DNA of 64,000 bases, from assembly GCF_018977255.1 (NCBI RefSeq), contig NW_024704742.1, forward strand, positions 74,154,001-74,218,000, given 5' to 3'. This DNA comes from Callorhinchus milii (lineage: Eukaryota). The notes below the pieces were generated by a model. That model was not told where the DNA came from. It saw nothing but the letters and a program-made list of their open reading frames with translations, and searched no databases. A program made the translations under genes and the position numbers. Positions 1-64,000 of the stretch are shown in pieces (the stretch's first letter is position 1; every line of letters starts with the position of its first letter).

Positions 1-245
1 CCATGACATATTCCCTGTCTGATCCACCCACCATCGGGTGAGCTTTTAACCATTCTGTTTCCACTCTGGGACTCCATCCCGGAGTCCCTCCACTTCAGAC
101 CTCCCTCTCCCTCCCTGCTTGCCTTCAAAACCCGCCTCAAGACCTATCTTTGGGACTCCACTTGCAACTCAGTACCCAGCCCAGTTGTGTATAGCACTTT
201 GAAACACCTTCCGCCTGTGAACGGTGTTATATAAAATGTTAATTG
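1..245 (+). mobile_element. L2-clade LINE 3' end fragment
   Basis: ccaccatcggg...ctctgggactccatccc...ttcaaaacccgcctcaagacc...tatataaaatg; same 3' region as the longer L2 copies in the window. Confidence 0.75.
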
Positions 246-678
246 CAATGGGAGTTTAAAGGGAATAAGATTTGTATTGTAGTTTGTGATAGGCGTACAA
301 GTCTTGGAGCAGAATGAGTTTTGAGTCCCTATGCATTCAGGATAGAGTATTTAGGGATGGGCCAAATACTCGACTGTGGGGAAGAATGAGAATGACTAAT
401 GGAAAACCACCATCCTGATAAGAGATGAAAGAAGAATATTTGCCATTGTGGGAGGAGAAAAAAAGTGCAAGTCATACAGAGGTCACCAAATGTATATCAA
501 ATGCAAGGATTATTATTATTATTTATGAAATGTTTCCTTGTAATAATTTATAATGTATTGATTTGAATAAATTGTTTTGTACTTCAAGCACTATTAATTA
601 ATTACTTTACTGTTCAATTTTGAAACGTATGATGCTTGGATAATTATAATTATTTGACTTTTCTTTTTTGATGCACAG

Positions 679-705
679 GTGAATGTTGGATGTGTACCTA
701 AAAAG
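679..705 (+). CDS. GSR: Glutathione reductase coding exon 2 (VNVGCVPKK, second Cys of the redox-active CVNVGC motif); exon 1 is upstream of the window
   Basis: cag|GTGAATGTTGGATGTGTACCTAAAAAG|gtaagc; 27-nt phase-0 exon carrying the pyridine nucleotide-disulfide oxidoreductase active-site motif. Confidence 0.96.
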
Positions 706-1262
706 GTAAGCTTATTGTTTTTTGAGGGGCTGGAGCCCTGGATCATTAGACTGCTATGAATGGCTAATTCATAATTATGAAATAGCTGATATAATGAAAT
801 AATAGCTGATATTCAGTAATGAAATAGCTGATATATAGTGGAATGTGTCCTGGCACGTTTTCATTTTTGTGAGGAAGAATTGCCAAGAGGACTCGCCTTG
901 CTGCTCACATAGCTTAGCGATAGCGAGCATTATATTTGGCAAGTACATGTATCTAGTTTCTCAATTCAGGCGTGGTGGAATTTGACCTGGGATGATACCG
1001 GGGTAAGTGATTTGACCTATAAGCAGGAACTGGAACTTTTGCCGTTGGAACAAAGAGGGTTGAGAGGTGACCTTTTTTTCTTAAACTCTACAGTTGATGA
1101 CCTACTCAGCCAGTTATAATCAAACATCATGTATCTGAAAATTTTGATTATTTTAAACTTACTATGCGAACAAGTGATGTAGAAATAGCCTCAGCATCAA
1201 TATTATTGGGGGAAAATTGTTTCACATTTTTATGAATAACAAAATGGGTCCTCCTGTTTTAT

Positions 1263-1640
1263 GTGGAGTTCTGTAGCTTAGTGGTTAAAGCACTCGCTTC
1301 ACAAGCGAGAGGACCTGAATTTGATTCCCAGGTGGGACAAAACCTTAGGTAAGTTTCCTTACTCCTCACGCCTCTGCTTACTCAGCAGTAAGTAAGAACT
1401 TGGTTGTTAGTCGATTGGCAGATCGCTTTGCTGGGGGTAATAATTCCTTAAAAAAGGAAAAATTAAAAAAAATTGGCCAATCAATCCATGACTGTTGTGA
1501 GACACTGCTATGCATAATTGGCTGCTGCGTTTCGCCCACAAAATATAGTCAATTCACTATACAATATATTCTGTGAAGTGTGTTGAGATTTTTCAAAGAC
1601 TTCATAAGGCGCTGTAGCAAATGCAAGGATTATTATTGTT
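1263..1640 (+). mobile_element. tRNA-headed SINE family A, long form (L2-type tail)
   Basis: gtggagttctgtagcttagtggtt (A box), ttgattccc (B box), body shared with other copies, tail aaatgcaaggattattatt. Confidence 0.85.
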
Positions 1641-2151
1641 ATCATCCTGAAGGCCAAGGACAACCCCAGGCTCCTCTCCTCTACTCCACCACAAACCAGT
1701 TTCACACACCTTCCCTGACCATCCTCTCCTCCAACTCCTGTAGCTTAGTGGTTAGAGCACTCGCCTCACAAATGCTATTGGCCCTTGTGAATGGACCCCT
1801 CTGTCCCCACTTTCAAGTCCCTCCTAAAGACCTTTGATCATGCTTACAGTCACCTCCTCTCACCCTCTCCCCATGGCTCCCCATGTCAAGCACTCCGGGA
1901 TGCTCCCCTATGTGAAGGGCGCTATATAAATGCAAGTTGTTGTTGAACTGCAATGCATCCTGGTTACTCTGAGAACGGCAGATGAAAGCTGGTCAAAAAC
2001 TCTGCCATTTACTATTTCATTTTGCTTGAGGAAAAATTTTCCAACGCTTTGGAATGTCCTCTCAACGTGAAAAGTGCTATACAAATGTAATTTGTTGTTG
2101 TTGTTATTGTTGTATCTGTTTCTCTTGTCTGACCCTGTCCTTTTGCTCCAG

Positions 2152-2240
2152 GTGATGTGGAATGCTGCTGTGCATGCTGAATACCTTCATGATCATGCTG
2201 ACTATGGCTTTGAAGTGCCCAGTGTGAAGTTCAGTTGGCG
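2152..2240 (+). CDS. GSR: GSR exon 3 ([30 protein letters not shown])
   Basis: ctccag|GTGATGTGG...TGGCG|gtaagt; 89 nt; translation matches GSR. Confidence 0.96.
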
Positions 2241-2334
2241 GTAAGTGTGAAGAAGGCAGTAACTATTTAACTGGTAAAAATTTCCTCCATATGGTTTTGT
2301 ATTTTTCCTCAGTCCTGAATTCTGTAAATAACTA

Positions 2335-2463
2335 AACGCAAAATACTGCAGATGCTGGAAATCTGAAACAAAAACAGAAGTCGCAGGAAGCACTCGTGAT
2401 CCCGAAACCTTGACTCACTTTCCTTTCTCCATAGATGCTGCCAGACCTGCTGAGTGTTCCCAC
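2335..2463. mobile_element. Short palindromic Penelope-derived element remnant (centre deleted)
   Basis: aaatactgcagatgctggaaatctgaaacaaaaacag...tctccatagatgctgccagacctgctgagt; homologous to 18310-18496. Confidence 0.65.
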
Positions 2464-2802
2464 TGTAACTAACTAGATGTTCTTATTACAATGGTAGTAT
2501 CTGTGAAGAATGTCATTCTGCTGGTAGTGTATTGAATATCTATTGTGGCGATGCTATTTGATGTGATTGTAGATAAGTGGTCACTCACAGATGAATGCAG
2601 ATTTAGTGTACTACTGAAGAAAACTTTATCACAAACTGCGAGCATTCAGGAATCAACAAGCCATTTTGCTTCTTGAGTTGAGCCCACCATCAAGCTTTTC
2701 ATTTTGCTCTGGGTTAGATGAAGTTGTGTTCTAATCCAGTCTTGTAGAAACATAGAGTCATGAGCCATATTTGGCTCAGGAAACAGATTCGATAAACAAC
2801 GT

Positions 2803-2962
2803 TTAAGAGAGTAGATAGATATTTGGGGAGGACAAGTTTGCAGGGCTATGGGGAGAAAGCGGGGGAGTGTGATTTAATTCGATAGCTCTTTTCAAAGAGC
2901 TGGCACAGACACGATGGGCCAAATGGCCTCCTTCTCTGCTGTATAATTCTATGATTCTATGA
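2803..2962 (+). mobile_element. CR1-clade LINE 3' end
   Basis: gatgggccaaatggcctccttct...attctatgattctatga tail. Confidence 0.8.
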
Positions 2963-3409
2963 AGGGTCTTGGTGTGGCTTACAGTAAGCTCAGCTTTAGG
3001 AGAAAGCATGTGTCTCAGATAATTCCTGCTGACTTTTTGCTTACAGAGATGTGTGCATGGTTTTAAACATGTCACATAGTAAAAAAAAATTCTTGAGTCA
3101 GGTTTTTTGAATATTCAGTTGAAATAGTCATCTAAAGTAACACTTGTCTGAATAATCCAACAAAATGGGTATACTCAATTGATGCATGTTTTTTGATTAG
3201 CAATATAATGACGCATATTAAACACACAATCCCCAGGAACTGTTTTCATGTATTTAAAGGAATACAACTTGCACCTCATGGTGAATCTTCTCTCTTTGTA
3301 GCTAAATGCGTGTCAGTTAAATAATAGCAACTTGTGCATACTACTGTACAAGTGTCAATAGCTTGTTTACAAAGTTGAAAATTAACAAATGATTGTGTAA
3401 CCTCTTCAA

Positions 3410-3785
3410 GTCGTCAAGATCATGAAAGGTTTCGACAGGCTAGATAAGGAAAAGCTGTTTCCGCTGGTAGATGTGTCTGTGACCCGTGGTCACAGTCTTA
3501 AGGTATCTACCAAAAGAAGCAGAGGGGAGGTTAGAAGAATTTTTTTCACTCAGCGAGTTGTTCGAATTTGGAATGATCTGCCCGAAAGGGCAGTGAAGTC
3601 CGATTCGATAACAGCTTTTAAGAGAGAACTGGATAGGTATCTGGGGAAGACAGGTTTCAGGGTTACGGGGAGAAAGCTGGTGAGTGGGGTTAGTGAAAGT
3701 GACTTGCTCTGTCAAAGAGCCGGCACAGACTCGATGGGCCGAATGGCCTCCTTCTGTGCCGTAACATTCTATGAATCTATGAATA
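3410..3785 (+). mobile_element. CR1-clade LINE 3' fragment (ORF2 C-terminus and tail)
   Basis: KGFDRLDKEKLFPL...TRGHSLK...FFTQRVVRIWNDLP...AFKRELDRYL; tail attctatgaatctatgaat. Confidence 0.9.
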
Positions 3786-4407
3786 AGTTTGAATTGAGGG
3801 TAGAATATTCGAAAATGTCCAGTGTATTTGACAAAGTTTCCTCACATTTGCAATGTCTTTGTTGTAATGATTCCAATACGCCTACGATTCATTTTGTATG
3901 TAATGAAAAGCTTGTGAAAGAATTGGTTTGAACAGCTTTGTTGAACCCAGATTTGAACATGTATGCCTCAGTACAAATCTGGGTTCAACAAAGTGTTTCT
4001 AACTCATTCTTTCATAATCTTTTAGATTGGGCACTCCCATAAAGAATATGTGAGCAAAAAGCCACAACATGTAAGGAACAATGTGCTGACCTGGGTATTA
4101 TGATAATCCTATTATTTGATCTAGTGACTCAATACATTATTAAAACATCTCAAAATGCTTCATGGCATTTTACTGTGTAGTATAGTGACTGTATTTATAG
4201 ATGAATGTGGCAGCCAATTTGCGCACAGCAATGTCCCACAAACAGTATGAAGTGAGTGACTAATTTTATATAGGGGATTGCTGGCCAGGTTAACAGGAGA
4301 AACTCTCTTTTCAAATAATGTCATAGGATTGTTAATGTCCACCTGAAGGGCCTTGATTCAATTCTCATCTGAAAGACCTTCTGACTTGGAGATGAGAGTG
4401 CTTCCAG

Positions 4408-4652
4408 GCAGGGCGAAACCTTGGGCAAGTTTCCTTACTCCACACGCCTAATAATAATCCCTCAAAAACAAAACAATAATAAATTGGTCATTTTCAATTC
4501 ACGACTGTTTGTGGGACACGGCTGTGCGCAATTGGCTGTCAGGTTTCACCCACAAATATACGGTCAATTCACTTTACACAGCTTTGTGAAGCACTTTGAG
4601 ACGTCTAGAAGACATGAAAAGCGCTATATCAAATGCAAGGATTATTATTATT
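4408..4652 (+). mobile_element. SINE family A, short form, 5'-truncated; abuts a minus-strand Deu-type SINE remnant (~4155-4405)
   Basis: gggcgaaaccttgggcaagtttccttactccacacgcctaataataatccc...atcaaatgcaaggattattattatt. Confidence 0.85.
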
Positions 4653-5294
4653 TTACCAACTGAGCTATGCTGATGCCTGCCAAAATGGGCACTGTTTTAG
4701 GAATATATTTTAAGAAATTTCATTGATGAAGTTATTATTTGCTACTCATACATCTTTAAACATTATTAATTTCCCTTTGCGGACTGATCCGGGGAGTGGA
4801 ATTAGACCAGGTGGCTCAGGAGGAGAAAAACACCACCGAGCACTTGATAAATTCTATGTAATTATGTCTGTTGATGTTCCGGGGTCCATGATTTACCAGT
4901 CCATGAACTGTCAACTTAATATAAAGTATTAATTAAACAATTTAACCAATACAATGTAGGATTATGGGGAGGGCATGTGAGGGCTCCGGGGAGATGGGGG
5001 TGGAAGTGGATAGAAAGAAAGAACAGGGCTGGTAGAGTGCGGTGGAGCAAAGCATATAATGACCCCATAACTCTTGCTGGAAGAATTTTTTAGTTAGTAC
5101 TATAGATAATTTATTTGTGTTTTTGGATGGTGACCCATTCATTATCCACTCTGTTTGCATTTGCACAATGAACCCGGTCCCAATTCATTTGGATAATAGG
5201 TTCTTTGTCTTTATGCTAGTATATGTTCACTTTGGATGTGCTACATGTTGGAGAGGAAATATTTTTGAAGTAAAACTTACCCTTTGTGTTGCAG

Positions 5295-5364
5295 AATGAT
5301 AAAGGAGAAACGAGATGCCTATGTCAGCAAATTGAATGACATCTATCAAAACAATTTAAATAAG
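5295..5364 (+). CDS. GSR: GSR exon 4 (MIKEKRDAYVSKLNDIYQNNLNK)
   Basis: ttgcag|AATGATA...AATAAG|gtttgt; 70 nt; phase fits exon 3. Confidence 0.96.
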
Positions 5365-5628
5365 GTTTGTAATCCCAAAATGCCTTAAAGTGTAGAGACA
5401 GATAAAACAAACCCGAAAGAATACCTTCTGATACACGGCTGTAACAGGTTACAGGAAGGTCATCATACTGGACTCAATATTTAAGAAACTGCTCAATGTG
5501 CTAATGTAGGGTCGATATTCTAGAAGGATGAGAGGAAAAGGACAGAAGGCCTTCCTCCTTCGAGCCTCATTGTAGTTACCTAAAGGAATCCAGAATAAGC
5601 TTGTACACAATAAACATTGTATTTGCAG

Positions 5629-5776
5629 GATCAAGTTGAAACTATTCGTGGTCATGCTACCTTTACGTCAGATGCTGAGCCTACACTGGAAGTAGATGGA
5701 AAACGATACACCGCTCCACACATTCTGATTGCAACAGGGGGTCGGCCAATAGTGCCCAGTGATAAAGACATTCCTG
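5629..5776 (+). CDS. GSR: GSR exon 5 (DQVETIRGHA...HILIATGGRP...DIP)
   Basis: ttgcag|GATCAA...CCTG|gtaggt; 148 nt; ILIATGG motif; inside ORF 5617-5832. Confidence 0.96.
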
Positions 5777-6427
5777 GTAGGTACTCTGTACTTTCCCTTC
5801 TGCTTTACATGTACTACAACATCATGAACTAAATTTGAAGATTTGTCTGCTTATTTAGATAGATGGTAAAATGCCATATCACTGTTCAAAGACAGAATGG
5901 CATTTCTGCTGGTCAAAAATCCTCCAAATGGAGCATCTCTGTTAGCATGGTGGATTGTGCTGCAGCTTGCAGATCAGGAGTTGCTAGCTCAACTCCTGGT
6001 CAGAGTTTTCTGGTCTCAGCTGGGTCAGCATGAGGAGGCTCAATTGGCCCAGGCCTTCCCAGGATTAAGGAGGGAAAATCAACCAGGGTTTCTGTTCCTG
6101 GATTCTCTATAGCACCCTCTACGTTGTGTGCATAAGGCACCTGGGTGGACCTAGGTCAGGGTTGGGTGTGACACGGTAGACACTCATTGCCACACATGAC
6201 CAATAGCTGCTTGGGCATGATAAAGCAACATCTGTGGAACCCCAACCCACAAGAGGAGGCCAGATCAGCAACATGGAGACAGATTAGCCACTAAATTAAA
6301 AAATAAATCCTCCAGATAAATTTGTCATTCCTTCATGGCTTTTGTGGCTCCTGCAAATTGGCTGCCGTGTTTGCCTACAGGTACATACTATACTTCACTA
6401 TACTTTATGTGAAAGTAAATAACCATC

Positions 6428-6995
6428 CTCATTATGGGGGAGGTAAGTGGTGTCTCCTTGGAGCTGAACTGGCTCCAAGGTGACATACCTGGCAATGGAA
6501 TGTCGGAATCGAGCCAGGGCTCTGTGATGGTCTCTAGTCCGGTTCCTGAGCCAGGTAAGTCTGCAGTATTGCAGGGCACTGCTGATGACAGCACAGCCAG
6601 CCTGGCTCATCGGCAGGATCTAGAAGGGCAGAGTCATCCCACTTAGCTCCTGTTAACCCTGCATGCCAAAGCCATAATGGGTAAGGTGGTTTTAACTGGA
6701 CAAGCAACAGGAAAGCTTGCTAGACAGCGATATCAATGGCAAACTATGCCATTTTAGCTGGTTAGGCTCCAGCAGTTACCCCAACTCTGGTGTCCCTAAA
6801 TCTTGGCTCTTGCCAACCTGCTTAATAGGTAAGCAGGATGCATCCCTCCAGGGAGAGCGGGCACCTTCCATTCCAACAATCTATCTGTGGGATTACCATC
6901 TATAGGTACAATGTATGGAAATCTCAGTTTGGTTTGGATACTCTGGGTGATGGGTTTCTGCATTTGTCAGACACCTGGCTGACCAAAATAAATAA
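6428..6995 (+). mobile_element. Unclassified ~560-bp interspersed repeat (family X)
   Basis: Homologous to 12835-13170, 22430-22872, 23785-24097(-) and 42612-43200(-); shared 3' end gtcagacacctggctgaccaaaa. Confidence 0.75.
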
Positions 6996-7407
6996 ATAGG
7001 TAGATAGGTAGACAGGTTGTTGTTGTGAATGTTAAAGACCTCATGGTACTTTTCGAAAAATAGAAAGCAGTTTATAATAATCCCTTAACTAAAATTGGTC
7101 ATTCACTTCATGGCTGTTTGTGGGACATTGCTGTGTGCAAATTGGCTGCTGTGTTTATCTACAAACAACACAGTCACTCCACTTTACAGTAAATCCTGTG
7201 AAACACTTTTCCATATCCTCCTGACGTGACCGGTGCTATAATATGTAAATCAAATGTAAGAATTATTATTAAAGTTATGTTTGGTGTCTGGAAGACCTTG
7301 TAATTCAAAAGAGGCGTATGCAATGACATTTTCCCATGATTTTCTTAAGTCCTGATAAATTTAGTAATCTTAATGTTTATTTGACATTCATTTACTATCT
7401 TTTTCAG

Positions 7408-7462
7408 GAGCTAGTCTTGGTATCTCAAGTGATGGATTTTTTGAGCTTGAAGAGCTGCCTAG
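7408..7462 (+). CDS. GSR: GSR exon 6 (GASLGISSDGFFELEELPR)
   Basis: tttcag|GAGCT...CCTAG|gtaaac; 55 nt; SDGFF motif. Confidence 0.95.
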
Positions 7463-8656
7463 GTAAACTGATCATTGGATAGCTGTTTAACTGTGATGGG
7501 ATTCTTGAAAACAGGGCAAGTTATCCTTAGTAATTATTTCTTTGAGTCTGAGCTCATAGTTGAATGTAGATTTTTTTAAAAAAAACCATTTGAAACTGAT
7601 GAAAAGTACATCAGTATAAAATTGCACAAAATTCAAAAGAGGACAACATTTGAAGTTAATTTTGGTGTATTGAGTAGTTTAGCTGTGCATATAATGCACA
7701 CAAGAGATTCCCATTCATCAATTTATACAAAACTGATGCTGGTTCCAATTAACAATCATCCTTTAATCCTAGCAATAGTTCTTGGTCCTCCAGTAACTTA
7801 TTGCAGGTTAATAATCACAATAATAATCCTTACATTGCGCCTTATTACGTCTTTGAGACTACTCAAAGTGTTTCACAGAATATACTTAAATATGGCTTAA
7901 GTGTGTGTCTGGTCTTGAAACTCAGGCCATCTAGTTAGAGCTGATGTTTTACTCAGTGTTGCATCGTAATTCATAATATTTTCTGAGATGGGCAGCATAT
8001 ATTTTAGGGAAGGTGGCCATATGAACAATTATATCTAGATTTATTTAATGTTTCTAAATCTGCTGTTACTATTGCTAGAATTTTGCAAGATTATTGCTAC
8101 TTTGGGATTTCCAACACATTGCAGTTTTCTTAATATAATTCTTACATCATTTCTGCCATGTTTCACCCACAAACATACAGTCATTTCACATTACAGTATA
8201 TTCTGTGAATACAACATATTCACACACCAACTGTTACACAATTTGCATTTTGCTCTGTTATGGAAGTGAAATGGAGCCACAAAGATGGTGAAAAAACAAT
8301 TAGATACGCACACAAGATTTAGCTGAGGATGCAACTGAGAGAATAGGAATTTGGAATACGTTTAAAGTACAGAATATGAAAAGTATAGAGTAGAGTTAAT
8401 GTGGGGTTTACATTCAAAAGTGCAGAGTAGGTTAAACACTGAAAGTGATGGAAAATAGATTGAGAAACAGAGAGAAAAATAGAGAGAAAGTCAGAGAGAC
8501 AGAAAATTATCCTGTTTGAACTTACTTTATCTCTATTCTTTACTAAGGAAAAGCACATTACTAGCATCTGAAAGACCTAGCGTGACTTCTTAAAGCGATT
8601 TTTAGAATTCAGTACTTTTTGCTGTGTAAAAAAAGTGTAATTTGCTTTCCCTTTAG

Positions 8657-8756
8657 AAAAAGTGTAATCGTAGGAGCTGGTTACATAGCTGTGGAGATAG
8701 CAGGTATCCTCTCTGCACTTGGATCAAATGCTCATCTGCTCATACGGCATGAAAAG
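8657..8756 (+). CDS. GSR: GSR exon 7 (NADPH-binding VGAGYIAVE motif)
   Basis: ctttag|AAAAAGT...GAAAAG|gtaaac; 100 nt. Confidence 0.96.
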
Positions 8757-9064
8757 GTAAACACCATTAATGTTATAAAGATTCTGCAACCATTGCCACT
8801 GTTGTGCTTGTATTTACAGTACCTTCCTTGTCAATTTCAATTGAATGGTTGATGACATTTAACTTTCTTCTCATAATCCGGTTCCTGAGCCAGAACTGCA
8901 GACCAGCCAGCCTGGCTCACCAACAGGACTTGGAGGGGCAGAGGATTGGGAGCAGGGATTCTTCCCACTCTGACTCATTTAAGACATAACAATGTTTCTG
9001 TATCCTATGTTTAGACTCCAAACTGACTGTAGACATTTATTATTTTTAGAAACTTGTGGTGTAA

Positions 9065-9655
9065 GCATTGGTCAGACCCTGGTCAGACTCTATCTGGAGT
9101 ACTGCATTCAGTTTTGGGTACCACACCTCAGGAAGAATATATTGGCTCTGGAGGGGGTGCAATGCAGTTTCATCAGAATGATACCAGGGCTTAAAGAGTT
9201 AAATTATGAGGACTGGTTGCATAAACTTGGTCTCTATTCCCTTGAGTTTAGACAGTTGAAAGCTGATCTGGTTGAGGCTTTTAAAATAATAAAGGGATTC
9301 GATGGGGTAGATACAGAAGAATTATTTCCTCTGGTGGGAGAACCAGAACAAGAGGCATCATCTTAAAATTAGAGCTCGGCCATTTAGGAGTGAAATCAGG
9401 AGGTAGGTTTGCACCTAAAAGGTAGTGGAAATCTGGAACTCTCTCCCCCAAAAGGCTGTGGGTGCTGGATCCATTCACATTTTCAAGACTGAGGTGGATA
9501 GACATTTGTTAGGCAGAGTATCAAGGGATATGGGACAAAGGGTGGGTAATTGGAGTTGATGTACTGGTCAACCAAGATCTTATATAATGGTGGAACAGGC
9601 TCAAGGGACTGAATGGCCCGCTCCTGTTTCTATGTTCCTGGATTCCTATGTTTCT
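9065..9655 (+). mobile_element. CR1-clade LINE 3' fragment
   Basis: LVRLYLEYCIQFWVPHLRKNILALEGVQ...LGLYSLEFRQLKADLVEAFKIIKG; tail ends ~30 nt before the GSR exon 8 acceptor. Confidence 0.9.
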
Positions 9656-9684
9656 ATTACAGAATTTCTTTTCAATGCCCTTAG

Positions 9685-9771
9685 GTCCTGAGAACTTTTG
9701 ATTCAATGATAAGTTTAAATTGTACGCAAGAATTGGAAAGTGCTGGTGTTAAAATTCTGAAGCATACTCAG
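9685..9771 (+). CDS. GSR: GSR exon 8 ([29 protein letters not shown])
   Basis: ccttag|GTCCTG...ACTCAG|gtaact; 87 nt. Confidence 0.95.
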
Positions 9772-9869
9772 GTAACTAAACACCTATTTTTGTAAAAAAA
9801 AAATTATTTTAAAAGGAGGTTTGAATTGTGCAATTACTTTTTTGACCTTTTTTAAATACCTAATGTCAG

Positions 9870-10028
9870 GTTAAATCCTTAAAGAAAAGTGGTGGCAGTT
9901 TAGAAGTGACGATCGTGACTGGAGAATCAGATCAAACTGCTACAACATCTGTACTCAAAGATGTTGATTGTCTATTGTGGGCAATTGGACGTAGTCCTAA
10001 TACGGATGGACTGAACCTGAGCCAACTG
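9870..10028 (+). CDS. GSR: GSR exon 9 (VKSLKK...DVDCLLWAIGRSPNTDGLNLSQL)
   Basis: tgtcag|GTTAAA...CAACTG|gtgaga; 159 nt; follows a 98-nt intron. Confidence 0.95.
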
Positions 10029-10189
10029 GTGAGAATCTAATTCTAAACTCCTGGAAAACTGCACATTTGTTGTCTTCATGTAAAGTCAGGGTAAGGCTGA
10101 AGTGGCATAGGGTGTCAGGTTTACTTCTAACAGCTACTATTACAGCTACTCACCACTCTGCTACTGCCAATCAGTTCTTCCCTCCCACC

Positions 10190-10975
10190 GCCCTTCTCGC
10201 CTTTTCTTTCTCTCTCCTGGACCCCATTATTCCCTCTGTTCCAGCCTGGGCATCCTCCGTTAGGCCCATCATGGCTGTCGGCAATAATTGTCCCAAAGCA
10301 GCTGCCCCATCACCCGCTCTCCCCGACACAGCTACCTCCCCCATTCACATTGTTACCCTTCCCAACTCCCCCCCCCCATAAGGTTATTTCTCCCCCACAG
10401 CCTAAATCCCAACTTACCTTCCCTCACAAGCCCTCCTCCATCAGCTAACCCACTCGCATTTCCCTCCAAAACATCTGCTCCCTCTCCAATAAAGCCTTCA
10501 CGATCCATGACCTCATCCTGGACGAGCACATCGATACTCTTGGGCTCATAGAAACCTGTTCCCCGTTGACCCTGTCTCCCTGATTGAAACCTTCCCCCTG
10601 CCCCAGTTACATCTTTCACCCCCCCACCCCTGCTGCCCAAACCAACGTGGTGGTGGGATGGCCCTCATCTCTCAAACTTCCTTGCTCTATTCCCCCTATT
10701 CCTCCGGCTCCTTACCCTCCTTTGAACATTTAAGCCTGTACCATCCCTCCCTCTCCTTCAAAATCCTCCTTATTTATCGTCCTCCAGAACCACCTGGTTC
10801 CTTCATCCCTGACATCTCCTCCCTCCTCTACACTGAACCCCTGGTTATAATGGGTGATTTCAACGTAAACTCTTCTTGCCCCATCTCCTTTGACCTCACT
10901 CCATAGAAAACCTCACTATCCATATAAACTCACCAACCCACAACTGTGGCCACCCCCTCGACCTTGTTATCTCTC
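10190..10975 (+). mobile_element. L2-clade LINE ORF2 5' fragment (APE endonuclease), degenerate
   Basis: Frameshifted LQNI.SL.NKAFTIHDLILDEHIDTLGL.ETC...RGGGMALI...SFEHL...LLIYRPP...VIMGDFN...PTH..GHPLDLVIS. Confidence 0.8.
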
Positions 10976-11034
10976 ATTATATTCAATTGTGGCTTTAAAG
11001 TAGATAACTATTAAATTGTGTGTTGTTATCTTAG

Positions 11035-11146
11035 GGATTGAAACTAGATCCAAAGGGTCACGTAGTTGTGGATGAATTTCAGAACACCAGCAAAAAGGGC
11101 ATCTACGCAGTAGGCGATGTGTGTGGAAAGGCTTTGCTTACACCAG
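11035..11146 (+). CDS. GSR: GSR exon 10 ([18 protein letters not shown]...[16 protein letters not shown])
   Basis: tcttag|GGATTG...CACCAG|gtaaca; 112 nt; FAD-binding YAVGD motif. Confidence 0.96.
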
Positions 11147-11426
11147 GTAACAGTTCTGTACACTGAGCTTCCTCTTTGCATGCTTATTTCTACACTTGGA
11201 AGTGCTCTCCTTGCCTGTCTGTTCGTACTGTGGAAGTTCTGGCAAATAAACTCATTGTTGGTCATGTTATGTCATGTTAACGTAAGATTTTCTTCCATGG
11301 TGTCCGATGATGTTGAGTAATGCAGTTACCATTGGTATGAAAAATCCCACCTCAATTAACTATTGGTCTCTACTTATTCATAGTGTCTGAGGCAATCTCT
11401 TTAGTGTGGGGTGGGTATGTGTTTAG

Positions 11427-11711
<285 letters not shown>

Positions 11712-11789
11712 TAAGAAAACTTTAATCATTTAAAATATTTCCAATAAGCATTATAAGTCCTTAATATCTTAATACTCACATAATAATAA

Positions 11790-12562
11790 AATAATAATCA
11801 TTACGTTTGGTGTAGCGGCATTCGCATCAGGGGGATATCCCAAAGCTCTTCACAGGATATACTGTAAAATGACTGCGTGTTTGTGGGCAAATGGGGCAGC
11901 CAATTTGCGCACTGCAATATCTCACAAACAGCCATGGATCGAGTGACCAATTTTATTTAGGGGATTTGTTGGCCAGGACACTGGGAGAAACTTCCTTCTC
12001 TTTGAATAATGCTGTGGGGTCACTGAAGTCCACCTGAACATGCTGATAGGGTCCATGTCCTCATCTGAAGGATGGCACTTAATAATAATAATAATAATAA
12101 TAATAATCCTTGCATTTGATATAGCGCTTTTCACGTCGGGAGGACGTCCCAAAGCGCTTCACAGAATATACTGTAAAGTGAATTGACTGTATATTTGTGG
12201 GCGAACGCGGCAGCCAATTGCGCACAGCAATGTCCCACAAACAGTCGTAGATTGAAAATGACCAATTTATTATTGTTTTTTTTTGTTTTGGAGGGATTAT
12301 TATTAGGCTCTGTGTGGAGTAAGGAAACTTGCCCAAGGTTTCGCCCTCTGCCTGGAATTGAACTCAGGTCTCTCACTTGCAAAGCGAGTGCTCTAACCAC
12401 TGAGCTACAGGACTCCACTTCCAATAATGCAGCACACCCCCAGCACTGGAGTATTCATCTTCAATTAGTCTATGTTAGTCCCACCTCGTGACATGGGACT
12501 TGAACCCACAAGCTTCCGACTCGAGGCGAGAGTGCTACCAATTGAGCCAGGCTGACACACAA
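11790..12562 (-). mobile_element. Deu-domain tRNA SINE (family B, SacSINE1-like) interrupted by a family A SINE
   Basis: Head (reverse complement of ggtagcactctcgcc...gggttcaagtccc) at 12480-12560; body and tail at 11790-12080; the insertion is flanked by cactt on both sides. Confidence 0.8.
12081..12417 (-). mobile_element. SINE family A, short form, full length and young
   Basis: Near-identical to 15700-15908 and 21815-22026; (aat)n tail; head tggagtcctgtagctcagtggttagagc. Confidence 0.9.
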
Positions 12563-12834
12563 ATACCAATAGCTAAGGGGTATTGTTACACTGACTTATC
12601 ATCAAAAGAAAATATTTTTGAGGTGGTTGTAGGGTTTCAGTGTAGATAAGGTCTGTGCTTCCAAACTATCAAGGCTCAGGTGATTTGAAGGCCTCTCGCA
12701 GAAAATTTTCAAAGGTCATAGAAACGGGGCAAATCTCAGAGGATTCAAGACTGTCACACATTCAATAAAGGTTCAAACTTGCACTTGATGGATGTCAAAT
12801 TGAGGACTACTATTATTTGTGGGGTGGGGGCTGG

Positions 12835-13170
12835 GATGGAGGTAAGCAGGATCTCCTTGGAGCTGAACTGGTTCGAAGGTGACATGCTTGGCAACAGAAT
12901 GTCACAATCGAGCTGGCAAGGTTAACAGCAACCAACAGGTGGGAGTTTTGCAGCTGGACGAGCAGCTGGTTAGTCTCCAGCATTACCCCAAAACATACTC
13001 GGGGCTCCTCAAGCCTTGGTTGTATCTAATACTCTCCGGAAATAGGTAAGCAGGTCCCTCCAGGGAGAGAATACACATTCCATTCCAGACATTTCCATGT
13101 ATAGAGCTCCAGTTTGGTATGGATACTTGATGGATTTCTGCATGTGTCAGACACCTGGCTGGGCAAAAAC
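12835..13170 (+). mobile_element. Family X repeat, internally deleted
   Basis: gaggtaagcaggatctccttggagctgaactgg...gtcagacacctggctgggcaaaa. Confidence 0.7.
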
Positions 13171-13821
13171 TAAAGGATTCAAAATTAGCAAATGCCATTG
13201 ATATTTTTAAAGAAGAGGATAAAGATGAATAATGATGATAAATAAATGTATTTAATATCGTGCCTTATTGCATCATCAAGATGTCTCAAAGCACTTCACA
13301 GAATGTACTGTAGAGTTACTGTGTATTTTGTGGGTGAACAAGGCGGCTGATTTAAGCACAGCAAAGTCCCACAAACAGCTGTGAAACGAATGACCAATTC
13401 CAGTGGATTGTAAAATTTCTTCCTGAGATCGCAGATGATAGTGATAGAATTCTTCTGGCACAAAGTGGCAATCTCTTAAATCCTAAGAAAAGCAAAATAT
13501 TTTTTCATTTATGATTCTAGTACACATTTATGAGTCAAATTTCTTATGATATTTCTGGCTACATATGAATAAATTCTTTTAAATTTATTTACATGGATGT
13601 AACTATTTATGTTAACTTTGTTAAATTAAGACTATTTGGAGTTTGGATTTGTGGTGTGCTGTTTTGTAGATCATAGTTTACTGTACATCCCAAACAGGCT
13701 GTTCATAGCTTGGTTTGTGACTGGTTTAAACAATATTTATTTACAGGTGAGAAAATACCTATTTGTGATTGAAGTATTGAGTGGAGCAGAATTGAGACTG
13801 ATCTAATTACTTGCATTCCAG

Positions 13822-13955
13822 AGGAAGCAGTGACTAAGTATGGCAGGGAACGTCTGAAGATCTACACAACCTCTTTTACCCCAATGTATCATGCAGTCAC
13901 TTCGAGGAAAACAAAGTGTGTCATGAAGTTGGTTTGTGCTGAGAAAGAAGAGAAG
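13822..13955 (+). CDS. GSR: GSR exon 12 ([27 protein letters not shown]...KEEK)
   Basis: ttccag|AGGAAG...GAGAAG|gtagga; 134 nt. Confidence 0.96.
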
Positions 13956-15699
13956 GTAGGAAATAGTTTGAATAACTTATGTACATTTTCCTCCACTAGT
14001 TTCCCATCCCCCAGTAGATGGAATCCAAATTCCTTGTCTCATTTTCCTACGTCTCCATGGGGTTGCCCCACTCTATCTCTGTCTCCAGCTGCGACCCTAC
14101 TGCCTTTGCAGCTCAGCAAACAGCCTGTTCCATGTTTACTGCCCAATCTCAGCTTTCAGCCATTCTGCCGCCATTCTCTGGAACAACGTCCCAGAGTCCC
14201 TCCACCTTTCCCTTCCCTCCCCATTTTCAAACCCCACCTTGATATATCTCTTCAGACACTGCCCCCTCCTAAATTCAGGCTCCTAATCCAATATGGACCC
14301 GAAAGTAGCGATATAAATTGATGTGATTGTAATCAATATTTTCAATCTTTTCAACAAATCATAGCATAACAATTGAGTTAAATTGCAGCTGTAATAAAAA
14401 AACCTTCATTTAATGTTCATTAGTTTCATTTGTCAAATACAAAAGGATTTAGGTGATAGGTAAACGTAATTCTTCCTTGTTACACATTCCATCACACCCA
14501 TAGACGAATGCTCATTGTTTCCTCTCAATAACAGTGTTTTTCTTTGTTGTCTTTTCGGGATAGCTTGTTGAGTTCCTCAACAAGTTCCACTTGTAGCCAT
14601 AGCTTTTGTTTCTCAGCATGCCTTCAAATTGTTTTTGAAAGGCTTTGATGTAATTTAAGCTCCACAGTCAGTTAATTCAGTCAATGCTGGAGGTTGTCCC
14701 AGTGTGCGAGTGTAGAAAGAGATTTCAAGCCAAAAAAGTGTATGTGTTCATATCATGCTTACAAGAGGGTTAGGCTGAGGGGCTTATTGTAAATTGTAAA
14801 TAAGAGTCCCAACAAATCACGTCCAAAACCACAAGCAATGACACGATGGGAGTAAAATGGTGACAATAAACCACAGCTTGGTTGTTTCATAACATTTTTA
14901 AGTGTTAAAGCCTCTCAGACTACAGGAATCTACAAAGGAAAACAAAAAAGAGTGTGAAAACCTATTGATAGCAATCTAAAGATATAGTGCAAATAGACAC
15001 CTAACTAACACACACTAGTAAAAACGAGCTGTATATGATATTCGGGCTAGTACGCTGACTTTCATGGGTTAAAGATTCTCTTATATAATAAGAACAGGAG
15101 TTCTAAAGTTCTGTGGTTCTATAAGGAATGAATTACAAAGGGATGGGGAAAGGGCGGATAAATAGGACTGAAAGGATTGCTTTTTAAAAGAGCCACCACA
15201 AACACGATGGACCAAGTGGACTCCCTATGATTCTAGGGAGTGGGAATTGCGGGACCAATATCCTCCTTGTCTTTCTTTCAGAGAGAGACATCAACCTATT
15301 GATTTTTTTTAGTGTGACTTGCCAGGGTTATTACTGAACAGCGTCAGGAGATTGTTTGTGTTGAAGAATGGTTATTTTCCCAATGACAGCCGGAATCCCT
15401 ATCCATGACAATTCAATTACCTATAGATACAGATATTGTAATGCAAATTTAATAATATCAACTTGTAAGGCTGCATTTTTGAACAAGTGTGAATATAAAC
15501 TCCACCACTTTCATTTTCACCTCACGAGACATTTGGATGAAAAAGGCCCTTTGGCCCATTTGATCTCATTACTCCAGAACATGCTTACTATATACATTTA
15601 CTGGAGCTTGTTTGTCACAATACAACCTGGTTAGATCAACCAGAGTGATGGGGATATGAATTTCTCTCTAAGTACAGAACTGTGCAGTGCTTTAAATAC

Positions 15700-15908
15700 A
15701 ATAATAATAATCCTTGCATTTGATATAGCGCTTTTCACGTCGGGAGGACGTCCCAAAGCGCTTCACAGAACACACTGTAAAGTGAATTGACTGTATATTT
15801 GTGGGCGAACGCGGCAGCCAATTACGCACAGCAATGTCCCACAAACAGTCGTAGATTGAAAATGACCAATTTTTTTTATTATTGTTTTTGGTTTTGGAGC
15901 GATTATTA
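15700..15908 (-). mobile_element. SINE family A, 3' half, ending ~23 nt before the GSR exon 13 acceptor
   Basis: Near-identical to 12100-12300. Confidence 0.9.
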
Positions 15909-15931
15909 TGACCTTTTCTCTCTCATTTCAG

Positions 15932-16081
15932 GTTGTGGGACTTCACATGCAGGGTTTTGGATCTGATGAAATGCTTCAAGGTTTTGCTATTGCAATCAAG
16001 ATGGGAGCAACAAAATCTGACTTTGATAACACTGTAGCAATTCATCCCACATCTTCAGAGGAACTAGTTACAATGCGCTAG
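15932..16081 (+). CDS. GSR: GSR last coding exon 13 (VVGLHMQG...[15 protein letters not shown])
   Basis: tttcag|GTTGTG...CGCTAG; catalytic His-Pro-Thr-x-x-Glu-Glu motif; TAG at 16079-16081; exons 2-13 sum to 1263 nt, in frame. Confidence 0.97.
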
Positions 16082-16336
16082 GACCGCTTGTGTGAAACCT
16101 TTCAATCCAAATATAAAATGATCGCTGAATGTTTTATTGAAAAAATGTGCTTTGAAGAAAAGGTTTTTCAAGTGGGATCAGAAACATTGCAACTAATGCA
16201 GTATTTTGTCATTTCCAGAGTACCACAAGAATATTGAATGCCTTGCATAGCTTAAGTGCACTTCTGCACACAAGACACTGCACGTAGTTTCTGGATCCCA
16301 TCTAGACCTTATCTGCCTTTCATCAGTTTACCTCTT

Positions 16337-16745
16337 GCCAGCCAGGCTCAGTTGGTAGCACTTGTGCCTTTGAGTTACAAGGTTGTGGGTTCAAGGCCGA
16401 CATCAGAGCTTTGAACCCAATGTTAAGGTTGACATTCTAGTGCAATGCGGAGGGGGGGGGGGGGGCTATATTGTTGGAGGTGCCATTTTTAAATGAGATG
16501 TTAAACTGAGATCATGTCTGCCTGTCCAGGTGGACGTTAAAGATCCCATAGCTCTATTCAAAAACAGAAAGGTGTGTCTCCCCATGTCCTGGCCAATAAT
16601 CCATATAAAATTAATTAATTATTCACTAATTATGGCACAAATTGTCAGCCTACAAATAGTGACGACACTTCCCAGTGAATGTTTTTAAGATGTTTTGATG
16701 ACAATAATGCACTATGCAATATCAAAAGCAAGGATTATTGTAATA
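16337..16745 (+). mobile_element. Deu-domain SINE (family B) inside the GSR 3'UTR
   Basis: ggctcagttggtagcact...gggttcaag...gagatgttaaactgag...aggtggacgttaaagatcccat...tcaaaagcaaggattatt. Confidence 0.8.
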
Positions 16746-17888
16746 GGATTATTATTTGCTTCCAAAATAATTGTCTTTGCTAGGTTTCCTAGCTCTATAA
16801 AGTTCTGAAACATTTTTCTAGAATAATTTTCTGGAGAGGCATTGGGAACAACTGTGATTCAAGTTGAGAAGTACAGACAAGTAAGATCCTTAACATAAAG
16901 AGATGTCCAATGCTCTGTGGCTTCTGCCTTGCCTTGATTCCTCTTTGATCACATCTTTGTTCATCTTTCCACCCCACACGCTTGGCCCCATACCCCTCCC
17001 GCATCCAACCCCCAGTTCAGGTACAAACCCTTGATTGTCCAGCGCCTTGGGATGACCTCCCGATATATAAATGCAATATAAATGGAATTTGTTGTTGTTA
17101 TATCTGAAGCTGTTTTCTTAAGAAATGTCATGTAAAAGGAATTCTGAAGTTTGTGTGTGGTATAAAGAAATTCGCACCACATTCCATGCAATAATTCTAA
17201 TCATTTTTGAGGGTAAATTCTTCGGGAAAGTTTAGTAGAGTAAGTTAATTTACATAGTTGATTTGCAAGGAAATTCTTATCATGCGATATAGGCTACTTT
17301 TTTAGCTGTCCCTATAATTTTTGTAGGTCACTCATTCATACACTCGGCTGACCAAAAAAATCAGATCTGTGTAAGTCCCATTATAATGGTTTTTGATACT
17401 ATATTTATAAAGGAACCCTGTAACTAGATATTGGGGTCTACAATCTGAATGGACGTATGTGTCAACCAATGGAACTTTGCACGAACATGTTGGTGTGGAG
17501 TTCTCACAGTTCTATTTGCAACTCATGAATATTGCATTTTAGATCTCTTTAAGAACTGCTAGTATGTCAGTATTATGTAATCTGTTTAATAGAATGAGTG
17601 AGTTATTGAAATTGATGTTCGGCCCAATGATCATGTTGAAGGTATAGCCATATCTAAACCTTACGTTCTTGTCTCTAAAGGCGAAATAAGAATTTATAGT
17701 TTCCTTTTGAGAACACACATTTCAGGTAAATGAAGATCAAATTTCAGATATGGAAAGATGCACCTTGTTCTGGAATATCTCGAGAGAATTTTAGTTGTCA
17801 TGTTCATTTCTTTTCTAATGATTATCATGTCCTTTGTTTTTGTAGTTTGCGTAAACAAATATACTCAGGCTATTTTACTAGCTTTTGA

Positions 17889-17894
17889 AATAAA
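17889..17894 (+). terminator. Candidate proximal GSR poly(A) signal AATAAA
   Basis: First canonical AATAAA I find after the stop codon; T-rich sequence follows. Confidence 0.4.
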
Positions 17895-18219
17895 TTATGC
17901 AGCTTTTTTTAAAACCAATTATACATTTGACAAGTGTAAAGTTTTTTAAAATGAACTATTTAGTTTCACAATGTTACAGCCATAACACTTTTTGATTTCA
18001 ATTTATTGTATGATATTATGGTTTTCTGTGGTAATCAGTATGTTTCGCAGTCTGCAATTTTCATGCCACAAAATGATTAAGTGCTTTTTGATTCACATCA
18101 TTCTATAAAGGTGTTGTACTGTATTGGCTTTTTAAAAGGACCAAATTTGAGGCTTTCTAAATGATCAATGTTTTATTTTTATGCTTTTTAAAATGAAGAA
18201 ATATATTCTAAAACTCCTT

Positions 18220-18225
18220 AATAAA
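18220..18225 (+). terminator. Candidate distal GSR poly(A) signal AATAAA
   Basis: AATAAA at the end of an AT-rich UTR-like block, with a GT/T-rich element (ggtttctttctttgt) about 35 nt downstream. Confidence 0.55.
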
Positions 18226-18309
18226 TAATGCTTTTGGGTACACAGATTCAATTCACTGGTTTCTTTCTTTGTATCGCAAAGAGTTGGCAAAGAACAATAA
18301 TACATTCCT

Positions 18310-18496
18310 GAAACAAAAACAGAGAGAGCTGGAAGTGAGTCAACAATTTTGGTCCACGGCCCTTTGTCGGAACTGGACGAAGGGTCGTGGACCTGAAACG
18401 TTGACTCACTTTCTCCATAGATGCTGCCTGACCTGCTGAGTTTTCCCAGGTCTGTTTTGTTTCAGATTTCCAGCATCTGCAGTGTTTTGTGTTGTG
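18310..18496. mobile_element. Palindromic Penelope-like pLTR-derived element with a hammerhead-like core and a 14-bp TSD
   Basis: Flanked by aataatacattcct (18296-18309 and 18497-18510); internal inverted repeat 18333-18411; ctggacga-agggtc-gtg-gacct-gaaac-gtt. Confidence 0.7.
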
Positions 18497-18639
18497 AATA
18501 ATACATTCCTATAGCATAAAGGAGATCTCAACGTGGGTGTTTTGGACACCAGGCAAGACGTGGGAGGAGTTTAAAGGTGACCAAAGGCACTTTTATGAAT
18601 GGATTTTAGAAGGTTTTTAAAAGGGGCAATATGGATTGA

Positions 18640-19155
18640 GGATCAAAGAAATTTACGACCCATCTTATCTGTCGACCCTTTGAAAGAGCAATTTCTTCAG
18701 TCCCATTTCTCTGCTCTCTTCCCCCCCCCATCAACCTGCGCATACCCATTGCAATTTACCCTTTTTAAATATCTATCTAGTTTCCTCATGAAATCTAATT
18801 TGGATTCTGGCTTGACCACCGTACATGGCAGGACATTCCATATTCCTAACAACTTAGTGATTAAAAAAAAAGGCCTAACCTTGCCCTTTGCTGCCTTTCT
18901 ATCGTAAATACCCTCTCATCACTGACTGACTGACCAATTATGATAATTTCCCTCTATCCTATCAAAACCTCTCCAAATTTTGAAGATATTTGTCAGGCCA
19001 CCCTTCAACCTTCTTTGTTCCATTGAAAATATGGCCAGTTCCTTTAGTCTTTGCCCATAAGTCAAATCACTCCTCTCTGGTATGATCCTCATAAATATCT
19101 CTACGGTCTTGACGTCCATCCTAAAGTGCAGTGACCAAAATGACACAATATGATC
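18640..19155 (-). mobile_element. CR1-clade LINE 3' fragment
   Basis: Minus-strand FWSLHFRMDV...RLKELAIFSMEQRRLKGGLTNIFKI. Confidence 0.8.
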
Positions 19156-19160
19156 TAATT

Positions 19161-19205
19161 CAGGATGATCTAACTGGCGGCCTGTGGGCCACATCTGGCC
19201 CGCTG
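19161..19205 (+). mobile_element. Possible hAT (Charlie-like) MITE terminus
   Basis: caggatgatctaactggcggcctgtgggccacatctggccc resembles CAGGGGTGTCCAAC..GCGGCCC..GGGCC hAT ends; partner end not found. Confidence 0.4.
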
Positions 19206-19304
19206 GGTTATTGTATCTCGCTTGAGAACATTTCCAACATTGCAACTTCTGCTCCCTCCTTGGTGAACATCCTCCTATGCAGATAGTGAATGCCGTGCAG
19301 CTGA

Positions 19305-19715
19305 TTGGGAGAGAGGAGGAAGGGAGAGGGAAGAGTATGTGTATGAGAGGGGGTAGAGAGAGAGTGATTGAGGGAGAGAGCGGAAAGGGGGAGAGTGTGA
19401 ATGTGAGGGAGACAGGGAGAGAGAGAAACAGAAAGAGGGAGATTGAGAGAGGGTGATTTAGAGAGAGTTTGAGGGGATAGAAAGAGAGTGTGGGAGAGAG
19501 GGAGAGAATAATTGAGAGGGAAGAATGTGAGAGAGGAGGAGGGGGAAGAGTGATTGAGGGGGAGGTGAGAGGGAAGAGAGGGTGTGAGAAGGGGAGTGAG
19601 AGAGAATGTGTGAGAGAAGTAGCGCGTGTGTGAGAGTGCGTGAGAGAGAGGGTAGAGAGAGCACGAGGGGGAGCGAGAAAAACAAAAAGAGTGAAAGCAG
19701 AGAGAGAGGGAGGGA
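19305..19715. repeat. Degenerate (GA)n polypurine/polypyrimidine tract
   Basis: ~400 bp of nearly pure purines on the + strand. Confidence 0.9.
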
Positions 19716-21814
19716 TAAGTTTTGTGGTTCACTGTCAGGTCAGATGATCGGAGCCTCCCTCAGCCGCTGAGGGAGGATCAAGGACAGACACTGAGCGACG
19801 TGACGTGTAGTTTGCTCACAGAAAACCCTCTTTCCCCAGTAAGAAACGTCTATATGACTTTCATTCCACCTCCTCCCTACCTCTGAGACCCAGCCATTTC
19901 CTTCGCCCAGCAAACACCATTTTTCTTCATGCTTTTCCCCCACTGCATCTGCCCCACCATTGCCATTTTGCCGCCGCTCTCTGGAGCTCCATTCCTGGAA
20001 TCCCTCCGACTCGCTCCTTCCCTCCCCTCTTTCAAGGAACGTCACAACCTAACTCTTCGACCACGCTTTTGGAAATCTTTTCCCATCCACATCCCATCCC
20101 TCGGCTCCCACCCCAGCTCAGGTGCCCAGCTGACAGTGTCAAGATGTCCATCCAACATGCAAAAGGTGCTGTATCAATGTTGTTATGTTTCTGGAAGGGA
20201 AACGCAAAATATTGCTTCTGCAGCCGGAGTCCTTTCTCCAATAGAGAATCCAGCCCTCAGCAGCGAAAAGATTGCCCTCCCCTCCGATCTAACTTATGAT
20301 TTATACCAGTTAAACATCACCTGTTCAGTTTTATTTCCATGCTCCTACTTATAAAACCTACGATCCCAATAACTTTGACAATGCTAGGATCACAGCTTTG
20401 TCCACCTGCCACCTTTAATGATTTATGTATGTTAACCCCAAGGTTTTCTACTCTGCTCATACATTTACTCTATTCTTCCTCCTCAGATTTTTAACTTCAC
20501 ACTTTTCTGCATTAAATTTCAAATCCACCTCTCTGCCCAATCTTCTAGTCTGCCTGGGTCCATCTGAAGTCGTTGCAATCTTCATTGTTAGCTACTAATC
20601 TGAAAAATAACCTGAAAACTAACAGCAGTTAATAAAAAAGAAAAACGGATTTATGTTTTAGGTGTGACCTTACATCAACATCAACAACTTGCATTTATAT
20701 AACCCCTTTATGCGGGGTAGGGTCCCGGAGTGCTTATCCCAGCCACTACGCCCCGAGGCTCTGGAACTCCCTTCCTCCATCCCTTCGCCTCGCCCGCTCT
20801 TCCTATTTTCAGGTCTCGGCTGAAGACCTTTGTTTTCGACCGCGCCTTTGGTCATCTTCCTCCCGCTACCCCTGGCTCGGCCCCGGGATCCATTACTGTA
20901 AAGCGCTCTGAGATGCCGTCCGGCGTCACTAAGAATACATCAGCCGCAAATGCACAAAGTATCAAATAACTTGGACTCTTCGTTGCCCTGCCATTACTGC
21001 TTCAGAAACCTGTGGACCAGGTGCCCTTAAAGCCACCTCATTTTGGTAAAGACATTTAGCAATTGAACAGCATAAATGTGACCAAGCTTCATACTGTCTA
21101 AATTCAAAAGTCTGCCTTTTTAAGTCCATTATTTCTGGATCATAATTAGCAATGACTGAACTTGATTCTGCTTGAATCCCAGCAGCTAGTCCGATTACCC
21201 ATATGTGCTATTCCTCATGCTAAATCAGAGTTACACATGACAAGGGATGCTTACAAAGGTGGTGATTTTAAAAATGATTCTTAAAAGTATAAACACTTCC
21301 ACTTTCTGGTAAATCTTCACATTGTACTGTACACAAAAAGGCTGTGTTGGAGGGAACCCAGAGCAGAAGCAGGTCATAAAGGCAGTGTGTAGAATAAATA
21401 AAATTGAGCAAAAGGTAAACTGAATATTATTCCTAACATGTTGTTTATTCTTAACCTCAGGACTAGCACTGGAATAGTTAAAGGAAGATCAGAAGAAAAT
21501 GTTTCATCCAAAAAGTTATTAGAACATGAAATGGTTTGTCACAAGTGGCTACTGAGGCTGAGACCCTAACAACAAGGAATAGAATAAATATTTGAAGAAT
21601 ATAGGAAGCAGAGAATTGCAATAGACAAATTAAGGAGTATAACTACAGTAGAAGAGCTTTGATTATTGTATAATTTGATGGATTGAATGCCCTCTTGTGC
21701 TGCAATTTCTGATTCAATGAATGCTGGATAAAACGGCCGCTAGATGGCAGTGTAAGTCTGAAAGTTGTCCTCAATTCTAATGGAGAGAGAAATGAAAGAA
21801 AAGGTGAAAAGAAA

Positions 21815-22026
21815 ATAATAATAATAATAATAATCCTTGCATTTGATATAGCGCTTTTCACGTCGGGAGGACGTCCCGAAGCGCTTCACAGAACACACTG
21901 TAGAGTGAATTGACTGTATATTTGTGGGCGAACGCGGCAGCCAATTGCGAACAGCAATGTCCCACAAACAGTCGTAGGTTGAAAATGACCAATTTATTAT
22001 TGTTTTGTTTTTTTGGAGGGATTATT
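21815..22026 (-). mobile_element. SINE family A, 3' half, young
   Basis: Near-identical to 12100-12300 and 15700-15908. Confidence 0.9.
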
Positions 22027-22429
22027 CCCATTTATACTCAATAAAATTGAGTATAAATGTGAATATATGCTGGAGTTTTGTACATACATAAAAATACGCA
22101 AACAATTATTTTCATGGAGTATACACCTTGATATTTTTGCAAGCTATGTCATTCATACACTAAATTTTATTATTATTATCTCATTTTCCAAACAGCAATA
22201 ATTTTCACTTTTCCATCGGATAATATCTAGAAATGCTTTACAAAGGAAGTGCGGATCACAGAGAAAGGTGGGAAAAGGGGAAGAATAATGGGAAGGTGAC
22301 TTGAAGTTGAAGTGGTAGGATTTCAGAAGGAAAGCTAGCACTAGAAAGGAGGGTACAAGGTGGAGAGATTTTGGGAAACTTTTAGAGAACTGGGGCATAG
22401 AGGCTGAGCGCATCTGTCCAAAAGTGATA

Positions 22430-22872
22430 TTCTCCTTGTGGGGGAGGTAAGTAGGGTCTCCCTGGAGCTGAACTGACTTCAAGGTGACATGTTTGGGGGC
22501 AAGGAGTCATCCCACTCGTTAACCCTGGAAGCCGAAGTCCTAACGGATAGATTGGTCCGAGCTGGACAAGCAGCGGAAAAGCTGCCAGTCAGCAATATCA
22601 ATGGCAAGCTAAGCAGTTTTAGCTGGCTAGGCTCCAGCAGTTACCCCAACACACACTCTGTAGTGCCCAAACCTTGGCTCTTGACAACCTCCTAATACTT
22701 TCTGGAATCAGGTAAGCAGGATGTGTCCCTCCAGGGAGAGAGTGTGCATTCCACTCCAACAATCTATCTCTGGGATTTCCATGTGTAGGTGGGATGCATG
22801 GAAATCTCAGCTTGGTTTGGATACTCTTAAGCATGGGGATGGGTTAATGCAGACACCCGGCTGACCAAAAAA
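22430..22872 (+). mobile_element. Family X repeat
   Basis: ggggaggtaagtagggtctccctggagctgaactg...cagacacccggctgaccaaaaa. Confidence 0.75.
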
Positions 22873-23784
22873 TGAATGGTTGGACAGAGTGGGGATCCAT
22901 GTGAAAATTAAATATGGATTACACATGAAGAATAACATTATAGAACTTGAATTCAGGAGTGTAGTTTGCATCAGTGTCGGAAAGGTTTGAACAGCCAGGT
23001 GTTTTGTAATCATGACGTCAAAAGCTGTAGACCTGAGGCAGTTGTGCCTGGACAGGAACTGATGCAGTAATGACCTTTTTAAGTAGTCGATTTGAAGATT
23101 TATCAGTGAATTGCCAAAAGAAAGCAAAAGGGCAAATAGGAAAACAGAGAATGAAAGGCAGAGAATCACTCCACACTTCCCTTCCTCATTTGCCCAGGCT
23201 CGTCCTGAAATGCTGAAATGCCTGAAGAGTCAGACTAATGCTTTAGTTTCAGAATGCCTGAGGGGAAGCCAAGCACAACCTTGAACCTGCTAACTGATAG
23301 TGTGGGTTAAGAGAAAGATATTTATTTGCACTGAAAGATTTTAGTTTTAGGAGCCTCTTTCTGAAAGATTTGACGATACAGGAATGTTTCAGATTGTGAA
23401 CTAAAGTAGACTTAATCATATATAGAATAGTCATGTCTATTGGATTATCCAAAGAAATACAGCTGAGATTGCATCAACATTCCTGTGGAAGTGCCTGCCT
23501 AGGGAGTGGCAGAGCAAATTATTGGAGTGGCTGTGTGCCACCGATATCAGACTTGTACCATCGTGTCATCTCCATGGGTTGGGTGGGTTAGTCACCAGAG
23601 TTCAGCAACACCCATTTTCATTAACAGACAAGGAATAATAGTTTTTGAGGATGAAATGTGTTAAAAGGTTAAGAGAATTTTTTGGGGGGGAGTCAGCCAG
23701 AGGTGGAAGTCCAGAACTTTTCATGCTGAGCTGTGTTGCCCACCAGGAAGCTCGCAGGGAGTTCCTGGTACCTGCCATCCACCA

Positions 23785-24097
23785 CATGTTCTCAGCCTAT
23801 CGCATATGGAAGTCCAGCACCGTGCTTAAGTGTATCCAAAACAAACTGATCCTTCTTATGTAATACTGGAGACTATGAGGTGTAGGCTGGCAAGAATCAA
23901 GGCTTGGGAACCCCAGACTGTGTGTTGAGACACTTGCCCAGCTAGGATCACTCTCATCAGCAGTGCTGTCATTAACAGTGCCCTGGACTATTGCAGAACC
24001 TCCTGACTCAGGAACCGGACCATTGAGACTGCCACAGAAGGTTGATACGATTTTGAAATTCTGTTGCCAAACATGCCACCTTGGAATTAGTCCAGCT
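23785..24097 (-). mobile_element. Diverged family X repeat enclosed by 39-bp inverted repeats
   Basis: gagactgccacagaaggttga...ctgttgccaaacatgccaccttgga aligns to 43085-43150. Confidence 0.6.
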
Positions 24098-24341
24098 GTG
24101 AGCTTCCTGGTGGGCAACACAACTCAGCATGAAATGTGTGACAGCACTGCTACCATCTTACTGCCCACAGTTCAGACACACAACCAGTTGGAGATGTGGA
24201 GCTTGAGCAGCACCTGCTCATCTGACAAGTGGGACGGTTCTACATCCCTATATGTATATCCACGATTTGGCTCGCTCCCCTTTGCAGAGTGTGCTGGGTG
24301 ACCTTTGTGTTCAATCTTTGCTAAATGAATACAAGTCCCTA

Positions 24342-24730
24342 TAACATAACATAACATGTAGGAGCAGGAGTAGGCCATACGGCCCTTCGAGCCTGCCCCG
24401 CCATTCAATCATGGCTGATCTTCTAATCTAACTCCAGCTAATAACCTAACCCTGCCTTATCTCCATATCCCTTAATCCCTTTTGCAATAAGAAATCTATC
24501 TATCTAGTCTTGAATATGTTCAAGGATTGAGCGTCAACAGCCCTTTGGGGTAGTGAGTTCCATACATTCACCACCCTTTGAGTGACGAAGTTCTTCCTCA
24601 ACTCAGTGTGAAAGGGCTGACCTCTGATTTTAAGGTTGTGACCCCTGGTTTTAGTTTCTCCATCCAGGGGAAACAATCTCCCACTATCTACTCTATCATG
24701 CCCTTTGATGATCTTATAGGTTTCTATAAA
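24342..24730 (-). mobile_element. CR1-clade LINE 3' fragment
   Basis: IETYKIIKGHDRVDSGRLFPL...TRGHNLKIRG...FVTQRVVNVWNSLPQ; (ataac)n tail. Confidence 0.9.
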
Positions 24731-26039
24731 TACCAATTGCTATTTAAATTAAAGTGGGTAGCCTCCATCATCAGTGTTTGATTCTAAACAGACCGTGACA
24801 TAGGCTCAACCTATTTGTGTATTCCCTCCTTCTTTGATTTATACAGAAAGCTTGAGAAAGCATGGTCAAGTAAACTCAACAGAATTTTATTGTATTTTCA
24901 ATGAAATCCACAATCCTCTGCATTAAATCTTAAATGACAGAATAAATATCAACAAACACAACTATGAAATGACAAACACTAATCACTCTAAACTAAACAT
25001 GCTAGCAGCCACTTGCAATGATGTGTTTAAAAAACCAACCTCTGACTACTACTCATTAATAGTCAGGGCATGTATATTTTGTTGTTATCAGGTAGAAAAT
25101 GGTGACATAGTGACCCCCAGCTTGGGTCCGAAACACTGAATGTCCAGCGCCTTGGGATGACCGATATGAAAGGCACTATACAAATATAATTTTATTGTTG
25201 TTACCTCTCCACATACCAAGTAAAGTGGATTTCAAGACCTGGATGTATAAACATGTGTTCATGAACTTGGACTACAGGTAACAGCAACTGTTGCCCCAAA
25301 CCTCAGAGTTTGTGCATCAGATATCTGGCAGACATCTGCCTTCAGGCGCTACATAAATCCAATTTTTTTTTAATGATTACAACATAAACAGTAGTGCCTC
25401 ACTGAAGGAAAACTGAAGAGTTAAAAATTGATCTGGAACTTACATGTCAGTTGTTTCACTGGGTACTTGTCTAGATCAGATCACTATGCTCTTTGCTCTA
25501 TAGCAATGACATACGAATAAGAAGTGTTCAAATCCATTGAAATTAATTAAGCTGTGTTTAATTTTACTATGAAACATAAGCTTAGAGTTTGGCAGCTAAC
25601 GTGTTAATGTATCTATTTCAGGTAGTTCTAGCCTTTTGTTCATTGTTCTGTTACGCCGCAGCACTTCCGCTATTAGTTATAAGTGTAGCAGCTTACGTGT
25701 GGTACACAAAGTAGTACAGTACACAGTATAATGGTATTTCTTTTATTCATCTGAACTTGAGAAGTACAACAACAATTTGTACATTTTTATGTAGGGAGAA
25801 TGTCTCAAAATGTCAAAATGCATCACAAAGATTGGGATCCCGAGCTCTGAAAGAGAAGGGCGAAGGCGAAGATGAGAGGAGGGGGGTGGGGTGGGTGGCT
25901 GAAGGCACAGTCAACGAGATATGTCTTTAGGTTTTGAAAGCAGAGAAAGGGGTGAGGAGGAGGCGGCTGTAGGAATGTGATAGAAAGTTCACCTGAGATT
26001 AGCTGTGTAATAGACCGCAGGAGACTGTGGGAGCAGTAA

Positions 26040-26410
26040 GGTCAGCCTGGCTCAGTTGATAACTCTCACGCCAGACGATTGTGAGTTCAAGCTACACGTC
26101 AGGACCTCAAATTCCCATAGTCTATGCTGACACGCCAATGGGGTGCTGGAGCTGTGTTCCATTGTCAGAGGTACTGTCCTTCGGATGAGACATGAAACCG
26201 TGCCTGTTCAGTGGATGTGAAAGAGCCAATGGCACTGTCTGAAAAGAGAAGGGAGTTTCTCCTGGTGTTCTGGCCAACAATCCTCCACTTCATCCCATTT
26301 ATCCTAGTTTGTCCAAATTTACTACCAAATTCTAATTGATTGGTTACTTATCTAATGGTTATTTGTGGGACATTGCTGTCCATAATAATAATATTCACTT
26401 CATCTTTAAT
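26040..26410 (+). mobile_element. Deu-domain SINE (family B)
   Basis: gtcagcctggctcagttg...gttcaag...ttcggatgagac...gtggatgtgaaagagccaatggcact. Confidence 0.75.
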
Positions 26411-28884
26411 CAAATTTGTTTTGTAAAGTACTTTGAGAGTTTCTCCCGATAGCCAGGCCAACAATACCCCAACTAAAATTGGTCCTTCACCTCATGGCTG
26501 TTCGTAGGACATTGCTCTTCACTCTTCCACCTGGTGCATACCAAGCCCTAAAATCTGAGAAGTATGTACTTTAATCTTAGCAGAATAAGCTGATCTCTGC
26601 TGCATGTAACCAATATGAGTCTCATTGTCCATTCACTAGGAATTAGAAACAACATGAGTTACTTCCCCTACTCTCCAAACTCTCTCTCTCTACTCTGGCT
26701 TGCCACCTTTTTGTCTTTAAACCTTACCTAAAAACTAACCTCTTTGACTGCACCTATGGTCACACCACACCTCTCCCTCCTCCCTTGCTCAGCATCTGAT
26801 ACTGTCCCAGAGAAGCGCACTGAAATATTATTCAACAATAATTTGCATTTATATAGAACCCTTCATGCAGATAATGTCTCACAGTTCTTATTCTACTATC
26901 TGCAGATAGTAGAAAGCAGAAAATCAACCAAGATCAACAAGTGTCTATATGTGCCTATGGGCATTGGCTTGGGACAAAATCACTCAGCTATGATTTCCCC
27001 TCTCTCCTCCCCTCACACCATTTCTCTTTGCTGTAGACCTATAATACTCTATTGGGGTGAGCGAGATCAAGGAAGAAAATTGGGAAAAAATATTTACATT
27101 TTAAAATGCATCTATGAAAACGTTTTTCCCTTAACACCCGGTAAAAATAATGTTTTAAATTATTTCTCTTTTTAAATTTGACAAGGTCCAGGGAGGATTT
27201 GGTGGATTGGTGCACTGGTCTCGTGCCTCTCTTACTCACCAGCACAGGAATTTTAAAAAATTTAATTAATTGTTAAATTTTTATGCCTCAGGAAGACAGT
27301 CAATAATGTTTGTCAAACATTATCAAAGTATTTTAAGGCCACACAGTTCAAAACAGACGCATTGCTCCTTAAATGAAATCCCATTTGAACCAATGAATTC
27401 AACCTTGACAAACTCCCTCCCCCATATTCCATGGTAACTTCCCTTGTGTAACTCCTGTTATTTCATTTGTGGACCAATAGGACCCATATTTACATGGAAC
27501 ATGTTACTTGATAACTTAACCTGTCAGGGAACTTGTGGATGTTTCCAAGTTGTGGTTGGTTTGGATGAGTTTTCATGTCTGAAGTGGAACAAAGCCTCAC
27601 TCATAGAGACTTCTCAATAAACTGAAGCACATATAACTTTTGACTTCAATATTTCTTATTGCCAGTGTTTTAGCATAGCCCCAGCTAATCATTTGCCAAA
27701 CTACTAACCACCTGTGAACTAATATTTAATAGATATTTGTTTGTGCCCTGAGTCCATCTTTCTTTCATCTCCGAAATATGATTGCAGTTACTAAACAATT
27801 CTACTCATCCTGAATTAAAGTTTGGCACATGCTCCAGTAACTGCTGGGTGTCAGTTGATTTTGCTAAGGGGTGGGGCTGTTTGTGTTGCCCATTGGATGA
27901 ATCATTTTAAGAATAAAAATGTGGGATGTTAGAATTTTTTTCAAAGAGGTTTGTCAGAATGTGGAAATGTATTGCCACAAATGTCTTTTGAGGGCGAGTC
28001 TGTGTTATAATTTAAAGAGGGAATTGGTTAAACACCCAACAAAAAATATTACTGAGGGATTTGGAGAAAGAGCGAAGGAATCGGATTAAAGCAGATAGAC
28101 CTCCAGTGGGAGAACTAGCACCAGCACAACAAAACAGGCCATTTGTCCTCATCCATGCTGTAAACTTAACATGATTCTTTGAAGTATTATGATGATGGGT
28201 ATGCCCATGATTTGTTAACCCATCATATTGTTAAGCAAAACAGTAAATATTTTCCCAGTAACCTGATATCAGTTACATTTAAAGAATACCTCAGCCTTAA
28301 TTAAACAGAACAAAACAGTTTAACAACAGGCACGATCTTCCACCTGATGTTTATCTGTATTTATAGCTCTGCATGTTTTTCTCTATTTGCCTCGCTTTGG
28401 ATTTAGACTGAATGCTTTTTAATTAAAACAGTTGCAGCAATAAAGTGATTGCAACAGTATTTTGTAACCCAGTAGTTTGAATAATCTGCTGAATTCCTCA
28501 CTGCAATGAAGTCAAACAGCAGATAGAAAGAAAGCACCAACAAGGATTTAAAATATGCATGCCCTTCCAGCCAACAGATTCCATTCTGCTGAACTACAGT
28601 GTTAGGTGGAGTATTAGATTTTTCGTAGGAGTTCACAGACTGTCGCCCAGCACGGCAGGGAGAGGGAAAGAATGAGGAGTGTGTTTGTGCCAGTTGGATA
28701 TCAGAGAGCATTATTAGTAGCCAGAAAATGATACATCATCTCAATATATTTTCGTTGTAAGTCAAGATATTGCTGGTTGAGTGATTATTGAAGAGAATTA
28801 GGTACTTCAGTGGAGATAATTTCTGAGCACCAAAATCCTGGTCATCAACTACCTGAACCCAACAACTGCTAAGATTTTTATATC

Positions 28885-29305
28885 ACCTCAATGAGCCAGT
28901 CAGGAATCTAGGCATCTTGTTTGACCATCAACTGACCTTTCTACTCCACGTCTGTGCCATGACCCACTCCGTCTTCCCCCACCTCCGTAACATTGCCCGT
29001 CTCGGCCACTGCCTCACCCCTCAGGCCACTGAAACCACCATTGGCGGTCGGGCTTTCAGCCTCTCTGCCCCCACCCTCTGGAACTCCATCCCACATTCCC
29101 TTCGTCTTGCTCCCTCCCTTACCTTCTTCAAGGCACGTCTCAAGATCCTCCTTGGGCCACCCTCCTACCCTCTCTGCTCTGCATCCTCTCTGATCCCAAT
29201 CCCCCCCACCCCCACTCGGATATTAATCCCTGACTGTTCAGCGCCACGGGACATCCTCCCGACGTGAAAGGCGCTTTACAAATGTAATTTTGTATTGTAT
29301 TGTAA
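28885..29305 (+). mobile_element. L2-clade LINE 3' fragment with an internal deletion
   Basis: HLRNIARL.HCLTPQATET joined directly to TIGGRAFSLSAPTLWNSIP; L2 stem-loop tail. Confidence 0.85.
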
Positions 29306-30239
29306 CTTGCGTGTAGGATGAATGTCTCAAAGCACTTTACACAGGCACATAGGCATTGATCAGGGAGGAGGAAGGAGAAGTTGTTGACCAAAGTAACAAT
29401 GAAAAAGATAGCTGAAGAGAGGGAGAGAAGGAGCAAGGTAAATGCATTTCCAGAGAGAGGGGGTATAAATGGCTTAAAGGTTGAGTCACGATCAACCTAA
29501 CAGAGGGGGTGAGGCATAAACAGAAGCTCATAGTTAGAAGATCAGAGGCATGGGCATGAGAGTAGGACTTCAAGAGATGGCATAGATTATTTGTCTGCCG
29601 TTTTCTCTCTCTTTTGCTCTCTTTGAGTTTCTCTCTCTCTCCTTCGTTGAGTCTTTCTCTTTGAGTCTCCCTTTCTTGAATCATCTCTTTTTCTGCCTTC
29701 TGCCCGAGTCTCTAATTTTCTCCTTTATCTCTTCATCTCAATGAATTTTGTACATGACTTCAATTGATATCAACTTCCTTCACGTTCAAGCTCCCTGCTA
29801 TAAAGTTGTTCTACTTTTGTATCAAATGTGTTGTAAAATGTGTAATTAAAATTTGTTTCAAAATGGTTAATAAAAGGTTTGAAAGAAATTACTGTTAAAG
29901 AAAAGAGTGGCAGCAGTCTCTGTTGTGACAAAATTGATCTTTCAACAATGATAACACTCAGCCATTTGGGGATGCAAAACACTGGAGAAAGAGATGATGA
30001 GGTGATGGCATATCATCATCATACAGCACACAGCAGACAGAGAAATATCCTGTAAGTTAAATTGCTCGGATATCCCACTTATACTAACAGTATGAAGCGG
30101 CTGTCACATAAACAGCATAGAATAGAGAAAAAAAGTGTATCACTGGTGATCAGAGGGGATTGGGGATCAGAATGAGGTCACAAGATCACAAAGCAAGGCT
30201 CTCTTGAAGGAGGCCATAGACAACCCCCTTATGTTGTGT

Positions 30240-30480
30240 AACCAGAACTGTATACAGGATTCTAAGTGCATCCTGACTAGAGCTTGGGTATGACGTCCAG
30301 GTATTGGAGTTCAACTGATGTAGCAATCTAGCCCAGCATCCTGTTTGCCTTGTTGAATGCTGCCTCACACTGTTTTGTCAAAGTGAGCGATGAGTTAACT
30401 AACATCCCTAATTCACTTTCCGCTTTCCCGTCAGCAAGTTCTTCAACATCCTTGGAGTATATGTTCCTCCCATTCTTACT
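30240..30480 (-). mobile_element. CR1-clade LINE RT fragment
   Basis: ELGMLVNSSLTLTKQCEAAFNKANRMLG. Confidence 0.75.
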
Positions 30481-31259
30481 ATCTACCTTGTATTTATTTG
30501 TATTGAGTATAAAAATAGGTCTGGTATATATTTCCAAGATTCTGTGATATTCAGCACAACCCTCAAAACAATTTATTGAACCAGTGCAACATTTACTTAT
30601 TTACAGCTATCAACACTCTGTATTTGTAGCCAGTTTGAGAAAGTCAGAGAATAGACTTTGATAACATTGTATGAACATTTCTGCTAGCCTGTATTGGGCT
30701 TCCAGTCTGACATGGGCTATGTATAGTTCTGCTTGGTAAGAATCCAAGGCAGACTTCATTCAGCAATGTTTTGTGCAGTGTGTTGGTTCGGTGATAAACA
30801 GTATGAAAGGCACTATTGTGTCCTCAGCAGTCATTGTGTTCCTCAAAAATAAGTGCTGCATGCCTGGGATTCGTGTTATTCATGGACCTCTGCCAAGACT
30901 TTCATTGTAGTAAAAGACTCAGAGTCGCATAATAAAGGCGGAACAATTAAACAATGTGCAAGCCATGCAATTAGTTGAGGTATTTGCAGCAATTCTTTGG
31001 GTGAAAATGGGAATAAATGAACACGTAGTCAAGGCCTTAGGTGCCCAAGCTTTTTTGATGCAGGCCATATTCCAAGTTTGGGTCTGCTAATCGGGTTGAG
31101 TGCAATGTTGGGTTCATAGTAGAACACTAAGTATCATGCTGGTGTAAACCACCAGCATGTCTGCATCAGGCGTCAATTAAAAAAATTGCACGTATGGTTC
31201 CCAAAACCACAACTTTTTCCGTGCAGTACAACTGTGGTCTGGCGATGCAAGGTAAACGT

Positions 31260-31560
31260 GTTGGCTCAATTGGTAGCACTCTCACCTCTGGGTCAGAAGG
31301 CTATGGGATTCGGCCTCACCGGAACTTGGAACATATATAGTTTATGCTGATGCTCCAATGTAGTATCAGAGGTGCCATCCATCAGATGAGATGTTAATTT
31401 AAGTCTTGTCTGCTGTTCAGGTGGATGTTAAAGATCCCATGGCACTATTCAAAAAGAGAAGGAACTTTCTTTCAGTGTCCTGGCCAACAATCATGTAGTA
31501 AAACCCGACTGTTTTGTGGTACATTGCTGTGAGCAAATTGGCTGCCATGTTTATCCTCTG
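31260..31560 (+). mobile_element. Deu-domain SINE (family B)
   Basis: ggctcaattggtagcactctcacctctg...caggtggatgttaaagatcccatggcactattc...gcaaattggctgcc. Confidence 0.75.
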
Positions 31561-32058
31561 CACTTTCCAGTATAAAAGTTGTATTGCCATTGATCAGAGG
31601 ACGTGGCATTGCTTTGGCTATCTATCATAGCATGCTGTCCTGTGTGTTTCAAAATAAATAGCTGTTCAAACTGAGCAGAACGTAAGCCGAAACACAAAGC
31701 CCCACACTGGAATATACTGCAGGACTATATTGACTCTGACCATCCTATGCTGTGAGCAGTACATTCGTGCTATAATCTGTGGTCTCATTGGGCTTGTGGG
31801 TCAACAGCGGACACACATGTGGAATATTGTTGTGCGCAAATTGACTGCCACATTTGCCATGTGCCATCTCAATGTTTCCAAGCACATTTATTCTCTGTTG
31901 ACAGTGCCTATGTGTACTGTCAAGTTCCAATTTTGGATTTGCATTAGAATACATAATACATTGGAATATACAGCACAGAAACAGGCCATTCGGCCCAACT
32001 GCTCTATGCCTGTGTTTATGCTCCACATGAGGAGCCTCCTCCTGCCCTTCCTCAATTA

Positions 32059-34115
32059 AGCGGGCTGCCGAACGCACTTGGCTCAAATCCGGCCTAACGT
32101 TCCACCGGCAATCTGGCTGGACCACATCAAAACCTACCGCTCTGCTCTCGCCTCGCCAAATCATCCTTCTATTCCAGGTTAATCCTGGAGGCAAAGGGCA
32201 ACCCCAGGCTACTGTTCTCCACCACCAACCGGCTCCTCCTCCCTCCCCGACACGCCTCACAGATTCTTTCCTCCGACTCCCACTGTGAGGAAATGCTGAA
32301 CTTCCTCAAGTCCAAAATCGAGGGAATCCGCTCAGCTGTCACTGCCCTCCCAACTTCCACCCCCTCCCTACCCCCACCCCACACTCTGACCACTACCGAT
32401 CTCTCTTTCCACCTTTGAACCTGTCACCCCCTCCTCTGTCATCACCACTATATCCTCCATGAATCTCACCACCTGCTCCCTGGACCCCATCCCCACCCCT
32501 CTCCTTAAATCCCAGCTCCACCTCCTTGCCCCACTACTCGCCGACATCATCAAACTCTCCCTGTCATCCAGCACTGTTCCTTCCCCCCTCAAAACAGCCA
32601 CTATCACCCCCACCTTGAAGAAACCTTCCGTTAACCTATCACAGCTATCCAGCTACTGGCCCATCTCCCACCTCCCTTCCTATCCAAGGTTCTTGAGAGA
32701 GCCGTTGACTCCCAGCTTCGCTCTCTCCTCTCCTCCCACTCCCTCCATGAACCCCTCCAATCTGGTTTCCGTGCTGCCCACAGCACAGAATCTGCTCTGG
32801 TCAAGGTCCCAAACAACATCCTGACCATGTGTGATCAGGGCTCCCTCTGCCTCCTCGTCCTCCCTGACCTCTCTGCCGCCTATGACACCGTGGACCACTC
32901 AATCCTCCTCCATTGCCTCTCCTCCCACCTCAACCTTCAAGGTTCTGTCCTTGACTGGTTCAGGTCCTACCTTTCACACCGCCTCCACTTCGTCTCTGCA
33001 AATGGCTTCTCCTCCAGCCTCTGCACCATCTCGTGCGGTGTTCCTCAGGGCTCTGTCCTCGGTTCCCTCCTCTTCACCCTCTACATGCTCCCCCCTGGTC
33101 ATCCGCAGACATGGGGTAAATTTCCACATGTATACAGATGACACCAAACTCTATCTCTCTGCCTCCATCCTCAACTCCAGGACAACTGGGGTCCTGACCG
33201 ACTGCCTGTCCAACATCAAGTCCTGGACGAGGGACAACTTTCTCCAGCTGAAAGTTAGTAAGTCCGAGGCCCTATTGATTGGCTCGCGCCAGCGCCTCCG
33301 CACCACCGGCGCGGGCAGTGTTAGCCTCCACGGCTGCACACTCAACCTCACTAAACCAGTCAGGAACTCGGGTATCTTGTTTGACCCTGAACTGTTCTTT
33401 CTCCACCACATCCGCGCCATGACCGGCACTGCCTACCACCACCTCCACAATATTGCCAGACTCCGCCACTGCCTCACCCCTCAGGCTGCCGAAACCCTCA
33501 CCCACGCATTCGTCACATCAAGGCTCGATCATGGAAACTCCCTCCTCATCGACCTTCCCAACTCTTCCCTTCACAACCTACAAATCATCCAAAACTCTGC
33601 AGCTTGTGTACTCTCACGCACCAGGCTCCGTGACCCCATCACTCCCACCTTCGCCCGACTGCACTGTCTCCCCATCCCCAAGAGAATCGAATTCAAGATC
33701 CTCATCCTCACTTTCAAGGCCATCCATGGCCTTGTCCCTCCTATCTCTCTGACCTGCTGACTTCCTACCAACCTGCCCACTCCCTCCATTCAGCGGGGTC
33801 CTGTCTGCTCCATGTTTCCCGCCTGACCCATCCTACCATCGGTGGCTGGGCTTTCAGCCTCTCTGCCCTCACACTCTGGAACTCCAACCCACAGTCCCTT
33901 CGCCTCGTTTCCTCCCTTGCCTTCTTCAAGGCCGGTCTCAAGACCCTCATCTTCGATCGTGCCTTCAGTCGTCCTCCCACCTCTCTGCCTTCCCTCACCC
34001 CTACTCCACCCCTCCCCCATGCTCAGGTCCTGCCCCCTGATTGTCCAGCACCTTGGGACATCCTCCCAACGTAAAAGGCGCTCTATAAATGTAATTTTGT
34101 TGTTGTTGTTGTTGT
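32059..34115 (+). mobile_element. L2-clade LINE, 5'-truncated ~2.05 kb (frameshifted RT domain), inserted into a minus-strand CR1 3' end (31945-32058 and 34120-34300)
   Basis: [47 protein letters not shown]; (ttg)n tail; CR1 sequence resumes after the tail. Confidence 0.92.
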
Positions 34116-35264
34116 AGGCGTTCAAGCATAACCTTCTATTCCTTTCTCCCTCATGCATCTATCTAGCTTTCCCTTAAATACATCTATGCTATTTGCCTCA
34201 ACAACTCCTTGTAGTAGCATGTTCCACTTTCCCACTACTCTCTGTGCGAAGAAATTTCTTCCCTATTTGATATATTTGTGACTATTTCATATTGATGGAA
34301 TTTGTGTGTCACGTAGTATGTAGTAACACATCTCTGGCAGAGAATTTCCTGGGTACTACCCCAGGAAAGCTATGTCAATGGCTCCAAATGTTAATTGGCA
34401 TATGGCAATTACTTTTTATATGGCATCCATATAAAATGGCACAATCACCACAGTCTCACTGTTTCTAGACCTCCTCCCAATTTCAGTTTTAATCTTATAA
34501 TGTTTTTAATGAGGTTAAAGTTGGTTCTGGAACCACAGCATGAGTCACTTAAACGTTTAAGATACCACATGCCCTTCTGAGCCACGGGAATTTAAGGACT
34601 TTGTACCCTGGTATTCATTGTGCATTGACTATCTCTATGATTAAAAAATCAGACACAGCACAGGATAAAGAAGACCATTCAGTCATTCACAGTATGAAGG
34701 AAAGTATTCAGGACAGATGGAGAGCCAGAAACAGTTGTGTTTTGTTCGGCAACTCATGCTTTGTGAATGAATCTGTTACAGAAAAAAGAATGAAAAAAGT
34801 CAAACCAAAGTTGGCAAAAGAGGGTTTGGCTCATCTTGAAATGGTTATTTTTCATCTAACAGTCACCTGGGAGGATTGCAGGTCATTAAATCCAAGTCAA
34901 ATCTCAAAGGTCTACCTGAGACACATGGGCTGTAGTTGTGAAGGTGAAAGTAAAGTGTTGTTGAGCATCACATTGTTAGAAAGGAATGAATAGACAATGA
35001 CTGTCAAAATCACTAATTTAACCCACAAGTTTGCCTCCATTCAAAATATAGAAACAACAGGCATTGGATTTGACTGTCTCTGATTCTGTCCTGGTCTAGA
35101 AGGGACAAGATCTAATTCTGCACACATCTAGAACTTGGACCTTTTTCTTTCTTGTCTTTATATCAACAACAACTTGCACTTATGTAGCACCCTCCACACA
35201 TGGTAGCTTTACTATCCTTTTCCAGTCAGGATCTGAATCAGATTGTTCCGCAATCTATAATAAA

Positions 35265-35573
35265 AAAAATAATCCTTGCATTTGATATAGCACTTTTCAT
35301 GTCTTCTAAACTTCCCAAAGTGCTTCACAGCATAGACTGTAAAGTGCATTGACTATATATTTGTGGGCGAAATGTGGCAGCCAATTGCACACAGTAGTGT
35401 CCCACAAACAGTCATGGATTGAGTGACCAAATTATTACTTTATTTTTTCTTGAGGGATTATTATCAGGCGTGTGGAGTAAGGAAACTTGCCCAAGGTTTC
35501 ACCCTGCTGGGAATCTAACCCAGGTCTCTTGCTTGCGAGGCGAGTGCTCTAACCACTAAGCTACAGGACTCCA
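35265..35573 (-). mobile_element. SINE family A, short form, full length
   Basis: Both head and tail present; gcc/tgataataatccc junction. Confidence 0.85.
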
Positions 35574-37034
35574 ATCTAATTATTATACTATTGCAAAATC
35601 TAGTGGGATGTGGGTCTGATGCTGCGTTGCCTGTTGCAATGATACTGCTGTGAGGGGAGACGCACTAGTGACAGGCTGTGTGAGGTACAAGCACTGAAAC
35701 TTTATCTTCACTGCCTCACCAGCAGTCTTGGCCTGGCTGCCCTTTAAGTGGTAACACAATATAATATCTTAATTAATTAGTATTAACACACTAATAACTG
35801 AATGTGGGTGTTTCCTGTGACATTGTGTGCAAAGTCCTTTTATTTACTGTTTTTTATGCAAGGTTTTTAACCTCCAGAGGAAATGGCCTTATTTTTACTA
35901 TGAGGGGCCACTTCCTCCTCACACGATAAGATTTCATCTGTTGAAGGAAGGCTGCACTGGTGGTTTTGTGCTAATTTCACGAGAGGCTCATGCATTGTGG
36001 CCTAACAATGTACCTCTGGCGATAGAGCACACTCATGAGCACATCACCTCAATAACACTCAGCCTCTCTCCCTGAGCTCTGTCACCCTGTGACACTCAGT
36101 CTGTACCCTGAGCTCAGCTCAGTGTAGAGCAGAGGCTGAGTGTCACAGGGTTACAGAGCCCAGGGAGAGAGGCTCAGTGTCACATTGTTGTGAACAATTT
36201 TGCTGCCCAGTTTCTGGTGTCCCTAAATGGCTCATGTGGCACATTCTTTAAAAGCAAAGTGAGAACACATCAATAAGTGCTGTAAGAATCCAATCTGCTC
36301 ATGTGGCACAATTTCCTGTGACTGTAGACAAGTAATGGATTGTGATCAAAGCTTTGAGAAAAGAATTTCAGTAAAAGATGAACGGTCCAGAAATGCACTC
36401 CAGAAAGAGCACAGCAGAGCTTCGTTACAACTACAGTGCACGTGCTGTGTGTTACAAGCTGAGCAACAGACTCCCTAAGAGAGTTTTGCATATTAAAGAG
36501 TGAACTCATGATGCAATGCAGATGATAAAATGCAGATTTATATTGCCAGTTTGTCTCTGAAGTCAGAGGCTAGTGTGATGAGCAAAGGAAAATTTTCCCA
36601 AATTGTCCGAATCTTGCTTGTCCCAACCCAAAGTGGGATCAGTTATTCCCTCAGGAGTGAGAGTATAAAGAAAAGGCACAGCTCTGGAGGAGAGTGATGT
36701 GGAATCTGTATCACAATTCAGTGTCAAAGATCCTTTGTTATACATGTGTTCAAACAAGACTTCTGCTATTTGTATTTTGTATTTGTATTTTGAGGTTTGT
36801 GCCTGATCTAGGCCTCTAATCCTTTCCGTGTGCACACATTGCCTTCTGTCTCAGACGTGAGCGCATCACTTCTCTGTCTTCCATTTTACTTTTCCTCATT
36901 TTTTCTTTTTCTTTTCTTCCTTTTGTTTTCTTCTGCCTTAATGTTAGTTTCACTCCTTGTTTGTGGGATGTTATCAGGACAGATTAATTGCTGTATTTAC
37001 CTTCATAACAACATTCTGCATTGTATTGTGTGTC

Positions 37035-37270
37035 AGACGAGCTCAGGTGGTAGCACTCTCATCTCTGAGTCAAAGGTTATAGGTTCAAAACCAGTGTGGG
37101 GGAATTTGAGCTCATAGTCGAGGCTGACACTCCAGAACAGTGCTGAGGGAGCACTGCAATGCTGGAGGTGCTGTACTCCAAATGAGGCGTTAAGCCAAAG
37201 TCCCACCTGTCTCTACAAATCCCACGGCTCTATTGAAAAGAGGGAGTTTCTACTGGTGTCCTGGCAAACA
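37035..37270 (+). mobile_element. Deu-domain SINE (family B), 5' part
   Basis: ggtagcactctcatctctgagtc...ggttcaaa...aggctgacactccag. Confidence 0.7.
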
Positions 37271-37494
37271 ATTTCCTTGATAAAATCTGAAGGACAGAGT
37301 TTTTATCCCTGTTATCCTTTTAGTTTATATTCCAGGTTATCATTTTGAAACTTGACCTATGCAGCTCCCCCTAATCTACCTTTATTGAAGCAGAACAAAT
37401 TTAGAAGAAACTAACTTTGATTAGTTGGTGTGCTGATTAAAATGTAGGTGTTAATTCATACATTGGGAGGTCACATCATTTAGCCTATTGTTTT

Positions 37495-38372
37495 AACAAC
37501 AACAAATTATATTTATATAGTGCCTTTCACATTAGGAGGAGTCCCAAGGTGCTTGACAGTTGAGGGTTAGCACTTGAGCTAGATTGACAGAAGTGGGAAG
37601 CAAGGGAGATGGGGCTTGGAAGGCATGGTTAAAGGGGAAGGTCTTGAGATGGGCATTGAAGGAAGCAAGGGAGGGGGAGAGGTGAAGAAATTCTGGGATG
37701 GAGCTCCAGAAGATGGGGGTAGAGAGGCAGAAGGCCTGACCTCCGATGGTGTGGTGGGGTATGGTTGCACAAGACTGTGGAGAGTTTTAACGATGAGGAT
37801 GAGGATGTTGAACTCTATCCCCTGGGGGATGGTGGGGGTAATAGGGTCATGGAGCCTGGTGTAGGAAAGAACACGAGCTGCAGAGTTCTGAATGATCTGT
37901 GTATCTTGTGGAGGGAAGAATCGGGAAGGCCAAAAAGCAGGGAGTTCGGATAGTTAAGCCTGGATGGGATGAAAGCTTGAATGAGGATCTCAGCAGCCGG
38001 AGGGGAGAGGCAGTGGCGGAGCCGGGCAATGTTGCAGAGGTGGGGAAAGGCAGAGTGGGTCATGGTATGGATGTGGGGTAGAAAGCACAGTTGATAGTCG
38101 AACAAGATGCCAAGGTTCCAGACTGGCTCAGTGAGGTGGAGAGCGCATCCATGGATGGTGATGCTGTCAGCGCTTGAGGTATGGAAGTGCTGACGAGAAC
38201 CAATCACAAGAGCCTCGGTCTTGTTGACGTTCAACTGAAGAAAGTTAGCTCTCATCCAGGACTTGTTGTCTGACAGACATTCTGTCAGGACAATAGTCCT
38301 GGAGTTGAGGGTGGAGGCAGAGAGATAAACTCGGGTGTCATTCACATACATGTGGAAGTTGACCCCGTGCTA
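37495..38372 (-). mobile_element. L2-clade LINE 3' fragment
   Basis: MYVNDT...NFLQLNVNKTEALVIG...HLCNIARLRHCL...SRLNYPNSLL; (caa)n tail at 37495. Confidence 0.9.
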
Positions 38373-38969
38373 GCGGATGCTTGCAGATGTTGAAGAGAAG
38401 GAAACAGTGAAAAGAGAGGAGCTGAGAGGAGAGGCAATTGGCCAAATATATTTTGAGGGCTCATTTGTAATGTACCTTGACTGTGTGTGCGTGATTAGTA
38501 GCTCAGAGGAAGGAGACACTGCAAATGTATCTAAATAAAGATGGTACAGATCTTTTTTTAAGTTTAATGAAGAGGATGTGGTGGTGTTCCGAGAAGAGTG
38601 CAGTTCTGCATATTGCTGACTTACTCTGCTGAGGAAACAAGCACTTGTTTCAGCCTGGACCACAAATGTAACACACTCTCTCAGCACTCACTTATTTCAG
38701 TGACAGCTTCAATGTGTAAGAGATTACTGAGATTTCATAGGGACATAGAAACATATAAGACTAGAAAATACCATTGCAGCGGGTGCTAAAAGAAAACAAA
38801 TAATCCTGCCCTCTATCTCTCATACTCGTACTCAATCTTGGTCAAAGAACTGTGTAATTCCCTCATGAATTTGACGACAAATTACCCTGCAGCTTCTCTC
38901 TCTGCCTTCAAAAACCTCCTAAAAACTTCTTATCTCTTTGACCGTGTCTTTGGTTAACATCCTGAAACT

Positions 38970-39800
38970 CGCTGCACCTCGCGACCCTCACCGTGTGTGA
39001 AAGGCGTTATATAAATTCAAGTTGTGATCGCCACAATCTGCCTTCTCTGCCCAACCGAGCGATGTTCCAAAGTGCGTCAAATACACGACCGGAGACATTT
39101 CGAAATCATTTCTTCCGAGCTTATTAAAAAAAAAAACCCCAACAAATACCCGCCGAAAGCCATCATTTCCTTGTCGTTTTTATCACGGCTAATTCAGCGC
39201 GTTTTAGTCAAAGCGCACTCGATGGCGAAGGAAATCTGTGGGTGATCGGAATCGTTTTGAAAACGCAGGTCAAAGTCTTCGAGTGGGTGAACAGCAAAAA
39301 AAAAAAACAGGGTCAGGCTGTGCAATGCATTGCTGTAATGCACAGTACACTCTCACACCTCAAACAAGGCAGGTATGCAGATAAGAAAGTGACTGAGCTG
39401 AGGCATGCACACAGGGCTGGAGGGCTGACTCAGACTTGACTGTGCACATTGGCCACTGAGCTCCACCCCCTCACTCCCTACTTCTTTCTCAAGTCGTCAG
39501 GTCACGGTTTGTCGGGGGATGAGAGCGCTGCCTCGACCCGGACCGCACCAGGAAAGCTAAAGCCAGGTCTCTGCTTTTGCACTCCCGGTCAAGTTGTCCG
39601 CCTTTCCGCCCCGAAACCGTGTAAGTCCCGTGTGGGAGGGGTTCGTTCCCGCAGCAGCTGTGAACTTTTGCGGTAAGTCCCCATCACTCACTGAGACGCT
39701 CCTTTGTCACAAAGAGCATTCGGAAAGGAGCTCTCAGGCTCTCAGTGACAGCCCCACAGGGGCAGCGCAGGGCGGCACCAGCGACTGGGCGGGGGGGGGG
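38970..39800 (+). promoter_or_regulatory. CpG-enriched probable PRAG1 promoter and non-coding first exon
   Basis: Local CpG enrichment in non-repeat DNA, GC box ccgccc (~39606), AP-1 TGACTCA (39426), two GTAAGT donors (39621, 39673); about 5.5 kb upstream of the PRAG1 ATG. Confidence 0.6.
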
Positions 39801-39814
39801 GGAGTGGGGGGTCT

Positions 39815-40210
39815 GTGTGTGGGTGTGTGGGGGTCTGTGTGACTGTGTGTGTGTGTCTGTGAGTGAGTGTTTGTGTGAGTGTGTGTGTGAGTGAGTGTGT
39901 GTGTGTCTGTGAGTGTGTGTCTGTGAGTGTGTGTGTGTCTGTGAGTGTGTGTCTGTGAGTGTGTGAGTGTGTGTGTGAGTGAGTGTGTGTGTGTATGTGA
40001 GTGTGTGTGTGAGTGTGAGTGTGTGTGGTGTGTGGTGTGTGTGAGTGAGTGTGTGAGTGTGTGTGTGTATGTGAGAGTGTGTGTGAGTGTGTGTGTGTGT
40101 GTGTGTGTGAGTGTGTGTGTGAGTGTGTGTGTGAGTGTGTGAGTGAGTGAGTGTGTGTGGTGTGTGTGTGTGTGTGTGTGAGTGTGTGTGAGTGTGTGAG
40201 TGAGTGAGTG
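39815..40210. repeat. Compound (TG)n/(TGAG)n microsatellite, ~400 bp
   Basis: Directly visible; it produces the spurious His/Thr and Cys/Val ORFs. Confidence 0.97.
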
Positions 40211-41865
40211 CAGAGCAGCTCTGTGATGTGTGTGAGAGGTAATGCTGCATTATCAGGACTTTCTTTCTGTGCTGTGGGGTTCCAGACACGCGGTCCGTGT
40301 GTGTGTGTGTGCACCAGGGAGTGCCTGTGTGCAGACTACCCGGGACTGGCCGGGGCTCCCACAGCACAGTAACCCGAGAAGCTGACTTCACATCATTCCC
40401 TCAGACATTTTCAGAGTGAGCTCCTTCTGCTGTAGCCCCCACCCACAGCTCAGCTCCTGGGGCAGCCTCCCCTCCCCTCCCCTCCCCTCGCCATTGTGTA
40501 GTACTGTAAGGTACGTGTGGAGCAAAAAAAGCTCCACAGAAACCTGCAAGAAGGCAACCATGTCTGGGGTAAGGATTTCCAACCTTATTAAAGCAAGTCG
40601 TGACTTTACACTTTAATGAAAAGTTTTTTTTTTTGGGGGTGGGGGGGCTCTGGTGACAAGTTTCGAACACGTGTTACTTGATGTGTTATTTGTGGGGCTT
40701 TGCATTGAACCCCAATGACTGAGATGCTGGGGCTCAGTATAAGTTCACAGCTTGGAGCATTGTTTGTTTGCAGGTTGTGAGACGGATCTCATCTCTTCCT
40801 TCTGCAAATGACAGCCTGGGTTGACCTCTTTAGCAATTTGCCTTCAATGTTATACGTTTACATAAGGTACAAGTCCTGAAGTTCAAAGGTGTTGCTTACT
40901 CTGGCACATCATAAATACCTTCTGATTACAATGGTGTATAAATATTGCAGTGAAAGGCCACTGGCTCTGGGTTTCCTCAATCTGTCGAGCATTTATCACC
41001 GTCCAGAATTTGACAAATCGATTGCATTCAGTTTTTGACTCTGAAGCTGTTTTTTTCTGGAACTCTTAAAAACTGGCTTCAAAATTAAGATTGTATTTAA
41101 GAACTTGTCAATTTCTGGCGCTCCGTAATGTTAACATGAATGGAGTAAATGTGGAGCCAGGTGGAATTTTTCTGCACTGGTTTATTTTCTTATTCATCCC
41201 TTGAACATGACTATTGCTTTATGAACTGCGACCTCGTTTGTAATAGCATTAATAGTGTATTACCTTATTTTGAATGTTTGTATTTTACTTTTTAACAGTT
41301 TGGGAGGGTATTTTACTGAATTAGAACGGTGGGCGTGAGGTAGAATCAGCTGCAGCCTGATCCCCTCAAAGTAAGGATACAGCTCACTTTCTCCATTCAT
41401 TGCTTGAAATGCCTGTCAGTGACTTGAAGGTAGGGGTGGGTTGTGGTGGAAGGGATTAAACAGCTCAGTCACTGGGCACATTGTCTTTCAGTCGGTCAGT
41501 AACTGATTCAGGGGTCTCGGTTCAATTCAGGGTAAGTGAGGCTCTGAGACAATGAGACGCATTCTTTCATCTGAATGAATGATGTAGCTGTGCTTGGCAC
41601 AGGCATTTTGCTTTAATTTTAATTCAATCACCCGCTTGAGACAGATTTATCCGTGCACACTTGAACCATAACCAATTTGAAGGAATTCAGGAGTCACTGT
41701 TCTGCGGGATTGTATCACTATTTGTGACTTGCCATATGTCATGACTAAGCTTTTGAGGCATTTTAGGCCTGAGCCCTGTTTTCGGCGACAGCCCTGATGG
41801 GGTTGCACGCGGTCAATGGTATCGGGTTGAGATGAGCTGCTTTCATCTTCTCACAAGTCCCACAA

Positions 41866-42180
41866 GTGGAGTCCTGTAGCTTAGTGTTTAGAGCAGTCGC
41901 CTCTCAAGTGAGAGGACCTCGGTTCGATTCCCGGGCAGGATGCAGCGTTGTGCACATTTCCTTACTCCACACACCTTTGTTCACCGAGCAATAAGTAGAA
42001 ACCTGATTGTCAGTTGATTGGTGGATCACATTTCCGGGGGTAATAATCCCATGAAAAAAATGTGTTCACTCAATCCACGACTGTTTGTGGGTCACTGATG
42101 TGTGTAATTGACTGCTGTGTTTCGCCCACAAAATATACAGTCAATTCAGTTTACAGTGGATTCTGTGAAGCGCTTTGAGA
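41866..42180 (+). mobile_element. SINE family A, long form
   Basis: gtggagtcctgtagcttagtg...ggttcgattcccgg...tttgttcaccgagcaataagtag... Confidence 0.85.
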
Positions 42181-42611
42181 TGCTAAGTTTTCAGCACCAC
42201 AAACCCCAGCAACAGTTGAAACGTGAGGAGTTTTGTTAGGGGGAGGGGGAACAGAGGGCAATATTTTTAGCTCTGAATTTATTGGACTGATGAAGAGAAG
42301 CAGCTGGTGTTCTCCTCAGATATCTCGTTATATGTTGGAGCCTTATATTTTTATGTATTTATTAATCAAGAGAAATGTGACTTTTCTGTTGTGCAAAACC
42401 ATCTCGCAGCACTGGGCAGTGCTGTGGATTCAGTGAGGAAACCCGTCTGTCCACCACAGGTGGGGCCTTGGCTAGGGATCCTCTGCACCAGAGGTGTTAG
42501 CACTTCCTCATCTAGGAATGTAAACTGTTGAATTTACACATCAGTGTTTAAATTAAATCATGCAGTATAATTGCTGATAGGTACACACTGCCTGGCTTGC
42601 CAGCGGGATTC

Positions 42612-43200
42612 TCTTTCGTTTTGGTCAGCCGGGTGTCTGACACACTGGAAACCCATCACCATGCTGAGGAGTATTCAAACTAGGCTGAGAGTTTCATGCA
42701 TCCCACCTACACATGGAAATTCCCAGGTCTGGAATGGAATGCGCACTCTCTCCCCAGAGGGATGCACCCTGCTTACCTAATTCCGGAGAGTATTGATCAC
42801 AGATTGGCTTGAAGAACCTAGAGACTGGATTGGGGTACTGCTGAAGATTAACCGGGTAAAACCGGATAGCTTGCCATTGATAGAACTGTCTGGCAAGTTT
42901 CCCATTGCTTGTCTACCGAGATCCACTCTATCCAAGGGCTTTGGTTTGCAGGGTTAGCAGGAGCTGATTGAAAAGAATCCCTGACCAAGTCTTGGAGGTC
43001 TGCCTCTCCAAATCCTGCAAATGTGCTATCATGAGCAGTACCTTGGCATACTGTGGAACCGCCTGGCTCAGGAGCCAGACTTCTAAGACTGCCACAGAGG
43101 ATTGACTTGCTTCTGATGTTCTGTTGCAAAGCATGTCACCTTGGAGCCAGCTCAGCTTCAAGGAGATCCCGCTTACCTTGCTTACCACCCCTCCCCCTCG
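42612..43200 (-). mobile_element. Family X repeat, longest copy
   Basis: ttttggtcagccgggtgtctgac (3' end) to gcttaccttgcttaccacccctcccc (5' region). Confidence 0.75.
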
Positions 43201-44469
43201 CAAAGGGGAAGAGACTTTCTTCACCAGAACATTGCCCCTTGTCCCTGCAGAATCAACCATCAGTGCCTGGGTTTCTGCTGAGTATGACTATGGAATTATC
43301 CTGAGTTACAATCAGTCAACATTTTCATAACCCAACAATCCTGGTTTAGAAAGTGATGGTTAGCTTTGGGGTCTATCATAATGTAGCTGCTAAATATAGG
43401 GATCATTTGTCTCATCTTTATAATAGGATATTCTAAATTAAAGATTGGTATTTTTAGCCATCAGTGCTTGGCAGTCCAATTGGGTTTAAACTTCTAAGAG
43501 GTATCAAATTCCAATATTGTCTAGTACAGTACCTCACAAGAAAGAAAGACATTTGGAATAAATCTGCTTTAAAAAAATTTAAGACATCTGTGAACTTGTT
43601 GCTGTGAGAGGAACACAATGTAGGTCAGTATCTCTGCTCTTTAAGAAACAAAATAAATGAGATAATCACAGCTACAATTAAACTGTTCTGAAAACACCAA
43701 ACATTTTTGTTAGTAATGAATATTTAACATTAAGCCAAACAATTCTTAGGACTTTGAAAAAGAATGCTGTAAATCCCACTACACTCTGGAGAAGGTTGTG
43801 TTTCCCACTGTCCCGGTCAATAATGCTCCAGATAATGTGGTCATTCACCTCATGGTTATTTGTGCTCAAGCGCTGTGGGACGCTACCCTGTGTGAAGGGC
43901 GATATATAAATGCAAGTTGTTGTTGTGGGACAAAATGCCTGCTGTGCGTGCATATAAAAATACTCACTACATATGACACTACTGTGAAACAACTGTATCT
44001 GTTTTTATAATAAAAAGAACAATTCACAAGTACACACAGAGAGAATAGTAATCTGTAACGAGCCAGATATTATTGTAAAGAACCAAATAGATTGTACATG
44101 TAATATTATTCATTTTAGCTATCCTAAGTGATTACATCCTAAGAAATAAGGAACTAGTGAAGAGCAGGAATTATAACGATCTAACAAATTGAATGCAGAC
44201 AAGTGTGGTAGTATAAAATAAACATAGTTTCTATAATCATTGGTGCAACTGGGACTGTTAATAAAACTATTTAGAAATGGCTTGGCAAAATACCCGGTGA
44301 ACAAAATATCAACTTCCTGCAAAAAGTAGCTATTTTGGGAAGTTCAAACATACCAAGAAAAGTAACAGCCATTCATTCATGTGTAACTTGGCAGTGTTAT
44401 CGGTCTGGCTGACCATTACTGAAAACCACTTAGAAAATACCTCTACAGAGTGATTTAAACTGTAATAAC

Positions 44470-44500
<31 letters not shown>

Positions 44501-44869
44501 TCCTTTCATTTGATAAGCGCCTTATCATGTCGTTGAGATGTCTCAAAGTGCTTCACAGGATAAAACTGTGAAGTGGTGTGACTGTGTGTATTATATGGGC
44601 CTAATAAATGCTTTATTTTGGCATATAAGGTACTCTCAAAGTCAAGTTCTTTATAATATATATCAAACAGGCACAAATATCACAATTAGTAATTTATGGC
44701 TTTATATATAATAATAATTCTTACATTTGATAGAGTCCCATATCATGACATTAGATGTTTCAAAGCTCTTCACAGGCATTTACTGTGAAGTTTAGCCTGA
44801 AAGCTGATCTTTTCTACATGTTTATATGTTTATATTTAATAGAAGATAGTTTCCATTTATTTTCCACAG

Positions 44870-44964
44870 GCTTGTACCTTGATGATTTTACCGAGCACTG
44901 AATCCCTCACCAATGTCAACTAGTGGCCAGTAATGCAAACTATTTAGTCTCACCTGTTACACGG
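44870..44964 (+). other. PRAG1: Probable 95-nt non-coding 5'UTR exon of PRAG1
   Basis: Strong acceptor tttattttccacag| and donor CGG|gtgagt, followed by a 105-nt intron ending tctttgcag at 45069. Confidence 0.55.
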
Positions 44965-45186
44965 GTGAGTCCCTTTTAGTTGAAGGGCATATGTAGGCGT
45001 CTATATAACAAATGTGCTGTAAGATTTCATTGCCCAAATAAACATTACTGAAGGATATTTTCTTTGCAGGGGTGGTGTACAACTGGCGTGAAGGTACTGA
45101 CACATTTAAGATAGCACTGCAACATGAGAGACAGTGAGCCTTGTGCTGCTCATGGTCCAGATTGACACGAACACTAAGCACTCAAA

Positions 45187-45477
45187 ATGTCTCTTTGCAA
45201 TGATTTTTCTGAACACGTTTGGAAGCCTGGCTCCTGCAAGAACTGCTTCAAATCAAGAGGTTCCCACAAGCTACAGACAGCGACTGACACCGGCAAAGTA
45301 GCTACACACACCACAAATGTCTTTAAAAACAACGGTGACAGGACTCTCTTGGATGAGGAATATGCACTGGCTTCATCTCACTCCAAACCCACTATAGCAG
45401 TCAAGCCAACTCTAATGAACTCTGACGGTGCTACTGAGATGTGGGCAGACGTGAATATGAATTCAGAAGGGCAGCAG
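45187..45477 (+). CDS. PRAG1: PRAG1 (pragmin/SgK223) first coding exon; the exon starts at 45070
   Basis: MSLCNDFSEHVWKPGSCKNCF is the PEAK-family N-terminal motif; KPTIAVKPT; in-frame stop upstream of the ATG; donor CAG|gtactg; 97 codons, phase 0. Confidence 0.93.
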
Positions 45478-46794
45478 GTACTGTACATGTTGAATGTGCT
45501 TATTAATGTCAGGCCGTAAGCTGACATGGGATTTGTACAAACTGGAAGTCACTGGGCTAACAACGACCTCTCGATCTGATCACGGCCAGTGTTTTGTTTT
45601 CACTCCGTCTCTTGCCTGAAAAAACGTCCTGAAGAATATGGTCAAAGGGTCATTAAGCAAAATGCTGATCGTTGAGAATATTTTCAAAAGCAAATTATTT
45701 GGTATTGAATTCTGCAATTTCAGATGCTAATTACGCAGACAGTAAAGCATTTAAACCCCAAATAGTTCTTTCCAGCAATGGGTTTTGCAGCAAGGCTGAG
45801 AGCAAATGAGCCAAAGAGACATATAAAAGTTCTGTCAAAGAGACCCTCACTATCCCTGTAACCAAGCAGTCTAGTTCTAGTATTTGAAAGGGTTTTCACT
45901 GTACCCCTTGACCAGTTAGATCATTATAAATCAAAATGAACTATAGGAACATTGTAAAGAATGGAGCTGCATGTCTCTATTAGTACAATGGGACCACTAT
46001 CACTGTGTATGTCAGGGTCTGAACGCTGCCACTCTTCTATCAGATACTGGACTGATGAAATTGACATGGGGAGTGCTGTTCACCCACTGTTTAGTGTTCA
46101 CAGATTATTTAGATTTTTAACATTGAGCTTAATTGTTAATTGTTGGAAATGTTTTCACATTTGTTCTCCCCACTTCTGGAGTTGTCACTTCATTCTGCGG
46201 TCTCACACATAGCCACTCGCTCTCTGGTAACCCTCTCGTGTCCGAGCTCCCATTATGTGTTTGCTTCAGGGACATAATGAAGCACATGATGTGACAATCT
46301 TTCAGAAGAGTCTCAAGTTCCTTAGACATTGCTCCTCTGTTGGAATTGTCATCCCTTTCCCTTGTCTACAGTTGTGCGGTGGCAATCCTTGTCCATTCTT
46401 CGTGATCCTTCCAGTAGACCTCTTGCTTCTTTAAAGAGAAAAATTGTATCTTGTAGTGCCTTGTCAGGTTGAAACATCTAAATGCACAGAGGTAATTACT
46501 GTCAAGTGTAATGGTTGTTTGTGTAGGCAAATTGGCAACCATTTGCACACAGCAAGGTTCCATAAATATCCATGAGGTGAATAATCAAATAATCTAAAGG
46601 TTAAATTCATTATTCTTGGCACAATGTGGGTCATGGATTAGTTTGGATATGATATAGATGTGAGGGATATGCAGTGAATGAACAAACCTACAACCTTCTA
46701 TCCCAGAGGCAAAAGTGCTCGTAACTTAGCCAAACTTCACCTAGAATCCATTGTCCCTCATTGTATCATTGAAGACAATAGCCTTCAATACTTA

Positions 46795-47252
46795 CCCAGA
46801 CTTACCTGGACCAAACTCTGTACCCTCATCTCACCAATTCTGGCCAGGCTCCACTGGCTCCCCATCATCGAACGGATTGACTTCAAGATCCTCACACTCG
46901 TATTCAAATCCCTTCACTCTCTGGCACCGCCCTACCTCCTCACTCCCCAATTCACCACCTGGCACCTTCGCTTGACTGCTCATAACCTCCTACTTATCCC
47001 TCGCACCCTCCGCTCCACCATTGGAGGTCACACTTTCAGCTACTACGCCCTGAAACTCTGGAACACTCTCCCTCAATCCCTCCTCCTTGCCCCCTCGCTT
47101 CCCTTTTTCAAGTCCCACCTGAAAACCTTCCTTTTCAACCTTGCTTAAGGCTACCTCTGTACTCCCCAGCTTGGAGTCAGGCTCCGCCACTGTTAAGCGC
47201 TCTGAGACGTTACCCTGTGTGGAGGGCGCTGTATAAGTGCAAGTTGTTGTTG
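46795..47252 (+). mobile_element. L2-clade LINE 3' fragment
   Basis: ISPILARLHWLPIIERIDFKILTLVFKSLH...TIGGHTFSYYALKLWNTLP; (ttg)n tail. Confidence 0.88.
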
Positions 47253-48054
47253 TAATCTACAACAGAAGTACATGCCATATTACTATCCTCTTGCTAGGTA
47301 TTCTTATTCATCCTTTTATTCATCCGATTTGAGTGTGATATACATCTATACTTGCACACCAGCCAACTATTCAGATATGCAACAAAGCTAAAATGTCCCT
47401 TTACCTCCCAAATAATTAGTTAGTTGCTGATTTTGACACGAGTGGAAACACTTTACTGATATTTTTTCTCCACACGTTCCCTCCTGATGCCATCAGCTGT
47501 TGGTGGGATATGGTTCAACTGAGCCCTGGCTTGGATTCTCCATCCCAAGTGTGGGGTGCTGTAGCTATTTGTTGTAGCCCAACTGCTGTGTGCTGAGATC
47601 AGCTAACTCAGCACAGACTGAGATTTAAACCTGTGAACTGTATGATTTTGTATCTTTCTGGGTGGCACCTTGACTCAGTTGTTTTTAAAATCAGTTTTGT
47701 CGGCTTGTTAACATATTAGTCAGTGTGTCCAGTCAATCCAGAGCCTTTGTTCAGTTTTGAAATGACCTCAGACAAGGTGACAGGCACCTCCTTCCTTCCT
47801 GTCATGATCAGACAGTCCAGATTTAATGCAAAGTGACTGTCAGAAATCCCTGATTAACAGTCTGCACGAACTTGAAAATCAGTCAGTATCTCATTAGAAG
47901 CAATTTCACAACTTCTATTGCAACGAGTAAAGTTTCAAAATGTTTCATCTGTGTTTCCTTTAGAGTTGCTGTTCATTGAATTCCTAACCTGTGTTAGGCT
48001 GTTAGGCTTAGTTCACTCATAACAATAACAACCACTAACTTTTGAAACCTGCAG

Positions 48055-50201
48055 GTAACCCAGGAAATGTCATCCGAAAAATCTAAAAGTTGTCAGAATA
48101 ATAATGACATAGAGCCCGGGACAATGCAATTGGATTGTAACTCCTGCAGGTGTTTGCGAGCGGCTGTGGGGAACCACTCCTCTGATGATGCTGTACATTC
48201 GTGGTGTCCTAAAGAGAATTGTGGAGAAATATCACGACATGGGAGTGAATCTCTGTATGAGCAGAATGTGTATCACACAGAGTCATCGGGTGATGGGGAG
48301 GGGCATGGCTACATGTCGACACCAGCCAACACCGACACCTTCACAATCACTCGCGGCGTGGACAAGCAACAGCAGCAGCACAGTTTATTTCCACACCAGG
48401 AATTTAAGAGTTTAAACCTGCCATCGCCAAACAACTTGAAAAATTCACTTCGGAGCAGGAGCACTGAGGCAGAGAAACCAATGTGCAGCAGTTATGAAGA
48501 GGTATTGCAGTTCTATTCACTTGATGAGGAGACAAGCAACGTCATGAACTCCTACATGTTGATACAAAGTCCAAATAATTCTTTAAGTACTGAAGCAGCA
48601 ATACCAGACCTCGCCTTTCCTAGTGGTTCTGATCAAATCTATCCCCTGGACAAAGCTCTGAGCCTGAACAGAGATTGCAGTAAATCACAGATGGGAGCTG
48701 AACATCGGGAGATCAGGAAGTTTGAAACAACAACAAATACATTCTTTAAGTTAGGATCAAGCTACCATGGTGAAGTGAGTATACAGTGCAATGAGCAATA
48801 TCTGCAGGAACATCTGGATACATGTGACTCATCTCTACATCACCAGGCTGCATGTCCAGACAGTAGAGACGTCTTGTTCATGTCTGGATGTGGGAACCCT
48901 AAGGAACTGCTTCCATGGGAGGCGACACAGATACGTTCTTATGCCTCACAGATAAAGCAGCACTGTCATGAAGCCTCTGGGTCGGATTGTACAAACTGCA
49001 GTGAAAATAAGGAGGAAATAGCTGTTCCTGAGATCAGACCTACGGTAAGGAATAACAACGGTAATTTGTGCAATTGGTCCGTGAACTCGGTCCTGAAACC
49101 TGACAGAAACGAACCAATCTATGCAGAGAGCACAAAAAGGAAAAATAGAGCACCTGGTAACAAAAATAATGTCAGGAAAGCTCAGTGGTCAACAGTGGAG
49201 ACTCTGCAGAAAGAAACGGTGGTGGAGCACCAAGAGGATGGAAGAACAGATGTGGTGGGTACTGATGATGTCAGCAGTCAGAGACCCACTATTACTGTGG
49301 TGACATCACACACCGATGAAGACAACAGGACATTTTATCTAAGCAGCCCTGACTCTGCTGTTGCAGTGCAATGGCAATGTTTTAATCCAGGAGCGAATGC
49401 ACATCAAGATCATGGTAACCCCTCTCCATCCCTACAACACTCGCCCACTGGTTATTCAAATCAACACAGGAGCAGCCATGAATCCTGCTCAATAGAGACG
49501 GCAAACCTGCAGCATTCTTCCCGCCCTATCCCTGCAGTACCTCCTAAACAGTCAAAAGCCAGCACAGTCCTAGAACCAATCTCAACAGGAAACAGCAAAT
49601 CACAGGAGTTAAACAATCTCTCCATGTATAAGTCCTGTGACAGTGTAGGAAGCGATACAGCCAGTGAAAACCATTCAGTGTCGCAGCACTGTCCTTCTCC
49701 AACAGATATAAGCAAAGAATCACTTGGAGCTGAGCAATCAGGCAAGCTCTCAATAACTATACCCATCAGCCATCCCTATAGCAGAGTCCTCACTGAAACA
49801 GCTGAGCTTAGCTCCTCTTCACTGACAGCAGAGAGAAGAAGTAGATACTACAAAACAGCATGGGGCAAACAGTGCAAAATAGATGAAGAGGAAGAGAATG
49901 AGGAAACAAGGAACCATTCACAAGAAGGGCAACCTGTAAGTCCGATGGATTCCCATTGTGCCAAGAGAGGGGATAAAAGCTTGGAAACGGCAGCCAGTAC
50001 TTATAATGCACCAATACCACCAATAACATACAGTGGTGTTGTCCATTATGGGGAAAAGAGCCAAGCTGGAAGCTATTCTGAAGGAAATAGAAGATCTGAT
50101 GTTTCCAAGGCTACAATCTACTCTTCTTCAGAATGGACTGAGAGTAGAAACCCAGCAACCAACACAGTACCTCCACCTCCTCCCCCAAAGAAACAGAGCA
50201 G
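48055..50201 (+). CDS. PRAG1: PRAG1 large coding exon (disordered region with EPIYA)
   Basis: actaac branch point, then ctgcag|GTAACC...AGCAG|gtaacc; 2147 nt open; motifs EPIYAESTKRK (49111), YLSSPDSAV, PAVPPK, PPPPPPKK. Confidence 0.95.
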
Positions 50202-50884
50202 GTAACCTTTACTTTAAACTGTTCGAGCAGTGACGGTACTTAACTACAAGTTAGGACAAGCACCTTATCAGCTGTCATGTGTTTGAGTCCAGGGTGACGA
50301 ATGTTCTGTTGACTGGGCCCCACTGGTCTGCTGTGGTCCATTCCCAAGATCTCACAACAGATTTAGAGCTCAGCACTCTTCATAAGTGCACATGCTATCT
50401 CTTTACTGTGAAGTGTGCTGGAATTCTGCCACCTCAGCTTTGTAACTCCAGGCACAGTACACTCACAAACACTCACCTTACCATGTGCCAATACACACAG
50501 CACAGTTAGCTATTGCTGTCATTCAGTGTGTGTGTGAGAGAGAAATTTCTCCTGGTCTAATTTTATTTTTTCAGAATTTCACATCATGAAGAATTTGACA
50601 AATTGTTGAATTTATTCTTTAACATTGACAAGTTTATAAGAAATGAATTTTAAAATTAAAATTGTATTTAAAAATTTGCAAAATTCTGCACATTCTGAAA
50701 TGTTAATAAGAGTAAATCTAGACCCAACTCCTCTTTTCCCTATTGAGTTAAGAAACAGAACATACTATGATTGGACAGAAAGAGACAACTTTCTGTGTGC
50801 TAGAATTGTTCATGTAAATAGAAGCACTGCGATGTCCAGGACTACACTCTACTCTTCTGAATTGACTGCTTGTTTTACAATACA

Positions 50885-51325
50885 GCACAAATTTACATTT
50901 ATATAGCGCCTTTCATGTTAGGAGGATGTTTGGGAGTGCAAGATGAGGGGGTGGGGGGGGGAAAGATGACTGAAAGAGTGGTCAAAACAGTAGATCTTGA
51001 GTTGGACTTTGAATGAGGTGTGGAAGGATTGAGTTGCAGGGACTCTGGGATGGAGTTCCAGAGATGGGAAGGAGATCACAGATGGGACAGTGGATAGGGC
51101 GGGGGACATGAAATACAACAGTGTGGAGAGGAGGGAGCAATTTGAACCATGGATTTCAAGTTTAAAGGACAGTTGAGAGTTGAACAACATACCAAGGTTT
51201 TGGATGGTCTCCGTGTATCTGTGTAGATTGACGCTGTCAGCACCTGAGGCGAGAAGATACTGACAGGAACCAATGAGCCTCTGTCGTGTTGAATTCAACT
51301 GTGGAAAATTAGAGCTCATCCAGTA
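50885..51325 (-). mobile_element. Degenerate L2 fragment; a further L2 tail lies at 51447-51560
   Basis: tttatatagcgcctttca tail; LIGSCQYLLASGADS. Confidence 0.7.
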
Positions 51326-52304
51326 CTCAATGGCTGCTCCAGTTCAGTCACCAATGTATGGGGAGTCAGTTGGCCTCTGTTGGCAGCGCTACAAGCTTTC
51401 TGTCCAGGGTTTGGAACTGTACAATCAGAGCATAGCTGAAATAAACCCAACAACAACAACAACAACTTGGATTTATATAGCGCCCTCCACGCCGGACGGC
51501 GTCTCAGAGCGCTTTACAATTTCGGATCCCGGGACCGAGCCGGGGGAGGGGATGTCAGCCTAGCCCAGTAAAGTCATTCCAGAAAGTGAGCTTTTCCACT
51601 CCCAATAGCACACTGTACACCTGGACATCCAGATACTCAGGGTTATCACCAAAGGGTTAAAGGGAGAGGCTAAAAAAAATGCCTTTTTTATTGCAAATGA
51701 TGATAATGATAATATTAATGCTTGCATTTGGTACAGTGCCTTTCACGTCGGGAGGATGTCTGAAACCACTTCACAGACTCCCAATGGCAATAATACACTC
51801 TTGTGTCTGAAAATAAGGCAAGGGACAAAACTATTGTTGCTGGAGAGTTTGAAGTGAAAATCAAACACTGTGTTCAGGGAATCGAGATTGTTAAAGTCTC
51901 TCTGTATAGCAACAACCTTCAGCACTCTGCAACACTCTCCTGTATGAAGGGCGCTATATAAATGCAAGTCGTTGTTGCTGCAAGTTACATTCAAAGTGCT
52001 TCCAATGTCTAAAATCGTCTGAGATTTGGATCACCTGCTTTTAATTTTTGGATGAATCTATTTGTTGCAGTGAATGCTAATTGTTAATTGTTATTTTGGG
52101 TGATATTTCCCTCTCTAAACATCTTTGACTTTAAATTCTGTATTTATTGTTTTACGGGGGGCTGCATTTTTGAGAATTGAGTGCCAATTTTATGCGTTTT
52201 TTTCTGAAAATCTGCAATCTGTATTTGGATATAATTCAAATTTGGTGCATTGTCAGTATGTATTAAAATTACAAACCCTTTATTAGGAATATGATCTTCT
52301 TTGG

Positions 52305-52690
52305 ATGTCAGCCTAGCTCAGTTGGTAGCAGTCTCACCTTTGAGTCACAAGTTGTGGGTTCAAGTCTTACATCAAGGCTTTGAACTCAGTTGGCCCTGGC
52401 TGACACTGCAATGCAGTACTGGGGATGTGCCACATTGTTGGAGGTGCCGTCCTTTGGATGAGATGTTAAACCGAGGCCCATCTGCTTGTTCAGTTGGGTT
52501 TTAAAGATCCCATGACACTATTCGAGAAGAGAAGGGGTTTCAGCTGGTGTCCTGGCCAACAATTTGCCAGATAAAAATTTTTTCCTGGCTGTTTAAGCAC
52601 ATCACTGAAAATAAATGGATTGATGTGATTGCCTACAAAATAAACAGTAACTACAGTTCACAGTATTTACGGTGAATCACTTTTGAGATA
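52305..52690 (+). mobile_element. Deu-domain SINE (family B)
   Basis: gtcagcctagctcagttggtagca...gggttcaagtc...ggatgagatgttaaaccgaggccc...aaagatcccatgacactattc. Confidence 0.8.
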
Positions 52691-52691
52691 C

Positions 52692-53058
52692 GATAATCCG
52701 TGCATTTGATATAGCGCCTTATCGTGTTTTTGAGATGTCTCAAAGCGCTTCACAGAATATACTGTAAAGTGAATTGACTATATTTTGTGGGCAAAATACA
52801 GAAGTCAATTGTGCACAGCAGTATCCCATAAACAGTTGTGGATTGAGTGACCACATTTTTAAAAAAAAAACTTCAAGGAATTATTATCCCCAGAAAAGCG
52901 ATCCACCAATCAACTAACAACCGGATTCCTACTTACTGCTAGGTAAACAGAGGCTTGTGGAGTACGGAAACTTTCCCAACATTTCGCCCTGCCTAGAATC
53001 GAACCCAGGTCTCTCGCTTGCGAGGCGAGTGCTCTAACCCACTAAGCTACAGGACTCC
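52692..53058 (-). mobile_element. SINE family A, long form, full length
   Basis: Reverse complement of tggagtcctgtagcttagtgggttagagcactcgcctcgcaagcgagagacctgggttcgattct through atcaaatgcacggatt. Confidence 0.88.
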
Positions 53059-54346
53059 AAGTACAGGTTATCCTCCTGACATGAAATGCAAGGATCTATA
53101 TCAAATGCAAGGATTATCCTTATTATATTATAACAAATGTTACTGAGCTGGATAGATTTTTAGGTTAGGGTATCAAGGCTTATGGGGCAAAGGCGGGCAT
53201 TTGGATTTGAGATACAGATCAACCATGATCTAATAGGATGGCGGAAGAGGCTCGAGGGACTGAATGGCTTACTCCTGATCCTATGTTCCTTGTTCCTATG
53301 TCCAGGGTGAGGCAAATATAAGGAGATTGAAGACTTTCCCAGTGCTCTCCCTGTTGGCCTCCCAGCTCCACTCTTCAGAAGTTGTAACTGCTCCAGAATT
53401 AAAATCTGTTCTTTCCTGCAAAAAGGCTCCGGACTCCCCCTCGGCACCTATCCCCAACTTGGGTACAAACAAGTTTATAAGAAATGAATTTTAAAATTAA
53501 AATTGTATTTAAAAATTAGCAAAATTGTGCACATTCTGAAATGTTAATAAGAGTCCAGTGAGTCCAGTATATTCTGTGAAGCGCTTTGAAATGTCCAGTG
53601 GCTTGTGATGCCTGATGACATGAAATGTCTCATGTAAATGTCAGTTTGTATTGTATTGTAACTTCATCTGCAAGGAAGTGGTGTTACATTTATATCAGGC
53701 AGTGCTTACATGCAATTCTGTGTAGCCAGTTACAGAGAGCACATCAGAGCAATGGCGTGGGGAAGGGTTATAGTTAAGAGAGTAAGCTTGAAAGATTAGT
53801 TGTGTTTTTACTGGCATAGGGAATGATAAGAGGAGATCTAAAAGAGAAGATAGATAGTGAAAGATGTTTCCACTGATCGGTAAATCAGTAACAAGAGGAC
53901 ATAAGCTCAGGGTTGTCACTGGAAAGGGAGGTTAATAGAAACATTTTCACACGGAGGGTTGTTAGACCATGGAACACATTGGTACAGGTGGTTATTGAGG
54001 CTGAGCAAGTACTCTCTGCACAAGCCCACACTGCAGCAACTGCTCATGTACAAGCTTCCAGTTGTTCCTCACTTGCCTTCCCAATATACTGTACAACTGG
54101 TTCCAAACTATTGCAGCATATTTTATAGTCTGAAAGATGTTGACTGTGGGGCTAATGGGAGACCTCACGAGTTCATAAGATTACAAGATCAGTTTGTATG
54201 GAGAAAGCTCTTTGGCCTATCTGATTTCATCCTTCTTGAATACCCACCTTACCATCCTCCCATCACAGCATTGAGCTGCTTTTTAACTGAGTCCAACATC
54301 CTGGCCTCAAACACCTTTCCTGGCAACCTGTTCCTGTCTTTAATTT

Positions 54347-54918
54347 GTGGAGTCCTGTAGCTCTGCGTTTAGAACACTCGCCTCGCAAGCTTTAGGCAAG
54401 TTTCCTTACTCCACACGCCTCTGTTTACCTAGGAGTAAGTAGGAACCCGGTTGTTACCTGGGGGTAATAATCCCTTCAAAAAAATATTAATAATAATTTG
54501 GTCAATCAATTCACGACTGTTTGTGGGACACTGTTGTGTGCAATTGGCTGCACGTTTCGCCCACAAAATATGGAGTGAATTAACTTTTTACAGTATATTC
54601 TGTGAAGTGCTTTAAGATATCTCGAAGATGCGCTATATCAAAGAGTATTATTATATGCAAGGATTATTATTATAATTAATAGCTGTGTCCCACAAACAGT
54701 TGTGGATTGAAGTGACCAATTTATTAATATATATATTTTTTGAAGGAATTATTACCTCTGGAAAAGCAATCCGCCAATTGACTAACAACCAGGTTCCTAC
54801 TTACTGCTCGGTAAACAGAGCTGTGTGAAGTAAGGAAACTTACCCAATATTTCGCCCTGCCGGGAATTGAACCCAGTTGTGAGGCGACTGCTCTAACCAC
54901 TGAGTTGCAGGACTCCAC
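54347..54918. mobile_element. Two family A long-form SINEs tail to tail (+ 54347-54672; - 54684-54918)
   Basis: gtggagtcctgtag... on the left and ...gcaggactccac on the right. Confidence 0.85.
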
Positions 54919-54944
54919 AATAATTATAATACATAATTATTATA

Positions 54945-55520
54945 ACTATCTTCTGAATAAAGAAAAGCTTCCTGGTATCTGTCCTGAAATTGCCCTTTAC
55001 AACTCTACACTTATGTCCTATTGGTCTACTGTCTTGATGCCTTCTAAAGTAATGATTTGGGTTTACTTTTTCAATCCCATTTAAAATATTACACATCTCT
55101 ATGAGGTCCCCCCTAAGTCATCCTCTCTCAGGACCAAAGAGCTCTAGTTTGCCCGATTGTTGCTCGTAGCTCATTCTTCTAACACTGGGGATCATCCTCG
55201 TAGATCTCCTCTGCACCACCTCTAGGGTCTGGGCAACCCCCTCATATTATGGTGACCAGTAGGTGTGGTCTTAGCAGAGCACTGAACAGCCTAAGTATAA
55301 CGTTTGGGGATCAAAACTCAACTGATTTAGCAATCTAGCCCAGCATCATGTTTGCCTTGTTTATTTCTGCCTCCTGCTGTTTTAACATAGAGCAACAAGT
55401 CAACAAACACCCATCGATCTCTTTCAGCTTCCCCCTTGGCAAGTGCAATCCCATCCATGGAGAACTTGTGTTTACTGTTCTTGTATTCTATATGCAGTAC
55501 CTTGCATTTACCCATATTAT
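54945..55520 (-). mobile_element. CR1-clade LINE fragment
   Basis: KCKVLHI...; ILNGIEKVNPNHYF...GHKCRVVKGNFRTDTRKLFFIQ. Confidence 0.8.
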
Positions 55521-58009
55521 TTTCCCCTGCAATTCTGCTCCAACAAAAAATTTAAGCAAAATGGTCTCACTGGCTAAGTCTAGGCATGGTTTGGGAACAG
55601 AGGCCCTGAATTCCACCTAGTCTTTCATGTTTCCACTGCTGTCTAGATATCAGAAGATTATCTGTGATAATACAACCTTTGCAATAGGCATTGATTCAAG
55701 TGGCTGTCCTCTAATACCCACAAAATGCCTCCAGCAAGTGGTCCAACCATTCAATACTACTCACACTGAGCCTGGTTGAGATAAACAGCAATCTTCCCAC
55801 ACTCTGCATGGAGAGAGCATCTTTGTTAAGAGTTTAATGACATGATAGATGCTGGCCTAAAGCTCTTTTTGAAAAAAAACTCCAAATTAGGGAAACTATA
55901 ATAAATTACAGGGCGATGAGGTAGAAAGATCTTTCCAATTAAAACACAGAGCTCATGTTTTTTGTCCTTCAAAAGCACTAAAAATGGTAAAATAAGTCCC
56001 GGCTGTATAGTTGTATTGCTTATGTTAAAAGTCCTGTGACAGGCTCAGGGAACCTTGCAGTGATGAGAACTGGTGAATAATGCATCATGCACTCGCTTTC
56101 ATCTTGCTGCATATTTCTGTGTTCTGGGCAGAGAGTCTGAATTTAAAATTTTTCCTGCTAATAATAAGCCTTGTGTTTGATATAGCGCCTTATCGTATCA
56201 TGAAAACATCTCAAACAGCTTCGCAGGATTTTACTGTGAAGTGTAGTGACTCTTTGTAGGCAAATACTGCAGCCAATTTGCACATGACAATGTCCCACAA
56301 CTAGCTCTGAAGTGAATGACCAATTCTATTCAATACAATAAAACTTATGTTTATGTAGCACTGTTCACTTCAGGAGGACATCCCAAAAGCACAAACACAC
56401 GGATGGGCACCCAAGCTGTTGGGGGGTGGTGGGAGGGGTGGGTTGGGATCCAAGGGGGAAGGGTGAATAGTAAAAAGATGACTGAAAGCGCAACGAAAGA
56501 GGTACATTTTCAGACATGGGTTGAAAGAGGGGAGGTAGGGAGCAGAGGGATTGCAGCAGGGAGTTTCAGAGAGAGGGGCAGAATGGCTGACAAAACACCC
56601 ACAGATGTTGGGGTGGATAGGGTAGGGCCCATAAAGCAGATAGTGCTCCCTGAGTGAAGGGAGAGGCCTGGACTCTGTGGGATTGTTTGGGGATTTGGTT
56701 GGATTGGAATTGGGATTATCTGTGGAATTGTTGGCCAGGACACTGCGCTGGGAAAATTTGCCTTCTCTTTTTGAAACGTGCCTTGGAATGTTTAACATCC
56801 ATCCGAACGGGCAGTTTAATATCTCATATGAAGGATGACACCTCTGACAATGCGGTGCTATCCCAACACTTCTCTGGAGTGTCACCCTAATAATTAAAAA
56901 GATGCTACATTTAATATAGCATCTTTCATGTCAGGAGGACATCTTGAAGAGCTTCACAGGATTAACCCCCCATTTTAGCACAGTCTTTCAGTCATTCTGC
57001 CTCCACTGTCTGGAATTCCATCCTGGATAGCTCGCTCCCTTCTATCGCTCAAGGCCCATCTCAAGATTATCCTCTTTGACCATGTTTTTAGTCATCTTTC
57101 CCATCCCCTCCCCACTCCCTTTGACTCCCATTCCCACCTCAGGTAACCAGCCAGAACTTTAAGGCATCCGCCTGACATGAAAGACATAATATAATTGTGA
57201 ATTGTACAGTATTGGTGTCATGTGGACCCAACAACCAATGTTTACTTCCCATGCTAAAAGCAATGCCAGACTTCCGGATCATCAGGTCACTATTGACATG
57301 ATTTCCCCTGAGTTGAATTTAGGGAACAAAGCTAGAAGGAAGGATTGGCCTGCCTGGGACTTTTCTGAAAAGACTTTTCTGAAAACTGAGAAGGGCAGGG
57401 GAGAATGATAGAGATGTTTACATTTAGGAAGACTTAGGAGAACATTTTGAGGCAGGCAAGCTTTTCTGTTGTGTGGCAAACTAAAGCGCAAAATATTATA
57501 GCTTCAAAATAGGACAAAAACGGATAGAAAATGGAGATGTATTTAATAAAAGGTGATAGGCATGTTGAACAAATGCCTAGCACAGATGATGGAAAAGGGA
57601 TGTAAAAAGGGATTCAAAAATGAATTAAAGGATAAAAGGTTATTAGGTGATAGGATAGATGTGTCAAAGGAATCTTTGGGGAATTTGGATGGGTAGACAG
57701 GCCAATGTGTGCTGTGTGTGTTGTTGTGTGAATTACTGTTTTATGAAGAAGGCTTCCTTGACTGAAAGTCACAGGATTAAAGTTAGACAGCGCTGAGGAG
57801 ACCTGGTGGTTAGGAGGTCTGAATCTGTACAGGATGTTCCGTACTGTGGGTTGCGAAGTGGGAAGTAGCACAGTTCTGAGATTTATGACTCAGTTAAGCA
57901 TACTTTCTTTGTTCTTAACTCTTTGAAAGATAATGATTATAATAACACAAAGGTAAAACTGTGCTTGTTTTTATTTACTAATAAATGTATTTTTCCTTCC
58001 TGTGCTTAG

Positions 58010-58179
58010 AGAACGGTCGATGATAAAGATGAGCCATAGCACTTCTGAGGGAGAAAAGCCAAGCTGTGGCTCTGTGGAAAATCTAGTGGGAATTTCCGAA
58101 GGAATGAATGGTAGATTCCCTGCAGTCTCCACTGAGAGTCTGGGCTCTGATTCTGACACAAGGACCTTTCATGACAGGG
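58010..58179 (+). CDS. PRAG1: PRAG1 coding exon (ERSMIKMSHSTSEGEK...STESLGSDSDTRTFHDR)
   Basis: gcttag|AGAACG...CAGGG|gtaagt; 170 nt; phase 2 in and phase 1 out fit both neighbours; resembles the pragmin STDSLASDS segment. Confidence 0.9.
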
Positions 58180-58257
58180 GTAAGTAAATCTCTCAGCCCA
58201 AGGTATATTTTCCTGTGTTCTAAAATGTTGTGTTTGAAGTATATGTGGAGTCCTGTA

Positions 58258-60130
58258 CAACAACAACAACAACAAGAGTCCATTTATAGAGCGCCTTTCA
58301 GGTCGGGAGGACGTCCCAAGGCGCTGTACAGTTGGGTCGGGACCCGAGCAGGGGGGAAATGGTCAGGGTGAGGGGAGGGAAGGGAGGGAGCGAGGAGGGG
58401 GAAATGGTCAGGGTGAGGGGAGGGAAGGGAGGAAGCGAGGAGGGGGAAGAGAGTCAAGAAGGGAGCTGAAGGCTCGGTCAAAGAGAAAGGTTTTGAGACC
58501 GGCCTTGAAGGAGGAAAGGGAGGAAGCGGCGAAGGCACTGGGGGATAGAGTTCCAGAGCCTCGGGGCTGAGAGGCTGAAGGCCCGACCACCGATGGTAGG
58601 GCGGTTGGGGCGGGGGACGTGGAGCAGACCGGAGCCAGAGGAACGGAGGGTACGGGCAGGTAGGTAGGGGGATAGTAGGTTGGAGAGGTAGGAGGGAGCA
58701 AGGCCGTGAATGGCCTTGTAGGTGAGGATGAGGATCTTGAATTCGATCCTCTGGGGGATGGGGAGCCAGTGGAGGCGAGCGAGGGTGGGAGTGATGTGGT
58801 CCCGAAGCCTGGTGCGGGACAGTACACGAGCTGCAGAGTTCTGAATGACCTGCAGTGTGGAGGGAGGTGCCGGGAAGGCCGGCGAGGAGAGAGTTCCCAT
58901 AGTCCAGCCTTGAGGTGATAAAGGCGTGGACCAGAGTTTCAGCCGCGTGAGGGGTGAGGTAGTGCCGTAGTCTGGCGATGTTCCGGAGGTGATGGAAGGC
59001 GGTGCCAGTTGTGGTGCGGATATGAGGGAGAAAGGACAGCTCAGGGTCGAACAGAACCCCGAGGTTCCTGATGGCTTTGAGAGGTGGAGAGTGCAGCCTT
59101 GGATGCTGATGCTGTCAGCGCCTGAGGTGCGGAGGCGCTGACGTGAGCCAATCAGGAGGGCCTCAGTTTTTCGCACGTTGAGCTGAAGAAAGTTGTCTCT
59201 CGTCCAGGACTCGATGTCGGACAGGCAGCTGTCAGGACATCGGTGGTCGTGGAGTTGAGGGTAGAGGAGGAAAGGTAGAGTTGGGTGTCATCCGCATACA
59301 TGTGGAAGTTAACCCCATGTCTGCGGATGATGTCACCACAGGGGGAGCATATAGAGGGTGAAGAGGAGGGGACCGAGGACAGAGCCCTGAGGGACACCGC
59401 ACGAGACAGTGCGGGGGCTGGAGGAAAAGCCGTTTGTGGAAACAAAATGAAGACGGTGGGAGAGGTACGACCTAAACCACTCAAGGACAGGGCCTTGAAG
59501 GTTGAGGTGGGAGGACAGGCGGTGGAGTAGGATAGCGTGGTCGACCGTATCGAATGCTGCCGATAGGTCGAGGAGGACAAGGAGGCAGAGGGAGCCCTGG
59601 TCACAGATGGTCAGGATGTCATTGGTGACCTTGACCAGGGCAGTTTCTGTGCTGTGGGCAGCACGGAAACCCGACTGAAGGGGTTCGAATAGTGAATGGG
59701 TGGAGAGGAAAGAGCGCAGCTGGGAGGCGACAACTCTTTCGAGGACTTTGGACAGGAAGGAATGGGAACAGAGTCAGAGGAGAGGGACAGGTTGATGATG
59801 TCTGTGATATGTGGGGCAAGGAGGTGGAGCTGAGAGATGAGGAGTGGAGTGGGGATGGGGTCAAGGGAGCAGGTGGTGGGTTTCAGGGATAGGATGAGTT
59901 TGGTGACAGAGGGTGGGGAAACGGGTACGAACGTGTGTAGGGGAGGATGGGTAGGAGTCGGAGTGTGGGAGGGAGGGGGTGGGGGTTGGGTGGAGGTTGG
60001 AGGGGAGGTGACCGTGGAGCGGATTCCCTTGATTTTGGATTCAAGGAAATCCAGCATCTCCTCACAGTGAAGGTTGGAGGAGATGACCTGCGCGGGGGGG
60101 CGGGGGGAACGGAGGAGTCGGGATGTGGTA
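58258..60130 (-). mobile_element. Young L2-clade LINE, 5'-truncated ~1.9 kb, with a 45-bp tandem duplication in its 3'UTR
   Basis: CpG-rich; TTCSLDPIPT, HMYADDTQLY, RLHWLPIPQRIEFKILILTYKA; (caa)n tail at 58258; duplication 58352-58396/58397-58441. Confidence 0.93.
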
Positions 60131-60355
60131 GACCAGTGGTTGGAGCACTCACCTCACAAGTGAGAGACCTGGGTTCAATTCCCGTTAGGGCGAAACTTTG
60201 GGCAAGTTTCCTTACTCCACGCGCCTCTGTTTACCTAGCAGTAAGTAGGCATCCGGTTGTTTGGCGGATCGCTTTTCCGGGGGTAACACTTCTTTCAAAA
60301 CAAACAAAAAATTGTTCACTCAATCCACAACTGTTTGTGGGAGATTGCTGTGCGC

Positions 60356-60668
60356 AGTCCTGTCGCTCAGTAGTTAGAGCACTCGCTTTGCAAGCGAGAG
60401 ACCTGAGTTCAATTCCAGGCAGGGCGAAACCTTGGGCAAGTTTCCTTACTCTACACGCCTAATAATAATCCCTCCAAAACCAAAAACAATAATAAATTGG
60501 TCATTTTCAATCTACGACTGTTTGTGGGACATTGCTGTGCGCAATTGGCTGCCGCGTTTGCCCACAAATATACAGTCAATTCACTTTACAGTCTATTCTG
60601 TGAAGCGCTTTGGGACGTCTAGAAGATGTGAAAAGAGCTGTATCAAATGCAAGGATTATTATTATTTA
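60356..60668 (+). mobile_element. SINE family A, short form, nested in an older long-form SINE
   Basis: Inserted between tgtgcgc and aattgg of the host SINE. Confidence 0.88.
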
Positions 60669-60771
60669 TTAATTGGTTGCCGTGTTTCGACTACAAAGTA
60701 TACAGTCAATTAATTTTACAATATATTCTGTGAAGTGCTTTGAGACGTCTTGAAGACATGATAAGGTGCTA

Positions 60772-61260
60772 CAGCAACAACAACAACTTTGATTTATATA
60801 GTGTCCTCCACACTGGACGGCATCTCGGAGCGCTTTACAGTAACGGATCCCGGGGCCAAGCCAGGGGGAGGGGGAGGAAGGTGACCAAAGGAAGAAAAGT
60901 CTTCAGCAGAGATCTGAAAATGGGAGGGAACGAGACGAAGGGAGTGAGGAGGCAGTTCCAGATCCTCGGGGCATAGTGGCTGAAGGTACAGCCGCCGAGG
61001 GTGGAGTGGAGGACTCGGGGGACAAGGAGGAGGCCAGACCCGGAGGAACGAAGGCAACGGGTACAGTGCTGAGGAGAGAGGAGGTCAGAGAGGTAGGGGG
61101 GGTGCAGAGGAGTGGAGGGACTTGAATACGAGGGTGAGGATCTTGAAATCGATCCTCTCTGGGATAGGGAACCAGTGCAGTCTGGTGAGGATTGTGGTGA
61201 TCGGGGAGTGGAGTTTCGTGCGGGTGAGAATGCGGGCGGCAGAGTTCTGAATGAGTTGGA
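60772..61260 (-). mobile_element. L2-clade LINE 3' fragment nested in a SINE tail
   Basis: (caa)n tail at 60772; the host SINE resumes with tatatcaaatgcaaggattatt at 61261. Confidence 0.88.
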
Positions 61261-61767
61261 TATATCAAATGCAAGGATTATTATTATATTTCTTCCATAG
61301 AACCAGCCAGGAGAAATAATCTTCAGTGGAATCGTTTATGATTATTTGTCATTTTTTCCATTTTTTTTCTATTTGAGTGAACATCCAATGAGCTGTAATG
61401 TTCTTTCTGTTCCTGTATATTTCTACATTCTGAAATTTATGATAATCCTCACACAGGCAAGAATCTTAACTCGATTACTGACCATGTACGAATACAGTAA
61501 TCTTATAATAAAAATCCTTGCATTTGCCTCAACATGTCATTGAAACATTTCAAAATGCCACACATGATTTACTGTAAAGTGTAGTGATTTTTAGATTGTT
61601 AAACTGATTTTTTAGGTGAATCTGGCAGTCAATCTGCACACAACAATGTTCCACAAATAGCCATGATTTTCACATCAATGCTCTCTGCATCCTGGTGCTA
61701 TCATTGATCTATTGGAATGTGCCTTTAACTGTGCAGTCCAGGTTTACCCTTAAACCTCATCCTTGCC

Positions 61768-62188
61768 CAGCTCCACTGGCTCCCCATCCCCCAGAGGATA
61801 GAGTTCAAAGTCCTCCTCCACGCCTTCAAGACCCTCCACGGCCTTGCTCCTTCCTACGTCCTGCTAACCCCATATCTGTTCCCTCTGCTCACCATGTCCC
61901 CTGCTTGGTCCACCCCACCCTTGGGGTCGGGCTTTCAGCCTTTCGTCCCCCACACTTGGAACTTCATCCCACAGTCCCTTTGCCTTGCACCCTCTCTTGC
62001 CTCCTACAAAGCATGTCTTAAGACCCTCCTCTTCGACCGCGCATTTGGCCAACCTTCTACCCCAACCTTCCCTGCCCTCCACCCCCCCTCGATTTGAATC
62101 CATGCTCAGGTCCAAATCTCTGACAGTCCAGCGCCTCGGGACGTCCTCCCAACATGAAAGGCGCTATACAAATGTAATTTGTTGTTGT
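61768..62188 (+). mobile_element. L2-clade LINE 3' fragment
   Basis: ctccactggctccccatcccccagaggatagagttcaaa...aaaggcgctatacaaatgtaatttgttgttgtt. Confidence 0.87.
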
Positions 62189-62535
62189 TACCCCAAGCAC
62201 ATGACAAACAGGATTGCTATTTGGCTGTGGCACAGTGAATGGGACACGTTTACTCAGTAATGAATGGAGTGACTGCATTATCTAGCAGCCAGCCACTGAC
62301 CTCTTTCTTTTGGCTGAGTTTATGGGTTTGTTTGGAGCGTTAAACCGAGGCTCGTCTGTCTGTTCAGGTGGATGTTAAAGACCCCATGGCACTATTCAAA
62401 GGGAGAAGGGAGTTTCAGAACATTCAGGAAGATTCAACCTGCACTGAACATTCTTAGGATTAGACAGCTTCAGGCTCACACTTGGTTGGTCTAAAGAGTC
62501 TGGTCCTATTAAACTTAGGAAGCAGCTCTGGGGTG

Positions 62536-63166
62536 GAGAATACGTGCTGCCTGTCTGAAGGGATGGAGGGAGAACACAAATGGCTCTCATCTGAGCTGCC
62601 CCCTCACGTCCATGCCGCCAAATGTGATCTGGCAGAAGTAGGTGATATAGCACAATAATTCTTCTCTCATTAATAAGAAAGCCATGACTGAGGAATTTAG
62701 ACAAGAGGTGAACCCCAAGCTCCTTCGAGACCTGTCAGTAGTTTTCATGGCTACTACATTCACACCTTGCCCACAGTGCTGCAGCACGTGCTTCCTGAAT
62801 TGTTGCTAAATTATCTCCTCTTTTGATCCTTGCAGGTCAAGCAGCCGAGATTGTGATCTGTGTAAATGGTTCTCACAGCTGGAGAGATGGTCACCCTGTC
62901 TCTGCCAAGTCAATGGATGATGCACTTCCCAGCAGGGGCCAGCCTCCGCCGCTTCCCCTAAAGAAAGTCGGAAATAGAACAACCTCCGCCCCCGACTGCT
63001 CATCTTGGAGGGACTTATCACCGAGGAGAACCAATACGTCTTCCAGCAGCAGCTACCTGAATGTCAGTGTTTCTGATGGTGTCCTCCATGGACATGAGGG
63101 GGGCAGCTCAGATGAGTGCCATTTGTGTTCTCCCTCCAGCCCTTCAGACAGGCAGCATGTATTCTC
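62536..63166. repeat. Intron-exon inverted repeat (62536-62614 / 63087-63166)
   Basis: Manual alignment: 75 of 80 positions identical (4 substitutions, 1 indel). Confidence 0.95.
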
Positions 63167-63581
63167 TTCCTGTGAGTCGCTGGAGAAGTGTGTTCCTGGC
63201 TACATGCACAAAGCTCACAGTTCAGATGACAACTCCAACAGGAATGATCAAAGCCTTCGGTCTGTTTCTTCCAATCAGATCAGCTTAGCTAATCAGAGCT
63301 CCTCAGTCTCGAATCTGCAGCTGCACAGACTCCTCAGTAACATGGACAGTAAGGAAGGGATGCACGCCAAGCTGGGCAGCCTGTACGCAGAGTCCCTCCG
63401 GCGACTGGCAGTCAAGTGTGAAGATTTCTTTATGCGAGGGCAGAAAGCACAACTGCACTTCAATGAAAACAACTGGTCAGATTTCAAGCTGATATGTAAT
63501 CAGCCTTGCTGTGATGCTGGTGATGCTATTTACTATTCAGCAGCCTTTGCCAGGGACCCAGACAACCAATATGCAGTAAAG
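62836..63581 (+). CDS. PRAG1: PRAG1 coding exon: PxxPxK and 14-3-3 motifs, SHED N-terminal helix and start of the pseudokinase domain (...NQYAVK); final exon is beyond the window
   Basis: ttgcag|GTCAAG...GTAAAG|gtatgt; 746 nt; PPPLPLKK, RTTSAP, LYAESLRRLAVKCEDFFM, FNENNWSDF, PCCDAGDAIYY, YAVK. Confidence 0.95.
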
Positions 63582-64000
63582 GTATGTTTATCAGAGTCTA
63601 ATCTGCAGTATTTCTGAATGGATTTCTTAATAAGAAATGTGTAATTATCGAATCTCTAAAACTTTGAATCTATCCTTCAGCACATTTCTAGGTTTTAGAT
63701 ATTCAAAAGTGGCATATTTCTTATTTTATAATAATAATAATCTTTGCATTTGATATAGTGCCTTATCACGTCGTTGCGACGTCTCAAAGCGCTTCACAGA
63801 ACATATTGTAAATTCTGAGATTTGTTAATTTGTTACTTCAAATTAGATCTCATCATTGACATTGCTAATGAGTTAATTAGAGTAAATTCCATGCAATTAA
63901 TCTACAGCGCTTGGGCAAAGACTCAAACGGGACAAATATACACTCAATAAAGAAACGATTGAAGTGGGAGGGCAATTTGTTTATCCGTTATCTGGGATCT

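Follow-up and report, generated by a model that had tools for sequence, protein, structure and literature searches.

A lineage-restricted inverted copy of PRAG1 coding sequence in an intron of the elephant shark gene

Introduction

In the elephant shark, Callorhinchus milii, a segment of about 80 nucleotides of a protein-coding exon is present a second time, in reverse complement, in the intron that precedes it. Both copies lie in the window (the whole 64,000-nucleotide stretch of DNA that was analysed; coordinates are window positions on the forward strand unless stated otherwise), and the question raised by the locus is whether the intronic copy does something for the gene or is a by-product of mutation. 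A first-pass annotation of the sequence had proposed that the two arms form a duplex in the pre-mRNA that serves as an editing-complementary sequence (ECS) for ADAR or as a switch of splicing, and had named a neutral recent templated insertion as the alternative. That alternative fits best. What the locus holds is a genuine inverted micro-duplication of coding sequence, restricted to one lineage, and the intron arm is probably the product of a template-switch-type event on that lineage, with no selected function. Nothing indicates a selected role of the duplex in recoding or splicing, and as far as consensus contigs can test it, the functional interpretation finds no support.

Gene and exon structure

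The gene is, as judged from its protein matches, PRAG1/SgK223 of C. milii. The translation of the exon is 100% identical, over 100% of its length, to a 1484-aa protein named 'inactive tyrosine-protein kinase PRAG1-like [Callorhinchus milii]', and its last 100 residues match the start of the SHED/pseudokinase region of human SgK223/PRAG1 (PDB 5ve6, E 1.2e-38), with PEAK1 (PDB 6bhc, E 8.5e-27) in second place. A Pfam search with the exon's protein returned no family, so the identity was taken from the PDB chains and the named orthologues. The PRAG1-like protein aligns to the genome in five coding pieces, four of them at approximately 45187-45486, 48031-50208, 58008-58187 and 62835-63596 and the fifth beyond the window. 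The large coding exon 2 (48031-50208, limits approximate) encodes residues ~90-815, coding exon 3 (58010-58179, junctions read) encodes residues ~813-870 and coding exon 4 (62836-63581, 746 nt) encodes residues ~870-1118. The intron between coding exons 3 and 4 (58180-62835, 4656 nt) holds the intron arm.

Two paralogues of the pseudokinase region (residues 1117 to ~1480) are found at C22:3374220-3397521 (57% identity) and C21:6568140-6571851 (50% identity) and are presumably the other PEAK-family genes. Long open frames in the PRAG1 introns and upstream of the gene, at 58284-60153 (minus strand), 32390-34074 and 37579-38369, look by eye like reverse-transcriptase (LINE) remnants. Also upstream of PRAG1 is a long AC/GT-rich simple repeat (39684-40400) that gives His-Thr runs in all three minus-strand frames.

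The exon arm (63087-63166) encodes HGHEGGSSDECHLCSPSSPSDRQHVFS, which belongs to the linker before the SHED helices. In 16 other vertebrate PRAG1 proteins the counterpart of this segment is a block of moderate conservation, PSSP...FSSxESLEKC; compared with these proteins, the elephant-shark protein has five extra residues in the arm segment. The extra residues are EGGSS (63099-63113), and the G-run there is the site of the one-base difference between the two arms. In other vertebrates the residue opposite the histidine encoded at 63093-63095 is Y, Q, T, D, R, H, L or P (arginine in three sauropsid proteins). Since eight different residues align there, the position is taken to be unconstrained.

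The inverted repeat and its predicted duplex

Gapped local alignment confirmed the pairing given in the first-pass annotation. The reverse complement of the exon arm matches the intron arm (62536-62614, 79 nt) with four substitutions and one indel, a G missing from the intron copy. The aligned blocks are exon 63087-63097 against intron 62614-62604 and exon 63099-63166 against intron 62603-62536, and G63098 is the single unpaired (bulged) base between the arms. A repeat search returned the ungapped inverted pair 62521-62603/63099-63181, which is 83 nt long and 88% complementary. When the arms are read as RNA, 75 of the 79 paired positions of the core are Watson-Crick pairs, one is a G:U pair (U63158:G62544) and three are mismatches (A63094:C62607, U63117:U62585 and G63139:A62563). 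The adenosine to which the first-pass annotation had drawn attention, A63094, occupies the second position of a CAT (His) codon in the open frame starting at 62838, and it does face an intronic C, at 62607, where a perfect copy would have T. The loop is also as described: its 472 nt (62615-63086) run from the last part of the intron through the acceptor AG (62834-62835) and take in 251 nt at the start of the 746-nt exon, the intron arm ending 221 nt upstream of the acceptor and the exon arm starting 251 nt downstream of it.

The weaker pairing that had been noted over a further 15 nt or so (intron 62521-62535, exon 63167-63181) stands as pairing, with eight Watson-Crick pairs, three G:U pairs and four mismatches, but as DNA similarity it is at chance level, not above shuffled controls. 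The flanks of the intron arm (62417-62535 and 62615-62700), compared in both orientations with 62701-63600, likewise gave no similarity above shuffles (p 0.14-0.95); the copy has sharp boundaries.

In the MFE fold of a 701-nt stretch the arms are paired, with a free energy of -308.5 kcal/mol versus -228.65 +/- 8.51 for shuffled sequences (z -9.38; none of 20 shuffles folded equally well), and the two arms folded by themselves reach -175.3 kcal/mol. A near-perfect intron/exon duplex of about 80 bp is thus predicted for the pre-mRNA and would supply the physical precondition for editing. The window holds eight short-range inverted pairs of 45 nt or more; the PRAG1 pair is the longest and the most alike, and on a gene map from the protein-to-genome match none of the other seven touches an exon. 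A weaker hairpin occurs in the next intron (63629-63668/63686-63725), with 40-nt arms that are 78% complementary and a 17-nt loop, directly before a high-copy repeat.

The first-pass annotation had described the arm as a copy of unique coding DNA and not a transposon, which was borne out. With 62510-62630 as the query, the 991-Mb genome yielded that stretch itself and the exon arm and nothing else (two of two candidates). In a six-frame search with the whole protein, the only match besides the gene's own exons and the two paralogues was the antisense intron arm, which aligned with residues 956-987 at 75% identity. Foldback or MITE-type elements share with the PRAG1 pair the arrangement of two inverted arms a few hundred bases apart, but they have many copies, terminal inverted repeats and a target-site duplication. 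A foldback/MITE transposon was ruled out, as the genome has only two copies of the arm and the interior between them consists of the acceptor and conserved exon.

Comparison with two related organisms

Two related organisms, B (run X7) and C (run X11), were each represented at the locus by one long DNA contig. Both contigs align through the exon arm (63087-63166) without gaps, and no contig of either run aligns to 62471-62641 at 80% likeness or more. The check for the arm in related species that had been suggested alongside the functional reading therefore did not find it in either organism, an absence that applies to contigs at 80% likeness. The X7 contig (record 24) spans the site: it aligns at 62300-62428 and 62771-63706, with 222 letters of its own between these pieces versus 342 in the window, a deficit of 120. 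The X11 contig (record 1) aligns from 62647 onward only, despite having 543 more letters on that side.

X7 and X11 have in common every one of the 36 differences listed from 62808 to 63578; 32 of these lie in the exon, which is 4.3% of its 746 nt. Because they share all listed differences, the two relatives count as one lineage for polarity. A gain in the elephant shark and a loss in the common ancestor of the relatives are consequently equally parsimonious for presence and absence of the arm. A search for an outgroup among shorter chondrichthyan fragments over the linker (residues 30-150, near lengths) gave no matches among 24 candidates, and none of the 118 longer proteins returned came from another cartilaginous fish.

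Within the exon arm, the listed differences of the relatives from the window are 63101 (G>C) and 63122 (T>C) only, both of which are synonymous, and at the corresponding positions the intron arm has the window's letters. No shared difference of X7 and X11 is among those listed at 63094, 63117, 63139 or 63158. On the differences listed, which may miss one confined to a single relative, the relatives thus agree with the exon at the four sites where the arms differ by substitution, so that by parsimony it was the intron copy that underwent the four substitutions and the indel. The gain or loss of the copy was polarized by this parsimony of substitutions. Just downstream, 63123-63257 shows no listed difference from the relatives in 135 nt, whereas the preceding 261 nt show 21; this difference-free stretch includes the FSSCESLEKC block, which is conserved across vertebrates.

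Direction and age of the copy

On this placement, the intron copy has decayed by 4 substitutions in 79 positions, or 5%. The flanking introns differ by roughly 12-14% between the lineages, or 6-7% per lineage, in a rough count for which the other letters of the long pieces (54 in X7, 75 in X11) were reduced by the 32 that fall in the exon. The decay of the copy would therefore be close to a rough neutral estimate for a single lineage since about the time of the split. On these sequence comparisons the copy shows no sign of constraint, with the caveat that four events give little power.

These observations suggest the following history, in which a single small rearrangement would have copied about 80 nt of PRAG1 coding exon 4, in reverse complement, into the intron about 500 nt upstream. 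The exon segment is the ancestral source, as it is present in both relatives and has its counterpart in the 16 other vertebrate proteins. The copy would have arisen on the elephant-shark lineage, probably after its split from the two sampled relatives, and would then have drifted at an approximately neutral rate, in the course of which a T>C change at 62607 happened to put a C opposite A63094. The most likely cause would be a DNA polymerase that switched template over a short range while replicating DNA or repairing a break. An 80-bp duplex in the pre-mRNA is possible in principle on this history, and ADAR may touch it incidentally before the intron is removed.

Several features expected of a template switch are seen at the locus: the arm is a reverse-complement copy of a nearby stretch, the source is retained, the source is present and the copy not found in the sister lineage, and there is no dispersed repeat family. 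In the accessible text of two papers, template switching is put forward as a route by which one event yields a copy in reverse complement or a perfect hairpin (Loytynoja & Goldman 2017, PMC5453318; Monttinen & Loytynoja 2022, PMC8794818). The short-range mutations treated there likewise copy a nearby stretch once in reverse complement, leave the source intact and produce a near-perfect stem. The PRAG1 copy differs in scale, being about 80 nt long and about 500 nt from its source, and long-range switches are something that the four-point model paper, in its accessible text, does not try to cover. If the arm is neutral, it is one more example of short inverted duplications seeding long RNA stems inside genes, and it carries the caution that an A:C mismatch in an exon/intron duplex is by itself no sign of evolved editing.

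The substitutions bear on a second history. Two CpGs of the intron arm, 62607-62608 and 62543-62544, correspond to CpA and TpG in the exon and, it appears, in the relatives. The first-pass annotation had explained these two differences by ordinary deamination, an argument that does not hold on the simplest history: there the intron copy gained two CpGs, the relatives sharing the exon's CpA and TpG. Each of the two transitions in the copy would then create a CpG, for which the chance is about 5% if transitions are random (a rough estimate). This is unusual and somewhat unexpected, and would be more natural if it was the exon that lost two CpGs, which in turn would imply an older duplication or parallel decay.

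It is accordingly conceivable, though unlikely, that the duplication predates the split and was deleted in the relatives. The arm would then be a fossil of an exon with CGT (Arg) at 63093-63095 and CAC at 63156-63158, and the exon would later have lost both CpGs by deamination. Both transition differences, CpG in the arm versus CpA or TpG in the exon, do have the common direction of mutation; the relatives are a single lineage, for which a loss costs no more than a gain; and arginine is the residue found at the aligned position in the three sauropsid proteins. If the arm is such a fossil, editing would restore the ancestral arginine. However, one more event is needed, a deletion of about 120 nt in the relatives, and two intronic CpGs must outlast a per-lineage divergence estimated here at about 6-7%. 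The arm also has the elephant shark's letters at 63101 and 63122, which is neutral between the histories only if both changes occurred in the relatives' lineage.

RNA evidence and editing

No run containing the stretch is registered as RNA; two, X5 and X6, are labelled 'RNA?' and were treated as RNA because their contigs are spliced. They contain 0.69 of the sampled words, the exon share of the query being about 68% by our own count. Each run contributed one long contig, of 4715 nt at depth 59.5 in X5 and of 4779 nt at depth 16.1 in X6. Each contig covers 62835-63587 with one other letter and no gaps. At the upstream end, the match at 62835 is the last G of exon 3 and not a base of exon 4. At the downstream end, the next exon starts with GTCTGT versus GTATGT in the intron, and the alignment overruns the junction by six bases with a single mismatch at 63584. 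Since the sole other letter is explained by this overrun, the X5 and X6 contigs match the genome base for base over the whole 746-nt exon.

The exon arm has 16 adenosines, and in two of two RNA runs not one of them reads as G in the consensus mRNA contig. Contigs drop minority variants, and editing in fewer than about half of the transcripts is invisible in them. No A>G place was found in X5 anywhere on 1701 nt. X6 has one A>G place somewhere on the same length, outside the places listed, which was not taken as editing because the single other letter of the exon contig is accounted for at 63584. The X5 and X6 contigs are without cover of the intron at 62471-62812, and they say nothing on pre-mRNA or on editing of the intron arm.

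ADAR could plausibly act on a duplex of 80 bp. Inverted repeat pairs, for example inverted Alus, are promiscuous ADAR substrates, and like them the PRAG1 arms would form a long, near-perfect intramolecular duplex in the pre-mRNA; the inverted Alus, in contrast, are transposons of about 300 bp, and the PRAG1 duplex is 80 bp with one arm of unique coding sequence. A further scenario is that the locus is a newly born ADAR substrate. The template-switch duplex would undergo editing in nuclear pre-mRNA too rarely to show in the contig consensus, and the later T>C change at 62607 would bias editing to A63094 (His>Arg). This is improbable. If such low-level, site-biased editing were true, the locus would document, in nature and with a date, how one mutational step gives rise to an editing-complementary sequence, with a sister lineage lacking the arm as a built-in control. 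A literature search found no ECS born by inverted duplication.

A stronger reading, put forward as a candidate in the first-pass annotation, is that the arm is a working ECS, with ADAR deaminating A63094 (His>Arg) and perhaps other adenosines and so diversifying the PRAG1 linker. One part of the case stood: a long duplex is predicted, with an A:C mismatch at a second codon position, and 12 of the 16 exon-arm adenosines would recode if edited. A:C mismatches favour ADAR editing. The genome also has matches over the cut-off to the A_deamin domain (PF02137) on C1, C2, C6, C14 and C893, that is, at least five loci, although PF02137 also covers ADAT and ADAD proteins. The other part did not stand, and this reading is now very unlikely. 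The consensus contigs of both RNA runs, which would show editing of more than about half of the transcripts, are unedited at all 16 adenosines, X5 being free of A>G on its entire 1701 nt, and the arm was not found in the two related organisms. Moreover, the helix has the wrong character, with 75 of 79 pairs Watson-Crick and only three mismatches, one wobble and one bulged G in 80 bp. A long near-perfect helix is a promiscuous ADAR substrate, and site-selective sites lie in helices interrupted by bulges and loops. The histidine at 63093-63095 is unconstrained in a poorly conserved linker, and a literature search found no link of PRAG1/SgK223 to RNA editing. In a literature search on A-to-I editing sites of C. 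milii, the papers found dealt with AMPA receptors.

The comparison with GRIA2, cited in the first-pass annotation, points the same way. At the GRIA2 R/G site an intron sequence likewise pairs with a coding exon and an adenosine faces a C. The GRIA2 ECS is conserved, short and interrupted and its editing is seen in mRNA, whereas the PRAG1 arm is missing in relatives, its helix is long and near-perfect and no editing is seen in the consensus mRNA. The accessible text of one paper describes the GRIA2 ECS as a pre-mRNA structure that spans the splice site and is highly conserved (PMC3553983).

Splicing and assembly

Inverted repeats around splice sites can change splicing, and the loop of the PRAG1 duplex contains the acceptor. 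The duplex might therefore loop out the branch point and acceptor and so tune how often the 746-nt exon is included, as the first-pass annotation had suggested, or whether a cryptic site is chosen. Like a working ECS, such a role has very little probability. Exon 4 is included in both mRNA contigs, spliced at both ends and joined at the annotated acceptor and donor, although contigs cannot show rare isoforms. The exon-skipped form would not be a useful isoform since skipping 746 nt, which is not a multiple of three, shifts the frame, and the arm is absent from the relatives at 80% likeness.

Library artefacts can produce inverted duplications, but it is extremely improbable that the arm is an assembly artefact such as a chimeric fold-back read, as the arms differ at five places and sit in unique flanks, and the DNA runs X1-X4 of organism A (four samples from one study) contain 0.97-0.99 of 118 sampled 31-mers of 62500-63600, arm and junctions included.

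Exon 4 is flanked by extremely high-copy repeats at 62357-62416 and 63725-63838, which were observed in all four runs with contigs (X5, X6, X7 and X11) and in all three organisms. Their summed contig depth ranges from ~6x10^4 to ~8x10^6, and contigs have loose ends at 62416, 63728 and 63812. SINE-like elements common to the three species are the probable explanation.
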